NCBI RefSeq assembly: GCF_001465295.1
Contig: NZ_CP011034.1
Span: forward strand, 2,310,001 to 2,342,000
Length of the DNA stretch: 32,000 nucleotides
Reading direction: 5' to 3'
Source: Pseudoalteromonas translucida KMM 520
Lineage (GTDB): Bacteria; Pseudomonadota; Gammaproteobacteria; Enterobacterales; Alteromonadaceae
This document shows, piece after piece, positions 1 through 32,000 of this stretch. Both the position numbers and the translations under genes were made by a program. Positions within the stretch are counted from its first letter, which is position 1, and each line of letters begins with the position of its first letter. A model generated the notes under the pieces. It was not told the DNA's origin, did not search any database, and saw nothing but the letters and a program-made list of their open reading frames with translations.

Positions 1-65
1 TTCTAACGCTTAAAAGGTAATTCACCGAAATATGTTTTTTCAAATTGATAAATATGCTCTTAAAT

Positions 66-1250
66 TTATCCAATGTCATATTTTCGATCCTTTGGCTCAA
101 TTTCTTTAAGTCGCTCACTTATTTCGGTGTATTTATCTTTATATAATCTTTTTATAATTCCATTCATATAAACAACTAGGTTAAATCTTTTTTTGTACCA
201 GTATTTCTCCCTATAACTATCAGGGTAGGTTTCGAGCTTTTTAATTATAAAAAAACAATGTTTTATATCAACTGCCGATGGCAATGGCTGAATATCACTT
301 AAAGCGTTTTTAAAGTAGCCGTGTTTTGGATGCTTGACCCTTGCTAGCTTGTGAATGCGACCTAAACATCTATCAAAAGATCTGCGATAACTTCTGCTTT
401 TCCTAAAGTTATTTTCTTGAGCTTTCTTTGTTAATGCATGTACTTCTGCTCTGATTTTTGCAATCTCTTTAGCAGGTAAACGTGGCTGGTCAAACTCAAC
501 TCTAAGCCCGTGTACCATCAAGGGCTTTATCGAGCTATAAGACACCTCTTCTTTTTGCTCATTTATTGGCAAATCTTTTTGCAGAAGCATGTCTTCAATT
601 AATTTTTTTGCAGTGTTGAAATTAAAATTAGAAGCTGTACTAGAAACGGAGATATCATCAATGAACCTAGTATAAGTAAGTCCCTTACGTTCTAATCGTT
701 TAACCAGTAAGTGTTCTAAGTCAAAAAATATTAAGTTAGCTACATAGCTTGAGGTCAATGCGCCTTGAACCAATGTATTTTCAAAGCAACAAACATCACA
801 TATGAAATCGGCTACTTCATTTGAAAGATCTAAAGTATTAACCAAAATATCTTTTATATGCTCTTTATGAATATTATCGAAGAAATCTGATATATCCATT
901 TTTAAAAGGCTTTTTGCTCCACAATGCTTTTCAGCACATTTGATGTGGTCTCTGCTATCCTCAATTCCATTAATTAACTTTGGTATAGAACCGTATACAA
1001 ACTCAGGCCAAATTATTTTAGGCTTGAAAAAGCGGTTATTGATTCTTCTCTGAAATTTTCTGGTCAATTTATTAGGACATAAAACTCTTCTCTTAGAACC
1101 ATCACTTTTATATGCAGATTTAACAGGTTCACGATATCTAGAAGAGCTATTTGAGGATATAAAAGCTTCATAATCATCTTCTAAATCTAGAAAAGATATA
1201 AAGTTTTCAAGCTTTTTAATTGGGTCGCCTCGGTAATACTTAATTTCCAT
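66..1250 (-). CDS. Reverse transcriptase, retron-like or defence-associated (394 aa)
   Basis: RT motifs are visible in the ORF: KMDISDFFDNI (motif A Asp), LVQGALTSSYVANL (motif B), YTRFIDDISVS (catalytic xxDD) and LMVHGLRV. By eye these blocks parallel retron Ec86 RT as recalled from memory (NIDLEDFFPS, LPQGAPSSPKLANL, YTRYADDLT, VTGL). ATG at 1250-1248. A structured non-coding region lies immediately upstream. Confidence 0.8.
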   Translation of the reverse strand: MEIKYYRGDPIKKLENFISFLDLEDDYEAFISSNSSSRYREPVKSAYKSDGSKRRVLCPNKLTRKFQRRINNRFFKPKIIWPEFVYGSIPKLINGIEDSRDHIKCAEKHCGAKSLLKMDISDFFDNIHKEHIKDILVNTLDLSNEVADFICDVCCFENTLVQGALTSSYVANLIFFDLEHLLVKRLERKGLTYTRFIDDISVSSTASNFNFNTAKKLIEDMLLQKDLPINEQKEEVSYSSIKPLMVHGLRVEFDQPRLPAKEIAKIRAEVHALTKKAQENNFRKSRSYRRSFDRCLGRIHKLARVKHPKHGYFKNALSDIQPLPSAVDIKHCFFIIKKLETYPDSYREKYWYKKRFNLVVYMNGIIKRLYKDKYTEISERLKEIEPKDRKYDIG

Positions 1251-1267
1251 ATAATACCATTTTGGTT

Positions 1268-1481
1268 GGATGCCGTACCAAGCATGCGCTTTTATACCGT
1301 TTCTCTAGGCTAAAGGTTAACCATCACATTCTTTAAGTCAAATCTCAGCAACCACTGGTTAAACTTCGGTACGGCTGATCCATAGCTTGCTATTGCCTCC
1401 GCCAGCCGGAGGCGTGGTGGGGCCCTGAGCGTAGATGACATAGTCACCGTTATGTATGTAGCATACATAACACAGCTGAGA
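1268..1481 (-). ncRNA. Candidate RT-associated structured ncRNA (msr/msd-like); boundaries approximate
   Basis: No ORF in the track covers this 353-nt gap. It has a 10-bp stem with a 3-nt loop (1449-1471) and a GC-rich 7-bp hairpin (1395-1413). A long-range imperfect inverted repeat joins 1268-1282 and 1364-1381, with a perfect 8-bp core GCCGTACC/GGTACGGC. An inner 11-bp stem with one mismatch joins 1313-1323 and 1356-1366. A 7-bp inverted repeat joins 1343-1349 and 1475-1481. The GC-rich patch at 1395-1431 sits in an AT-rich context. Confidence 0.4.
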
Positions 1482-1572
1482 ATTTTTAATAACCTTAAAT
1501 GCAGTGAATAAGTGAATCACTTACGCAGATTACAATCTAATTGATAATCGACCATAATTCAACAAATTAAGA

Positions 1573-1592
1573 CAGCTTATTTATCTAAGCTG
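1573..1592 (-). terminator. Weak hairpin just after the tnsC stop (possible attenuator or terminator)
   Basis: CAGCTTA (1573-1579) pairs with TAAGCTG (1586-1592) around a 6-nt loop. On the minus strand it is followed by TCTTAATTTGTT. The stem is AT-rich, so the call is weak. Confidence 0.25.
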
Positions 1593-1603
1593 AATAAGTA
1601 AGG

Positions 1604-2605
1604 TTATTTCCTTAACAACTGACTAATCGGCATCCGGTCAGTAAACTTGGTCGCTATAAACGGGTCTTCATCTTGAGAGCTTTCAGGCTTATAAAGTGAA
1701 TAGCGCTCGACTTCGCTTGCTGTTATTTCTGCTACAGGCAAGGTAAATAAATTAGGAACATCCGGAAAGAGTACCTCAAATGCTTTAACTAAATGCTTGG
1801 TTGTGAGAGTTTTCGCGTTGTCCATTAATGCATAAAGTACGGCATCATCTAAAAAGTATTTTAATGTTCTAAAGCAACCTTTTGATAATGAGAACAAAGT
1901 AAACACTGTTGCTTGCTCACTTAAGTTTGGCTTTTCGGCAAATGGCATACGGTTGGCTAGACCAATTATTAGTTGTACAAAATGCTTTGGGTTTTCTGAC
2001 AACTTAAAATAAGGCAACTGCCGCCTTATTAATAAACGAGATGACCACTGGGGCTCGTCTGCTATTTTTTCTGCCCACGGCATACCTACCAATACAATTG
2101 ATACACCCGCTTCGTCGTTAATATATTTTAATCGATTAGCAATCTCGCGGCGCTTTTTACCTTGGTTGTGCTCAATTAGCTCTTGGAACTCATCAATAAT
2201 TATAAGCTCTGTGCCACATGTTTTTAGGCATTTTATTAATGATGTCGTTAAGCGAGTGCCGTTTATTCGTAGCTTACGCTCTGTGCTGCCTACTTGCCCT
2301 AAATCTTTAAGAAGCTCTGCTAAAGTAGATTCTAATGTCGGGTTACTAGGTATGCGGCTTACCAATACAGGGTGGTTCATAACACCATTAATAAATTGCG
2401 GTAAATGTCGTTCTTTATATTGCTTGATCAGTGCTGTTTTACCTGTGCCTGTATCGCCATTTAAGAGCATGCAAGGCTTTTCACCTGTTAGCCCTTTACC
2501 AAGTCTTAATCTATCGAAGTCGTTAAATATGGTGGTTATTATTGGGTATTCAATAAATACATCACGAAATTCATTCAGCTTTTCTTTTTGTTTATCGGTC
2601 AGCAT
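1604..2605 (-). CDS. tnsC: TnsC/TniB-like AAA+ transposition regulator (333 aa)
   Basis: Walker A is GDTGTGKT and Walker B is LIIIDEFQ. The start ATG lies 2 nt after the tnsB stop. The 333-aa length resembles the short TnsC of I-F3 CASTs rather than the 555-aa Tn7 TnsC. Confidence 0.85.
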   Translation of the reverse strand: MLTDKQKEKLNEFRDVFIEYPIITTIFNDFDRLRLGKGLTGEKPCMLLNGDTGTGKTALIKQYKERHLPQFINGVMNHPVLVSRIPSNPTLESTLAELLKDLGQVGSTERKLRINGTRLTTSLIKCLKTCGTELIIIDEFQELIEHNQGKKRREIANRLKYINDEAGVSIVLVGMPWAEKIADEPQWSSRLLIRRQLPYFKLSENPKHFVQLIIGLANRMPFAEKPNLSEQATVFTLFSLSKGCFRTLKYFLDDAVLYALMDNAKTLTTKHLVKAFEVLFPDVPNLFTLPVAEITASEVERYSLYKPESSQDEDPFIATKFTDRMPISQLLRK

Positions 2606-2607
2606 AA

Positions 2608-4431
2608 TTAAAATCCATCTAAGTCTGAGATAAAATCATCCCAGCTATCAGTTGGTTGCTCTTTAGGTGTAACCTTTTTGGCCTCTACGGGTTTGCTATG
2701 CGTTATTGACTTTTGTGAGTCACTACTGATATTTTGATGTTTAGCTAACGCTTTACCACCCTTTACTTTTGAGTGTTTTGGCGCATTTTTTAACTCTTCA
2801 AACTCGTTTTGAATTTTGTTATGAATAAACATGCGCGCTTTTGCTAAGCCTACATTATCGATAGAGCCCGAAATAAAGTCGCGGTGGATGCGTATATTTA
2901 TTTTATGCTGATTCAAACTTAAATTTTGGGTGTAACCGTTTGGATCTATGCATGGCACTTTTATGTAATGCTCTAGCTTATCAAGGTAAACATATATATA
3001 AGAAATATCATCGGGATTTAATTTAATTAAAACTTCTTGAGATACTTTATGGCTAAATTGCTTTCTATAATTGGCCAGTTCAGTACTGTCGTAGCTTAAG
3101 TTTTCTAGCCGTATCCCACCTTTACGAAGTACCCGATGATTTGAAATACTGAGCACAACATCTAGTTGTTGAAGATCAGCATCACTTAGCATTGTTGGTG
3201 GTAACGTATTAAAACCTTGATCCCACAGTTGACTCGGTATGTACTTAAAGCGACTGTCGGCATCTTGATGATAAACGTCTACTACCCATTTATGAAATAA
3301 CTGCATAAAGGTCGTAAAGCGCATGATTGCATCTTTTTTTGGATTGTATTCATGCTTTTGTAAAATGTTAGAAAAGGTTTTACCGGGAACAGGATCTAAT
3401 AACTCAGTATTTATTGTTCCAAACATACGTTCTACAAATGGTTTTAACCAAGGCTTTGCGACTGGGTTATATTGAGTATTAATGCCTATTTCTTCACAAG
3501 CAAGTTCAAGGCTGTTGCTCCAAAATTCAGCGCCATTATCAACAACGAGTGTTTCAATTTTGCCAGCACACTTCCACTCATTAATCGTATCAGGGTATAG
3601 TTTTGCCACTTCACTTTTAGGTTTCATCGCATTTAGCATTGCTCGCCTTACTGCATCATAGCTAGGCTCACTGAAGCTAAAGTAATAGCCAACAATACAA
3701 TGGCTATACACATCTACCAACATGGTGAGTGTAGGCCTACCTAGTGGAATATGTAGCTCATCATCTAATAAAATAAGATCAAGTGGCGTATGGTCAATTT
3801 CAACTTTTTCAAGTACTCGGATAGGCCGTTTATGCCCTTCAACCTTATTATAAGCAATATCAGCAAGGCGCTTACCATAACGAGCAATCATTACTTCGTA
3901 TTGCGGTAAGTTATCTATTCTGTTTTTAAACGCTTTGTATGTTAAAGGCTTTAAAACACTGTCAACAACACTGTCGTTTTCGATAATAACTAAGTCTTTA
4001 TAGAACTTGTAAGCCGAAGCCACTGATGGTTTTTCTTTTACTAAGTAACGCTCAAGTGCTTTTTCAAAAAACTTATCAGTGGTTGTATCGCGCTCCCTAT
4101 TACCCTTTTTTTGGTGGCTTGGTATTAGCGCCATAATATTTTTATCCGCATTGGTGTAAGCGCTATACCATCGTGCGGCTGTTCTCCAACTTGGCTTTTT
4201 TTCACCCTCAACATCAGGCATTAATTTTAATAAAGGTTCAAGATTTTTTTGTGTCCAACCACCTTGAATATTAGCCTCAAGCCATTGAATATATTTAAGC
4301 TTAGCAAATGTTGTTGTTTTTATTTTTTCAGGAAGGGCTTGTAAGTCTTTAGTGTAATTTTGAGGTAGTTTGGTTTCAGCTTTTGGTAATGGCTGGTTAA
4401 ACTCATCATCAAACAAATCGTTATTAAACAT
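2608..4431 (-). CDS. tnsB: TnsB DDE (rve-family) transposase (607 aa)
   Basis: Candidate DDE triad contexts are IDHTPLDL, VVDNGAEFW and KPFVERMF. It overlaps the tnsA stop by 8 nt. The order tnsA-tnsB-tnsC is canonical. Confidence 0.9.
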   Translation of the reverse strand: MFNNDLFDDEFNQPLPKAETKLPQNYTKDLQALPEKIKTTTFAKLKYIQWLEANIQGGWTQKNLEPLLKLMPDVEGEKKPSWRTAARWYSAYTNADKNIMALIPSHQKKGNRERDTTTDKFFEKALERYLVKEKPSVASAYKFYKDLVIIENDSVVDSVLKPLTYKAFKNRIDNLPQYEVMIARYGKRLADIAYNKVEGHKRPIRVLEKVEIDHTPLDLILLDDELHIPLGRPTLTMLVDVYSHCIVGYYFSFSEPSYDAVRRAMLNAMKPKSEVAKLYPDTINEWKCAGKIETLVVDNGAEFWSNSLELACEEIGINTQYNPVAKPWLKPFVERMFGTINTELLDPVPGKTFSNILQKHEYNPKKDAIMRFTTFMQLFHKWVVDVYHQDADSRFKYIPSQLWDQGFNTLPPTMLSDADLQQLDVVLSISNHRVLRKGGIRLENLSYDSTELANYRKQFSHKVSQEVLIKLNPDDISYIYVYLDKLEHYIKVPCIDPNGYTQNLSLNQHKINIRIHRDFISGSIDNVGLAKARMFIHNKIQNEFEELKNAPKHSKVKGGKALAKHQNISSDSQKSITHSKPVEAKKVTPKEQPTDSWDDFISDLDGF

Positions 4432-5074
4432 TGTTAGACCAAATTGCTGTTTCTATTGATATTTCATTTGTAGTTAAGTCGGCAAATAACTGCCCTAGTG
4501 ATAGTAAGCGAAGCACCGTAGCAAGTAGCTCACCGGCAGTTACTTTTAAATATCTGATTAACTGGCCCACTTTGATAGAGCCGTACTGCTTAACAAGTTC
4601 TAGTACCGATGCTTGCAATTCTGTTAAAGACTGAAAACCAGAGTAGCGATGCAAAAGCTTTAAGTTATTGAGTGTTGGGTATACACGGATTTGTTTATCA
4701 GTAACCAGTATTAAGTCGCGTCCATCTTGCTTAGCTATGGCTTGCTTTTCAATAAAACGTGCACGAAAGTCTTCGTCAGCAATTTTGCTTTGCGGTTTTA
4801 CTTCTATAAATTTTTGCGTGCCGTCTGTGTGGGTAAGTAAAAAGTCAGGTGTGTAACGGCAAATACGGTTATCGAACTCATATTCGTAACCTAGAGGTTG
4901 TGCTTCAAATGCGGCTATTGGTGGTGAAAATTCAAAATGGAAACACGCATCAAACTCTAAAGAGGATTCGACTAAACAAGTAGATTTATTTTTTTGACTA
5001 GCAAATTTATGAAGATTTTTTACACGGGAGTATTTTAGTTTTCTTCTGTACATGTGAGTCAACCATTTAACCAT
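4424..5074 (-). CDS. tnsA: TnsA endonuclease-like transposition protein (216 aa)
   Basis: Type II restriction-endonuclease-like TnsA motifs are present: ESSLEFDACFHFEF, YTPDFLL and IEVKP. It is the first gene inside the transposon end. An alternative ATG at 5053 is possible. Confidence 0.85.
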   Translation of the reverse strand: MVKWLTHMYRRKLKYSRVKNLHKFASQKNKSTCLVESSLEFDACFHFEFSPPIAAFEAQPLGYEYEFDNRICRYTPDFLLTHTDGTQKFIEVKPQSKIADEDFRARFIEKQAIAKQDGRDLILVTDKQIRVYPTLNNLKLLHRYSGFQSLTELQASVLELVKQYGSIKVGQLIRYLKVTAGELLATVLRLLSLGQLFADLTTNEISIETAIWSNNV

Positions 5075-5161
5075 TTGGTTAAATACTAGACTATGCCACC
5101 TTACACTTCCAATTTATGCCATCTTTTAGTACAGATATGTCAACTTATACTTCAAACAACA
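5041..5161 (-). repeat. Transposon right end: TGTTG terminus plus an array of candidate TnsB-binding repeats
   Basis: Read inward on the minus strand: TGTTGTTT GAAGTATAAGTTGACATATC TGTACTAAAAGATGGCATAAATTGGAAG TGTAAGGTGGCATAGTCTAGTA. The motif G(T/C)ATA(A/G) recurs three times. Two of these copies carry the longer ATAA(G/A)TTG, at 5141-5148 and 5110-5117; the third is GCATAG at 5092-5097. GTTGAC-N5-TGTAC occurs twice. The terminus resembles the Tn6677 end TGTTGATACAACCATAAAATG as recalled from memory. Confidence 0.55.
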
Positions 5162-5180
5162 CCCAAATGAGGAATTTGGG
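5162..5180 (-). terminator. Hairpin at the 3' end of ffs (terminator or processing stem)
   Basis: On the minus strand, CCCAAAT-TCCTC-ATTTGGG forms a 7-bp stem, followed directly by TGTTGTTT. That U-rich tail is supplied by the proposed transposon terminus. Confidence 0.45.
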
Positions 5181-5291
5181 TGGCAGTCTTACCAGCCACA
5201 TCTCGGCACACACGTCACAAACTGTGGCTGCTCCCTTCCGGGCCTGACCAGGTTCGCCTGCTAGTGTTGCGAGAGGACCAATAAGACTACC
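5178..5291 (-). ncRNA. ffs: 4.5S RNA / signal recognition particle RNA
   Basis: The minus-strand sequence is GGTAGTCTTATTGGTCCTCTCGCAAC...CCTGGTCAGGCCCGGAAGGGAGCAGCC...GCTGGTAAGACTGCCACCC. It is collinear with E. coli 4.5S RNA, which has CCAGGTCAGGTCCGGAAGGAAGCAGCC and an ACCC tail. Length is 114 nt. The 5' and 3' ends pair as a 10-bp stem. Confidence 0.9.
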
Positions 5292-5319
5292 ATTGAGGGC
5301 CTTGGTTGGCGCGGGAAGG

Positions 5320-5348
5320 ATTATCTCTACTTTTGCTACGTTATTCAA
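5320..5348 (-). promoter_or_regulatory. Candidate sigma70 promoter of ffs
   Basis: On the minus strand there is a TTGAAT -35 (5348-5343), a 17-nt spacer and a GATAAT -10 (5325-5320). The predicted start is about 22 nt upstream of the mature 5' end. That fits the roughly 24-nt RNase P-processed leader known for E. coli 4.5S. Confidence 0.45.
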
Positions 5349-5359
5349 GGGATAATCGA

Positions 5360-5400
5360 AAAAGAAAGTGCGATTGCATACTTCATATACAATCGCGGCC
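5360..5400 (-). terminator. Rho-independent terminator after the DUF3014-like gene
   Basis: The stem GCGATTG (5370-5376) / CAATCGC (5390-5396) has extra flanking pairs. On the minus strand it is followed by ACTTTCTTTTT. Confidence 0.55.
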
Positions 5401-5421
5401 TTTTAAACTGTTTTATGCTTA

Positions 5422-6291
5422 CTATTTGCTCTCTAACTGCGCTTTAATATTACGCAGTGCCGCTTTTACTTTTTTCATGTTCTCTGGGCCCATACGTAAA
5501 AGCTGTTTTTGTGCAGCGGGTAATTGCTCCCACTCTGCAAATGCATATTGGTAGGTTACTGAGTCGCGCAGCAAAGGTAAGTTACCTTCTGGCTCTGGTG
5601 TATCGAGTAATAAGTCGATTGCATTTTCAAGCGTTTGCGTAAACTCATCATCGCCGTAACCAATTTCAGTATAGGCATTATTAATAAGCGGTTTATATTC
5701 TTCAAATAAACGCACTGCTTGGGCGGCGCTCATACTAGTAAATATTTTCACATACGGGGTGTATCGTTCATAACTATTAGGATCAATAGTTAAAATATCA
5801 CCTTCTGTGACACTAAATTTTTCTTCTGGCTTTATTACTGGTGTATGTTTTGTAGCAACTTTGCCCTTTGCTAAATTATCAACAAACACCACACCACGGC
5901 GAATAACATCATCGGTAATCATTAGCTCCATTACCGAATCACTTAAGTATTCATCCATTTTTGCCACAACAACTGCATCACTTTCATCAAGTGGTGGTAA
6001 TTGCACGGCTGCTGGTTCTGCATCACGTTGCGCTGGCATTTCATAATCTTGAGGTTTATCTGGCAATACTGATGGTACATCTAAAGCGGGATCATTTTCT
6101 GGCTTTAGCTCCATCATAGGCTGCTCTACTGGTGCTGGCTCAACCTCAGTAAGCACTTCTGCCTCGTTGCTTGGCTTAAGCAATACAAATGCAGCGGCGC
6201 ATACGAGTACCACTAAAATAATAATGGCAAAAAGTAGATTGTTATTAGGTGGACGTTTTTGAACATCTGACGCTGATGGTTTATCTGACAT
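5422..6291 (-). CDS. Membrane-anchored protein of unknown function (DUF3014-like)
   Basis: There is a single N-terminal TM segment (LLFAIIILVVLVCAAAFVLL), then an acidic Pro-rich linker and a globular C-terminal domain. The start is set at ATG 6291 because GGAG sits 5 nt upstream; the track ORF begins at 6324. The family name is from memory. Confidence 0.6.
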   Translation of the reverse strand: MSDKPSASDVQKRPPNNNLLFAIIILVVLVCAAAFVLLKPSNEAEVLTEVEPAPVEQPMMELKPENDPALDVPSVLPDKPQDYEMPAQRDAEPAAVQLPPLDESDAVVVAKMDEYLSDSVMELMITDDVIRRGVVFVDNLAKGKVATKHTPVIKPEEKFSVTEGDILTIDPNSYERYTPYVKIFTSMSAAQAVRLFEEYKPLINNAYTEIGYGDDEFTQTLENAIDLLLDTPEPEGNLPLLRDSVTYQYAFAEWEQLPAAQKQLLRMGPENMKKVKAALRNIKAQLESK

Positions 6292-6463
6292 ACGAACTCC
6301 ATTAAAATTAAAATGCAATATCACTTAGAGTATTCTAAATGAGTTTAATTCATAGCTTACAGTAAATAATATTAAAAGCAGCTAAGGTATCCTTTGATTC
6401 TTCTAGCTTAAAGACTTAAAGTAAATAAATAAAGTAAAGACGTAGAACAGTTTAGTCCCTTAT

Positions 6464-7609
6464 ATGAAAATCAAGCAAGTTGATCCTAACAAACCCAAAG
6501 TTGCCCTGCTATTAACAGGGGGTGGCGCACGCGCTGCTTATCAAGTAGGCGTACTTAAAGCATTAGCTCACAGCATGCCTAGAACAGCGCCTCTGCCATT
6601 TAGAGTAATAAATGGTACATCTGCTGGGGCTATAAACTCTGCGGCGCTAGCTTGCTATGCCTCCTGCGCGCACTTAGCAGTGAGAAAACTCGAATCAGTA
6701 TGGAAGAACTTTTCTACATCTATGGTGTATAAAAGTGATTTTTTAAGTGTATTTGGTCATATTACTCGCAATATTTTAACCAGTTTTCAGTCAGAACATA
6801 TAAATCACCCGCCTGCGAGTTTATTAAACAATAGGCCACTGCGTAAATTATTAAACGAAATATTAGATTTACATCGCATTGAACGCAATTTACACCACAA
6901 TTACTTAGAAGCGCTTTCGATTACCGCCTCTAGTTATACTACTGGTGATTCGGTGGCGTTTTATCAATCTAATACACGCCTACCATGGCAACGCGCTAAA
7001 CGTGAGGGCCGCGCTACGCGTATTAATGTTGAGCATTTAATGGCATCGAGCGCCATTCCTATGGTGTTTCCTAGTGTAAATATTTATAACCATTACTTTG
7101 GTGATGGCTCTATACATCAGTTATCGCCTCTAAGCCCATCAATACATTTAGGCGCTGAAAAAATATTTATTATTGGTGTTGAGCAACCTAAAGAGTTACA
7201 CCCTGTGGGTTACTCAGCTCATTACCCTGGGCTGTCTTCGGTTGCAGGGCATTTACTCGACAGCGTGTTTACCGACACTATGCAATCTGACTTAGAACGG
7301 CTTGAGCGAATTAACCGCACCTTAGGCTTGCTGCCAGCTCGCGATAAACACCAAGAACTTAAGCGCATAGAAACCTGCGTGATCAATCCATCACAAAATT
7401 TTAATGCCATTGCTGCGCAGTACTACGACGATATGCCATGGGCAATTAAAGTGTTGCTTAGGATCATAGGGGTTAAAAAACATTCGCAATCGAGTTTAAC
7501 CAGCTACTTATTATTTGAAAAACGTTATACCCAACATTTAATACAAATTGGTTATGAGGATGGCATGAAAAAGCTGCCTGAAATACGTAAGTTTTTAGAG
7601 TTAGATTAG
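6464..7609 (+). CDS. Patatin-like phospholipase family protein (381 aa)
   Basis: It has the oxyanion loop LTGGGARAAYQVG, the nucleophile elbow GTSAGA (GxSxG) and the catalytic Asp motif GDGS. Confidence 0.85.
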   Translation: MKIKQVDPNKPKVALLLTGGGARAAYQVGVLKALAHSMPRTAPLPFRVINGTSAGAINSAALACYASCAHLAVRKLESVWKNFSTSMVYKSDFLSVFGHITRNILTSFQSEHINHPPASLLNNRPLRKLLNEILDLHRIERNLHHNYLEALSITASSYTTGDSVAFYQSNTRLPWQRAKREGRATRINVEHLMASSAIPMVFPSVNIYNHYFGDGSIHQLSPLSPSIHLGAEKIFIIGVEQPKELHPVGYSAHYPGLSSVAGHLLDSVFTDTMQSDLERLERINRTLGLLPARDKHQELKRIETCVINPSQNFNAIAAQYYDDMPWAIKVLLRIIGVKKHSQSSLTSYLLFEKRYTQHLIQIGYEDGMKKLPEIRKFLELD

Positions 7610-7614
7610 GGCGC

Positions 7615-7637
7615 TGATGCATGCTCGCCATGCATCA
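7615..7637. terminator. Hairpin between convergent genes
   Basis: TGATGCATG (7615-7623) pairs with CATGCATCA (7629-7637), a 9-bp stem with a 5-nt loop. There is no clear T-tract. Confidence 0.35.
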
Positions 7638-7647
7638 TCTAAGTAAC

Positions 7648-9621
7648 TTACTCAATACCATCAAATAAATAATGCTCTACTCGCTCTACGCGCCTTGGTT
7701 TGCCTTGCAGTATTAAAATATCGTTGGCTAGTAATATAGTGTGATCCGATGGATTGTCTATTTCATTGTTTTGTCGGCGCAGTGCTTTTATAGACACTTT
7801 TCGTTTTGCTAAATTAAGCGTCGCAATACTTTTATTAACCGCAAAAGCTTTATCGGGTAGCGCTATCGCATGCAAGTATTCAAGGCGTTCATGTGCGCCT
7901 TCGTCTACATCAAGGTACTCACCGGTAAAAAAACTCTGCAATAATTGATACCGGTTATGTCTTTCGGTACTAACACGGCGAATAATACGGCTCATTGGTA
8001 CCCCCGACATAGACAAAACATGCGAAACCAACATTAAGCTAGCTTCAAGGGTTTCTGGCACAACTTCGGTAACTCCCAGCTCTTTTAAACGCTCAAGCTG
8101 ACTGTCGTCTTTGGTTCTTATTAGTATTTTTACCTCTGGGGCAACTTGCTTGATTGCATCTATTACTATTTGCGTTTGCTCAAACTCGGTAAAGGTAATA
8201 ATAACTAAACGTGCTCGCTCTACTCCCGCACATTTTAAAATATCTTTTTGTTTAACATGGCCAAATAATATTGGCTCTCCAGCCGCTTTACCTTCTTGAA
8301 CTAAAATTGGATTACTTTCTATTGCTATATAATCAATGGCTTCTGGTTTTAAAAAACGTGCAACCGTTTGCCCCACCCGCGAAAAGCCACAAATAATGAC
8401 ATGATCACTATACAGTGTGCTGCTTTTAGGCTCACTTTCCCACGCTTGGCTTGCACGATCTAGCACGCCAATACGCTTTAAAATAAAAGGTGTTTTATCA
8501 ATTAAAAAAGGCGTAAGTGCCATAGAAAGCACCCCTAAAGCAATTAAAAATGATACTTGCTGATTAGTTAGTAACTGATGCTGAGCGCCTAGTGCTATGA
8601 GTACAAAGCCAAACTCCCCCATTTGCCATAGCATAAATGCGCATGCGAGCGCGTCTTGTTTTCGCTCCCCCATTAGCTGAGCACTGATTGCCATTACCGC
8701 TATTTTTAATACTAATAAGCCAACTAATGCGCCAATAATAAGTAAGCTATTATTAAGCACATACATTACATTGAGCTGCATGCCGACAGTGACAAAAAAC
8801 AACCCCATTAAAATATCTCTAAATGGCCTAATGTCGGCTTCAAGCTGATGTCGGTAATGGCTTTCTCCTAGCATCATGCCTGCTAAAAAAGCGCCCAGCG
8901 CCATAGATAAACCAAATGAGTAGGTGAGTAAGGCAGCAAATAAAGCCACCAGCAAAGTGGTAAGCATAAATAGCTCGTCGGTACGTACCAGCGCAATTTC
9001 ATTGAATACTTTAGGCAAAATCCATTTACCTATAGCCCAAAGTAGTAAACAAACAAACGCCCCTTTCGTGAGCGCAACCGCTAACGCCCAACTAATACTT
9101 TGCGACCCGGTAGCGGCTAATAAAGGTAAAATAATCAGTAAAGGCACAACCGCAATGTCTTGAAATAAAAGCACCCCAATGGCGAGCTGCCCACGGCGTT
9201 TATTTAACTCCCCGTTTTCTTTTAATAGCTTAACAACCACAGCAGTTGAGGACAGCATCATAATAACGCCAATTGTAAAACTGGTGAGCAAACTAAAGTT
9301 TAAGCAATATAAAATCACAATAAGCACTGTGCTGGTTACTACAACCTGCAATGATCCTAAGCCAAATACTATATTGCGCATTGCCATTAGACGCGAAATA
9401 GAAAACTCGAGCCCCAAACTAAATAATAAAAATACTATACCTAGTTCAGCTACTAAATCCATTTCGTGGGTTTGCGTCATCCAACCAACACTGTGACTAC
9501 CCGCTAAAACCCCTGTTGCTAAATAGGCCAATATAGGAGGCAGCCCTACGCGCTTAAAAATCCATACAAATAAGACAGCAGCGACTAATAAAGTAAAAAT
9601 TTGAGTATTAATATTTTGCAA
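7648..9621 (-). CDS. CPA2-family cation/proton antiporter with C-terminal RCK (TrkA-N/TrkA-C) domains, KefB/YbaL-like (657 aa)
   Basis: The first roughly 390 aa contain about 12-13 hydrophobic helices. This is followed by a Rossmann-like VIICGFSRVGQ segment and a TrkA-C-like tail. The TTG start at 9621 is preceded by GAGG with a 6-nt spacer. Confidence 0.8.
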   Translation of the reverse strand: MQNINTQIFTLLVAAVLFVWIFKRVGLPPILAYLATGVLAGSHSVGWMTQTHEMDLVAELGIVFLLFSLGLEFSISRLMAMRNIVFGLGSLQVVVTSTVLIVILYCLNFSLLTSFTIGVIMMLSSTAVVVKLLKENGELNKRRGQLAIGVLLFQDIAVVPLLIILPLLAATGSQSISWALAVALTKGAFVCLLLWAIGKWILPKVFNEIALVRTDELFMLTTLLVALFAALLTYSFGLSMALGAFLAGMMLGESHYRHQLEADIRPFRDILMGLFFVTVGMQLNVMYVLNNSLLIIGALVGLLVLKIAVMAISAQLMGERKQDALACAFMLWQMGEFGFVLIALGAQHQLLTNQQVSFLIALGVLSMALTPFLIDKTPFILKRIGVLDRASQAWESEPKSSTLYSDHVIICGFSRVGQTVARFLKPEAIDYIAIESNPILVQEGKAAGEPILFGHVKQKDILKCAGVERARLVIITFTEFEQTQIVIDAIKQVAPEVKILIRTKDDSQLERLKELGVTEVVPETLEASLMLVSHVLSMSGVPMSRIIRRVSTERHNRYQLLQSFFTGEYLDVDEGAHERLEYLHAIALPDKAFAVNKSIATLNLAKRKVSIKALRRQNNEIDNPSDHTILLANDILILQGKPRRVERVEHYLFDGIE

Positions 9622-9749
9622 ATATTACCTCGTTACTTATAAAAACGGCCATGCTTAACTATAGCAATCACCAATTTATCGGCCAGTTTTTAAATGTGGC
9701 ATAAAATTCGCTTAGTATTATGAGATCATATACTCGGGGGAATAATTGA

Positions 9750-10646
9750 ATGGAAAATGTGCATATATTGACACAACGTATTGCTGGACGCGGAGAGTTT
9801 TTGCCGTTTTCGGCTGAGCATTATCGTAAAAATGAACCGGCAGCAACGCAAGAGCTAGCTGCAAAATTACAAACCAGTTTAATACTCGAAGATATATTAG
9901 CTATTTATGCAAAATTTGCAAAACAACTGCTAAATTTTTCAGGTATACAGTTCAAGTCGGCGCTAGGTACAGTGCAAACGCCTGATTGCGATATTGATAC
10001 ACTTTATTATACTTTTGATTTAATTGTCGAAAATGATAATTTAGGGCAACTAATATACTTTAGTAAATACCCACTGAGTGTTGCCATAGAACAAAAACTA
10101 CAATATTTTCATAGTGCGCTGCTCTATCCTTTACGTAATGCGATAATGTATAACCGGGTATTAAAACTTGCCACAAAAGATGCATTAACGGGACTAAGCA
10201 ATAGAAGTCAATTTAATGACACCTTACTGCAAAAGCTTGAAAACTGCCGCCGTTACCAGCGCCCATTTAGTTTAATGTTGCTTGATTTAGACAGTTTTAA
10301 GCAAGTAAACGATAATTTTGGTCATAAAGTGGGTGACGATGTACTTAAAGAATTTGCCTTAGTACTTAATAGCTCTATTCGAGGCACTGACTCTGTATTT
10401 AGATTTGGTGGCGATGAATTTGCAATACTCATTGAAGATCCTGAGTTTACTACTAATAAAGTAATAGCTGAGCGCATTATGCAACGCGTTAAAAACTCAA
10501 AAATAATGGCGCAGTACTCAGTTACTACCAGTATTGGCTTTACTTTAGCGAGTAGCCAAGACACCGAAAACGATGTTTTTTCGCGAGCCGATAAAGGTTT
10601 ATATAAAGCCAAAGCAGCGGGACGAAATTGCGCCAAAGCATATTAA
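9750..10646 (+). CDS. Diguanylate cyclase (GGDEF domain) with an uncharacterised, possibly GAF-like, N-terminal sensor region
   Basis: The active site reads RFGGDEFAIL. An RxxD I-site (RGTD) lies 5 residues upstream. The conserved LTGLSNR motif marks the entry to the GGDEF domain. Confidence 0.85.
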   Translation: MENVHILTQRIAGRGEFLPFSAEHYRKNEPAATQELAAKLQTSLILEDILAIYAKFAKQLLNFSGIQFKSALGTVQTPDCDIDTLYYTFDLIVENDNLGQLIYFSKYPLSVAIEQKLQYFHSALLYPLRNAIMYNRVLKLATKDALTGLSNRSQFNDTLLQKLENCRRYQRPFSLMLLDLDSFKQVNDNFGHKVGDDVLKEFALVLNSSIRGTDSVFRFGGDEFAILIEDPEFTTNKVIAERIMQRVKNSKIMAQYSVTTSIGFTLASSQDTENDVFSRADKGLYKAKAAGRNCAKAY

Positions 10647-10672
10647 GTACAGCGGTTAATATTGTTGTAAAT

Positions 10673-10704
10673 AAAAAGCCTAGCTTCCCCCGCTAGGCTT
10701 TTTT
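10673..10704. terminator. Bidirectional rho-independent terminator
   Basis: AAAAAGCCTAGC-TTCCCCC-GCTAGGCTTTTT has an A-run and a T-run on either side. It can serve the GGDEF gene (+) and the tilS/small-ORF unit (-). Confidence 0.7.
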
Positions 10705-10735
10705 ATTGCTGCCTAAGTAGTTTTAATAAGTCTAC

Positions 10736-11086
10736 CTACTTAGGCAGCAACTTTGCCGATAAAAATTTATACATAACCAACGCAATGCAAAAACCAAAAA
10801 AGAAACCACTGAGTAAATTAAGCAATGCAGCAATGCTAGCAAGTGGCGTAAATAACACTAACAATAGCGGTACACTCACTCCTAAAATAAAAAACAGCCC
10901 ACCTTTACCTAACCAATAAGCCAGTAAAATACTAGCGCACACTATTCCACCCGCTATAGCGCAGCCCAATGTAACTATATCAAGCGTTAAAAAATAATTT
11001 GCAAGCACAGCAATAACCGCTGTAATTAGCATACCTTGTGGTGCTTTATTTACTAACGATAAGCCTACATGCGGCTCCTTACTCAT
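10736..11086 (-). CDS. Small hydrophobic membrane protein (116 aa, about 3-4 TM), function unknown
   Basis: The ORF is strongly hydrophobic. Its ATG overlaps the tilS stop as TAATG, which suggests translational coupling. Confidence 0.55.
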   Translation of the reverse strand: MSKEPHVGLSLVNKAPQGMLITAVIAVLANYFLTLDIVTLGCAIAGGIVCASILLAYWLGKGGLFFILGVSVPLLLVLFTPLASIAALLNLLSGFFFGFCIALVMYKFLSAKLLPK

Positions 11087-12393
11087 TATTTACACTCCCA
11101 AAAAATACCGTTTTCATCACTATGGTTAGCACTTATAAAATAACCTACCACTTGTACTAGTTCATCATTATAAAAAATTAACGGCACATTAGCACGCAGC
11201 CAAGGAGCAACTTTTGCGTCTTTAAACCAATGTTTGAGCGTATTACTTCCTGGTTTTTTTAAAGGTTTAATGCGCGCACTATTACAATTAAAACGCACGC
11301 TTACTTGCTCACCTGCAGTTGGTGCTCTAATTCCTGCGCCACTGTGTTTTTTTAGTAAGCGACCATCAGCAAGCTTTAGCTCACTGCGGGTAATTAGTGT
11401 GTTGTTTAATTTTTGCGTGCTTGGTACAACAAAATATAAATGCCCTTGATGGCGGCGTATTTGTCCATCACTAAGCTCAATAAGCATTTGTGCATCGGTT
11501 TTAGCTGCAATTGCCTGATTAATTATTTGCTCCAGCTGCTTTTGCGATGGTAATACATGAGTAAACAACTCTAGCCACGCACGTACTACATTGGCTGTTC
11601 TAATAGGAGTAAATTTGGCAATAGCACTTATATTTAACGCCTGCTGAGGATTAACGCATTGCGTTAAATCAATGTGAGTATATTCGTTGAGTAAAGCGTG
11701 TTGCTGCTGCAGTAAACTAATACTGCGAGCGGTACATTGCTCAAAACCATTAAAGCGCGCTGCTAATATTGGCACAACTTGCTGGCGTATAAAGTTACGC
11801 TCAAAACGCTCATCGGTATTAGAATCATCGGTCACATGGTTAAGCGCATATTGCGCTGCAAAGGCTTCTATATCACTGCGTTTTACCGATAATAGCGGCC
11901 TGAAACATAATCGGCCACTGCTTAAAGTGCGCTCGCGCTGCATTGCACCTAAACCTTTTAAACCCGAGCCACGTTTTAAGCGCAGTAAAAAGGTTTCTAT
12001 TTGGTCGTTTAAATGCTGCCCAAGTAAAATAATGCTGCCATGTGGGCTTAGCTCATCTAATGCTTGGTAACGAGCATCGCGCGCTTGCGCTTCAAGGCTC
12101 GTGCGTGACTGCTGCTCTATATTTACTTTAGCCATTTGAAATGGCACATTTAGCTCATTGCACAGGGTTTGACAAAAGCCCTGCCAGTCGTCGGCATACT
12201 GGCTCAAACCATGGTGTATATAAATAGCAGAAACTTGCAACGCAGGATCCTGCACTCGTAAAGCATGCATTAAATGCAGTAATACCACAGAATCAACGCC
12301 ACCAGATAGTGCCACAGTAAACACCCTGTGACCTTGCTCAATATATTGACCCAATGATTGTTTTACTTGTTGATAAATAAGCGATGTGTGCAT
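11086..12393 (-). CDS. tilS: tRNA(Ile)-lysidine synthetase
   Basis: It has the PP-loop SGGVDS. It sits after accA, in roughly the position it holds in E. coli. The start is moved to ATG 12393 (MHTSLIYQ...) because the longer track ORF runs through the accA terminator. Confidence 0.85.
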   Translation of the reverse strand: MHTSLIYQQVKQSLGQYIEQGHRVFTVALSGGVDSVVLLHLMHALRVQDPALQVSAIYIHHGLSQYADDWQGFCQTLCNELNVPFQMAKVNIEQQSRTSLEAQARDARYQALDELSPHGSIILLGQHLNDQIETFLLRLKRGSGLKGLGAMQRERTLSSGRLCFRPLLSVKRSDIEAFAAQYALNHVTDDSNTDERFERNFIRQQVVPILAARFNGFEQCTARSISLLQQQHALLNEYTHIDLTQCVNPQQALNISAIAKFTPIRTANVVRAWLELFTHVLPSQKQLEQIINQAIAAKTDAQMLIELSDGQIRRHQGHLYFVVPSTQKLNNTLITRSELKLADGRLLKKHSGAGIRAPTAGEQVSVRFNCNSARIKPLKKPGSNTLKHWFKDAKVAPWLRANVPLIFYNDELVQVVGYFISANHSDENGIFWECK

Positions 12394-12475
12394 TAATTTA
12401 ACCTGAGATCCTGATAATTTAGCCAATAATTTTAAAATACTAAGTTTTAGGTACTTGATTTTAGCCATTTTAAAA

Positions 12476-12501
12476 CAAAAAAACCGCATAAGCGGCTTTT
12501 T
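12476..12501 (-). terminator. Rho-independent terminator after accA
   Basis: The minus strand reads AAAAGCCGC-TTAT-GCGGTTTTTTTGTTTT. Confidence 0.6.
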
Positions 12502-12531
12502 AAAATATTTATTGCTAATTATTAAAATAAT

Positions 12532-13491
12532 TTAAGAGCAATAACCAAACGACATTAAGCGTTTGTAGCGCTGATCAAGCATCTCTTCAAGCGAAAGTGC
12601 TTGTAGGTCGGCTAAGTCACGCTTTAATCGCACTTTTAAATTACGTGCCATAGCATCATAATTACGGTGCGCGCCACCTAATGGCTCGTCTACTAAGTTG
12701 TTAATTAGGTCTAACTCTTTAACTCGCTTAGCAGTTACGCCCATAGCTTCAGCAGCAAGTGGGGCTTTATCGGCGCTTTTCCATAAAATAGACGCACACC
12801 CTTCAGGAGAAATTACTGAGTAAGTACTGTATTGCAACATGTTAACACGATCGCCAACACCAATTGCTAACGCACCACCCGATCCACCTTCACCAATAAC
12901 CGTACAAATAGTTGGCACTTTTAAAGAAGCCATTACTTTAAGGTTACGGGCGATAGCTTCTGACTGGCCACGCTCTTCAGCACCCACACCAGGATAAGCT
13001 CCAGGGGTGTCGATAAAGGTCATAATTGGCATTTTAAAACGCTCAGCCATTTCCATTAAGCGTAATGCTTTACGGTATCCTTCAGGCTTTGGCATACCAA
13101 AGTTACGTTTAATTTTTTCAGCGGTACCACGGCCTTTTTGTTGGCCAATAACCATTACTGGTTCGCCATCTAAACGCGCTATACCACCTAAAATTGCCGG
13201 ATCATTAGCAAAAGTACGATCACCTGCAAACTCGTCAAACTCCGTAAAAATACGCTCGATATAATCTCGAGTATAAGGACGCAACGGATGACGTGCCAGC
13301 TGTGATACTTGCCAAGCGCCAAGTTCAGAGAATATTTTCTCTTTTAATCGGTCGCTTTTCTCTTTTAGCTTGCTGACTTCCTCTTCTAATTCAAGGTCTA
13401 ATTCGCCAGCGCGGCTTACATTTTGTAATTCTTCAATTTTCACTTCTAATTCTGCAATCGGAAGCTCAAAATCAAGATAATTGAGGCTCAT
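12532..13491 (-). CDS. accA: Acetyl-CoA carboxylase carboxyltransferase alpha subunit
   Basis: It is 319 aa with the N-terminus [16 protein letters not shown] and conserved [10 protein letters not shown]. It shows close end-to-end resemblance to E. coli AccA. Confidence 0.95.
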
Positions 13492-13507
13492 GCTCTAAAC
13501 TACCTAA

Positions 13508-16500
13508 TTAGTTAAATTCTAGTTCTACATCTTGCGCTGCCATTAGCGATAACTTATGAATTAAGTCGTCACTTGGCGTAACACACCATTCGATCCCTAG
13601 GGTTAATTGCGCCAATGCATCTGGGCGTTGGTAATAAACCTTGATCGGACACGTTCCCATTTTATATGGTTCGAGTACTTTTTGTAATTTATCGAAGAAA
13701 CCTGCCTCGACTTGCACCATGTTCAGCGTCATTTTAATCGCTTTAATACGTTTTTCACGCGCTTGAGCAATGGTGTTTATTTCTCTGGCGGTCATTGTAA
13801 TACCACCAGAGAAGTTATCAAAGCTGACCTGTCCAGATATCACCAAAATATTATTAACTTGGAGCATATCTTGGTATTTTTCAAACTCATCTGAATATAA
13901 GCGTACATCAATGCGGGCGCTCTTGTCATCTAAAGTTATTAATGCCCACCTATTTCCTTTTTTATTAATTAGCACTCTGGCCGAAATTACAAGCCCTGCA
14001 GCTGTAGATATTACATCGCGATTAGTAGGCTGTAAATCGACCAATTTACCACTGGTATAATATTTTAGCTCGCGGCGATATTGATTTATTGGATGACCAG
14101 TTAAATAAAGACCAAGGGTTTCTTTTTCGCCATCGAGCCATTCGTTATCGGTGAGTCCTGTGGCTTTAATAAAGGCTTGCTCTACTTCATCAGGCTCAGT
14201 GGCTAATAAGCCAAATAAATCACTTTGCCCTAATAACTCTGCTTTATTGTGCTGATCGGCGGCGCGCATGGCACTTTTTAAGCTTGCCAATAACGTGGCG
14301 CGCCCTGATTGAGTTTTTTCAGGGCCTAGCTGGTCAAGTGCTCCCGAATAAATAAGTTTTTCGGTTACACGTTTATTTAAGCGTTTTAAATCAACTCGGG
14401 CACAAAAATCAAATAAATCTTTAAATGGTCCGCCCTTAGCGCGCGCTTCTAAAATTGCCTCTACAGGTGCTTCACCTACTCCTTTAATAGCACCAATACC
14501 GTAAACAATTTCGCCTTGCAGGTTTACAGTAAATTTGAACTCGCCAGCATTCACATCAGGCGGGAGCAAGGTGAGTTTCATGTTTTCACATTCATCCACC
14601 AAAATAACTATTTTGTCGGTATTATCCATATCGGCCGACATTACCGCAGCCATAAACTCTGCTGGATGATGGGTTTTCATCCACAGTGTTTGATACGACA
14701 CTAATGCATACGCAGCGGAGTGCGATTTATTAAAACCATAACCTGCGAACTTTTCTACCAGATCGAAGATTTTAATTGCTAGTTCGCCGTCAATGCCGTT
14801 ATTTCGCGCACCATCTTCAAATGTTGAACGCTGTTTTGCCATTTCTTCGGGCTTTTTCTTACCCATAGCTCGGCGCAGCATATCGGCGCCGCCTAGTGTA
14901 TAGCCTGCTAATACTTGGGCTATTTGCATTACTTGTTCTTGATACAAAATAATGCCGTAGGTTGGCTCTAAAATAGGTTTTAAGCTTTCGTGCTGATACT
15001 GCGCATCAGGGTATGAGATTTCTTCGCGGCCTAATTTTCGGTCGATAAAGTTATCTACCATGCCCGATTGCAGCGGACCAGGTCGAAACAAGGCTACCAA
15101 AGCAATCATATCTTCAAAACTGTCGGGCTTTAAGCGCCTTACTAAGTCTTTCATGCCCCGTGATTCTAGCTGAAATACCGCGGTCGTTTCGGCGCGCAGT
15201 AGTAACTCAATACTCTTTTTATCATCCAGCGGAATAGTATTAATATCTACTGGCTCTTTACCGGTACGCGCTAAGCGCTCGTTGGTCATGTCGAGCGCCC
15301 ACTGCAATATAGTCAGCGTTCGTAAGCCTAAAAAGTCAAACTTAACTAAACCGGCAGTTTCAACATCGTTTTTATCAAACTGGGTAACCGGAAATTTACC
15401 TTCGTCATCGCAATAAAGAGCAGCAAAGTCGGTAATTGTGGTGGGCGATATTACTACCCCACCCGCATGCTTACCGGCGTTACGTGTACACCCTTCGAGA
15501 ATGCGACACATGTCGATTAAATCTTTTACTTCATTGTCGCCATCGTAGGCTTCTTGCAAGCGTGGCTCTATATCAAACGCCTTGGCAAGTGTCATCCCGG
15601 GATCGCCTGGGATCATTTTTGAAATACGATCAACAAAACCGTACGGGTGACCTAATACCCGGCCAACATCGCGTATTACCGCTTTTGCCGCCATGGTTCC
15701 AAAGGTAATAATTTGCGATACCGCGTTACGCCCATACAAGGCCGATACATGATCAATCACCTCATCGCGCCTATCCATACAAAAATCGACGTCGAAATCG
15801 GGCATTGAAATACGTTCTGGGTTCAAAAACCGCTCAAACAGTAAGTCAAATTCCAGTGGATCAAGGTCGGTAATTTTAAGCGCGTAGGCTACCAGTGATC
15901 CCGCACCTGACCCTCGGCCAGGGCCAACTGGAATATTGTTATCTTTGCTCCACTGAATAAATTCCATTACGATTAAGAAATAACCTGGAAATCCCATTTC
16001 GTTAATTACACCAAGCTCTATATCTAGGCGCTCATCGTATTCAACGCGTTTTTCTTTACGCTCTTGCTCATCAGGAAATAAAAACTGCAATCGCTCTTCA
16101 AGACCGTCTTGTGACACTTTAACTAAAAAATCTTCAATTTTAAGTGAGCCGGTCGGATAATCTGGTAAAAAGTAAGTGCCAAGTTGCACCGTTACATTAC
16201 AGCGTTTGGCTATTTCTACGGTGTTTTGTAATGCCTCTGGAATGTCGCTAAATAACTCAGCCATTTGCTCTGGCGTTTTTAAGTATTGTTCTTCTGAAAA
16301 CCGTTTAGGGCGGCGTTTATCATCCAGTGTATAACCATCAAAAATAGCCACGCGAATTTCGTGTGCTTCAAAGTTTTCTGGCTTTAAAAATACCACTTCG
16401 TTAGTGGCCACAACGGGTAATTGCTCTTTAGCAGCAAGCTCAACCGCCATGTGCAAGTAATCTTCTTCAAGCGGTCGATTAGTTCGCACCAGCTCAAGGT

Positions 16501-16999
16501 AGTAGTTATCACTAAAATGCTGTTTATAAAAACTAACAACCGATTCAATAACACTCGGATTATTTTTTAATAACGCTTTACCTAAATCGCCGTCTTTTGC
16601 ACCAGAGAGTATTATTAATCCGGCTTTAAGTTCTATTAGCCAATCACGATCAATCACCGGGCGATGAAATACATGCCCGCGCTGATATGCTTTAGATATT
16701 AATAAAGTGAGGTTTTTATAACCTTGATTGTCTTTTGCTAAAATAGTAATGCGACTTGGTTCGTTTTCGAACTCAGGGCTGCGTAGCCAAAAGTCAGCAC
16801 CCACTATAGGTTTTATACCTGTGCTGTGGGCTGTTTCATAAAAACGCACTAAGCCACATAAGTTCATTTGGTCGGTAATAGCAATTGCCGGCATTTGTAG
16901 CTCTTGTGCTTTGGCTACAATTGGCTTGGTTTTGGCAAGGCCATCAACCATCGAAAAATCAGAGTGAACTCTTAAGTGAACAAAATCTGGAGCAGCCAT
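13508..16999 (-). CDS. dnaE: DNA polymerase III alpha subunit
   Basis: It is 1163 aa with a PHP-domain N-terminus ([15 protein letters not shown]) and polymerase core motifs. Its position rnhB-dnaE-accA is canonical. Confidence 0.95.
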
Positions 17000-17001
17000 A
17001 T

Positions 17002-17604
17002 TTACGCCTCACCCTTGGCTTGCGCTAATACACGTTGCACTGGTTTAAAGCTTTTACGATGTTCTTTTATTGCGCCATATTGCTCAAGCGCTGCAAAATG
17101 CGCTTTGGTTGGATAGCCTTTATGCCCAGCGAAACCATATTCTGGATGGCGTTTATCTAGCTCTACCATTTCGTTATCGCGCGCTACTTTAGCTAAAATT
17201 GAAGCGGCTGAAATTTCGGCTACTAAGCTGTCGCCTTTTACTATTGCTTGCGCCGCCATGGTTAACTTAGGTAGGCGGTTGCCATCTATAAATACAAATT
17301 CAGGTTGCGTGCTAAGCCCCTCTACTGCGCGAGTCATGGCAAGCATAGTGGCGTGCAGAATATTTAGCTCATCAATCTCTGTTGGGCTGCAGCGACCATA
17401 CGCGTAACACAATGCTTTTTCTTGAATTTCAATGGCAAGTGCTTGGCGTTTTTTATCCGTTAATTTTTTTGAATCTGTTAATCCTAAAATAGGCTTAGTG
17501 GGATCTAAAATTACGGCAGCAGTTACTACGTCGCCAACAAGGGGGCCACGCCCTACTTCGTCAACGCCGGCAATAAGGGCTACGTTTGGTCGTTCAATTT
17601 GCAT
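17002..17604 (-). CDS. rnhB: Ribonuclease HII
   Basis: It has the [10 protein letters not shown] motif, is 200 aa long and sits between lpxB and dnaE. Confidence 0.9.
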
Positions 17605-18751
17605 TTATTAACTCCGCTACAGCGTTGGCTGCTTGTTCGCTGGCATTTAACCTAATTTTTTCGTGAATCGCTAAAAAGCGTGCTTTTAATACTTGGTTAT
17701 CGGTATTTAGCATAGGCGTAAGAGCTTGCGTTAAATTTGCTACATTGCACTCGCTTTGTAAAAACTCGGGCACGAGTTCTTCATCGGCCAATAAATTCGG
17801 CAATGAAAAATACTTTATATTAAAGGTAAATAAGCTTTTAAAAATCCAATAGCTCAGTGGTTTAATTTTATAACCCACTACCATGGGCTTTTTATACAGC
17901 ATGCCTTCAAGCGTGGCAGTACCCGACGCTAATAAAATAGCATCGGCTGCTTGCATAGCCTGTTTTGATTGTCCATCCAGCAAACTAATTTTAAGCGTTG
18001 GCGCAGTGGCATTTAAAATTTCAGTAAACTGCGCTTTGCGTTTGGCGTTAACCAATGGCACCACAATTTTAAGTGCTGGGTTTTGCGCTTGTAACTGCAC
18101 GGCTGTTTTAATATAGGTTTCGCTTAATAAGCCTACTTCTGAGCCGCGACTACCCGGTAGCAGGGCAAGTACTTTATCATCTGGGCTTAGACCTAGCTCT
18201 TTGCGGGCTTTGCTATCGTCGTGCTCAAGCGCTATATCGTCTGCTAATGTATGGCCTACAAATGTACAAGGTACTTGGTGCTTATCGTAAAATTCTTTTT
18301 CAAACGGTAATAATGCAAGCACTAAGTTAGTAGCAGCACTTATGGTATGAATGCGCTTTTCTCGCCATGCCCAAACCGAGGGGCTTACATATTGTACTGT
18401 TTTTATTCCGGCATCTTTAAGGGGCTTTTCTACGCGCAAGTTAAAATCGGGCGCATCTATGCCAATAAATACATCGGGTGGATTATCAATAAAATGTTGC
18501 ACCAGTTGTTTACGTATTTTAAGCAAGCGCGGCAGACGCCCTAATACTTCAACTAACCCCATTACCGACAATTCATCCATGTCGTAAAGCGTGTTACAGC
18601 CTTGCGCCTGCATTTTAGGGCCTGCTATACCTTCAAAAATCGCATCGGGAAAATTTTTTTTAAGGGCTTTAATTAAGCCTTCACCTAAAATATCGCCCGA
18701 CAATTCACCTGCCACAATACCAATTCGTAGTTGTTTTTGATCTTTATTCAT
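17594..18751 (-). CDS. lpxB: Lipid-A-disaccharide synthase
   Basis: The N-terminus [14 protein letters not shown] parallels E. coli LpxB. It is 385 aa and overlaps the rnhB start by 11 nt. Confidence 0.9.
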
Positions 18752-18907
18752 TTGATTTTTTCACACGTAAACTAGGGCCTGTTGGCCTTTATGGGTTAAC
18801 AGGCTCTGGGCGTTAATTGAACCTAGTTTACCGCGTTTTCGTATTGGATTAAATGCTTAAAACTAAGTGCTTAAATTTGCTAAAAATAGCCCCAATACTG
18901 TATGCTT

Positions 18908-18921
18908 TTGATACTGATTAA
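18908..18921. promoter_or_regulatory. Weak FNR/CRP-family-like site
   Basis: TTGAT-ACTG-ATTAA matches 8 of 10 positions of TTGAT-N4-ATCAA. It lies about 165-178 bp upstream of cydA. Confidence 0.2.
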
Positions 18922-18996
18922 GCACTAACCGCTTATATTGCGTTTTGCTAATATAAATGTTGACTTCAAATGGTCAAAAGTAAATACTAATGTAAC

Positions 18997-19014
18997 TTTC
19001 AGTAATTACTGAAA
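18997..19014. promoter_or_regulatory. 18-bp perfect palindrome upstream of cydA (candidate operator)
   Basis: TTTCAGTAA|TTACTGAAA is a perfect palindrome. It ends 71 bp before the cydA ATG. Confidence 0.3.
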
Positions 19015-19085
19015 CCTTATAAAATCAACGCACCCGTCAAATTATTGCTTTGTGCTGTAACTACATCACATATTAGGAGCTAAAC

Positions 19086-20669
19086 ATGATAGATGAAACC
19101 TTTGTGGATCTATCGCGATTGCAGTTCGCTGTTACCGCCCTCTTTCACTTCTTATTCGTACCTTTAACCATAGGTATGACTTGGATCTTAGTTATTATGG
19201 AATCGGTTTACGTTATGACCGGCCGTGAAATTTATCGCGATATGACTAAGTTTTGGGGAAAATTGTTTGGTATTAACTTTGCAATTGGTGTGGCTACGGG
19301 TCTTACCATGGAGTTTGAGTTTGGTACCAACTGGTCTTATTACTCCCATTACGTAGGTGATGTTTTTGGTGCTCCCCTTGCTATTGAAGGTTTGATGGCA
19401 TTCTTTTTAGAATCGACCTTTGTTGGCATGTTCTTTTTAGGTTGGGACCGACTCTCTAAACGCCAACACTTAGGTGCTACCTTTTTAATGGCAATTGGTA
19501 CTAACATGTCGGCGTTATGGATTTTAATTGCCAACGGCTGGATGCAAAACCCAGTAGGTGCCGAATTTAATTACCAAACCATGCGCATGGAAATGACCAG
19601 CTTTGCTGAGCTGGTATTTAACCCTGTAGCACAGGTTAAATTTATTCATACAGTATCTGCAGGTTATGTTGCTGCGTCTATGTTTGTGCTCGGTATTAGT
19701 GGTTATTATATTTTAAAAGGACGCGACTTAGCCTTTGCTAAACGCTCGTTTTCAGTCGCCTCTGGTTTTGGTTTAGCCTCTATTTTTTGTGTTATTTTAC
19801 TCGGCGATGAATCGGGTTATGAAGTAGGCGAAGTGCAAAAAGTAAAACTGGCTACCATTGAAGCAGAATGGCATACCGAAGAAGCTCCAGCAGCGTTTAC
19901 ACTTATAGGTTTCCCCGATTCAGAAAAACAAGTAACCCACGGTGCAGTAAAAATTCCGTATGCATTAGGGCTTATTGCAACGCGCTCGCTCGATGAGCAA
20001 GTAACCGGTATTAACGACCTAGAAAAACAACACGAAGTGCGAATTCGTAACGGTATGATTGCGTACAAATACCTAGTAAAACTACGCGCTGGCGATGACA
20101 CGCCTGAAAACGTTGCTAAATTTAACACTCTAAAAGACGATTTAGGTTACGGCCTATTACTGAAGCGTTATACGCCAGATGTAGTAGATGCCACTGAAGA
20201 GCAAATTCAAAAAGCAGTTAAAGACTCATTCCCTAAAGTGGGCCCAATGTTTTGGTCTTTTCGTATTATGGTTGGCTGTGGCGTATTAATGTTGGGTGTA
20301 TTTATTCTTGCTTTTTACTATAACGCGCAGCGAGTTATTGAGCAAAAACGTTGGCTATTATGGGCTACTGTTTTAAGTATTCCACTGCCGTGGATAGCCA
20401 TTGAATTTGGTTGGATTGTGGCTGAATATGGTCGCCAGCCTTGGGCTATTTCTGAAATATTACCAACCTTTTTAGCAACTTCTACGCTAACGGTAAACGA
20501 TATTTTAATTAGCTTAACTGGGTTTATTGTATTTTATACCGGCTTAGCCATTGTTGAAGGTTGGTTAATGCTACGCTTTATTAAACAAGGCCCAAGCTCA
20601 CTGCATACCGGTAAGTATCACTTTGAACTACCCAATAACACCACTGAAGGTAGAGGAGAGCAATCATGA
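19086..20669 (+). CDS. cydA: Cytochrome bd ubiquinol oxidase subunit I
   Basis: The N-terminus DLSRLQFAVTALFHFLFVPLTIG parallels E. coli CydA. It is 527 aa. AGGAG lies 6 nt upstream of the ATG. Confidence 0.95.
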   Translation: MIDETFVDLSRLQFAVTALFHFLFVPLTIGMTWILVIMESVYVMTGREIYRDMTKFWGKLFGINFAIGVATGLTMEFEFGTNWSYYSHYVGDVFGAPLAIEGLMAFFLESTFVGMFFLGWDRLSKRQHLGATFLMAIGTNMSALWILIANGWMQNPVGAEFNYQTMRMEMTSFAELVFNPVAQVKFIHTVSAGYVAASMFVLGISGYYILKGRDLAFAKRSFSVASGFGLASIFCVILLGDESGYEVGEVQKVKLATIEAEWHTEEAPAAFTLIGFPDSEKQVTHGAVKIPYALGLIATRSLDEQVTGINDLEKQHEVRIRNGMIAYKYLVKLRAGDDTPENVAKFNTLKDDLGYGLLLKRYTPDVVDATEEQIQKAVKDSFPKVGPMFWSFRIMVGCGVLMLGVFILAFYYNAQRVIEQKRWLLWATVLSIPLPWIAIEFGWIVAEYGRQPWAISEILPTFLATSTLTVNDILISLTGFIVFYTGLAIVEGWLMLRFIKQGPSSLHTGKYHFELPNNTTEGRGEQS

Positions 20670-21805
20670 TTTTTGATTATGAAACATTAAAAATGCTGTG
20701 GTGGTTGATCATAGGCATACTGCTAATTGGCTTTGTAATTACCGACGGCATGGATATGGGTGTAGCCATACTTCTACGTTTCGTAGGTAAAACTGACTCA
20801 GAACGTCGTACAGTAATAAACACTATAGGCCCGCATTGGGATGGTAACCAAGTCTGGCTTATAACAGCAGCTGGTGCATTATTTGCTGCGTGGCCTATGG
20901 TTTATGCTGCGGCATTCTCGGGCTTTTACTTTGCCATGATGCTAGTACTGTTTTCATTGTTTTTTAGGCCACTAGGGTTTGATTACCGCAGTAAAGTAGA
21001 TTCAAAACGCTGGCGCAACAACTGGGATTGGGGCTTGCTTGCAGGCAGCGCGATTCCTGCATTAGTATTTGGTGTGGCCTTTGGTAACTTATTTTTAGGC
21101 GTACCGTTTAATATTGATAACCTAATGCGTGTGAGCTACCAAGGTTCATTTTTTGGCTTGCTTAACCCATTTGGACTACTTGCTGGTTTGGTCAGTATTA
21201 CCATGTTGGTTGCTCATGCAGGTATGTGGCTACAACTACGTACTGCTAGCTTAGTTGCAGAGCGCTCAGGGCAATATGGCCGTTATGCACTTATTCTATT
21301 TATTGTGCTATTTGCAGCAGCTGGTTTTTGGGTTGCTAATTTAACGGGTTATCAAATTGTATCTATGCCTGATACACAAAGCCACGCAGACCCACTGGCA
21401 AAAGTAGTTACAACTGCGCAAGGTGCTTGGCTAACTAATTACAGTGAGCGCCCTTGGACTATGACCTTCCCTATTTTAGCGTTTGCAATGGCACTCAGTG
21501 CATTGTTGTTCTCTAAATTAAATAAACCTGCACTAGGGCTTGCTTCAACTAGCTTAATGTTAATAGGCATTATTATGACGGCGGGCGTATCACTGTTCCC
21601 CTTTATTATGCCATCAAGCAATAACCCAAATATTAGTTTAACTATTTGGGATGCTGTGTCGAGCCATATGACGCTTAACGTTATGTTTGTTGCCGTAGTT
21701 ATTTTTGTGCCAATTATTTTATCTTACACCACTTGGTGTTACGTAAAAATGTGGCGTCGCGTTACGGTAGAAGAAATAGAAAACAACCCTCACGGTAGCT
21801 ACTAA
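20666..21805 (+). CDS. cydB: Cytochrome bd ubiquinol oxidase subunit II
   Basis: The N-terminus LWWLIIGILLIGFVITDGMDMG parallels E. coli CydB. It overlaps cydA as ATGA. Confidence 0.95.
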   Translation: MIFDYETLKMLWWLIIGILLIGFVITDGMDMGVAILLRFVGKTDSERRTVINTIGPHWDGNQVWLITAAGALFAAWPMVYAAAFSGFYFAMMLVLFSLFFRPLGFDYRSKVDSKRWRNNWDWGLLAGSAIPALVFGVAFGNLFLGVPFNIDNLMRVSYQGSFFGLLNPFGLLAGLVSITMLVAHAGMWLQLRTASLVAERSGQYGRYALILFIVLFAAAGFWVANLTGYQIVSMPDTQSHADPLAKVVTTAQGAWLTNYSERPWTMTFPILAFAMALSALLFSKLNKPALGLASTSLMLIGIIMTAGVSLFPFIMPSSNNPNISLTIWDAVSSHMTLNVMFVAVVIFVPIILSYTTWCYVKMWRRVTVEEIENNPHGSY

Positions 21806-21817
21806 GGAGACTAAACT

Positions 21818-21982
21818 ATGTGGTATTTCGCTTGGATTTTAGGTGTGCTTTTAGCCTGTACCTTAGGTGTAATAAATGTAATGTGGTATGAGTTTCAGCA
21901 AAATAAAGACAGTATTGCTGATGACGAGCAAGTAATGCATGATTTATTAAAAGAGACTAATACAACTAAAAATGACGACTAA
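21818..21982 (+). CDS. cydX: Cytochrome bd small subunit CydX (54 aa; below the ORF-track cutoff)
   Basis: Hand translation gives MWYFAWILGVLLACTLGVINVMWYEFQQNKDSIADDEQVMHDLLKETNTTKNDD. The first 9 residues match E. coli CydX (MWYFAWILG). AAGGAG lies 8 nt upstream. Confidence 0.85.
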   Translation: MWYFAWILGVLLACTLGVINVMWYEFQQNKDSIADDEQVMHDLLKETNTTKNDD

Positions 21983-23747
21983 CACCCGCCCAGATCGCGC
22001 GCAACAGCAGTCTTTGCGCGCTTTTTTAAAGCGTCAAAGTAAACCCGCTGCAATGCTATTAAAGCTTAGCATTGCACTGGGTACTGTTAACGCATTACTC
22101 ATGATTGCAGGGGCTTATTTACTTGCTCAGGCTATTCATAATGTAATTTTTGAACAGCAAAGCTTGGCTGAAATCACTTACTTATTATGGCCTTTGGCCG
22201 GTATTATTTTACTGCGCGCGGTATTTTTAGCACTAAGTGAACGCTTTAGCGCTTATGCTGCACTTAAAATAAAGTCGGCAATGCGCCAAACCCTACTTAA
22301 TAAGCTCAGTCTACTTGGGCCAAGCTATGTAGAGCAACATGGCCAAGGTGCTACCCTCAATACATTGCACAATGGTGTAGAAGCGCTACACGATTATTAT
22401 GCTAAGTACCTACCTGGCGTTGCCTACAGTGCGCTTATTCCGCTGGCTATATTAATCGTTATTTTTCCGACAGATTACAAAGCTGGGCTAATATTTTTAT
22501 TAACTGCCCCGCTCATTCCTTTTTTTATGATTTTAGTGGGCTCAAAAGCCGAAGCGCTTAATCAACAACGCTGGCAACAACTGGCGGTATTAGGGAATTA
22601 CTTTTTTGATCGCGTACAAGGGCTTACCCAACTTAAACTATTTAACGCAACTCGCATAGAGCTAAAACAAATTGCTAAAATATCTGATGACTTTAGACAC
22701 GCAACACTTAGCGTATTAAAAATTGCTTTTTTATCATCATTTGCATTGGAGTTTTTAGCGACCATTAGTGTGGCATTAGTGGCAGTTATTATTGGTTTTA
22801 GATTGTTTTTTGGCACACTTGATTTTGCCACTGGTTTTGTAGTTTTACTGTTAGCGCCTGAATTTTATTTGCCGCTGCGTCAATTAGGCAGCCACTATCA
22901 TGCGCGCTTGCAAGGTATAAGTGCCGCCGCCGACATGCTAATTATTTTAAATGCCCCATTGCCTGAGCAACAAAGTGAACACACTACTGACAACATTAGC
23001 GCCACTATAAGCTCAATTACTGTTAATAACCTTAGCTTTACCTACCCAAATAGTGATGAAGGGATAAAAAATATAAACTTATCTCTCCCCAATAAAGGGT
23101 TAATTGCCGTTGTTGGTGCCAGTGGCTCTGGTAAAAGTACTCTATTTGATTGCTTATTAGGGTTTCACCCTGAGGTAATTAAGCATATAAGTATTAATCA
23201 GCAAATTTTAAGTACTGCACATATTGGGCAATTACAAAATCGCATTGCGTGGATACCGCAATCACCCACGTTATTTTACGACACTATTGCTGCCAATATT
23301 AAATTAGCTAAGCCTAATGCAACACTACAAGAGCTTGAACATGCAGCAAAGCAAGCAGGTGCTTTGGATTTTATAAAGGCACTGCCTGATGGTTTTAATA
23401 CTTTAATTGGCGAGCAAGGTGAGGGGCTTTCTGGTGGTCAAAAGCAACGTATTGCTCTTGCCCGTGCTTTTATAAAACAAGCACCTATATTGGTACTTGA
23501 CGAGCCTACCGCGCACCTTGATAGCGAAACAGAGCAAGTTATTCAACATGCTATAGCTGATTATGCAAAACATAATTTAGTGCTCGTTATTGCGCACCGG
23601 CTCAATACGGTCAAAAATGCTGAGCAACTTATTGTAATGCACAATGGCAAAATAGCTCAGCAAGGTTGCTTTAATAGCTTAGCGGCTGAAGCTGGTGAAT
23701 TTGCCACTTTACTGCAAACAGCCCAGCAAGGAGCAGTTCATGCATAA
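21972..23747 (+). CDS. cydD: Cysteine/glutathione ABC exporter subunit CydD
   Basis: It has a six-TM domain plus an NBD, with Walker A GASGSGKST, signature LSGGQKQR and Walker B ILVLDEP. It is paired with cydC downstream of cydABX. Confidence 0.85.
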   Translation: MTTNTRPDRAQQQSLRAFLKRQSKPAAMLLKLSIALGTVNALLMIAGAYLLAQAIHNVIFEQQSLAEITYLLWPLAGIILLRAVFLALSERFSAYAALKIKSAMRQTLLNKLSLLGPSYVEQHGQGATLNTLHNGVEALHDYYAKYLPGVAYSALIPLAILIVIFPTDYKAGLIFLLTAPLIPFFMILVGSKAEALNQQRWQQLAVLGNYFFDRVQGLTQLKLFNATRIELKQIAKISDDFRHATLSVLKIAFLSSFALEFLATISVALVAVIIGFRLFFGTLDFATGFVVLLLAPEFYLPLRQLGSHYHARLQGISAAADMLIILNAPLPEQQSEHTTDNISATISSITVNNLSFTYPNSDEGIKNINLSLPNKGLIAVVGASGSGKSTLFDCLLGFHPEVIKHISINQQILSTAHIGQLQNRIAWIPQSPTLFYDTIAANIKLAKPNATLQELEHAAKQAGALDFIKALPDGFNTLIGEQGEGLSGGQKQRIALARAFIKQAPILVLDEPTAHLDSETEQVIQHAIADYAKHNLVLVIAHRLNTVKNAEQLIVMHNGKIAQQGCFNSLAAEAGEFATLLQTAQQGAVHA

Positions 23748-25479
23748 CTTTATTCGCTTACTAAAACTGTGCCGGCCTCACTACAAAGCCATGTTGTTGG
23801 GTACCTTTTTAGCCACTATTACAGTACTTGCTAATGTGGGGTTACTGGCTATATCGGGCTGGTTTTTAGCCTCAATGGCAGCAGCCGGTCTTGCCGGTAC
23901 ACAAATGAATTACTTTACTCCTGCGGGTACTATTCGCTTTTTAGCGATTGTACGCACCGCATCACGGTATGGGGAACGCTTAGTAACTCACAATGCTACT
24001 TTTTTAATGCTAAGTGAAATTCGCGTTAGTGTGTTCTCTACCCTCAGTAAACTCAATAATGTTGACTTAGCAATGAGCCGCAGCGCCGATTTAGTTAATC
24101 GGCTACAAAACGATGTAGACGCGCTAGATAAGTTTTACTTAAACGTATTATTACCTATGTTAGTTGCACTATTAAGTGTACCTATTATTATGCTGTTTAT
24201 GTCGGCATACAACGCCGATGTCGCACTTATTTGTTTTACCGGCATTGTCCTAATTGGTATCGTTTTACCCGCTTTTCTTAGCGCTAAATTAAATAAAAAC
24301 AGCCACAAAGAAACACAGCTAAGTGCACAGCTGCGCTCTGAGCTTTCCGATACTTTAACGGGCCTTAGAGAACTGAGTATTTATCAAGCTCGGGAACAGC
24401 AAATTGCTAAGTGCGATGATTTAAGCGAGCAGTATAATCAGCAACTGTTTATTCGCCACAAGGCGCTGGCTAATACCGATGGTTTAAGCTTATTAGTTGT
24501 ACAACTGGCCATGATCGCAAGTATTGTGACCATAGCGCCTCTGGTTTACAGTAATGCCATGGTTAACGTTGAGCTGGCAATGCTAAGCCTATTTGTGCTC
24601 GCCAGCTTTGAGAGTGTGTTACTCCTGCCAAATGCGTTTATTGAATTACCTAATGTGTTAAAAGCTGCTGAACGTTTATTTACGCTTGAAGATAAAGCCG
24701 CAAATGCAAATACGCAATATGATGCAGCTATCAATAATAATTCGGCTTTGCAAAACGCCTCTTTAACACTTAAAAACATTAGTTATTATTACGATAAACA
24801 CCCAGCATTAAATGACGTGAGTTTTGAGCTAAAGCCGCAGCAAAAAGTGGCCATTGTTGGTAGAAGCGGCAGCGGTAAAACAACCTTAGTTAACTTACTC
24901 ACCGGTTTATGGCCACTACAACAAGGCAGTATTACCTTAAGTGAGCAAGGCAACTGCGTTGATTTGCATTTATTAAACAACGATAACCGAGCAAAGTTAA
25001 TTAATATTTTGGCTCAACAGCATCATATTTTTGATGGCACTTTAAAAGAAAACCTATCCTATGCAGCGCCTAATGCAACTAAAGCGCAAATGCTAGATGC
25101 GCTGGCACATGCACAACTTAGCCCATGGTTTACTGAGTTAAAATCAGGGTTAAATACCCGCTTAGGAACCGGCGGGCGAAATGTATCACAAGGTCAGTCA
25201 AGGCGTATTGCAATTGCGCAGGCTTTATTGCAAAACCCCGCTATTTTAGTGCTTGATGAGCCAACAGAAGGGCTAGATAATCAATCTAAACAAAGTGTAA
25301 TGCATGCCATTATGCAAGTTATGAGTAACGCCAGTGTGCTTACTATTACCCATGATCCTGCCCTGCTTGAACATATGGATAATATAATTTGGTTAGAGGA
25401 TGGCCGCGTAATAGCACAAGGCACTCATCAGCAATTACTTAGCGATCCTGCTTACACGTCACTTACTATCCGTTTTTAA
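23740..25479 (+). CDS. cydC: Cysteine/glutathione ABC exporter subunit CydC
   Basis: Walker A is GRSGSGKTT, with a degenerate signature VSQGQSRR and Walker B ILVLDEP. The start is set at ATG 23740 because AAGGAG sits 6 nt upstream. It overlaps the cydD stop. Confidence 0.85.
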   Translation: MHNFIRLLKLCRPHYKAMLLGTFLATITVLANVGLLAISGWFLASMAAAGLAGTQMNYFTPAGTIRFLAIVRTASRYGERLVTHNATFLMLSEIRVSVFSTLSKLNNVDLAMSRSADLVNRLQNDVDALDKFYLNVLLPMLVALLSVPIIMLFMSAYNADVALICFTGIVLIGIVLPAFLSAKLNKNSHKETQLSAQLRSELSDTLTGLRELSIYQAREQQIAKCDDLSEQYNQQLFIRHKALANTDGLSLLVVQLAMIASIVTIAPLVYSNAMVNVELAMLSLFVLASFESVLLLPNAFIELPNVLKAAERLFTLEDKAANANTQYDAAINNNSALQNASLTLKNISYYYDKHPALNDVSFELKPQQKVAIVGRSGSGKTTLVNLLTGLWPLQQGSITLSEQGNCVDLHLLNNDNRAKLINILAQQHHIFDGTLKENLSYAAPNATKAQMLDALAHAQLSPWFTELKSGLNTRLGTGGRNVSQGQSRRIAIAQALLQNPAILVLDEPTEGLDNQSKQSVMHAIMQVMSNASVLTITHDPALLEHMDNIIWLEDGRVIAQGTHQQLLSDPAYTSLTIRF

Positions 25480-25865
25480 TTCGCTTTATCTATTACGGTA
25501 ACTTGCACATCAATAACGCCTACTTTAGGGTCGGCTATCTTTTTAAACATACTGCTCGATAAATCTATAATACGCCCGCGTATATAAGGACCTCGGTCGT
25601 TAATTCTCACTATTACCGACTTATTATTTGCTAGGTTTGTTACTTTCACTTTAGTACCAAAGGCCAGCTTAAGATGCGCTGCCGTTGCCCCTTGCTGATC
25701 AAAACGTTCGCCATTTGCGGTGGTTCTTCCTTGGTATTTATTGGCATAAAATGATGCTTTACCGAGTTGTGTCAGCTCCCCTGAGCTTGATTTTACAAGT
25801 GGTTGACTACTACAACCTGCAAGGATAATAGCAATAAAAGTAACAGTGAGTTTTTTAAGTATCAT
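25476..25865 (-). CDS. RlpA-like (double-psi beta-barrel) small lipoprotein
   Basis: It has the lipobox LAGCSS and the DPBB signature ASFYANKYQGRTTANGERF...INDRGPY. Confidence 0.75.
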   Translation of the reverse strand: MILKKLTVTFIAIILAGCSSQPLVKSSSGELTQLGKASFYANKYQGRTTANGERFDQQGATAAHLKLAFGTKVKVTNLANNKSVIVRINDRGPYIRGRIIDLSSSMFKKIADPKVGVIDVQVTVIDKAN

Positions 25866-25964
25866 TTAATAGCTTATGTAATTGATATAATTAGCAACTA
25901 GCCTACAACCACTTGCCTGAGCTGGTCCTGAATTACTCACTAATAATTATAAATAATAGGCAAT

Positions 25965-26000
25965 AAAAAACCACCATCGATTACTCTTAGGTGGTTTTTT
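25965..26000 (-). terminator. Rho-independent terminator after lpxA
   Basis: AAAAAACCACC (25965-25975) pairs with GGTGGTTTTTT (25990-26000). A T-run follows on the minus strand. Confidence 0.7.
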
Positions 26001-26018
26001 ATATAAGCTAAAAGGCGA

Positions 26019-26813
26019 CTATCGTACGATACCGCGCTCTGAGCTTTTAACAAAATCTATCATTAACTGTACTGCAGGATACTTTTGCGCATCTTCGCTA
26101 AGTGACTCAATTGCTTCATCTACACCTAGGCTTTTACGATAAAATACTTTATAAGCACGGCGTACAGCCATTATCTCATCGCTTTGGAAACCACGGCGTT
26201 TCATGCCTTCAGTATTAATTGCAACTGGGCCTGCAGGTATACCTATAGTAGTAACAAATGGTGGTACATCTTTATTGATAGCAGAATACATGCCCACAAA
26301 TGCATGTGCGCCTACCTTACAAAACTGATGTATACCTGAGTTGCCCGCAAGAATAACCCAGTCACCAATATGTACATGCCCTGCTACACTAGCGTTATTA
26401 GCAAATATAACATTATCGCCAATCACTGCATCGTGAGCAACATGGGTATAGGCCATAAACAGGTTATTACTACCTATAATGGTTACGCCCTGATCTTGAA
26501 TTGTGCCACGGTGAATAGTAACGCATTCGCGAATAATATTATTGTCACCAATAGTGAGCGATGTTGGCTCGTTGTTGTACTTTTTGTCTTGGCATGCTTC
26601 ACCAACCGACGCAAACTGAAAAATATGATTTCCAGAACCGATAGTTGATGGGCCTTTAACTACAACATGAGATTCAATAATACAGTTATCACCAATGACA
26701 ACATCATTGCCAATATAACTATATGGTCCCACTGAAACATTACTGCCTAGTGTCGCGCCTGGTTCGATTATTGCCGTTGGATGAATCACAATTAAAACTC
26801 TCTTCTCGCACAC
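26019..26813 (-). CDS. lpxA: UDP-N-acetylglucosamine acyltransferase
   Basis: It has hexapeptide repeats, the N-terminal [10 protein letters not shown] and the C-terminal SERGIVR, all parallel to E. coli LpxA. The track start is a GTG overlapping fabZ by 22 nt. A GTG at 26789 is an alternative start. Confidence 0.9.
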
Positions 26814-27268
26814 ATAATTTCGGCGCTACATACTAGCTTGCCATCGACTTTTGCTTCTGCTGCAAACTTCCATAAATTACGACGTTCTTTTAAAAACTCA
26901 ACATGTAAATGCATAGTATCACCAGGAAGTACTGGTTTTTTAAAACGTGCATTATCTACAGCTGCAAACAAATACAATTCATTTTCGCTACGGTTTTCAA
27001 CCGTTTTAAAGCCAAGTAACCCAGTTGCTTGAGCCATGGCTTCTAATATTAGTACACCCGGAAAAATTGGCTGATTTGGGAAATGCCCGGTAAAAATGGG
27101 TTCATTTATAGTCACATTTTTAATAGCATGCAAAGATTTTCCAGGTATAAAGTCAATTACTCTATCAACTAATAACATCGGGTAGCGATGCGGTAATAAA
27201 CTTAAAATTTCTTGAATATCAAGGCTATTTAATTCGTTTGCCAAAATAGCATCCTCATTAGTGTTCAA
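26792..27268 (-). CDS. fabZ: 3-hydroxyacyl-ACP dehydratase
   Basis: It has the [14 protein letters not shown] motif. The TTG start lies 3 nt after the lpxD stop. Confidence 0.9.
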
Positions 27269-27271
27269 CGT

Positions 27272-28294
27272 TTATGGCTTATTTAATTGCTCAAGTGCTT
27301 TAATACGGCTTTTCATTTCAGAAAGGTTACGCAAGTGAGCGATTGATTTACGCCATTCTTTGTTTGTAGTATGAGGTATACCAGATGAATAGATACCTGG
27401 CTCGGTGATTGATTTTGTCACCATACTCATACCCGTAATTATAACACCATCACAGACGCTCATGTGACCATTAATTGCTGTCATACCACCAATTTGGCAG
27501 TTTTTACCTATGGTGACACTACCAGCAAGTACAGTACAACCAGCAATAGCTGTGCCTGAGTTAACTTCAACGTTATGTGCTATTTGGCATTGGTTATCAA
27601 TAATTACATTGCTATGGATAATAGTATCGTCAAGTGCGCCACGATCAATCGTAGTACTTGCGCCAATTTCAACTTTATCACCAATAATAACAGAGCCAAG
27701 CTGAGGGATTTTAATCCATTGCCCACGTTCATTAGCATAACCAAAACCATCACTACCTATAACGCTGTTGGCTTGCAACAAACAATCTGAGCCAATTTCA
27801 ACATCATGATAAATAGTTACATTCGACCAAAGCTTAGTGCCTGAGCCTATTTTAACACCTTCACCAATAAAACTGTTCGGACCAATTTGTACGTTATCGT
27901 TAATTATCGCATTGCTTTCAATTACCGTATTAGCGCCAATAGCGGCACTTTTACTTACTGTCGCATTTGGGTGAACAACCGCACTTGGATGAATACCTGT
28001 TGCGGCAGAGCGTGGCGTCGTATCCATTAACTGCGCAAGCTTGGCGTAACTTACATACGGATTAGAAACTATTAGTTTATTGCCGTTAAAGTAAGGAGCA
28101 TCTGCTTCACTAACAATGACGGCACTGGCTTGAGTAGCTTCAAGTTGCGAGCGATATTTCTTATTCGCTAAAAATGCAATATGCCCTGAGCGGGCATGTG
28201 CAAGTGTTGCTATTTTTGTTATTTCTAAAGCGCCATCACCTTGCAGCTCGGCGCTTAGAAGTTCCGCTATTTGCGAAAGCGTATAATTTTGCAT
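27272..28294 (-). CDS. lpxD: UDP-3-O-acylglucosamine N-acyltransferase
   Basis: It is 340 aa with a hexapeptide-repeat LbH domain. Its position is skp-lpxD-fabZ. Confidence 0.9.
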   Translation of the reverse strand: MQNYTLSQIAELLSAELQGDGALEITKIATLAHARSGHIAFLANKKYRSQLEATQASAVIVSEADAPYFNGNKLIVSNPYVSYAKLAQLMDTTPRSAATGIHPSAVVHPNATVSKSAAIGANTVIESNAIINDNVQIGPNSFIGEGVKIGSGTKLWSNVTIYHDVEIGSDCLLQANSVIGSDGFGYANERGQWIKIPQLGSVIIGDKVEIGASTTIDRGALDDTIIHSNVIIDNQCQIAHNVEVNSGTAIAGCTVLAGSVTIGKNCQIGGMTAINGHMSVCDGVIITGMSMVTKSITEPGIYSSGIPHTTNKEWRKSIAHLRNLSEMKSRIKALEQLNKP

Positions 28295-28301
28295 AACTTA
28301 A

Positions 28302-28820
28302 TTATTTCTTACTCACTGCAGCAACTACTTTATTAGAAAGGTCAGTTACTTTTTTAGGGTTAAAGTAAATAGTTGTATCTTTAACCTTAACTTCATCAAA
28401 GTCGCCATCTTTAGCAATGTCTTCAATTGTTTTAATAATTAAACCCTGCACTTTTGCAAGTTCTTGGTTTTGGCGTGCTTTAATTTCTTGTTCAAGTGGA
28501 CGACCTACTTCAGCAAGGTTTTTTTGCATACCCTGAATTTTGTCACGCAGTTTATCTTTTTGCGCTTGGCTCATAGTGGTACTTTCACGCTTGAATTTTT
28601 CAGCTTCAAAGCGAATATCGCCTTGTAGCTTTTCTAACTCTTGACGGCGCTCTGCAAACTCTGTTTGTAGAGATTGCTCAATTTTAGCCATTTGTGGTAT
28701 TTGCTTGTAGATTTCTTGCATGTCTACAATACCTACTTTATGTGCAAATGCACTTACCGAGGTGCCCATCATAAGTGTTGCTAAAACAGCTACTGCCGTT
28801 GATTTAAATAATTTATTCAC
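28302..28820 (-). CDS. skp: Periplasmic chaperone Skp (OmpH)
   Basis: It is 172 aa with a signal peptide and a Lys/Glu/Gln-rich coiled-coil. It sits between bamA and lpxD. Confidence 0.85.
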   Translation of the reverse strand: MNKLFKSTAVAVLATLMMGTSVSAFAHKVGIVDMQEIYKQIPQMAKIEQSLQTEFAERRQELEKLQGDIRFEAEKFKRESTTMSQAQKDKLRDKIQGMQKNLAEVGRPLEQEIKARQNQELAKVQGLIIKTIEDIAKDGDFDEVKVKDTTIYFNPKKVTDLSNKVVAAVSKK

Positions 28821-28831
28821 AAAAAACTCCT

Positions 28832-31303
28832 TTAAAAGCTGTTACTAATATTAAAACTGATGGTCTTCGTATCGTCATCTTCTTCTTTTTGCAATGGATA
28901 CGCAAAACTAATCAGCATTGGACCCATTGGAGAGATCCACTGTAATGATAAACCGGTTGAAACCCTAAAACGCATTGGATCAGAGTAATCATCTAATTTA
29001 GCTCGCTCATCGGCTGCTAAGTTTTGGTAACGGTCTACGTTAAACTCAGTATCCCATACGTTAGCAGCATCAACAAAGAAGCTGGTACGTACTGAACTGG
29101 TATTTTCTTCATCTAAAAACGGTGTTGGTACAATTAATTCCATACCTGCTACCGCTTTAGCATTACCACCAATTCGACCTTGCGGTACTAGCACATCAAA
29201 TTCAGATGAGCCGCCTATATTACCTGTGGTTGAGCCATCTGGTAAAGGTGTACCCGGAATTGATTGCGGTATACGTGCAATTGCGCGTGGTAAAATTGTA
29301 TTTCGGTCAAAACCACGTAGTTCCATTTCAGTAATACGGAAGTATTCTTGGAATGGCAGTACTTGGTCGTAGCCGTTAGTTGAGCCATAACCATTACCGT
29401 AACCTAACGCCGCACGGGTTGAGAACACCCAGCGATGATCGTTCGATATTGGCCAGTAAAAACGCGAGTCGTAGTTTAACTTAAAGTATTTTAAGTCAGA
29501 GTTCGGCGTTGTTGCTGTTAAGTTTAGCGTTTGACGTGAGCCCGCTGTTGGGAATAAACCACGGTTTACCGTAACGCGAGACCAGCCTGCACTTAACTCA
29601 TATTTAGTAAAGTCAAAACCAGCATCTGGGTTGTCTTGATCTAAGAAGGTTTCACGCAGTACACGCGTTTGCTCGTACTCTGCAATATCTGAAAGCTCTT
29701 CTTGAATCCAACGAACACCAAAGTTAATACGATTAACCGCATCAATTGGGAAGCCTATATTAGTCCCCAATCCATAGCTTTTCGACTTATAGTCGATCAA
29801 ACTAAACTTACTTGCATCGTAGTTACTGTAAAAAATACTGCTACCTTGCGATACGCCATCTGGCGTGAAGTATGGGTCGGTATAAGACACGCTCACACGC
29901 TCAGAACCACGCGAGGTATTAATATTAAAGCCTATTTGATTACCAGTACCTAAAAAGTTAGATTCTGTTACACCAATATTAAACTGTAAACCTAGGTATG
30001 AGCCGTACGCTAAGCCGGCATTAAAGCTACCAGCCGACTGCTCTTTAACCGTAAAATCAACATCTACTTGGTCATCAACACCTGGGACTGGCACAACGTT
30101 AAAATCAACTTTTTCCATATAAGGTAAACGCTGAATTTGTAACTTTGAACGCTCTAAGCTTTGGTTAGACAACCATGCGCCTTCAAGCTGTGTCATTTCG
30201 CGACGCAGCACTTCATCAGCAGTACTTTGGTTACCACCAACAATAATACGACGCACATAAACACGCTTACCAGGGTTAACCGATAAGGTTAGTTGTACTT
30301 CTTGATTTTCGTCATCAATTTGCGGAATTGTACGTACTTCGGCATTGGCATAACCAAAACGCGCTAAGTAGCTTTTTATAAATTCTTCTGAAGAGGTAAC
30401 CACTGAGCCGTTATATAACTCTCCCGCTCGTAGTGGAATAACACTTTTAATTAAGTCTTCGCGGCCAAGTAAGTCACCAATAAAGTCAAAACCTTTAACT
30501 TTATATTTAACCCCTTCAGTTAAGTTAGCGGTAACGTATACAGACTCACGCTCTGGGCTAACCGACACTTGGGTAGAGTCTATATTAAAACGTAGGTAAC
30601 CACGGTCTAAATAAAAGCTACGAATTTTTTCTAAATCGCCTTCAATGGTTTGTTTTTGGTAGCGGTCGCTGCCCATAAACTGCCACCAAGGTAAGTCTTG
30701 TTGCGACTCAGCCAGTTGTAATAGCTCTTCATTAGAAAAAAGTTCATTACCTACCAAGTTAATTTGACGAATTGATGCAGCATCACCTTCATCAAATTTT
30801 AATTTAAGTTTAACCCGGTTACGCGGCAGTTTAGTGATACTAATATCTACTTTAGCGTTGTATTTACCAATACTATGGAAAAATTCAGTTAAGCCTTTTT
30901 CTATATTATCAATAACGGTTTTATCTAGTGGTTCGCCTTGGCGAATATTTTGCTGATCAAGTGACTGATTAAGCTGCTCATCTTTAATATCTTTATTTCC
31001 ATCAAACTCAATAAAGCTAATTGTTGGGCGTTCAGTTACTTTAAAAACAACGTTATTACCGTCGCGTAGCGCTTTTATATTGTCAAAGTGACCTGAGCGA
31101 TAGAGAGACTTGATTGTTTTTGAAATCGTGTACTCATCAACATTATCGCCCACGTTAATAGGAATATGCGTTAATGCAGCACCCAGTGCTACACGCTGTA
31201 AACCTTCAACTTTGAGATCTTCAACAATAAAGGAGTTTTGGCCTAGGGCTGCAAAGCTTGCACCCAATAAACTTGAAACTACCAAATGTTTTTTTATAGC
31301 CAT
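28832..31303 (-). CDS. bamA: Outer membrane protein assembly factor BamA
   Basis: It has a POTRA-repeat N-terminal half and a C-terminal beta-barrel ending in F. The start is set at ATG 31303 (MAIKKHLVVSSLLGASFAALG signal peptide) rather than the track start at 31345. Confidence 0.9.
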   Translation of the reverse strand: MAIKKHLVVSSLLGASFAALGQNSFIVEDLKVEGLQRVALGAALTHIPINVGDNVDEYTISKTIKSLYRSGHFDNIKALRDGNNVVFKVTERPTISFIEFDGNKDIKDEQLNQSLDQQNIRQGEPLDKTVIDNIEKGLTEFFHSIGKYNAKVDISITKLPRNRVKLKLKFDEGDAASIRQINLVGNELFSNEELLQLAESQQDLPWWQFMGSDRYQKQTIEGDLEKIRSFYLDRGYLRFNIDSTQVSVSPERESVYVTANLTEGVKYKVKGFDFIGDLLGREDLIKSVIPLRAGELYNGSVVTSSEEFIKSYLARFGYANAEVRTIPQIDDENQEVQLTLSVNPGKRVYVRRIIVGGNQSTADEVLRREMTQLEGAWLSNQSLERSKLQIQRLPYMEKVDFNVVPVPGVDDQVDVDFTVKEQSAGSFNAGLAYGSYLGLQFNIGVTESNFLGTGNQIGFNINTSRGSERVSVSYTDPYFTPDGVSQGSSIFYSNYDASKFSLIDYKSKSYGLGTNIGFPIDAVNRINFGVRWIQEELSDIAEYEQTRVLRETFLDQDNPDAGFDFTKYELSAGWSRVTVNRGLFPTAGSRQTLNLTATTPNSDLKYFKLNYDSRFYWPISNDHRWVFSTRAALGYGNGYGSTNGYDQVLPFQEYFRITEMELRGFDRNTILPRAIARIPQSIPGTPLPDGSTTGNIGGSSEFDVLVPQGRIGGNAKAVAGMELIVPTPFLDEENTSSVRTSFFVDAANVWDTEFNVDRYQNLAADERAKLDDYSDPMRFRVSTGLSLQWISPMGPMLISFAYPLQKEEDDDTKTISFNISNSF

Positions 31304-31399
31304 TTTATTATATTTATCCTTTACAACTGTATTACCGCTTAGCATCGAAAAGTAAATTTACGAGCTGTACAATCGTGGTTCTAATTAGTCATTGTCACG

Positions 31400-32000
31400 T
31401 TAAAACGACAAACGCGATACATCATTGAACAAAGCGAAACATGTTAAAAAAATGAGTAGTAACGCACCCACTTTAAAACCAAACTCTTGTGTCTTTTCAG
31501 AGACTGGCTTTTTACGAAAAAGTTCAATTATGTAATACATTAAGTGTCCGCCATCAAGCACTGGCAAGGGTAATAAATTAAATACCCCCAAGTTAACACT
31601 GATCAGTGCTAAAAAGCTTAAAAACGCAACGAAACCGTAGCTTACGCTAGTCCCCGCGCCTACGGCAATGCCTACTGGACCACTTAAATTTTTAACCGAA
31701 ATCTGGCCTGTAATTAAATTACCTATCATATCAAAGCTAAGGGTAATTAATCGCCACGTTTCTTTACTCCCTCGCACAATACTATCGAGCGGGCCATAAT
31801 GTCTAGTTTCTATATAACCTTGCGGCCATTTTTCTACTATGGGTGCAACCCCTAAAAAGCCTTGCTCTATGCCCTGAGCGTCAACTCTACCTTGAGGTGT
31901 TACCGATATTATTTTTATAGTGTCTTGTCTTTTTACACTAAATTGTAATGATTTGTTAGCCGATTGGGTAATAAGATTAACTAATTGCTGCCAACTGCTT
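31400..32000 (-). CDS. rseP: RIP zinc metalloprotease RseP, C-terminal part (5' end outside the window)
   Basis: It has the C-terminal NLLPLPVLDGGHL motif. The reading frame stays open upstream of the track's internal GTG, out to the window edge. Its position upstream of bamA is canonical. Confidence 0.85.
   Translation of the reverse strand, partial: SSWQQLVNLITQSANKSLQFSVKRQDTIKIISVTPQGRVDAQGIEQGFLGVAPIVEKWPQGYIETRHYGPLDSIVRGSKETWRLITLSFDMIGNLITGQISVKNLSGPVGIAVGAGTSVSYGFVAFLSFLALISVNLGVFNLLPLPVLDGGHLMYYIIELFRKKPVSEKTQEFGFKVGALLLIFLTCFALFNDVSRLSF

Follow-up and report, generated by a model that had tools for sequence, protein, structure and literature searches.

A Tn7-like element beside ffs, almost certainly the type I-F3b CRISPR-associated transposon PtrCAST of strain KMM 520, with a type IV retron as cargo

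The window, i.e. the whole 32-kb stretch of DNA analysed here, carries at its left edge a compact run of minus-strand genes ending close to ffs, the gene for the 4.5S/SRP RNA (Table 1). As the initial annotation had described, tnsA, tnsB and tnsC are tightly coupled, TnsC is short and a reverse transcriptase (RT) gene comes next, and all of these were found in place. tnsA and tnsB share 8 nt, and a gap of 2 nt separates tnsB from tnsC. In the PDB, TnsA matches the PseTnsAB fusion (2e-49), TnsB matches PseTnsAB (5e-174), Tn6677 TnsB (1e-84) and Tn7 TnsB (3e-21), and TnsC matches the 333-aa TnsC in 30ga (5e-70) and VchTnsC (330 aa, 1.4e-27). The TnsAB fusion of 30ga is named 'PseTnsAB' in entry 30jv.

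Table 1. Features at the left edge of the window and at the ffs attachment site
Feature	Position	Strand	Basis or remark
Retron two-transmembrane effector, gene start	1..79	-	gene runs off window
Retron type IV (Ec48-like) RT, 394 aa	1250-66	-	PADLOC RT_IV 2.2e-137, full length; Pfam RVT_1
Presumed retron ncRNA (msr-msd), intergenic	1251..1603	-	predicted structure; place upstream of retron RT
tnsC, 333 aa, short AAA+ adaptor typical of I-F3	2605-1604	-	Pfam TniB 1.8e-27, AAA_22
tnsB, 607 aa, DDE transposase	4431-2608	-	Pfam rve/Mu-transpos_C; exact match ALS33554.1
tnsA, 216 aa, endonuclease subunit of heteromeric transposase	5074-4424	-	Pfam Tn7_TnsA-like_N 1.3e-10
Transposon right end	5092..5161	-	terminal TGTTG (5161-5157) and three close TnsB-binding repeats
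Right-end TnsB repeats	5153-5136, 5132-5115, 5109-5092	-	motif GAAGTATAAGTTGACATA; 0, 5 and 3 mismatches
Target-site duplication, right-hand copy, 5 bp	5162..5166		CCCAA on +, TTGGG on -
ffs (4.5S/SRP RNA), attachment-site gene	5187..5283	-	Rfam RF00169, 73.5 bits, E 9e-15, full-length model match
Protospacer in ffs, read by homing guide RNA	5214..5245	-	A601 terminal spacer match 24/32

The terminus of the element, 5'-TGTTGTTTGAAGTATAAGTTGACAT on the minus strand, begins at 5161. With at most 4 mismatches, the motif GAAGTATAAGTTGACATA has only two matches in the whole window, both in the right end, and it is present three times in the left end of locus L012. Empty sites read ...TATACA/CCCAA/ATGAGG, and in the relic islands L011-L013 and L020 CCCAA stands both just outside the left end and at the ffs side. 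The left end and the left copy of CCCAA are known from these relic islands, the window's own left copy being out of view. Six loci without tns genes, from sister strains or samples with an identical patatin gene, share the window sequence up to 5162 and diverge leftwards from 5161, save 2-3 shared bases (CA or ACA). The junction at 5161/5162 is therefore real; conservation of this position in relatives lacking tnsABC, which the initial annotation had raised as an objection to its own call, is not seen where the ffs site is empty. The insertion point is the foot of a hairpin downstream of ffs, and ffs itself is left intact. Nowhere in the 32-kb window did we find tniQ, a cas gene, an I-F repeat or a second transposon end.

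Whether the terminus lies 17 nt beyond ffs, as stated earlier, is a matter of how the 3' boundary of the RNA is drawn. Measured from the end of the Rfam model at 5187 the gap is 25 nt, whereas inclusion of a 4.5S-like 3' tail, ...CUGCCACC(C), shortens it to 16-17 nt; the mature RNA probably reaches as far as about 5178.

TnsB, TnsC and the RT are, by protein comparison, residue-for-residue the KMM 520 proteins ALS33554, ALS33553 (ALS33553.1, PTRA_a2464) and ALS33552 (ALS33552.1, PTRA_a2462). In that strain the retron effector ALS33551 is followed, in order of accession number, by two further genes and after these by TniQ (ALS33548, PTRA_a2458) and a Cas8/5 fusion (PTRA_a2457), which are full length at 391 and 683 aa, respectively. 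The best PDB matches of TniQ and Cas8/5 are the I-F3 TniQ-Cascade structures 7u5d and 30ga (E 1e-68 to 1e-146). We take 7u5d and 7u5e to be the TniQ-Cascade of the Aeromonas salmonicida S44 element. The prediction of a targeting operon to the left of position 1 is thus supported, with TniQ and Cas8/5 three genes past the effector. For KMM 520, we infer cas7, cas6, the CRISPR array, the homing spacer and the left end from protein records, relatives and the PtrCAST paper.

The closely related element of Pseudoalteromonas sp. A601 (93% nucleotide identity over the element, same insertion site) displays the complete arrangement: tnsABC, the retron, xre, Pycsar and tniQ-cas8/5-cas7-cas6, followed by a CRISPR array of four repeats. 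The A601 targeting genes are assigned by Pfam as TniQ, Csy2-like Cas8/5, Csy3 and Csy4, and the counterparts of the KMM 520 genes form one co-directional block together with an ffs-matching spacer. This spacer is the last of the array; the repeat before it is 3 nt off the typical repeat, and the final repeat after it is strongly diverged. The A601 repeats carry the same endings as the two natural repeats of PtrCAST, GAAAU and AAGUU (PMC8464060).

When the terminal A601 spacer was compared with the window, the best match (24/32, P about 4e-9 per position) was at ffs, a gene 100% identical in A601, and the next best reached 19/32. Of the eight mismatches, at positions 6, 12, 13, 15, 18, 24, 25 and 30, five are at every-sixth-base positions. 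The homing spacers of L023-L025, which are terminal and of the same kind, map to the same protospacer. The PAM position beside it (5247-5246) is TC, not CC, which is compatible with the reported PAM flexibility. From the PAM-distal end at 5214, a 32-nt protospacer leaves 52 host bases to the element, whose right end is proximal to ffs. PtrCAST inserts mostly 48 bp, and in some cases 51 bp, from its target, with RL orientation preferred and mismatches tolerated (PMC8464060); the distance here lies at the upper edge of that 48-51 bp range, where the counting convention matters.

We conclude, with high confidence, that positions 1-5161 hold the right-hand portion of a Tn7-like CRISPR-associated transposon (CAST) of type I-F3 (I-F3b, ffs-homing), which is almost certainly PtrCAST of KMM 520. 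The homing to ffs that the initial annotation had proposed is borne out by the anatomy of the window, by TniQ and Cas8/5 of KMM 520 and by the ffs-matching spacer of A601. Canonical Tn7 relatives use TnsD at conserved genes and the window shows no selector, so that a non-CRISPR Tn7-like transposon with a TnsD-type DNA-binding selector at ffs might be considered, the cas genes of KMM 520 then being unrelated. We regard this reading as vanishingly unlikely. In place of a TnsD-type selector, KMM 520 has TniQ plus Cas8/5, this TniQ being structurally closest to the TniQ subunits of I-F3 TniQ-Cascades and its gene adjoining that of Cas8/5 by locus tag; the A601 counterparts lie in one block with the ffs-matching spacer, and TnsB and TnsC of the window are far nearer I-F3 proteins than Tn7 TnsB. 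The TnsD-type reading is already contradicted by the KMM 520 TniQ-Cas8/5 pair and the A601 block.

The RT is part of a type IV retron (ncRNA, RT and two-transmembrane effector), i.e. defence cargo and not a selector. The effector gene starts with an ATG at 79, inside the 3' end of the RT gene, with which it shares 14 nt; it continues in L001 and L003 into a protein matching PADLOC 2TM_IV (4e-25), and NCBI names KMM 520 ALS33551.1 'retron Ec48 family effector membrane protein'. The intergenic region upstream of the RT, which has no Rfam match and is 100% identical in A601, is predicted to form stem-loops (about 1471-1396) as well as a long hairpin (about 1382-1266), with MFE -81.8 kcal/mol and z -2.07. 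Given that a retron RT gene follows it, we presume that this region encodes the msr-msd RNA. Between tnsC and the xre/tniQ-cas module there is a variable slot for defence cargo, which the retron fills here and which in the related element L023 holds Gabija and no RT. Elements that differ by 6-8% in tnsABC carry 99.7-100% identical copies of the retron cassette, which thus behaves as an exchangeable unit.

RT-Cas1 fusions are known in other CRISPR systems, and the RT gene here directly follows tnsC on the same strand; the RT could thus be imagined as a working part of the transposon, e.g. in target selection or guide acquisition. This idea has next to no chance of being right, given the match to the type IV retron RT model over the whole protein, the matching effector that follows, the RT-less slot of L023, the near-identity of the cassette across diverged tnsABC, and the activity of PtrCAST in E. 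coli with only tnsABC, tniQ-cas and crRNA (PMC8464060). The suggestion that a different selector replaces the targeting operon is rejected on the same reading of the RT as retron cargo.

The copy in the window might also be an immobile relic, lacking one end or the guide, like the tns-less islands of sister strains. Islands with decayed left ends do exist at the ffs site, one L011 left end starting with CGTTG instead of TGTTG, and the window's own left end and array lie outside the view. We nevertheless consider a relic very unlikely: the four ORFs in view are all intact and tightly coupled, the terminus of the right end is undamaged and accompanied by three TnsB sites, TniQ and Cas8/5 are full length in KMM 520, and KMM 520 genes, repeats and both ends gave efficient transposition in E. 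coli (PMC8464060).

For an ffs-homing CAST, steps 1-3 of the following mechanism have been shown by others for this family, and would apply to the window copy by extension. (1) TniQ-Cascade (TniQ, Cas8/5, Cas7 and Cas6), whose genes would lie a few kb to the left of the window, would take up the crRNA from the last spacer of the array. (2) This crRNA would pair with the 32-nt ffs protospacer (5245-5214), mismatches being tolerated. (3) TniQ would draw in the short AAA+ TnsC, and this in turn the TnsA/TnsB cut-and-paste transposase bound to the end repeats. The element would then insert about 50 bp past the protospacer, counted from its PAM-distal end; the right end, the one next to tnsA, would face ffs, and 5 bp (CCCAA) would be duplicated.

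The element is almost certainly already known, the KMM 520 system having been published as PtrCAST (Yang et al. 2021, Nucleic Acids Res, PMC8464060), for which RNA-guided transposition in E. coli was reported. The two have in common the strain, the class and the component list (tnsABC, tniQ, cas5/8, cas7 and cas6), and compared at this level they display no demonstrable difference; among the matches listed, KMM 520 has only one TniQ of this family, and PtrCAST would therefore be this locus. As PtrCAST was characterised experimentally in 2021, a CAST at ffs is not new, and ffs homing by I-F3b elements was described earlier still (Petassi et al. 2020, bioRxiv 10.1101/2020.07.02.184150), the spacer used being the terminal one, which is mismatched and lies between atypical repeats. 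The terms for the ffs site and the retron cargo each have 0 occurrences in the main text of the PtrCAST paper (PMC8464060).

The Tn6900-type I-F3b element of A. salmonicida S44 (bioRxiv 10.1101/2020.07.02.184150) shares the ffs attachment site, a homing spacer placed last in the array before an atypical repeat, mismatches partly at every sixth position (10 in S44 vs 8 in A601) and an xre gene upstream of the tniQ-cas operon. For TniQ and Cas8/5 it ranks first or second among the structural relatives. It differs in host order (Aeromonadales vs Alteromonadales here) and in cargo, and the similarity of its proteins is only distant (TniQ, about 240 bits over 390 aa). Tn7016/PseCAST of Pseudoalteromonas sp. 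S983 (PDB 30ga, 30jv, 9gs9 and 9t7l) belongs to the same genus as the window and provides the best PDB matches for TnsA, TnsB, TnsC (also 333 aa) and Cas8, but represents a distinct lineage, TnsB being far from identity (584 bits over 580 aa). The TnsB of the window shares its 90% cluster with a partial TnsB from S983, which suggests that this strain also carries an element of the present lineage.

Tn6677/VchCAST of Vibrio cholerae (I-F3a) has the same overall machinery, including a short TnsC of 330 aa, with matches of 1e-84 (TnsB), 1e-27 (TnsC) and 1e-30 (TniQ). Orthogonality between it and PtrCAST has been reported (PMC8464060), and its branch uses guaC/yciA sites and a different strategy of guide privatisation (bioRxiv 10.1101/2020.07.02.184150). 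Prototypic Tn7 resembles the present element in its TnsA/TnsB/TnsC core, in the clustering of TnsB sites in the right end and in the duplication of 5 bp; it also inserts downstream of a conserved gene, with its right end nearest to that gene. Tn7 selects its targets through the proteins TnsD and TnsE and has a TnsC of 555 aa, whereas the selector of the element described here is TniQ-Cascade with a crRNA, and Tn7 TnsB is only a distant match (3e-21).

The element occupies window positions 1-5161 with its right-hand part, on the minus strand, and its left remainder lies beyond position 1. All four ORFs, i.e. tnsA, tnsB, tnsC and a reverse transcriptase (RT) gene, are located downstream of ffs, the SRP RNA gene, and share its strand; tnsA shares 8 nt with tnsB, and 2 nt separate tnsB from tnsC. 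The initial annotation had described, from the sequence alone, a coupled tnsABC with a 333-aa TnsC, an element end beside ffs and an RT gene after tnsC, and the ORF, Pfam, Rfam and motif results confirm this as written. It had also seen no targeting genes in view, and indeed neither tniQ, nor a cas gene, an I-F repeat or a second transposon end was found across the 32-kb window. The window's only RNA gene found by Rfam is ffs, and a tRNA search of the window returned none. The G+C content is 0.33-0.38 in the element (1-5000) versus mostly 0.39-0.43 in the host flank (5001-32000), and the remaining window consists of conserved housekeeping genes (Na+/H+ exchanger, GGDEF, tilS, accA, dnaE, rnhB, lpxB and others) with nothing unusual.

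Coordinates of the features in the window and in the compared loci (L003, Pseudoalteromonas sp. A601; L023, a more distant related element; L011, L012, L013 and L020, islands lacking tns genes)
Feature	Locus	Position	Strand	Basis or remark
ffs (small bacterial SRP RNA)	window	5187-5283	-	Rfam, 73.5 bits
tnsA, 216 aa	window	5074-4424	-	Pfam Tn7_TnsA-like_N
tnsB, 607 aa	window	4431-2608	-	Pfam Mu-transpos_C/rve
tnsC, 333 aa	window	2605-1604	-	Pfam TniB/AAA_22
Reverse transcriptase, 394 aa	window	1250-66	-	353-nt gap to tnsC
Retron effector gene, first 79 nt	window	ATG at 79		14-nt overlap with RT gene end
Putative TnsB-site repeats	window	5153-5136, 5132-5115, 5109-5092		spacing 21 and 23 bp
First T of right terminus	window	5161	-	
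Hairpin past ffs 3' end	window	5162-5180		7-bp stem
Protospacer in ffs	window	5245-5214		
PAM position	window	5247-5246		TC
Patatin gene	window	6464-7609		
Right junction of A601	L003	6088-6089		
Retron cassette	window	1-1603		
Retron cassette	L003	9648-11250		
Cargo slot	L003	9648-11955		
Cargo slot	L023	3035-7590		
xre and Pycsar pair	L003	12038-14286		same strand as tniQ
xre and Pycsar pair	L023	7673-9930		same strand as tniQ
Xre/MbcA/ParS-type gene	L003	19574-20065	-	
Xre/MbcA/ParS-type gene	L023	15163-15606	+	
Backbone compared at tnsB	L023	189-2030		
Backbone compared at tnsB	L003	7298-8309		
Shango island	L011	2099-8700		
Shango island	L013	2166-8700		
Shango island	L020	2102-8700		
Three-gene island	L012	3848-8700		

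On the minus strand the terminus reads ...CCCAAATTCCTCATTTGGG/TGTTGTTTGAAGTATAAGTTGACAT..., so that the right end starts with 5'-TGTTG and carries multiple putative TnsB-binding repeats, as in I-F3 elements. The 18-nt motif GAAGTATAAGTTGACATA is present three times in this end, and a search of the whole window with at most four mismatches to it gave two matches, both in the right end. Repeats clustered in this way are what the TnsB sites in the right end of a Tn7-like element should look like.

The transposition proteins point in the same direction. The closest PDB relative of TnsB is the PseTnsAB fusion (5e-174), followed by Tn6677 TnsB (1e-84); that of TnsA is PseTnsAB (2e-49), and that of TnsC is the 333-aa TnsC of entry 30ga (5e-70), with the 330-aa VchTnsC at 1e-27. 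Since these best relatives are I-F3 proteins whose TnsC has 330-333 aa, the short TnsC is of the I-F3 form, and the contiguous tnsA-tnsB-tnsC with an AAA+ TnsC of about 330 aa is the arrangement of that group. Tn7 TnsB, in contrast, is only a remote match (3e-21). A canonical Tn7, with TnsD/TnsE, a long TnsC and no cas genes, is a candidate that we rejected, given the 333-aa TnsC and the I-F3-type TniQ encoded beside cas8/5 in the same strain.

This TniQ was traced through protein accessions and locus tags, by which tniQ and cas8/5 are linked to the tns genes of KMM 520. Exact-sequence look-up identifies the window proteins as ALS33554.1 (TnsB), ALS33553.1 (TnsC, PTRA_a2464) and ALS33552.1 (RT, PTRA_a2462), for which the only long contig recorded is the KMM 520 chromosome of 3,390,388 bp. 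The retron effector follows as ALS33551.1 (PTRA_a2461), and three genes beyond it lies a 391-aa TniQ, ALS33548.1 (PTRA_a2458), the accession numbering leaving only two genes in between; a 683-aa Cas8/5 fusion is PTRA_a2457. The best PDB matches of both proteins are I-F3 TniQ-Cascade structures: 7u5d (9e-70) and 30ga (2e-68) for TniQ, and 7u5d (3e-132) and 30ga (1e-146) for Cas8/5. The cas7 and cas6 genes of KMM 520 are taken from the paper on PtrCAST, the I-F3 CRISPR-associated Tn7-like transposon (CAST) of this strain (PMC8464060), and the complete tniQ-cas8/5-cas7-cas6 operon is present in the A601 element, which is 93% identical, and in the more distant elements L023-L026. The initial proposal of an ffs-homing I-F3 CAST with its targeting operon further left is therefore borne out by TniQ and Cas8/5 just beyond the retron effector, with which the A601 layout agrees. 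Its alternative, a different selector, falls away: the selector gene encodes an I-F3-type TniQ and adjoins cas8/5, and the RT belongs to a retron.

Residues 7-386 of the 394-residue RT match the PADLOC RT_IV model at 2.2e-137, and its matches to the NCBIfam retron models are below the cut-offs. The adjacent effector gene, in its continuation at locus L001, matches PADLOC 2TM_IV (4e-25) and carries the NCBI name 'retron Ec48 family effector membrane protein'. An RT of the type IV clade next to a two-transmembrane effector points to a retron of type IV (Ec48-like). Predicted folding of the gap upstream of the RT gene gives several hairpins and a long stem, a shape that would suit an msr-msd RNA, at a z of only -2.07; the 100% identity of this gap in A601 leaves zero variation for covariation. 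At a permissive threshold, ffs was the only RNA accepted from Rfam in window 1-5400, with no retron msr; a match to rli22 in the same interval (E 0.98) was discarded as noise. The counterpart slot of L023 has Gabija in place of the retron, and both retrons and Gabija are among the known cargo of Tn7-like elements (PMC8649781). The RT is cargo, not a selector.

To delimit the insertion, sister loci were found through the patatin gene, which is identical in many genomes. Six of them (L014-L019, including the complete chromosome CP011036.1) are empty sites, with an acetyl-CoA hydrolase gene directly after ffs. They read ...AGTTTATACA (...TATAGCA in L015 and L017)/CCCAA/ATGAGGAATTTGGGTGGCAG, the minus strand continuing past CCCAA as TGTATAAACTAATTAC. 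Rightwards from 5162 these sites match the window exactly; leftwards from 5161 they bear no relation to it, save for two or three bases (CA or ACA). Conservation of the 5161 junction in relatives without tns genes had been named as grounds for abandoning the initial reading; the sequences diverge exactly at 5161/5162 in all six. From the empty sites together with the left-end junctions of the relic islands, we infer that CCCAA is the target duplication.

The tnsA-proximal right end faces the target, ffs. Between the PAM-distal end of the protospacer at 5214 and the start of the element lie 52 host bases, including the 5-bp CCCAA; an insertion about 47-52 bp past the PAM-distal end, with the right end proximal and a 5-bp duplication, is what I-F3 elements give. 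The window insertion thus has the form expected of the I-F3 T-RL product, and its 52 bases put it at the top of the 48-51 bp range measured for PtrCAST. The insertion point is also at the foot of a hairpin (CCCAAAT/ATTTGGG) just past the 3' end of ffs. The duplicated TTGGG is the 3' half of the hairpin stem and the element's TGTTGTTTG provides a T-rich tract after the stem; therefore, ffs and the hairpin stay intact.

A genome scan with the RT as query recovered the A601 element. Its tnsA, tnsB and tnsC are 94.5%, 93.4% and 91.6% identical to those of the window and its ffs is 100% identical, versus 77% for the host gene beyond ffs; the A601 element is therefore that of the window, inserted at the identical site in another host species. 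The two junctions are one base apart, ...CATTTGGG/TGTTG in the window (5162-5164) versus ...CATTTGG/TGTTG in A601. Either independent insertions one base apart or a 1-bp indel could explain this difference, which fits the contrast between element identity and host identity.

After the retron, the A601 element continues with xre, a Pycsar pair (PycTM and cyclase), tniQ, cas8/5 (Csy2-like, 683 aa), cas7 (Csy3, 1e-65), cas6 (Csy4) and then the CRISPR array. Between tnsC and the array of A601, all ORFs of at least 70 aa have been assigned functions other than cas1 or cas2-3 (retron RT and effector, xre, Pycsar, tniQ, cas8/5, cas7 and cas6). The array has four repeats: the first two are typical (GTGAACTGCCGAGTAGGCAGCTGGAAAT), the third is a 3-nt variant ending in GAAGTT, and the fourth is strongly diverged (TTTAACTGCCGAAAAGGCAGAGGGTAAA). 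The site in the window most similar to its last spacer, AGGCCGGGAAGTAAACAACCACAAATTGTAAC, lies in ffs, with 24 of 32 positions identical (P ~4e-9 per position) versus 19/32 at the next best site. The mismatches fall at positions 6, 12, 13, 15, 18, 24, 25 and 30, five of the eight being at every-sixth positions, which type I-F Cascade does not read. Likewise, the array in L023-L025 ends with a degenerate ffs spacer of its own, with a typical repeat before it and a diverged final repeat after it; a last spacer that matches the attachment-site gene and precedes a diverged repeat is thus found in A601 and L023-L025. No left end was found in the 1.6 kb after the A601 array, nor in the 10 kb after tniQ in L023-L026.

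In both A601 and L023, xre and then Pycsar (PycTM effector and a cyclase with an AGS_C domain) lie directly upstream of tniQ, and thus a defence system separates the presumed Xre regulator from the tniQ-cas operon. The xre-to-tniQ interval of KMM 520 probably differs from these, because the accession count leaves only two genes. Just 3' of the array, both elements have a gene with an Xre/MbcA/ParS-type antitoxin domain, in opposite orientations; no obvious partner toxin gene adjoins it in A601. The backbone of L023 is a mosaic relative to A601, as its tnsB (613 aa) has about 68% nucleotide identity, its tnsC 90%, and its xre-to-array block, tniQ-cas included, 87%.

Between the window and A601, the retron cassette (presumed ncRNA region, RT gene and effector start) is conserved at 99.7-100% identity, versus tnsABC backbones that differ by 6-8%. 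Because identity jumps exactly at the tnsC stop codon, the comparison points to a recent cassette exchange between diverged CAST backbones. The slot begins at the tnsC stop and ends about 80 bp before xre, and in L023 (GCA_001550135.1) it holds Gabija (OLD/TOPRIM ATPase and UvrD helicase) and a 363-aa ORF; homology between L023 and A601 resumes in a conserved xre promoter/operator-like stretch. No special sites are apparent at the slot borders, where a terminator-like hairpin follows tnsC and the promoter/operator region of xre lies on the other side. That complete defence systems are exchanged here by a specific mechanism, instead of by ordinary homologous recombination on the tnsC and xre flanks, seems to us quite improbable, and a dedicated mechanism is speculation.

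Four further loci (L011, L013, L020 and L012) have islands without tns genes at the identical insertion point. At their ffs-distal border, host ...ACACCCAA is followed by TGTTGTTTGAAGTATAAG(T/A/G)TGACA. The left end expected for KMM 520 reads ...CTTATACTTCAAACAACA, or TGTTGTTTGAAGTATAAG in the element-inward orientation; the island border is a CAST left end flanked by the CCCAA duplication, and it supplies the left-end sequence that lies outside the window. In L012 it bears three TnsB-site repeats, at +9, +64 and +87, and in the other three it is cut back, the terminus of L011 being mutated to CGTTG. The sister strains of L011, L013 and L020 have the identical patatin gene, and their islands look like what remains of earlier CAST insertions after loss of the right end, the tns genes and the cas genes. 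PADLOC detects a Shango system (SngA, SngB, SngC) in each of them. The L012 island, with its complete-looking left end, has three genes without a PADLOC match, encoding a 373-aa DUF7830/CoiA-like nuclease, an 842-aa protein and a 306-aa protein, and this set is a candidate for a defence system not yet characterised. The 310 bp of the L012 island nearest to ffs are common to the Shango islands (92%), in which the nuclease gene is truncated. The ffs-proximal terminus of the islands (TGTTACAAATTT...) was considered as a second type of right end and rejected, as it has no repeated TnsB-site motif; nor is the shared 310 bp a right end, being the upstream region and 5' part of the CoiA-like nuclease gene. 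In the P. translucida/nigrifaciens group, the ffs site is thus a turnover hotspot that may be empty, occupied by an intact CAST, or filled by defence islands that lack tns genes and still have a CAST left end.

In the I-F3b branch, ffs serves as attachment site and the att-specific spacer is always the last one in a single array; it has atypical repeats on both sides and mismatches partly at every sixth position, with transposition still allowed, and an Xre regulator acts on the tniQ-cas operon (Petassi et al., bioRxiv 10.1101/2020.07.02.184150). The design of the present element and its relatives is exactly the one so described. PtrCAST from KMM520 carries out efficient RNA-guided integration in E. 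coli, in RL orientation, with 48 bp (some 51 bp) spacing, weak PAM preference and mismatch tolerance, and it has two natural repeats giving crRNAs that end in GAAAU and AAGUU (Yang et al. 2021, PMC8464060); the same endings occur in the A601 array. Since a single TniQ of this family was found in KMM 520, PtrCAST is very probably the window locus. The observation is confirmed and its interpretation supported; the element belongs to a known family and is itself in the literature. That I-F3b CASTs home to ffs has been described since 2020, and in 2021 the KMM 520 system was characterised and put to use as a tool for genome engineering, so the discovery value is small. To the published system, our analysis makes small descriptive additions: the native context of PtrCAST (at ffs, junction 5161/5162, CCCAA duplication), its right-end TnsB sites, its type IV retron cargo, and the turnover of the ffs site outlined above.

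Follow-up and report, generated by a model that had tools for sequence, protein, structure and literature searches.

Background

The closest described relatives of the locus considered here come from two bodies of work, one on the type IV retrons typified by Ec48 (Retron-Eco6) and the other on type I-F3b CASTs. Ec48 guards RecBCD and acts via its 2TM effector (bioRxiv 10.1101/2020.06.21.156273); Gam is described in the literature as a trigger of type IV retrons, and in one study the Eco6 effector on its own was non-toxic (PMC8989520). The Eco6 ncRNA and the sequenced start of its RT-DNA are given by Khan et al. 2024 (Supplement 3), and a VHG motif together with a substituted asparagine in the NAxxH motif has been described as a trait of the Ec48 RT (PMC6868368). 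On the transposon side, type I-F3b elements use ffs as their attachment site (PMC11406308), I-F3 CASTs have been reported with retrons, CBASS and restriction-modification systems as cargo (PMC12452197), and retron RTs have been found, in 50 cases, among the defence systems in Tn7-like cargo (Benler et al. 2021, PMC8649781).

We analysed a stretch of 32,000 nucleotides from Pseudoalteromonas translucida KMM 520 (contig NZ_CP011034.1, positions 2,310,001 to 2,342,000), hereafter the window, in which an RT gene and a structured non-coding region directly follow tnsC. An earlier sequence-only reading had favoured a defence cargo module, and had also raised the less likely prospect that the RT and its ncRNA are functionally tied to the transposon. 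Our results indicate that window 1-1562 is very probably a complete-looking type IV retron, carried as defence cargo of an ffs-inserted type I-F3b CAST and playing no role in transposition.

A probable type I-F3b CAST at ffs

The transposon genes and the attachment site in the window are as follows:

1604..2605, minus strand: tnsC, a TniB-family AAA+ ATPase of 333 aa (Pfam TniB, E 1.8e-27)
2608..4431, minus strand: tnsB, a DDE transposase of 607 aa (Pfam Mu-transpos_C and rve)
4424..5074, minus strand: tnsA, 216 aa (Pfam Tn7_TnsA-like_N; NCBIfam TnsA-like)
5092..5161, minus strand: right end of the CAST, with three spaced AAGnTGRCATA repeats at 5092, 5115 and 5136 and a predicted terminus near 5161 (TGTTG...)
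5187..5283, minus strand: ffs (SRP RNA), the attachment site (Rfam RF00169, 73.5 bits)

From their sequence, the AAGnTGRCATA repeats are interpreted as putative TnsB-binding sites. Homology to the element-free chromosome of P. rubra stops at 5171. Within ffs, a protospacer occupies 5214-5245, which places the transposon end some 52 bp away. The target selector is known from a sibling element in Pseudoalteromonas sp. A601 (L002), beyond the window and in a host whose DUF3014 gene is only 73% identical. In the sibling the retron is followed, in order, by xre, Pycsar (PycTM/PycC), tniQ, cas8, cas7, cas6 and a CRISPR array, with TniQ, Csy2, Csy3 and Csy4 all recognised. The last spacer of this array, beside an atypical repeat, matches the window ffs at 24 of 32 positions, and tniQ is also present in three further sibling CASTs (L207-L209). 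We therefore assign the transposon, very probably, to the type I-F3b CASTs, with ffs upstream of its insertion site. The initial view that the RT and ncRNA occupy the place where the target selector normally lies finds no support: in the sibling the selector (tniQ-cas8-cas7-cas6 plus array) follows about 3.2 kb past the RT.

An Ec48-family RT with its canonical effector

Two overlapping genes lie downstream of tnsC on the same strand:

66..1250, minus strand: retron RT gene, type IV (Ec48/Eco6 family), 394 aa, catalytic FIDD intact (RVT_1, RT_IV, family alignment)
1..79, minus strand: start of the retron effector gene, first 26 codons of an Ec48-family 2TM membrane protein (ATG 79-77), continuing past the left edge

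The RT is co-oriented with tnsC, tnsB and tnsA, and its stop codon (66-68) leaves 65 nt to the edge of the window, both as first described. Classification by profiles, which the sequence-only reading had proposed, places it in retron type IV. Beyond the match to Pfam RVT_1 (E 1.4e-20), the PADLOC RT_IV profile scores 456.3 bits (E 2.2e-137) and is covered from position 6 to 385 of 386, the runner-up type being RT_V at 193 bits; the protein is 43% identical to the E. coli Ec48 RT (E 2e-102). The motifs to which that reading drew attention are all present, namely FIDD (196-199), VHG (246-248) and CAEKH (105-109). They are, instead of departures from retron signatures, the known signature of the Ec48 family, as both the published description (PMC6868368) and our family alignment indicate: VHG and the substitution at the N of NAxxH are constant across its 30 members, H109, H247, G248, D198 and D199 are invariant in it, and F/L-I/V-DD in place of a fixed FIDD is the family-wide pattern. 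Two compositional claims survive in part. The last 100 residues are enriched in lysine (16% versus 9.9%) and tyrosine (9% versus 3.4%) but not in arginine (7% versus 7.1%); and the gene is indeed more AT-rich than its surroundings, but by a moderate margin rather than the large one supposed, with a GC content of 32.7% against 36.6-38.8% in the tns genes and about 40.7% in the flanking chromosome. By its sequence, then, the protein is an ordinary Ec48-family (type IV) retron RT.

The effector ORF shares 14 nt with the end of the RT gene, stop codon included, and continues beyond the left edge of the window. Window 1-79 is 100% identical to the corresponding stretch of two other loci (L001 and L002), from which the complete effector was deduced, the window itself covering 26 codons. 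The 161-aa partial product of L001 matches PADLOC 2TM_IV (E 3.3e-25), and the full 258-aa product of L002 matches NCBIfam NF038235, retron_Ec48_2TM, at 250.8 bits (cut-off 65). In the near-identical loci the 258-aa product is named "retron Ec48 family effector membrane protein". Across the type IV family a 2TM effector gene lies directly downstream of the RT in 47 of 50 loci.

These data bear on the idea of a stand-alone defence RT acting with an ncRNA, of the DRT/UG or Abi class and without a separate effector, which had been put forward as one form of the cargo module. It draws on the lack of an effector between tnsC and the RT and on the mere 65 nt that the window holds after the RT stop. 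Yet the ORF that begins at 79 encodes a bona fide Ec48-family 2TM protein, and the DRT/UG and group II models score far under their cut-offs against the RT: Drt3a 37.6 (cut-off 200), Drt2 34.6 (390) and group II 37.5 (300). We consider this alternative highly improbable. The other form named at the outset, a retron with a downstream effector outside the window, is the one borne out, the canonical Ec48 effector adjoining the RT and lying mostly beyond the edge.

A conserved, covarying ncRNA between tnsC and the RT gene

The region upstream of the RT contains the following elements:

1268..1526, minus strand: retron ncRNA of about 259 nt, comprising msr-msd and a conserved extension on the 3' side, bounded by the invariant G 1526 and the closing-helix 3' strand 1268-1279
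1368..1421, minus strand: predicted msd, the reverse-transcribed template, for an msDNA of about 50 nt, positioned against the aligned Eco6 ncRNA, whose RT-DNA start has been sequenced
1494..1506, minus strand: 5' strand of a pseudoknot (CAC..UUUAAG), pairing with loop positions 1325-1337 of the long hairpin (1312-1367)
1534..1562, minus strand: predicted sigma-70-like promoter, TTGAAT (1557-1562), a 17-nt spacer and TAGATT (1534-1539), below the threshold of a simple scan
1563..1592, minus strand: terminator-like hairpin and T-run right after the tnsC stop (sequence scan)

The gap between the two genes (1251-1603, 353 nt) contains no gene, and the structured region noticed there at first reading proves to be a conserved, covarying RNA. 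Its description as free of ORFs is loosely true: two mechanical ORFs of 52-53 aa occur within the conserved-RNA stretch, with no sign that they are genes. The gap folds better than shuffled sequences (z -2.54). In a covariation alignment of 8 relatives, with RTs 45-66% identical, 57 pairs are paired in 96.5% of cells, against 34-43% in slid controls, and 32 of them have compensatory changes. In this alignment pairing is complete (100%) in both helices of the pseudoknot (columns 59-64/243-248 and 52-54/253-255), and five of the six pairs of the main helix change on both sides. A covariance model of the 3' domain built from these close relatives gave only weak matches in distant type IV loci, so family-wide conservation was shown by direct alignment (MAFFT/RNAalifold), which recovers a common architecture in 33 distant type IV loci. 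The two-part pseudoknot duplex is found in most of these, with p<=0.05 against shuffles in 16 of the 33. The RNA can also be aligned to the published Retron-Eco6 ncRNA with matching landmarks. Within the predicted msd lie a hairpin (1395-1413) and, at 1368-1381, the closing helix's 5' strand.

The Rfam msr family RF00170 does not match the ncRNA, nor is there a matching Rfam retron family; in metagenome DNA a conserved ncRNA 18-mer, TGGATCAGCCGYAYCGAA, had nothing but chance matches, with none of the 120 returned stretches (L084-L203) encoding the RT.

The position of the promoter-like element is kept as TTGnnn-N17-TAnnnT both in the family alignment and in the Ec48 locus, and homology with the P. 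rubra retron locus begins at 1529. Together with the terminator-like hairpin, this conserved element speaks for the retron being a transcription unit apart from tnsC.

Priming signals and an extended fold

By alignment to Eco6, the invariant G 1526 is the best candidate for the branching G. The conserved promoter predicts that transcription starts at or near this residue, so that a canonical a1 would have hardly any space. The covariation alignment contains no covarying canonical a1/a2 pair; the closing helix 1368-1381/1268-1279 and the pseudoknot covary instead. Three other assignments were considered and set aside. 1) Taking the closing helix for a1/a2 would put the msd on the 3' side of the long hairpin; the Eco6 listing contradicts this, since the Eco6 template start falls inside the 5' strand of this helix and the msd lies upstream. 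2) An outer a1/a2 pair, with one strand upstream of the first hairpin and the other downstream of the closing helix, matches at 10 of 11 positions in A. fischeri and is absent in the other compared loci; it also overlaps the conserved -10-like element. 3) A circularly permuted retron (a2-loop-a1, then a conserved UAGC) conflicts with the Eco6 RT-DNA start.

We regard it as possible, though rather doubtful, that the ncRNA of type IV retrons, that of Ec48 included, is a pseudoknotted fold of about 260 nt, reaching about 95 nt farther in the 3' direction than the published Eco6 ncRNA. In the predicted fold the start of the template (1368-1381) is base-paired to the downstream strand 1268-1279, whose sequence is almost that of the predicted msDNA over its first 14 nt. 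The loop of the long hairpin, for its part, pairs with a segment that directly follows the first hairpin on the 3' side. Such an extended fold may stand in for the canonical a1/a2 duplex, and could serve as an intrinsic switch controlling priming or termination. If real, it would bear on the priming and termination of reverse transcription in type IV retrons, and also on where ncRNA boundaries are drawn when these retrons are engineered.

A variable defence slot and a possible exchange of cassettes

Homology between the window and sibling CASTs breaks at the tnsC stop (1605-1608), and the interval from there to tniQ has different contents in each of the four lineages compared. It holds Tmn and a type I-B retron in L207, PDC-S73 and a type I-A retron in L208, and Old with a PifA-like gene in L209/L210; a conserved xre gene (74-88% identity) is common to all four lineages. 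Three elements that diverge by 5-9% in their tns genes carry the retron cassette at 99.7-100% identity, which points to recent spread of an intact unit. In these I-F3b CASTs the tnsC-tniQ interval appears to behave as a cassette-exchange site, and the RT, with its effector, does form part of a defence cargo module in a variable slot, as had been proposed.

The same comparison weighs on whether the retron might be a decaying or inactive remnant, carried passively in the transposon. The AT-richness of the cassette relative to its surroundings and the partial view of the effector in the window would suit this explanation, which we nevertheless hold to be most unlikely: the RT ORF is complete and keeps every family-invariant residue as well as the catalytic DD pair; every ncRNA helix is intact; the effector is full length in L002; and the cassette is near-identical across the diverged tns backbones.

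Coupling to the transposon, with the RT and ncRNA replacing or assisting the target selector or supplying cDNA or RNA for transposition, was the more unusual of the initial proposals. The RT does lie immediately downstream of tnsC and in its orientation, and two sibling CASTs likewise have a retron RT between tnsC and tniQ. However, these sibling RTs are of other types (I-B and I-A), have their own canonical effectors and sit among unrelated defence genes, while the fourth lineage has no RT in the interval. L002 has tniQ-Cascade and an ffs-directed guide, and a terminator-like hairpin and a promoter-like element of its own part the retron from tnsC. Recurrent linkage of homologous RTs to tnsC, which a survey was to reveal, is lacking: tnsA, tnsB, tnsC or tniQ occur within 10 kb in none of 50 other type IV retron loci, and the closest RT relatives neighbour IS630, belong to a phage-like island or have housekeeping genes around them. 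With the slot variable and the selector present in the sibling, a functional tie to the transposon is exceedingly unlikely. The claim to novelty falls on the terms on which it was made, the RT belonging to a known retron type with its canonical effector adjacent and no tns linkage.

A P. rubra retron (L078) occupies the same ffs-adjacent site. We considered whether it might be the remnant of a CAST; no Tn7-end repeats were found around it, and a CAST origin is therefore unsupported.

The locus offers a clean, bounded example of defence cassettes placed directly after tnsC in ffs-homing I-F3b CASTs and swapped between diverged elements. Beyond this, it is a further Ec48-family retron and a further case of defence cargo on a CAST, both documented phenomena.

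A predicted mode of action

On the analogy of Ec48, the type IV retron of the window would act by abortive infection. The RT would reverse-transcribe part of the ncRNA, the predicted template 1368-1421, into an msDNA of about 50 nt, and the RT-msDNA complex would hold the membrane effector inactive. Inhibition of RecBCD by a phage, through Gam-like or gp5.9-like proteins, would then release the effector, the membrane would be damaged and the infected cell would die ahead of phage release. The RT is only 43% identical to that of Ec48, so the trigger may differ. Throughout, the retron would ride on the transposon with no part in target selection or any other step of transposition.

Comparison with known systems

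In the window retron and Retron-Eco6 (Ec48) alike, the ncRNA comes first, the RT gene follows, and a 2TM effector gene overlaps or adjoins the latter. At 394 aa the two RTs are equally long; each combines VHG, CAxxH and xxDD, and a single NCBIfam equivalog covers both effectors. The two ncRNAs can be aligned by their landmarks, and the Ec48 locus, too, can be read as forming the pseudoknot and the closing helix. The two differ in that the RTs have diverged to 43% identity and the ncRNAs are alignable mainly via structure; in setting, Ec48 lying in a P2-like prophage region and the window retron in a CAST; and in the size of the msDNA, predicted at about 50 nt here as against 45-48 nt in Eco6.

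The transposon resembles ffs-homing type I-F3b CASTs such as Tn6900/AsCAST in having tnsA-tnsB-tnsC at the right end and in its insertion about 50 bp downstream of the protospacer. The sibling in L002 further shares with them an Xre-family gene, tniQ-cas8/5-cas7-cas6 and a short CRISPR array, the last guide of which lies by an atypical repeat and matches ffs imperfectly. As a difference, the tnsC-tniQ interval is here filled with defence cassettes, in the four lineages compared. The presence of a retron RT as cargo agrees with the survey of defence genes in Tn7-like elements by Benler et al. 2021, to which the present locus adds that the slot begins exactly at the tnsC stop and that the same cassette recurs across diverged backbones.

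Layout of the locus and identity of the reverse transcriptase

Pfam and Rfam matches together with ORF reading show that the sequence-only reading described the ffs-tnsABC-gap-RT arrangement accurately, while overlooking the ORF that begins at 79-77, within the end of the RT gene.

Features of the retron and transposon region
5187-5283, minus strand, ffs (SRP RNA; Rfam, 73.5 bits)
5092-5146, minus strand, transposon end with three spaced AAGnTGRCATA repeats (from repeat positions)
4424-5074, minus strand, tnsA (Pfam TnsA-like)
2608-4431, minus strand, tnsB (Pfam Mu-transposase/rve)
1604-2605, minus strand, tnsC (Pfam TniB)
1573-1592, minus strand, terminator-like hairpin 3' of tnsC (sequence scan)
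1557-1562 and 1534-1539, minus strand, promoter-like element TTGnnn-N17-TAnnnT, 5' of the ncRNA (family-wide conservation)
353-nt gap between tnsC and RT, minus-strand context, holding the ncRNA
66-1250, minus strand, RT, 394 aa (RVT_1)
79-77, minus strand, ATG of the effector ORF; the overlap with the RT stop is 14 nt, and the ORF continues past the left edge

RNA and tRNA scans covered window 9622-32000. Profile searches classify the RT as a type IV retron RT: it matches the PADLOC model over positions 6-385 of 386 (456 bits, E 2.2e-137), scoring far above types V, VI and all other retron classes, and its scores against DRT and group II intron models lie far under their cut-offs. With the published Eco6 ncRNA as query, we located the Ec48 locus (Ec48, or Retron-Eco6, being the E. 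coli type IV retron) in E. coli ATCC 43896; its RT, also of 394 aa, shares 43% identity with the window RT (E 2e-102) and bears the motifs LVDD, VHG and CAKAH. Among validated retrons, Ec48 was described as one of the two in which another residue stands for the Asn of NAxxH, and its VTG triplet as having T replaced by H (Simon et al. 2019, PMC6868368). H247-G248, C105, H109 and D198-D199 do not vary across 30 aligned family members, in which the residues preceding DD are L/F and then V/I. The three departures from the usual retron signatures are therefore the signature of the Ec48 family.

The gene to the left of the RT could be read from two further loci in which window 1-79 recurs with 100% identity. 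One is a Logan contig (L001) encoding the exact window RT protein, with a downstream ORF of at least 161 aa that has two hydrophobic segments and matches PADLOC 2TM_IV (E 3.3e-25). The other, found by genome scan, is the sibling locus of Pseudoalteromonas sp. A601 (L002), whose complete 258-aa effector scores 250.8 bits (cut-off 65) with NCBIfam NF038235, 'retron Ec48 family effector membrane protein'. This effector lies directly downstream of the RT in 47 of 50 other type IV loci from the genome scan (RTs 32-47% identical), and the closest relatives (52-66% RT identity) also carry it, annotated PF28197, Retron_Ec48_antiviral.

A conserved ncRNA with a proposed pseudoknot

The structured RNA proposed upstream of the RT is upheld by comparative analysis. 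Conservation in eight relatives, with RTs 45-66% identical, covers about 260 nt of the 353-nt gap; in their alignment the 57 proposed pairs are 96.5% paired, versus 34-43% with partners slid, changes on both sides occur in 32 pairs, and none of 500 shuffles reached the observed covariation score.

Elements of the ncRNA
1508-1524, minus strand, 5' hairpin
1494-1506 and 1325-1337, minus strand, pseudoknot strands
1449-1471 and 1434-1448, minus strand, two variable hairpins
1395-1413, minus strand, GC-rich hairpin
1368-1381 and 1268-1279, minus strand, closing-helix strands
1312-1367, minus strand, long hairpin
1296-1310, minus strand, small hairpin

The proposed pseudoknot joins the loop of the long hairpin to the stretch that follows the first hairpin; its helices are 100% paired, with covariation in 5 of 6 main-helix pairs. 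The closing helix, which also covaries, pairs the template start with a downstream strand. The same architecture is seen in 33 distant type IV loci, most of which have the pseudoknot duplex in the same register, and both pseudoknot and closing helix are readable in the Ec48 locus (L211 3021-3262). Two overlapping mechanical ORFs (52 and 53 aa) also fall within the ncRNA region (window 1310-1520, minus strand), with no sign that either is a gene.

Khan et al. 2024 (Supplement 3) list the Eco6 ncRNA with its sequenced RT-DNA, to which the window ncRNA (1268-1526, minus strand) can be aligned. This alignment sets the template start within the 5' strand of the closing helix and the msd over the GC-rich hairpin, and by homology predicts an msd at 1368-1421 and an msDNA of about 50 nt. 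The published Eco6 ncRNA stops about 95 nt before the RT start and does not reach the small hairpin, the closing helix's 3' strand or most of the long hairpin; in the Ec48 locus the 3' strands of both closing helix and pseudoknot lie downstream of its end. The type IV retron ncRNA appears to be larger than the published one.

In the Eco6 alignment the invariant G at 1526 emerges as the strongest candidate for the branching G. Very near it lies the family-conserved TTGnnn-N17-TAnnnT (window 1534-1562, minus strand; L211 2987-3015), which predicts a transcript start at or next to the candidate G, which would leave little or no space for a canonical a1; a covarying canonical a1/a2 pair was looked for and not found. 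In Ec48 an a1 of about 13 nt would be possible from a second potential promoter further upstream.

The carrier element and its variable slot

Beyond the retron, L002 carries a 99-aa Xre-family gene, a Pycsar pair (PycTM and PycC, the latter 521 bits), tniQ, cas8/5 (Csy2), cas7 (Csy3), cas6 (Csy4) and a CRISPR array with I-F-type repeats (L002 19334-19540), comprising three typical repeats and a final atypical one, TTTTAACTGCCGAAAAGGCAGAGGGTAA. At 24 of 32 positions the last spacer, which precedes the atypical repeat, agrees with ffs; its protospacer (window 5214-5245) is separated by about 52 bp from the inferred end of the transposon. Type I-F3b CRISPR-associated Tn7-like transposons (CASTs) use ffs as attachment site, with atypical, mismatch-tolerant guides (PMC11406308). 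This identifies the element as an ffs-homing I-F3b CAST whose tnsABC and tniQ-cas modules, judged from the L002 gene order, enclose the retron. The target selector, whose usual place next to tnsC the RT and ncRNA seemed to hold, is not missing: tniQ-cas and an ffs-matching guide lie beyond the retron in L002. An Xre/MbcA/ParS-type antitoxin-like gene lies just past the array (L002 19574-20065, minus strand).

Three further CAST lineages were obtained via TnsC homologues.

Contents of the tnsC-tniQ interval (slot) in four related ffs-type CAST lineages, with TnsC identity
L002, 9648-14286: type IV retron and Pycsar
L207, 6159-14513 (TnsC 87%): Tmn and type I-B retron (ATPase-Toprim plus RT_I-B)
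L208, 11162-17352 (TnsC 92%): PDC-S73 and type I-A retron (RT, PtuA-like ATPase, PtuB-like HNH)
L209/L210, L209 4300-13220 (TnsC 58%): Old, PifA-like KAP NTPase and unknown genes, without an RT

All four lineages keep the Xre gene (99-101 aa, 74-88% identity), and L208 shares its chromosomal site with the window element. Compared with L207 or L208, the window loses nucleotide homology at the tnsC stop codon. The RTs recurring in the slot are of different retron types, come with their respective effectors and lie amid unrelated defence genes. The more exciting proposal, that the RT and ncRNA are functionally tied to the transposon, was checked by looking for recurrent linkage to tns genes: in the 50 other type IV retron loci, all outside the window's CAST lineage, none of tnsA, tnsB, tnsC or tniQ was found within 10 kb (tblastn, E≤1e-5, with this element's proteins as queries). 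The neighbours of the nearest RT relatives are an IS630-type transposase, a phage-like island with an integrase, or glycine-cleavage genes. Taken with the terminator-like hairpin and the promoter-like element, these observations favour a defence cassette that is self-contained and occupies a hot spot for cargo.

Possible recent exchange of the retron cassette

From just past the tnsC stop through ncRNA and RT, the cassette is 99.7-100% identical in the window (66-1603), L001 (3649-5251) and L002 (9648-11250), whereas their tnsA, tnsB and tnsC differ by 5-9% (91-95% identical) and the host gene alongside, DUF3014, has 73% identity between window and L002. The step in identity falls at the tnsC stop. 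Such a near-identical cassette on diverged tns genes suggests a recent swap among CAST backbones in different hosts.

In Pseudoalteromonas rubra (L078 7321-11930) the same site downstream of DUF3014 and ffs is taken by a type IV retron whose RT is 65% identical, adjoining an IS630-type (DDE_3) transposase. Tns genes, Tn7-end repeats and a recognisable CAST end are absent from this locus. Either a site-specific hot spot or the decay of an element might account for this arrangement.

Comparison with known systems

Defence by Ec48 requires RT, ncRNA and 2TM effector, all three, and is triggered by phage RecBCD inhibitors (lambda Gam, T7 gp5.9), leading to abortive infection (bioRxiv 10.1101/2020.06.21.156273); Eco6 is triggered by Gam alone. 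By homology, RecBCD inhibition would likewise trigger abortive infection through the window retron, a reading we hold with moderate confidence, the two RTs being only 43% identical.

In the Ec48 locus of E. coli ATCC 43896 another gene (514 aa; L211 1179-2723, minus strand) also carries the annotation 'RNA-directed DNA polymerase'; it lies on the opposite strand about 280 bp upstream of the ncRNA. Annotated replication endonuclease and phage portal genes flank the retron and this gene, and the surroundings look like a P2-like prophage.

Retrons are already documented in general terms as Tn7-like and CAST cargo: 50 retron RTs were counted in the cargo of Tn7-like elements (PMC8649781), and I-F3 CAST cargo lists include retrons (PMC12452197). 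The conservative interpretation as defence cargo was right and the transposon-tied one falls: what the window holds is a type IV retron travelling as cargo of a CAST.

What the first reader, a model, noticed from the sequence alone, without database searches (positions are those of the whole stretch)
1268..1481. Nested inverted repeats and GC-rich hairpins define a candidate template RNA upstream of the RT
Several structures are seen on the minus (RT-sense) strand:
- A 10-bp perfect stem with a 3-nt loop at 1471-1449.
- A GC-rich hairpin GCCTCCG/CGGAGGC at 1413-1395.
- A long-range stem pairing GGATCAGCCGTACCGAAG (1381-1364) with CTTGGTACGGCATCC (1282-1268). It gives about 15 bp with two small bulges and closes a 114-nt domain ending 17 nt before the RT ATG.
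- Inside that domain, an 11-bp stem with one mismatch (1366-1356 with 1323-1313) caps a 32-nt loop.
- A 7-bp pair at 1481-1475 with 1349-1343, which could alternatively bracket the upstream hairpins.
- A tandem 8-mer AGTGAATA/AGTGAATC at 1503-1518, just upstream.

The long terminal stem is reminiscent of retron a1/a2 repeats. However, the enclosed segment is short for msr plus msd, and two hairpins lie outside it, so the architecture is not a textbook retron.
Basis: seen in the sequence. Interest (0 to 1): 0.7.

Follow-up and report, generated by a model that had tools for sequence, protein, structure and literature searches.

The report
Template RNA of an Ec48-type retron
The hairpins upstream of the reverse transcriptase are the structured non-coding RNA of a known anti-phage system, a type IV (Ec48-like) retron riding in a CRISPR-associated transposon. 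It is an ordinary new member, but its RNA family has a conserved long-range fold that the textbook retron picture lacks.

Summary
All but the tandem 8-mer belong to one RNA of about 260 nt on the minus strand (about 1526 to 1268).

The locus is a type IV retron:
- The RT (1250-66) matches PADLOC RT_IV at 456 bits.
- The next gene is the Ec48-family two-transmembrane effector (NF038235, 251 bits).
- The upstream RNA has the same ordered helices as the E. coli Ec48/Eco6 RNA.

In 59 homologous loci, 90% of cells pair, against 71% in shuffles and 30-40% in slid controls. 56 of 61 pairs show compensatory changes.

This pairing crosses the long stem, making a pseudoknot or an alternative fold.

Published Ec48 cDNA sequencing, transferred by alignment, puts the first copied base at C1377, the bulge in the long stem's 5' arm. 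Copying then runs through the GC-rich hairpin to about 1418-1421, giving about 42-45 nt of DNA. The priming G is unresolved; invariant G1471 is the best candidate.

Verdict: a new member of a known kind, of modest interest.

The parts
1268..1526 (-). Whole conserved retron non-coding RNA (msr-msd), about 259 nt, read from 1526 down to 1268. It probably continues into the RT mRNA.
   Evidence: nhmmer finds this element upstream of the RT in 87 of 114 type IV loci. The alignments are, and the covariation counts. A covariance model built without this clade hits 1528-1448(-) at 33.9 bits, E = 2.5e-7. A second such model hits 1382-1266(-) at 12.7 bits, E = 0.026.
1534..1562 (-). Promoter-like TTGAAT (1562-1557), 17-nt spacer, TAGATT (1539-1534). 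This would place the transcript start at about the invariant G1526.
   Evidence: Read by eye; it scores 8 of 12 and so falls below the scan threshold. A -10-like box ends 5-8 nt before the invariant GC in E. coli, Pseudomonas and the Pseudoalteromonas-clade loci. This is inference.
1508..1524 (-). Hairpin P1 (GUAAGUG AUU CACUUAU), preceded by the invariant G1526 and C1525.
Evidence: 94.8% of cells are paired and 5 of 7 pairs are compensatory.
1475..1507 (-). 5' strands of the long-range pairing: W5 1507-1504, X5 1499-1494, Y5 1481-1475. This is the a2-like strand.
   Evidence: They pair with 1327-1324, 1337-1332 and 1349-1343. W is 94.5% paired, X 96.3% and Y 81.9%, and every pair has changes on both sides. 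The sequences differ but stay complementary in E. coli, Pseudomonas, L009 and L010.
1471..1471 (-). Invariant G, the first base of P2, 4-5 nt after Y5. It is the best candidate for the 2'-OH priming (branching) guanosine.
   Evidence: Invariant in the alignment and 61 of 61, in a U/A-G-C context. It lies on the opposite strand from invariant G1352 at the inner end of helix Y. The assignment is inferred, not shown.
1449..1471 (-). Probable msr hairpin.
   Evidence: Verified. The base of the stem is conserved and covaries (92.9% paired).
1434..1448 (-). Hairpin P3 (GGUGAC UAU GUCAUC). Probable msr hairpin.
   Evidence: Verified. 88.2% of cells are paired and all 9 pairs are compensatory.
1377..1421 (-). 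Predicted reverse-transcribed segment (msd). Copying starts at C1377 and ends at about A1418-C1421. The predicted msDNA is the plus-strand sequence 1377 to about 1418-1421 (42-45 nt).
   Evidence: The sequenced Ec48 cDNA begins GTACGTAATGTCG..., the complement of L014 C2241. C2241 is column 210 of alignment A2, which is window C1377. The Ec48 3' ends, 48 nt as reported and 3 nt shorter on re-sequencing, map by motif alignment to C1421 and to the invariant A1418. The transfer carries an uncertainty of about 3 nt.
1395..1413 (-). GC-rich hairpin M (GCCUCCG GCUGG CGGAGGC), the msd stem-loop.
   Evidence: It aligns to the Ec48 hairpin into whose loop two laboratories placed editing donors. It lies inside the sequenced Ec48 cDNA. 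It is the part of the family most variable in length.
1382..1393 (-). Small hairpin Mc (AUAGC AA GCUAU), inside the predicted template.
   Evidence: Verified. Present in the six-sequence clade consensus.
1368..1381 (-). 5' arm of the long stem LS: GGAU, bulge C1377 A1376, then GCCGUACC.
   Evidence: Pairs with 1279-1268. Compensatory changes occur within the clade and across the family (88.3% paired, 10 of 10 pairs compensatory).
1312..1367 (-). Stem H1 (1367-1356 with 1323-1312) and its 32-nt loop. The loop carries invariant G1355 and G1352, then strands Y3 (1349-1343), X3 (1337-1332) and W3 (1327-1324), the a1-like strand, and invariant G1331 and A1329.
1296..1310 (-). Hairpin H2, with a highly conserved loop.
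   Evidence: 94% of cells are paired. C1309 and G1297 are invariant or nearly so.
1280..1291 (-). Hairpin H3 (AAGC GCAU GCUU), an insertion specific to the Pseudoalteromonas clade.
   Evidence: Compensatory changes in 3 of its 4 pairs among six relatives.
1268..1279 (-). 3' arm of the long stem LS (GGUACGGC AUCC). It ends 17 nt before the RT start codon.
66..1250 (-). Retron reverse transcriptase, 394 aa.
   Evidence: PADLOC RT_IV, 456.3 bits, profile positions 6-385 of 386. Pfam RVT_1. 399 homologues.
1..79 (-). First 26 codons of the two-transmembrane effector (MTLDKFKSIF...). It overlaps the RT stop and continues beyond the window.
   Evidence: The full gene in L001:7172-7948 matches NF038235 retron_Ec48_2TM at 250.8 bits (cut-off 65) and PADLOC 2TM_IV.
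1573..1592 (-). Terminator-like hairpin after tnsC. It separates the transposase operon from the retron.

Best explanation
The interval is the core of the msr-msd non-coding RNA of a type IV (Ec48/Retron-Eco6 family) retron. The gene order is ncRNA (about 1526-1268), RT (1250-66), two-transmembrane effector (from 79, running off the window).

Shown here:
- The RNA forms a conserved set of helices: P1, P2, P3, M, LS, H1 and H2.
- A three-part long-range pairing (W, X, Y) joins the 5' region to the loop of H1 and crosses H1 and LS.

Transferred by homology from the sequenced Ec48 cDNA:
- The RT starts copying at C1377, the bulge in the 5' arm of LS.
- It copies through hairpins Mc and M.
- It stops near the invariant A1418, giving a DNA of about 42-45 nt with a hairpin.

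Inferred:
- W/X/Y plays the role of the a2/a1 duplex.
- Invariant G1471, just after Y5, supplies the priming 2'-OH.
- Invariant G1352, just before Y3, is the second G.
- The segment between G1352 and C1377 is looped out or folded as a small hairpin when priming occurs.
- LS and H1, formed with the 3' tail, are either a resting conformer or a scaffold.

Inferred from Ec48 experiments: the RT-msDNA complex keeps the membrane effector silent until phage inhibitors of RecBCD trigger abortive infection.
For: System identity:
- RT_IV at 456 bits over the full profile, against RT_V at 193 bits and Drt2 at 35 bits.
- The effector is an NF038235 equivalog at 251 bits and matches PADLOC 2TM_IV.
- Close RT relatives all carry a Retron_Ec48_antiviral gene downstream and have 650-790-nt upstream gaps.

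RNA family:
- A 250-nt conserved element is found in 87 of 114 loci.
- Covariation: 90.4% paired against 71.2% shuffled and about 40% slid.
- A 5'-domain model built without this clade hits only 1528-1448(-) in the 32-kb window, E = 2.5e-7.
- L014 is Ec48 itself. Published Ec48 primers and the published ncRNA match it, and RefSeq names its effector as Ec48 family.

Template:
- The Ec48 RT-DNA sequence starts at the complement of L014 C2241, inside the 5' arm of LS, and runs through the M hairpin.
- Donors placed in the M loop gave editing (0.66%).
- The corresponding 48-nt Ec48 DNA folds into a 13-bp hairpin.

Invariant Gs flanking helix Y.

Mechanism of the family.
Against: - Sequence similarity between this clade's RNA and Ec48's is weak. 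An HMM from the clade alone does not reach E. coli or Pseudomonas.
- The 3'-domain model scores only 12.7 bits. The start-site transfer therefore rests on a structural alignment, good to about 3 nt.
- No priming G is proven.
- The small hairpin needed to bring C1377 next to G1352 is compatible with the data (89.8% paired) but not supported by covariation (shuffles give 88.4%). It is weak in this locus (3 of 4 pairs).
- W/X/Y and H1/LS may not coexist sterically.
- No transcript or msDNA data exist for this organism.
- The RT-DNA string listed runs far beyond 48 nt, so its 3' end was taken instead.
Confidence: 0.88

Rival explanations
1. The long stem (1381-1364 with 1282-1268) is the a1/a2 duplex of a compact retron RNA. 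The priming G lies just after its 5' arm, and msr plus msd lie inside the 114-nt domain. The upstream hairpins are accessory.
For: The stem is real, conserved and covarying. A G follows its 5' arm in this locus (G1364), in E. coli and in Pseudomonas. Initiation in Ec48 does occur within this arm.
Against: - The Ec48 cDNA runs away from the enclosed domain, towards the 5' side, through hairpin M.
- The columns after the 5' arm hold no conserved G.
- The residue after the inner half of the 3' arm is G in only 14 of 55 sequences.
- The upstream 150 nt are as conserved as the domain and pair into its loop.
Confidence: 0.05
2. Same retron, different wiring. The long stem and H1, not W/X/Y, form the working scaffold. 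The primer is a residue of the 3' domain or the 5'-terminal G1526, brought to C1377 by tertiary folding. W/X/Y only clamps the 5' domain to the 3' domain.
For: - LS and H1 are thermodynamically dominant and covary strongly.
- C1377 and A1376 are bulged, hence exposed, in LS in all six clade members.
- G1526 and C1525 are invariant or nearly so.
- In E. coli a G in the 3' arm of LS faces the first template base.
- The Khan et al. Ec48 ncRNA starts 20 nt upstream of a TTAG.
Against: - The facing residue is A in most of the family.
- Conserved -10-like boxes put the transcript start at about G1526, leaving no a2 upstream.
- Cognate upstream/a1 duplexes are no better than non-cognate ones, although the positive control in that test also failed.
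- The two most invariant Gs sit at the inner end of helix Y.
Confidence: 0.25
3. Not a retron RNA. It is instead a leader or riboregulator of RT translation, a transposon-associated RNA, or the template of another defence RT (DRT2-like rolling-circle or DGR-like).
For: - The 3' arm of LS ends 17 nt before the RT start codon.
- The sibling type VI retrons use the RNA to gate translation.
- The locus sits inside a Tn7-like element.
Against: - The same RNA accompanies the RT outside transposons, in a P2-like prophage in E. coli and at chromosomal sites.
- Ec48 makes msDNA from the homologous RNA.
- The Drt2 and Drt3a profiles score only 35-38 bits.
- There is no second copy of the interval in the window to serve as a DGR target.
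- No Rfam family matches.
Confidence: 0.03
4. The interval encodes a small protein. Candidates are the 52-aa ORF at 1468-1310 and the 53-aa ORF at 1520-1359, both on the minus strand.
For: ORFs of 52 and 53 aa are present.
Against: The longest ATG ORF in the homologous regions of L009-L012 is 21-36 aa, so the ORFs are not conserved. Substitutions follow base-pairing, not codons.
Confidence: 0.01

Closest known systems
Retron-Eco6 (Ec48), type IV retron of E. coli (ncRNA, RT, two-transmembrane effector)
   Same: - Same gene order.
- RT in the same PADLOC profile, and effector in the same NCBIfam equivalog.
- The RNA has the same ordered helices P1, W/X/Y, P2, P3, M, LS, H1 and H2, and the same invariant bases.
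   Different: - The RT is only about 40-43% identical.
- RNA sequence similarity is marginal outside the 5' domain.
- In this clade LS is longer and carries a CA bulge at the predicted start site.
- There is an extra hairpin H3 and an extra hairpin Mc.
- The predicted DNA is about 42-45 nt rather than 48.
- The host element is a CRISPR-associated transposon, not a P2-like prophage.
Canonical retrons such as Retron-Eco1 (Ec86): a2, priming G, msr hairpins, msd stem-loop, G, a1
   Same: - An RT-adjacent upstream RNA on the same strand.
- Short hairpins followed by a variable stem-loop that is copied.
- A long-range duplex with two conserved Gs at its inner end.
- A short hairpin DNA product.
   Different: - The first copied base is not contiguous with the a1-like strand. 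About 25 nt lie between them.
- That stretch and the first copied bases pair with a conserved 3' tail (LS, H1, H2) that has no counterpart in the textbook RNA.
- There is an extra 5' hairpin P1.
- The a2/a1 analogue is split into three short helices.
Type VI retron Retron-Vpa2 hybrid RNA (same RT clade 3)
   Same: The msd is not contiguous with the a1-like repeat, and extra arms lie between them. The RNA is much larger than a textbook msr-msd.
   Different: Type VI carries a toxic small-protein ORF inside the RNA and an HTH partner, and it represses msDNA until triggered. Here there is no conserved ORF. Ec48 makes msDNA constitutively.
Type V retron Retron-Sen1 (Se72)
   Same: Second-best RT profile (RT_V, 193 bits). 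Same clade 3, and triggered by the same RecBCD inhibitor Gam.
   Different: Its effector is a cold-shock-domain protein, not a two-transmembrane protein. Its RNA was not compared here.

Membership tests
Retron (general) | Reverse transcriptase of the retron lineage | tested here: met
   The top 20 or so PADLOC hits are retron RT profiles, with RT_IV at 456 bits. Pfam RVT_1 is present. The catalytic F-I-D-D lies in the invariant YTRxxDD block. NCBIfam retron models score below their cut-offs because none covers type IV RTs.
Retron (general) | Structured non-coding RNA directly next to the RT on the same strand | tested here: met
Retron (general) | Terminal inverted repeats a1/a2 closing the RNA, with a conserved G on each strand at the stem end | tested here: inconclusive
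   A covarying long-range duplex (W/X/Y) has invariant G1471 and G1352 at its inner end. However, it is not terminal, it crosses H1 and LS, and the experimentally anchored start site (C1377) lies 25 nt away from G1352.
Retron (general) | Production of 2'-5' branched multicopy single-stranded DNA | not testable with these tools
   Known for the E. coli homologue only.
Type IV retron (Ec48/Eco6 family) | RT of clade 3, type IV | tested here: met
   RT_IV at 456 bits, profile positions 6-385 of 386. The Ec48 locus RT itself scores 586 bits on the same profile.
Type IV retron (Ec48/Eco6 family) | Two-transmembrane effector gene just downstream of, or overlapping, the RT gene | tested here: met
   The start codon at 79 overlaps the RT stop at 66-68. 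The full protein in L001 matches NF038235 at 250.8 bits (cut-off 65) and 2TM_IV at 175.8 bits.
Type IV retron (Ec48/Eco6 family) | ncRNA homologous to the Ec48 ncRNA | tested here: met
   The 5'-domain covariance model, which includes Ec48 and excludes this clade, gives 33.9 bits, E = 2.5e-7, as the only hit in the window. The 3'-domain model gives the top hit at the right place but only 12.7 bits. The helix order and invariant bases are shared.
Type IV retron (Ec48/Eco6 family) | Defence triggered by RecBCD inhibition, leading to abortive infection | not testable with these tools
   Literature on Ec48 only.
DRT2 / other defence RTs with template RNA | RT matching the Drt2 or Drt3 profile | tested here: not met
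   Drt2 scores 34.6 bits (cut-off 390) and Drt3a 37.6 bits (cut-off 200).
Diversity-generating retroelement | Template repeat with a near-identical variable repeat in a target gene | tested here: not met
   The interval has no second copy in the 32-kb window.
Any Rfam family | Match to a curated covariance model | tested here: not met
   There is no hit in the interval at gathering scores. Only chance-level hits appear at E up to 10.

The most novel reading that the evidence does not exclude
Type IV retron RNAs may be built on a non-textbook plan that has not been spelled out:
- The a2-like 5' strand pairs, in three short helices, with the apical loop of a conserved 3' domain.
- The first copied bases and the stretch between them and the a1-like strand are held by a 3' tail that lies beyond a1.
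- Priming would therefore need either a pseudoknotted scaffold or a switch between two folds.

This would explain why clade 3 retron RNAs trimmed to a predicted a1/a2 gave no DNA in the published census. It would also tell engineers which flanks to keep.
Probability: 0.35. Interest if true: 0.6.

Novelty: new member of a known kind. Interest (0 to 1): 0.38.

Why it matters
For this genome, the result annotates an unlabelled 350-nt gap as the RNA component of a complete anti-phage retron. The retron is carried, together with a Pycsar system, as cargo between tnsC and tniQ of a type I-F3 CRISPR-associated transposon inserted next to the SRP RNA gene.

More generally, the 59-locus comparison gives a testable secondary-structure map for the Ec48 family. 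It includes a crossing long-range pairing and a conserved 3' domain.

Khan et al. reported that clade 3 retrons, trimmed to a canonical RNA, produce no DNA, and asked whether their RNA is non-canonical. This map offers a concrete answer to test, and it is relevant to using small-msDNA retrons as editing tools.

Tried and rejected
1. Rfam at gathering and permissive thresholds found nothing in the interval.
2. I first hypothesised that the copied segment is the 46-48 nt between hairpin M and strand Y3 (window 1394-1353). The geometry looked canonical, and in Ec48 the count came to exactly 48. The sequenced Ec48 RT-DNA rejected this: it starts 21-25 nt further 5' and includes M.
3. I considered a circularly permuted model, with M as a closed a1/a2 and the invariant AG after it as the branch point. 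The same data rejected it.
4. I tested for an a2 upstream of the invariant G1526. Cognate upstream/a1 duplex energies were no better than non-cognate ones. The positive control also failed to separate, so the test is underpowered.
5. I looked for G-U depletion in the copied hairpin as a sign of a DNA-level constraint. The values were 5.5-7.9% against 4-16% in other helices, which does not discriminate.
6. An HMM built from the five closest relatives alone reached only one further locus (L016), not E. coli.
7. A small hairpin could bring the start site next to G1352. It is compatible with the data but has no significant covariation.
8. Searches for the printed Ec48 msDNA sequence failed. The Mao 1997 paper is not held, there were no text hits for the sequence, and several supplements held only images.
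9. MAFFT structural modes were not installed.
Full report
CONTEXT. On the minus strand the window reads as follows:
- a DUF3014 gene (6324-5422);
- the SRP RNA gene (5283-5187; Rfam, 73.5 bits);
- tnsA, tnsB and a TniB-type tnsC (5074-1604);
- a terminator-like hairpin (1592-1573);
- a 353-nt gap (1603-1251);
- a 394-aa reverse transcriptase (1250-66).

The window is a near-identical relative of Pseudoalteromonas sp. A601 contig1, held as L001. The gap is identical in both. L001 shows what lies beyond the window start, in this order:
- a two-transmembrane protein overlapping the RT stop;
- an HTH protein;
- a Pycsar effector and cyclase;
- TniQ;
- a Cas_Csy2-containing protein.

The RT locus is therefore cargo of a type I-F3 CRISPR-associated Tn7-like transposon inserted beside ffs.

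THE OBSERVATION. The interval folds better than shuffles, but only modestly (z about -2.3 to -2.5). Single-sequence folding therefore does not settle anything.

WHAT THE SYSTEM IS.
- The RT matches the PADLOC type IV retron profile over its whole length (456 bits; next best are RT_V at 193 and RT_VI at 165).
- It matches Drt2 and Drt3a only weakly.
- The downstream protein is an equivalog-level match to the Ec48-family effector membrane protein (NF038235, 250.8 bits against a cut-off of 65) and to PADLOC 2TM_IV.
- Mestre et al. define type IV as a clade 3 RT with a two-transmembrane protein just downstream of, or overlapping, the RT, with Retron-Eco6 (Ec48) as the described member.
- The closest RT relatives (53-66% identity) all have a Retron_Ec48_antiviral gene downstream and a 650-790-nt non-coding stretch upstream, in varied genomic settings.
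- In E. coli the homologous cassette sits in P2-like prophage pro147 (L014). RefSeq calls its second gene an Ec48-family effector.
- L014 is Ec48 itself. Published Ec48 cloning primers and the published Ec48 ncRNA match L014 2075-2260, apart from scanning errors.

THE RNA FAMILY. Aligning the upstream regions showed a conserved element of about 250 nt that ends just before the RT start. A profile seeded from eight loci found it in 87 of 114 type IV loci gathered from genomes, metagenomes and viral contigs.

A scan of all column pairs, made without any prior structure, recovered these helices. Coordinates are on the window minus strand.
- P1: 1524-1518/1514-1508
- P2: 1471-1449
- P3: 1448-1434
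- H2: 1310-1296
- W: 1507-1504 with 1327-1324
- X: 1499-1494 with 1337-1332

On a 59-sequence alignment, the ten helices are 90.4% paired. Column shuffles give 71.2% (0 of 500 reach the observed value) and slid registers give 30-40%. 56 of 61 pairs change on both sides. W, X and Y are 94.5%, 96.3% and 81.9% paired, and every one of their pairs is compensatory.

W, X and Y join the 5' region to the loop of H1. They therefore cross H1 and LS, which means either a pseudoknot or an alternative fold.

Within the six-member Pseudoalteromonas clade, LS, H1 and H2 all show compensatory changes, as does an extra small hairpin, H3 (1291-1280). LS keeps a two-base CA bulge at 1377-1376.

The tandem 8-mer is the loop and 3' arm of P1 followed by W5. 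It is not repetitive in the family consensus.

HOW FAR THE HOMOLOGY TO Ec48 HOLDS. A profile built from this clade alone does not reach E. coli or Pseudomonas, so raw sequence similarity is low. Two covariance models were built only from loci outside the clade.
- The 5'-domain model, which includes Ec48, finds a single hit in the whole 32-kb window. It lies at 1528-1448 on the minus strand, at 33.9 bits and E = 2.5e-7.
- The 3'-domain model puts its best hit on 1382-1266, full length, but at only 12.7 bits and E = 0.026, with filters off.

Three further points support homology: the identical helix order, the position and strand relative to homologous RT and effector genes, and the shared invariant bases. 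Those bases are G1526, C1525, C1501, A1500, G1471, C1449, A1418, A1391, G1390, G1355, G1352, G1331, A1329, C1309 and G1297. Together I take the homology as established, with the 3' domain more diverged.

WHICH PART IS COPIED. My first model had copying start next to strand Y3. In Ec48 this gave exactly 48 nt up to hairpin M.

The supplemental data of the Khan et al. census list the sequenced Ec48 RT-DNA. It begins 5'-GTACGTAATGTCGTCGGCTACGGCACCATCGTAG. That is the complement of L014 starting at C2241 and running towards the 5' end. C2241 lies inside the 5' arm of LS (TTACGTAC|GGTC), and the DNA runs through hairpin M. My first model is therefore wrong.

Other data agree with this placement:
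- Kong et al. and Khan et al. (positions 130;136) both put editing donors in the M loop.
- Weak but real editing was recorded (0.66%).
- The 48-nt DNA folds into a 13-bp hairpin.

In the alignment, C2241 is column 210, which is window C1377, the first base of the CA bulge. The reported 48-nt 3' end, and the 3-nt shorter 3' end found on re-sequencing, map to C1421 and to the invariant A1418. The predicted product here is therefore the plus-strand sequence from 1377 to about 1418-1421. It is 42-45 nt long and carries the GCCTCCG/CGGAGGC hairpin. The alignment transfer is good to about 3 nt.

WHAT PRIMES. This is not resolved. The two most invariant Gs of the RNA, G1471 and G1352, sit on opposite strands at the inner end of helix Y. 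Each is separated from Y by 3-5 mostly U residues. This is the arrangement described for canonical retrons, where a duplex ends in two conserved Gs, one of which primes.

The difficulty is that C1377 lies 25 nt 5' of G1352. The gap could be extruded as a small hairpin (window 1375-1372 with 1357-1354). That would make C1377 and G1352 neighbours and restore the canonical geometry. The hairpin is 89.8% paired across the family, but it is no better than shuffles (88.4%), because one side is nearly invariant. Only one pair shows real compensation, and in this locus only 3 of 4 pairs form. I therefore present G1471 as the most likely primer, not as a result.

Other possibilities remain:
- a residue in the 3' arm of LS facing the start site, which is G in E. 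coli but in only 14 of 55 sequences;
- the invariant G1526, which conserved -10-like boxes suggest is the transcript start.

The sibling type VI retrons also have an msd that is not contiguous with the a1-like repeat. Non-contiguity therefore has a precedent in this RT clade.

FUNCTION. For Ec48 the published work shows defence that needs the RT and the transmembrane helices of the effector. The triggers are the phage RecBCD inhibitors Gam and gp5.9, and the outcome is abortive infection. None of this can be tested here. It is inferred for this locus from the equivalog-level matches.

RIVALS.
- A non-retron role is unlikely. The same RNA travels with the RT outside transposons, the homologue makes msDNA, and the small ORFs in the gap are not conserved.

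NOVELTY AND INTEREST. The system is a new member of a known type. What may be new is the explicit fold of the type IV RNA. Khan et al. found no RT-DNA from clade 3 retrons when the RNA was trimmed to a predicted a1/a2, and they suggested the RNA might be non-canonical. Their own Ec48 RNA ends at L014 2260, before Y3 and the whole 3' tail. The crossing pairing and the conserved 3' domain described here are candidates for what was missing. I could not see the supplementary type IV consensus figure of Mestre et al., so I cannot say how much of this is already drawn there.

Noticed in passing
window 1604-5283 (minus strand); L001:7172-13182: The retron is cargo of a Tn7-like, type I-F3 CRISPR-associated transposon. 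The SRP RNA gene (5283-5187) is followed by the transposon end and tnsA-tnsB-tnsC. Beyond the window lie an HTH protein, a Pycsar effector and cyclase, TniQ and a Cas_Csy2-containing protein. The defence cargo sits between tnsC and tniQ.
   Followed up: partly
window about 5075-5185 (minus strand): The stretch between ffs and tnsA holds the presumed transposon right end. Read by eye, it begins near TGTTGTTTGAAG and contains repeated motifs of the form TTGACAT / GATGGCATA / GGTGGCATA, which look like TnsB-binding sites. I did not analyse it.
   Followed up: no
L009 (Pseudoalteromonas rubra) 946-5930: A 65%-identical retron sits next to the same DUF3014 gene, with an IS630-type transposase in place of tnsABC. 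The same chromosomal neighbourhood is therefore occupied by the retron in a different mobile context.
   Followed up: no
L014 (Escherichia phage pro147, KR073660.1 20414-26445): The Ec48 retron lies in a P2-like prophage next to the capsid-packaging and terminase genes. The GenBank record annotates the two-transmembrane effector as 'alkylated DNA repair protein AlkB', which is a misannotation. The cassette or parts of it match 2135 of 5426 complete E. coli genomes, but only 57 carry at least 80% of it.
   Followed up: partly
window 1376-1377 (minus strand): The CA bulge in the long stem is conserved in all six Pseudoalteromonas-clade RNAs. It coincides with the start site predicted from Ec48. 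In E. coli and most of the family the stem is continuous at that point.
   Followed up: partly
window 1416-1422 (minus strand), motif CCCCACC: A1418 is invariant in all sequences. By alignment it is the position where the re-sequenced Ec48 DNA ends. In most family members it lies in the loop of a hairpin (Ma) that this clade and E. coli lack.
   Followed up: partly
L003-L007 (Pseudomonas), just after the 3' arm of LS: The last bases of the long stem can instead form a small hairpin with downstream sequence (CCTAT TTTTA ATAGG) directly before the RT start. This could link the RNA fold to RT translation. I did not examine it.
   Followed up: no
window 1310-1520 (minus strand): Two overlapping ORFs of 52 and 53 aa lie inside the RNA. 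They are not conserved in relatives and are treated as spurious.
   Followed up: yes
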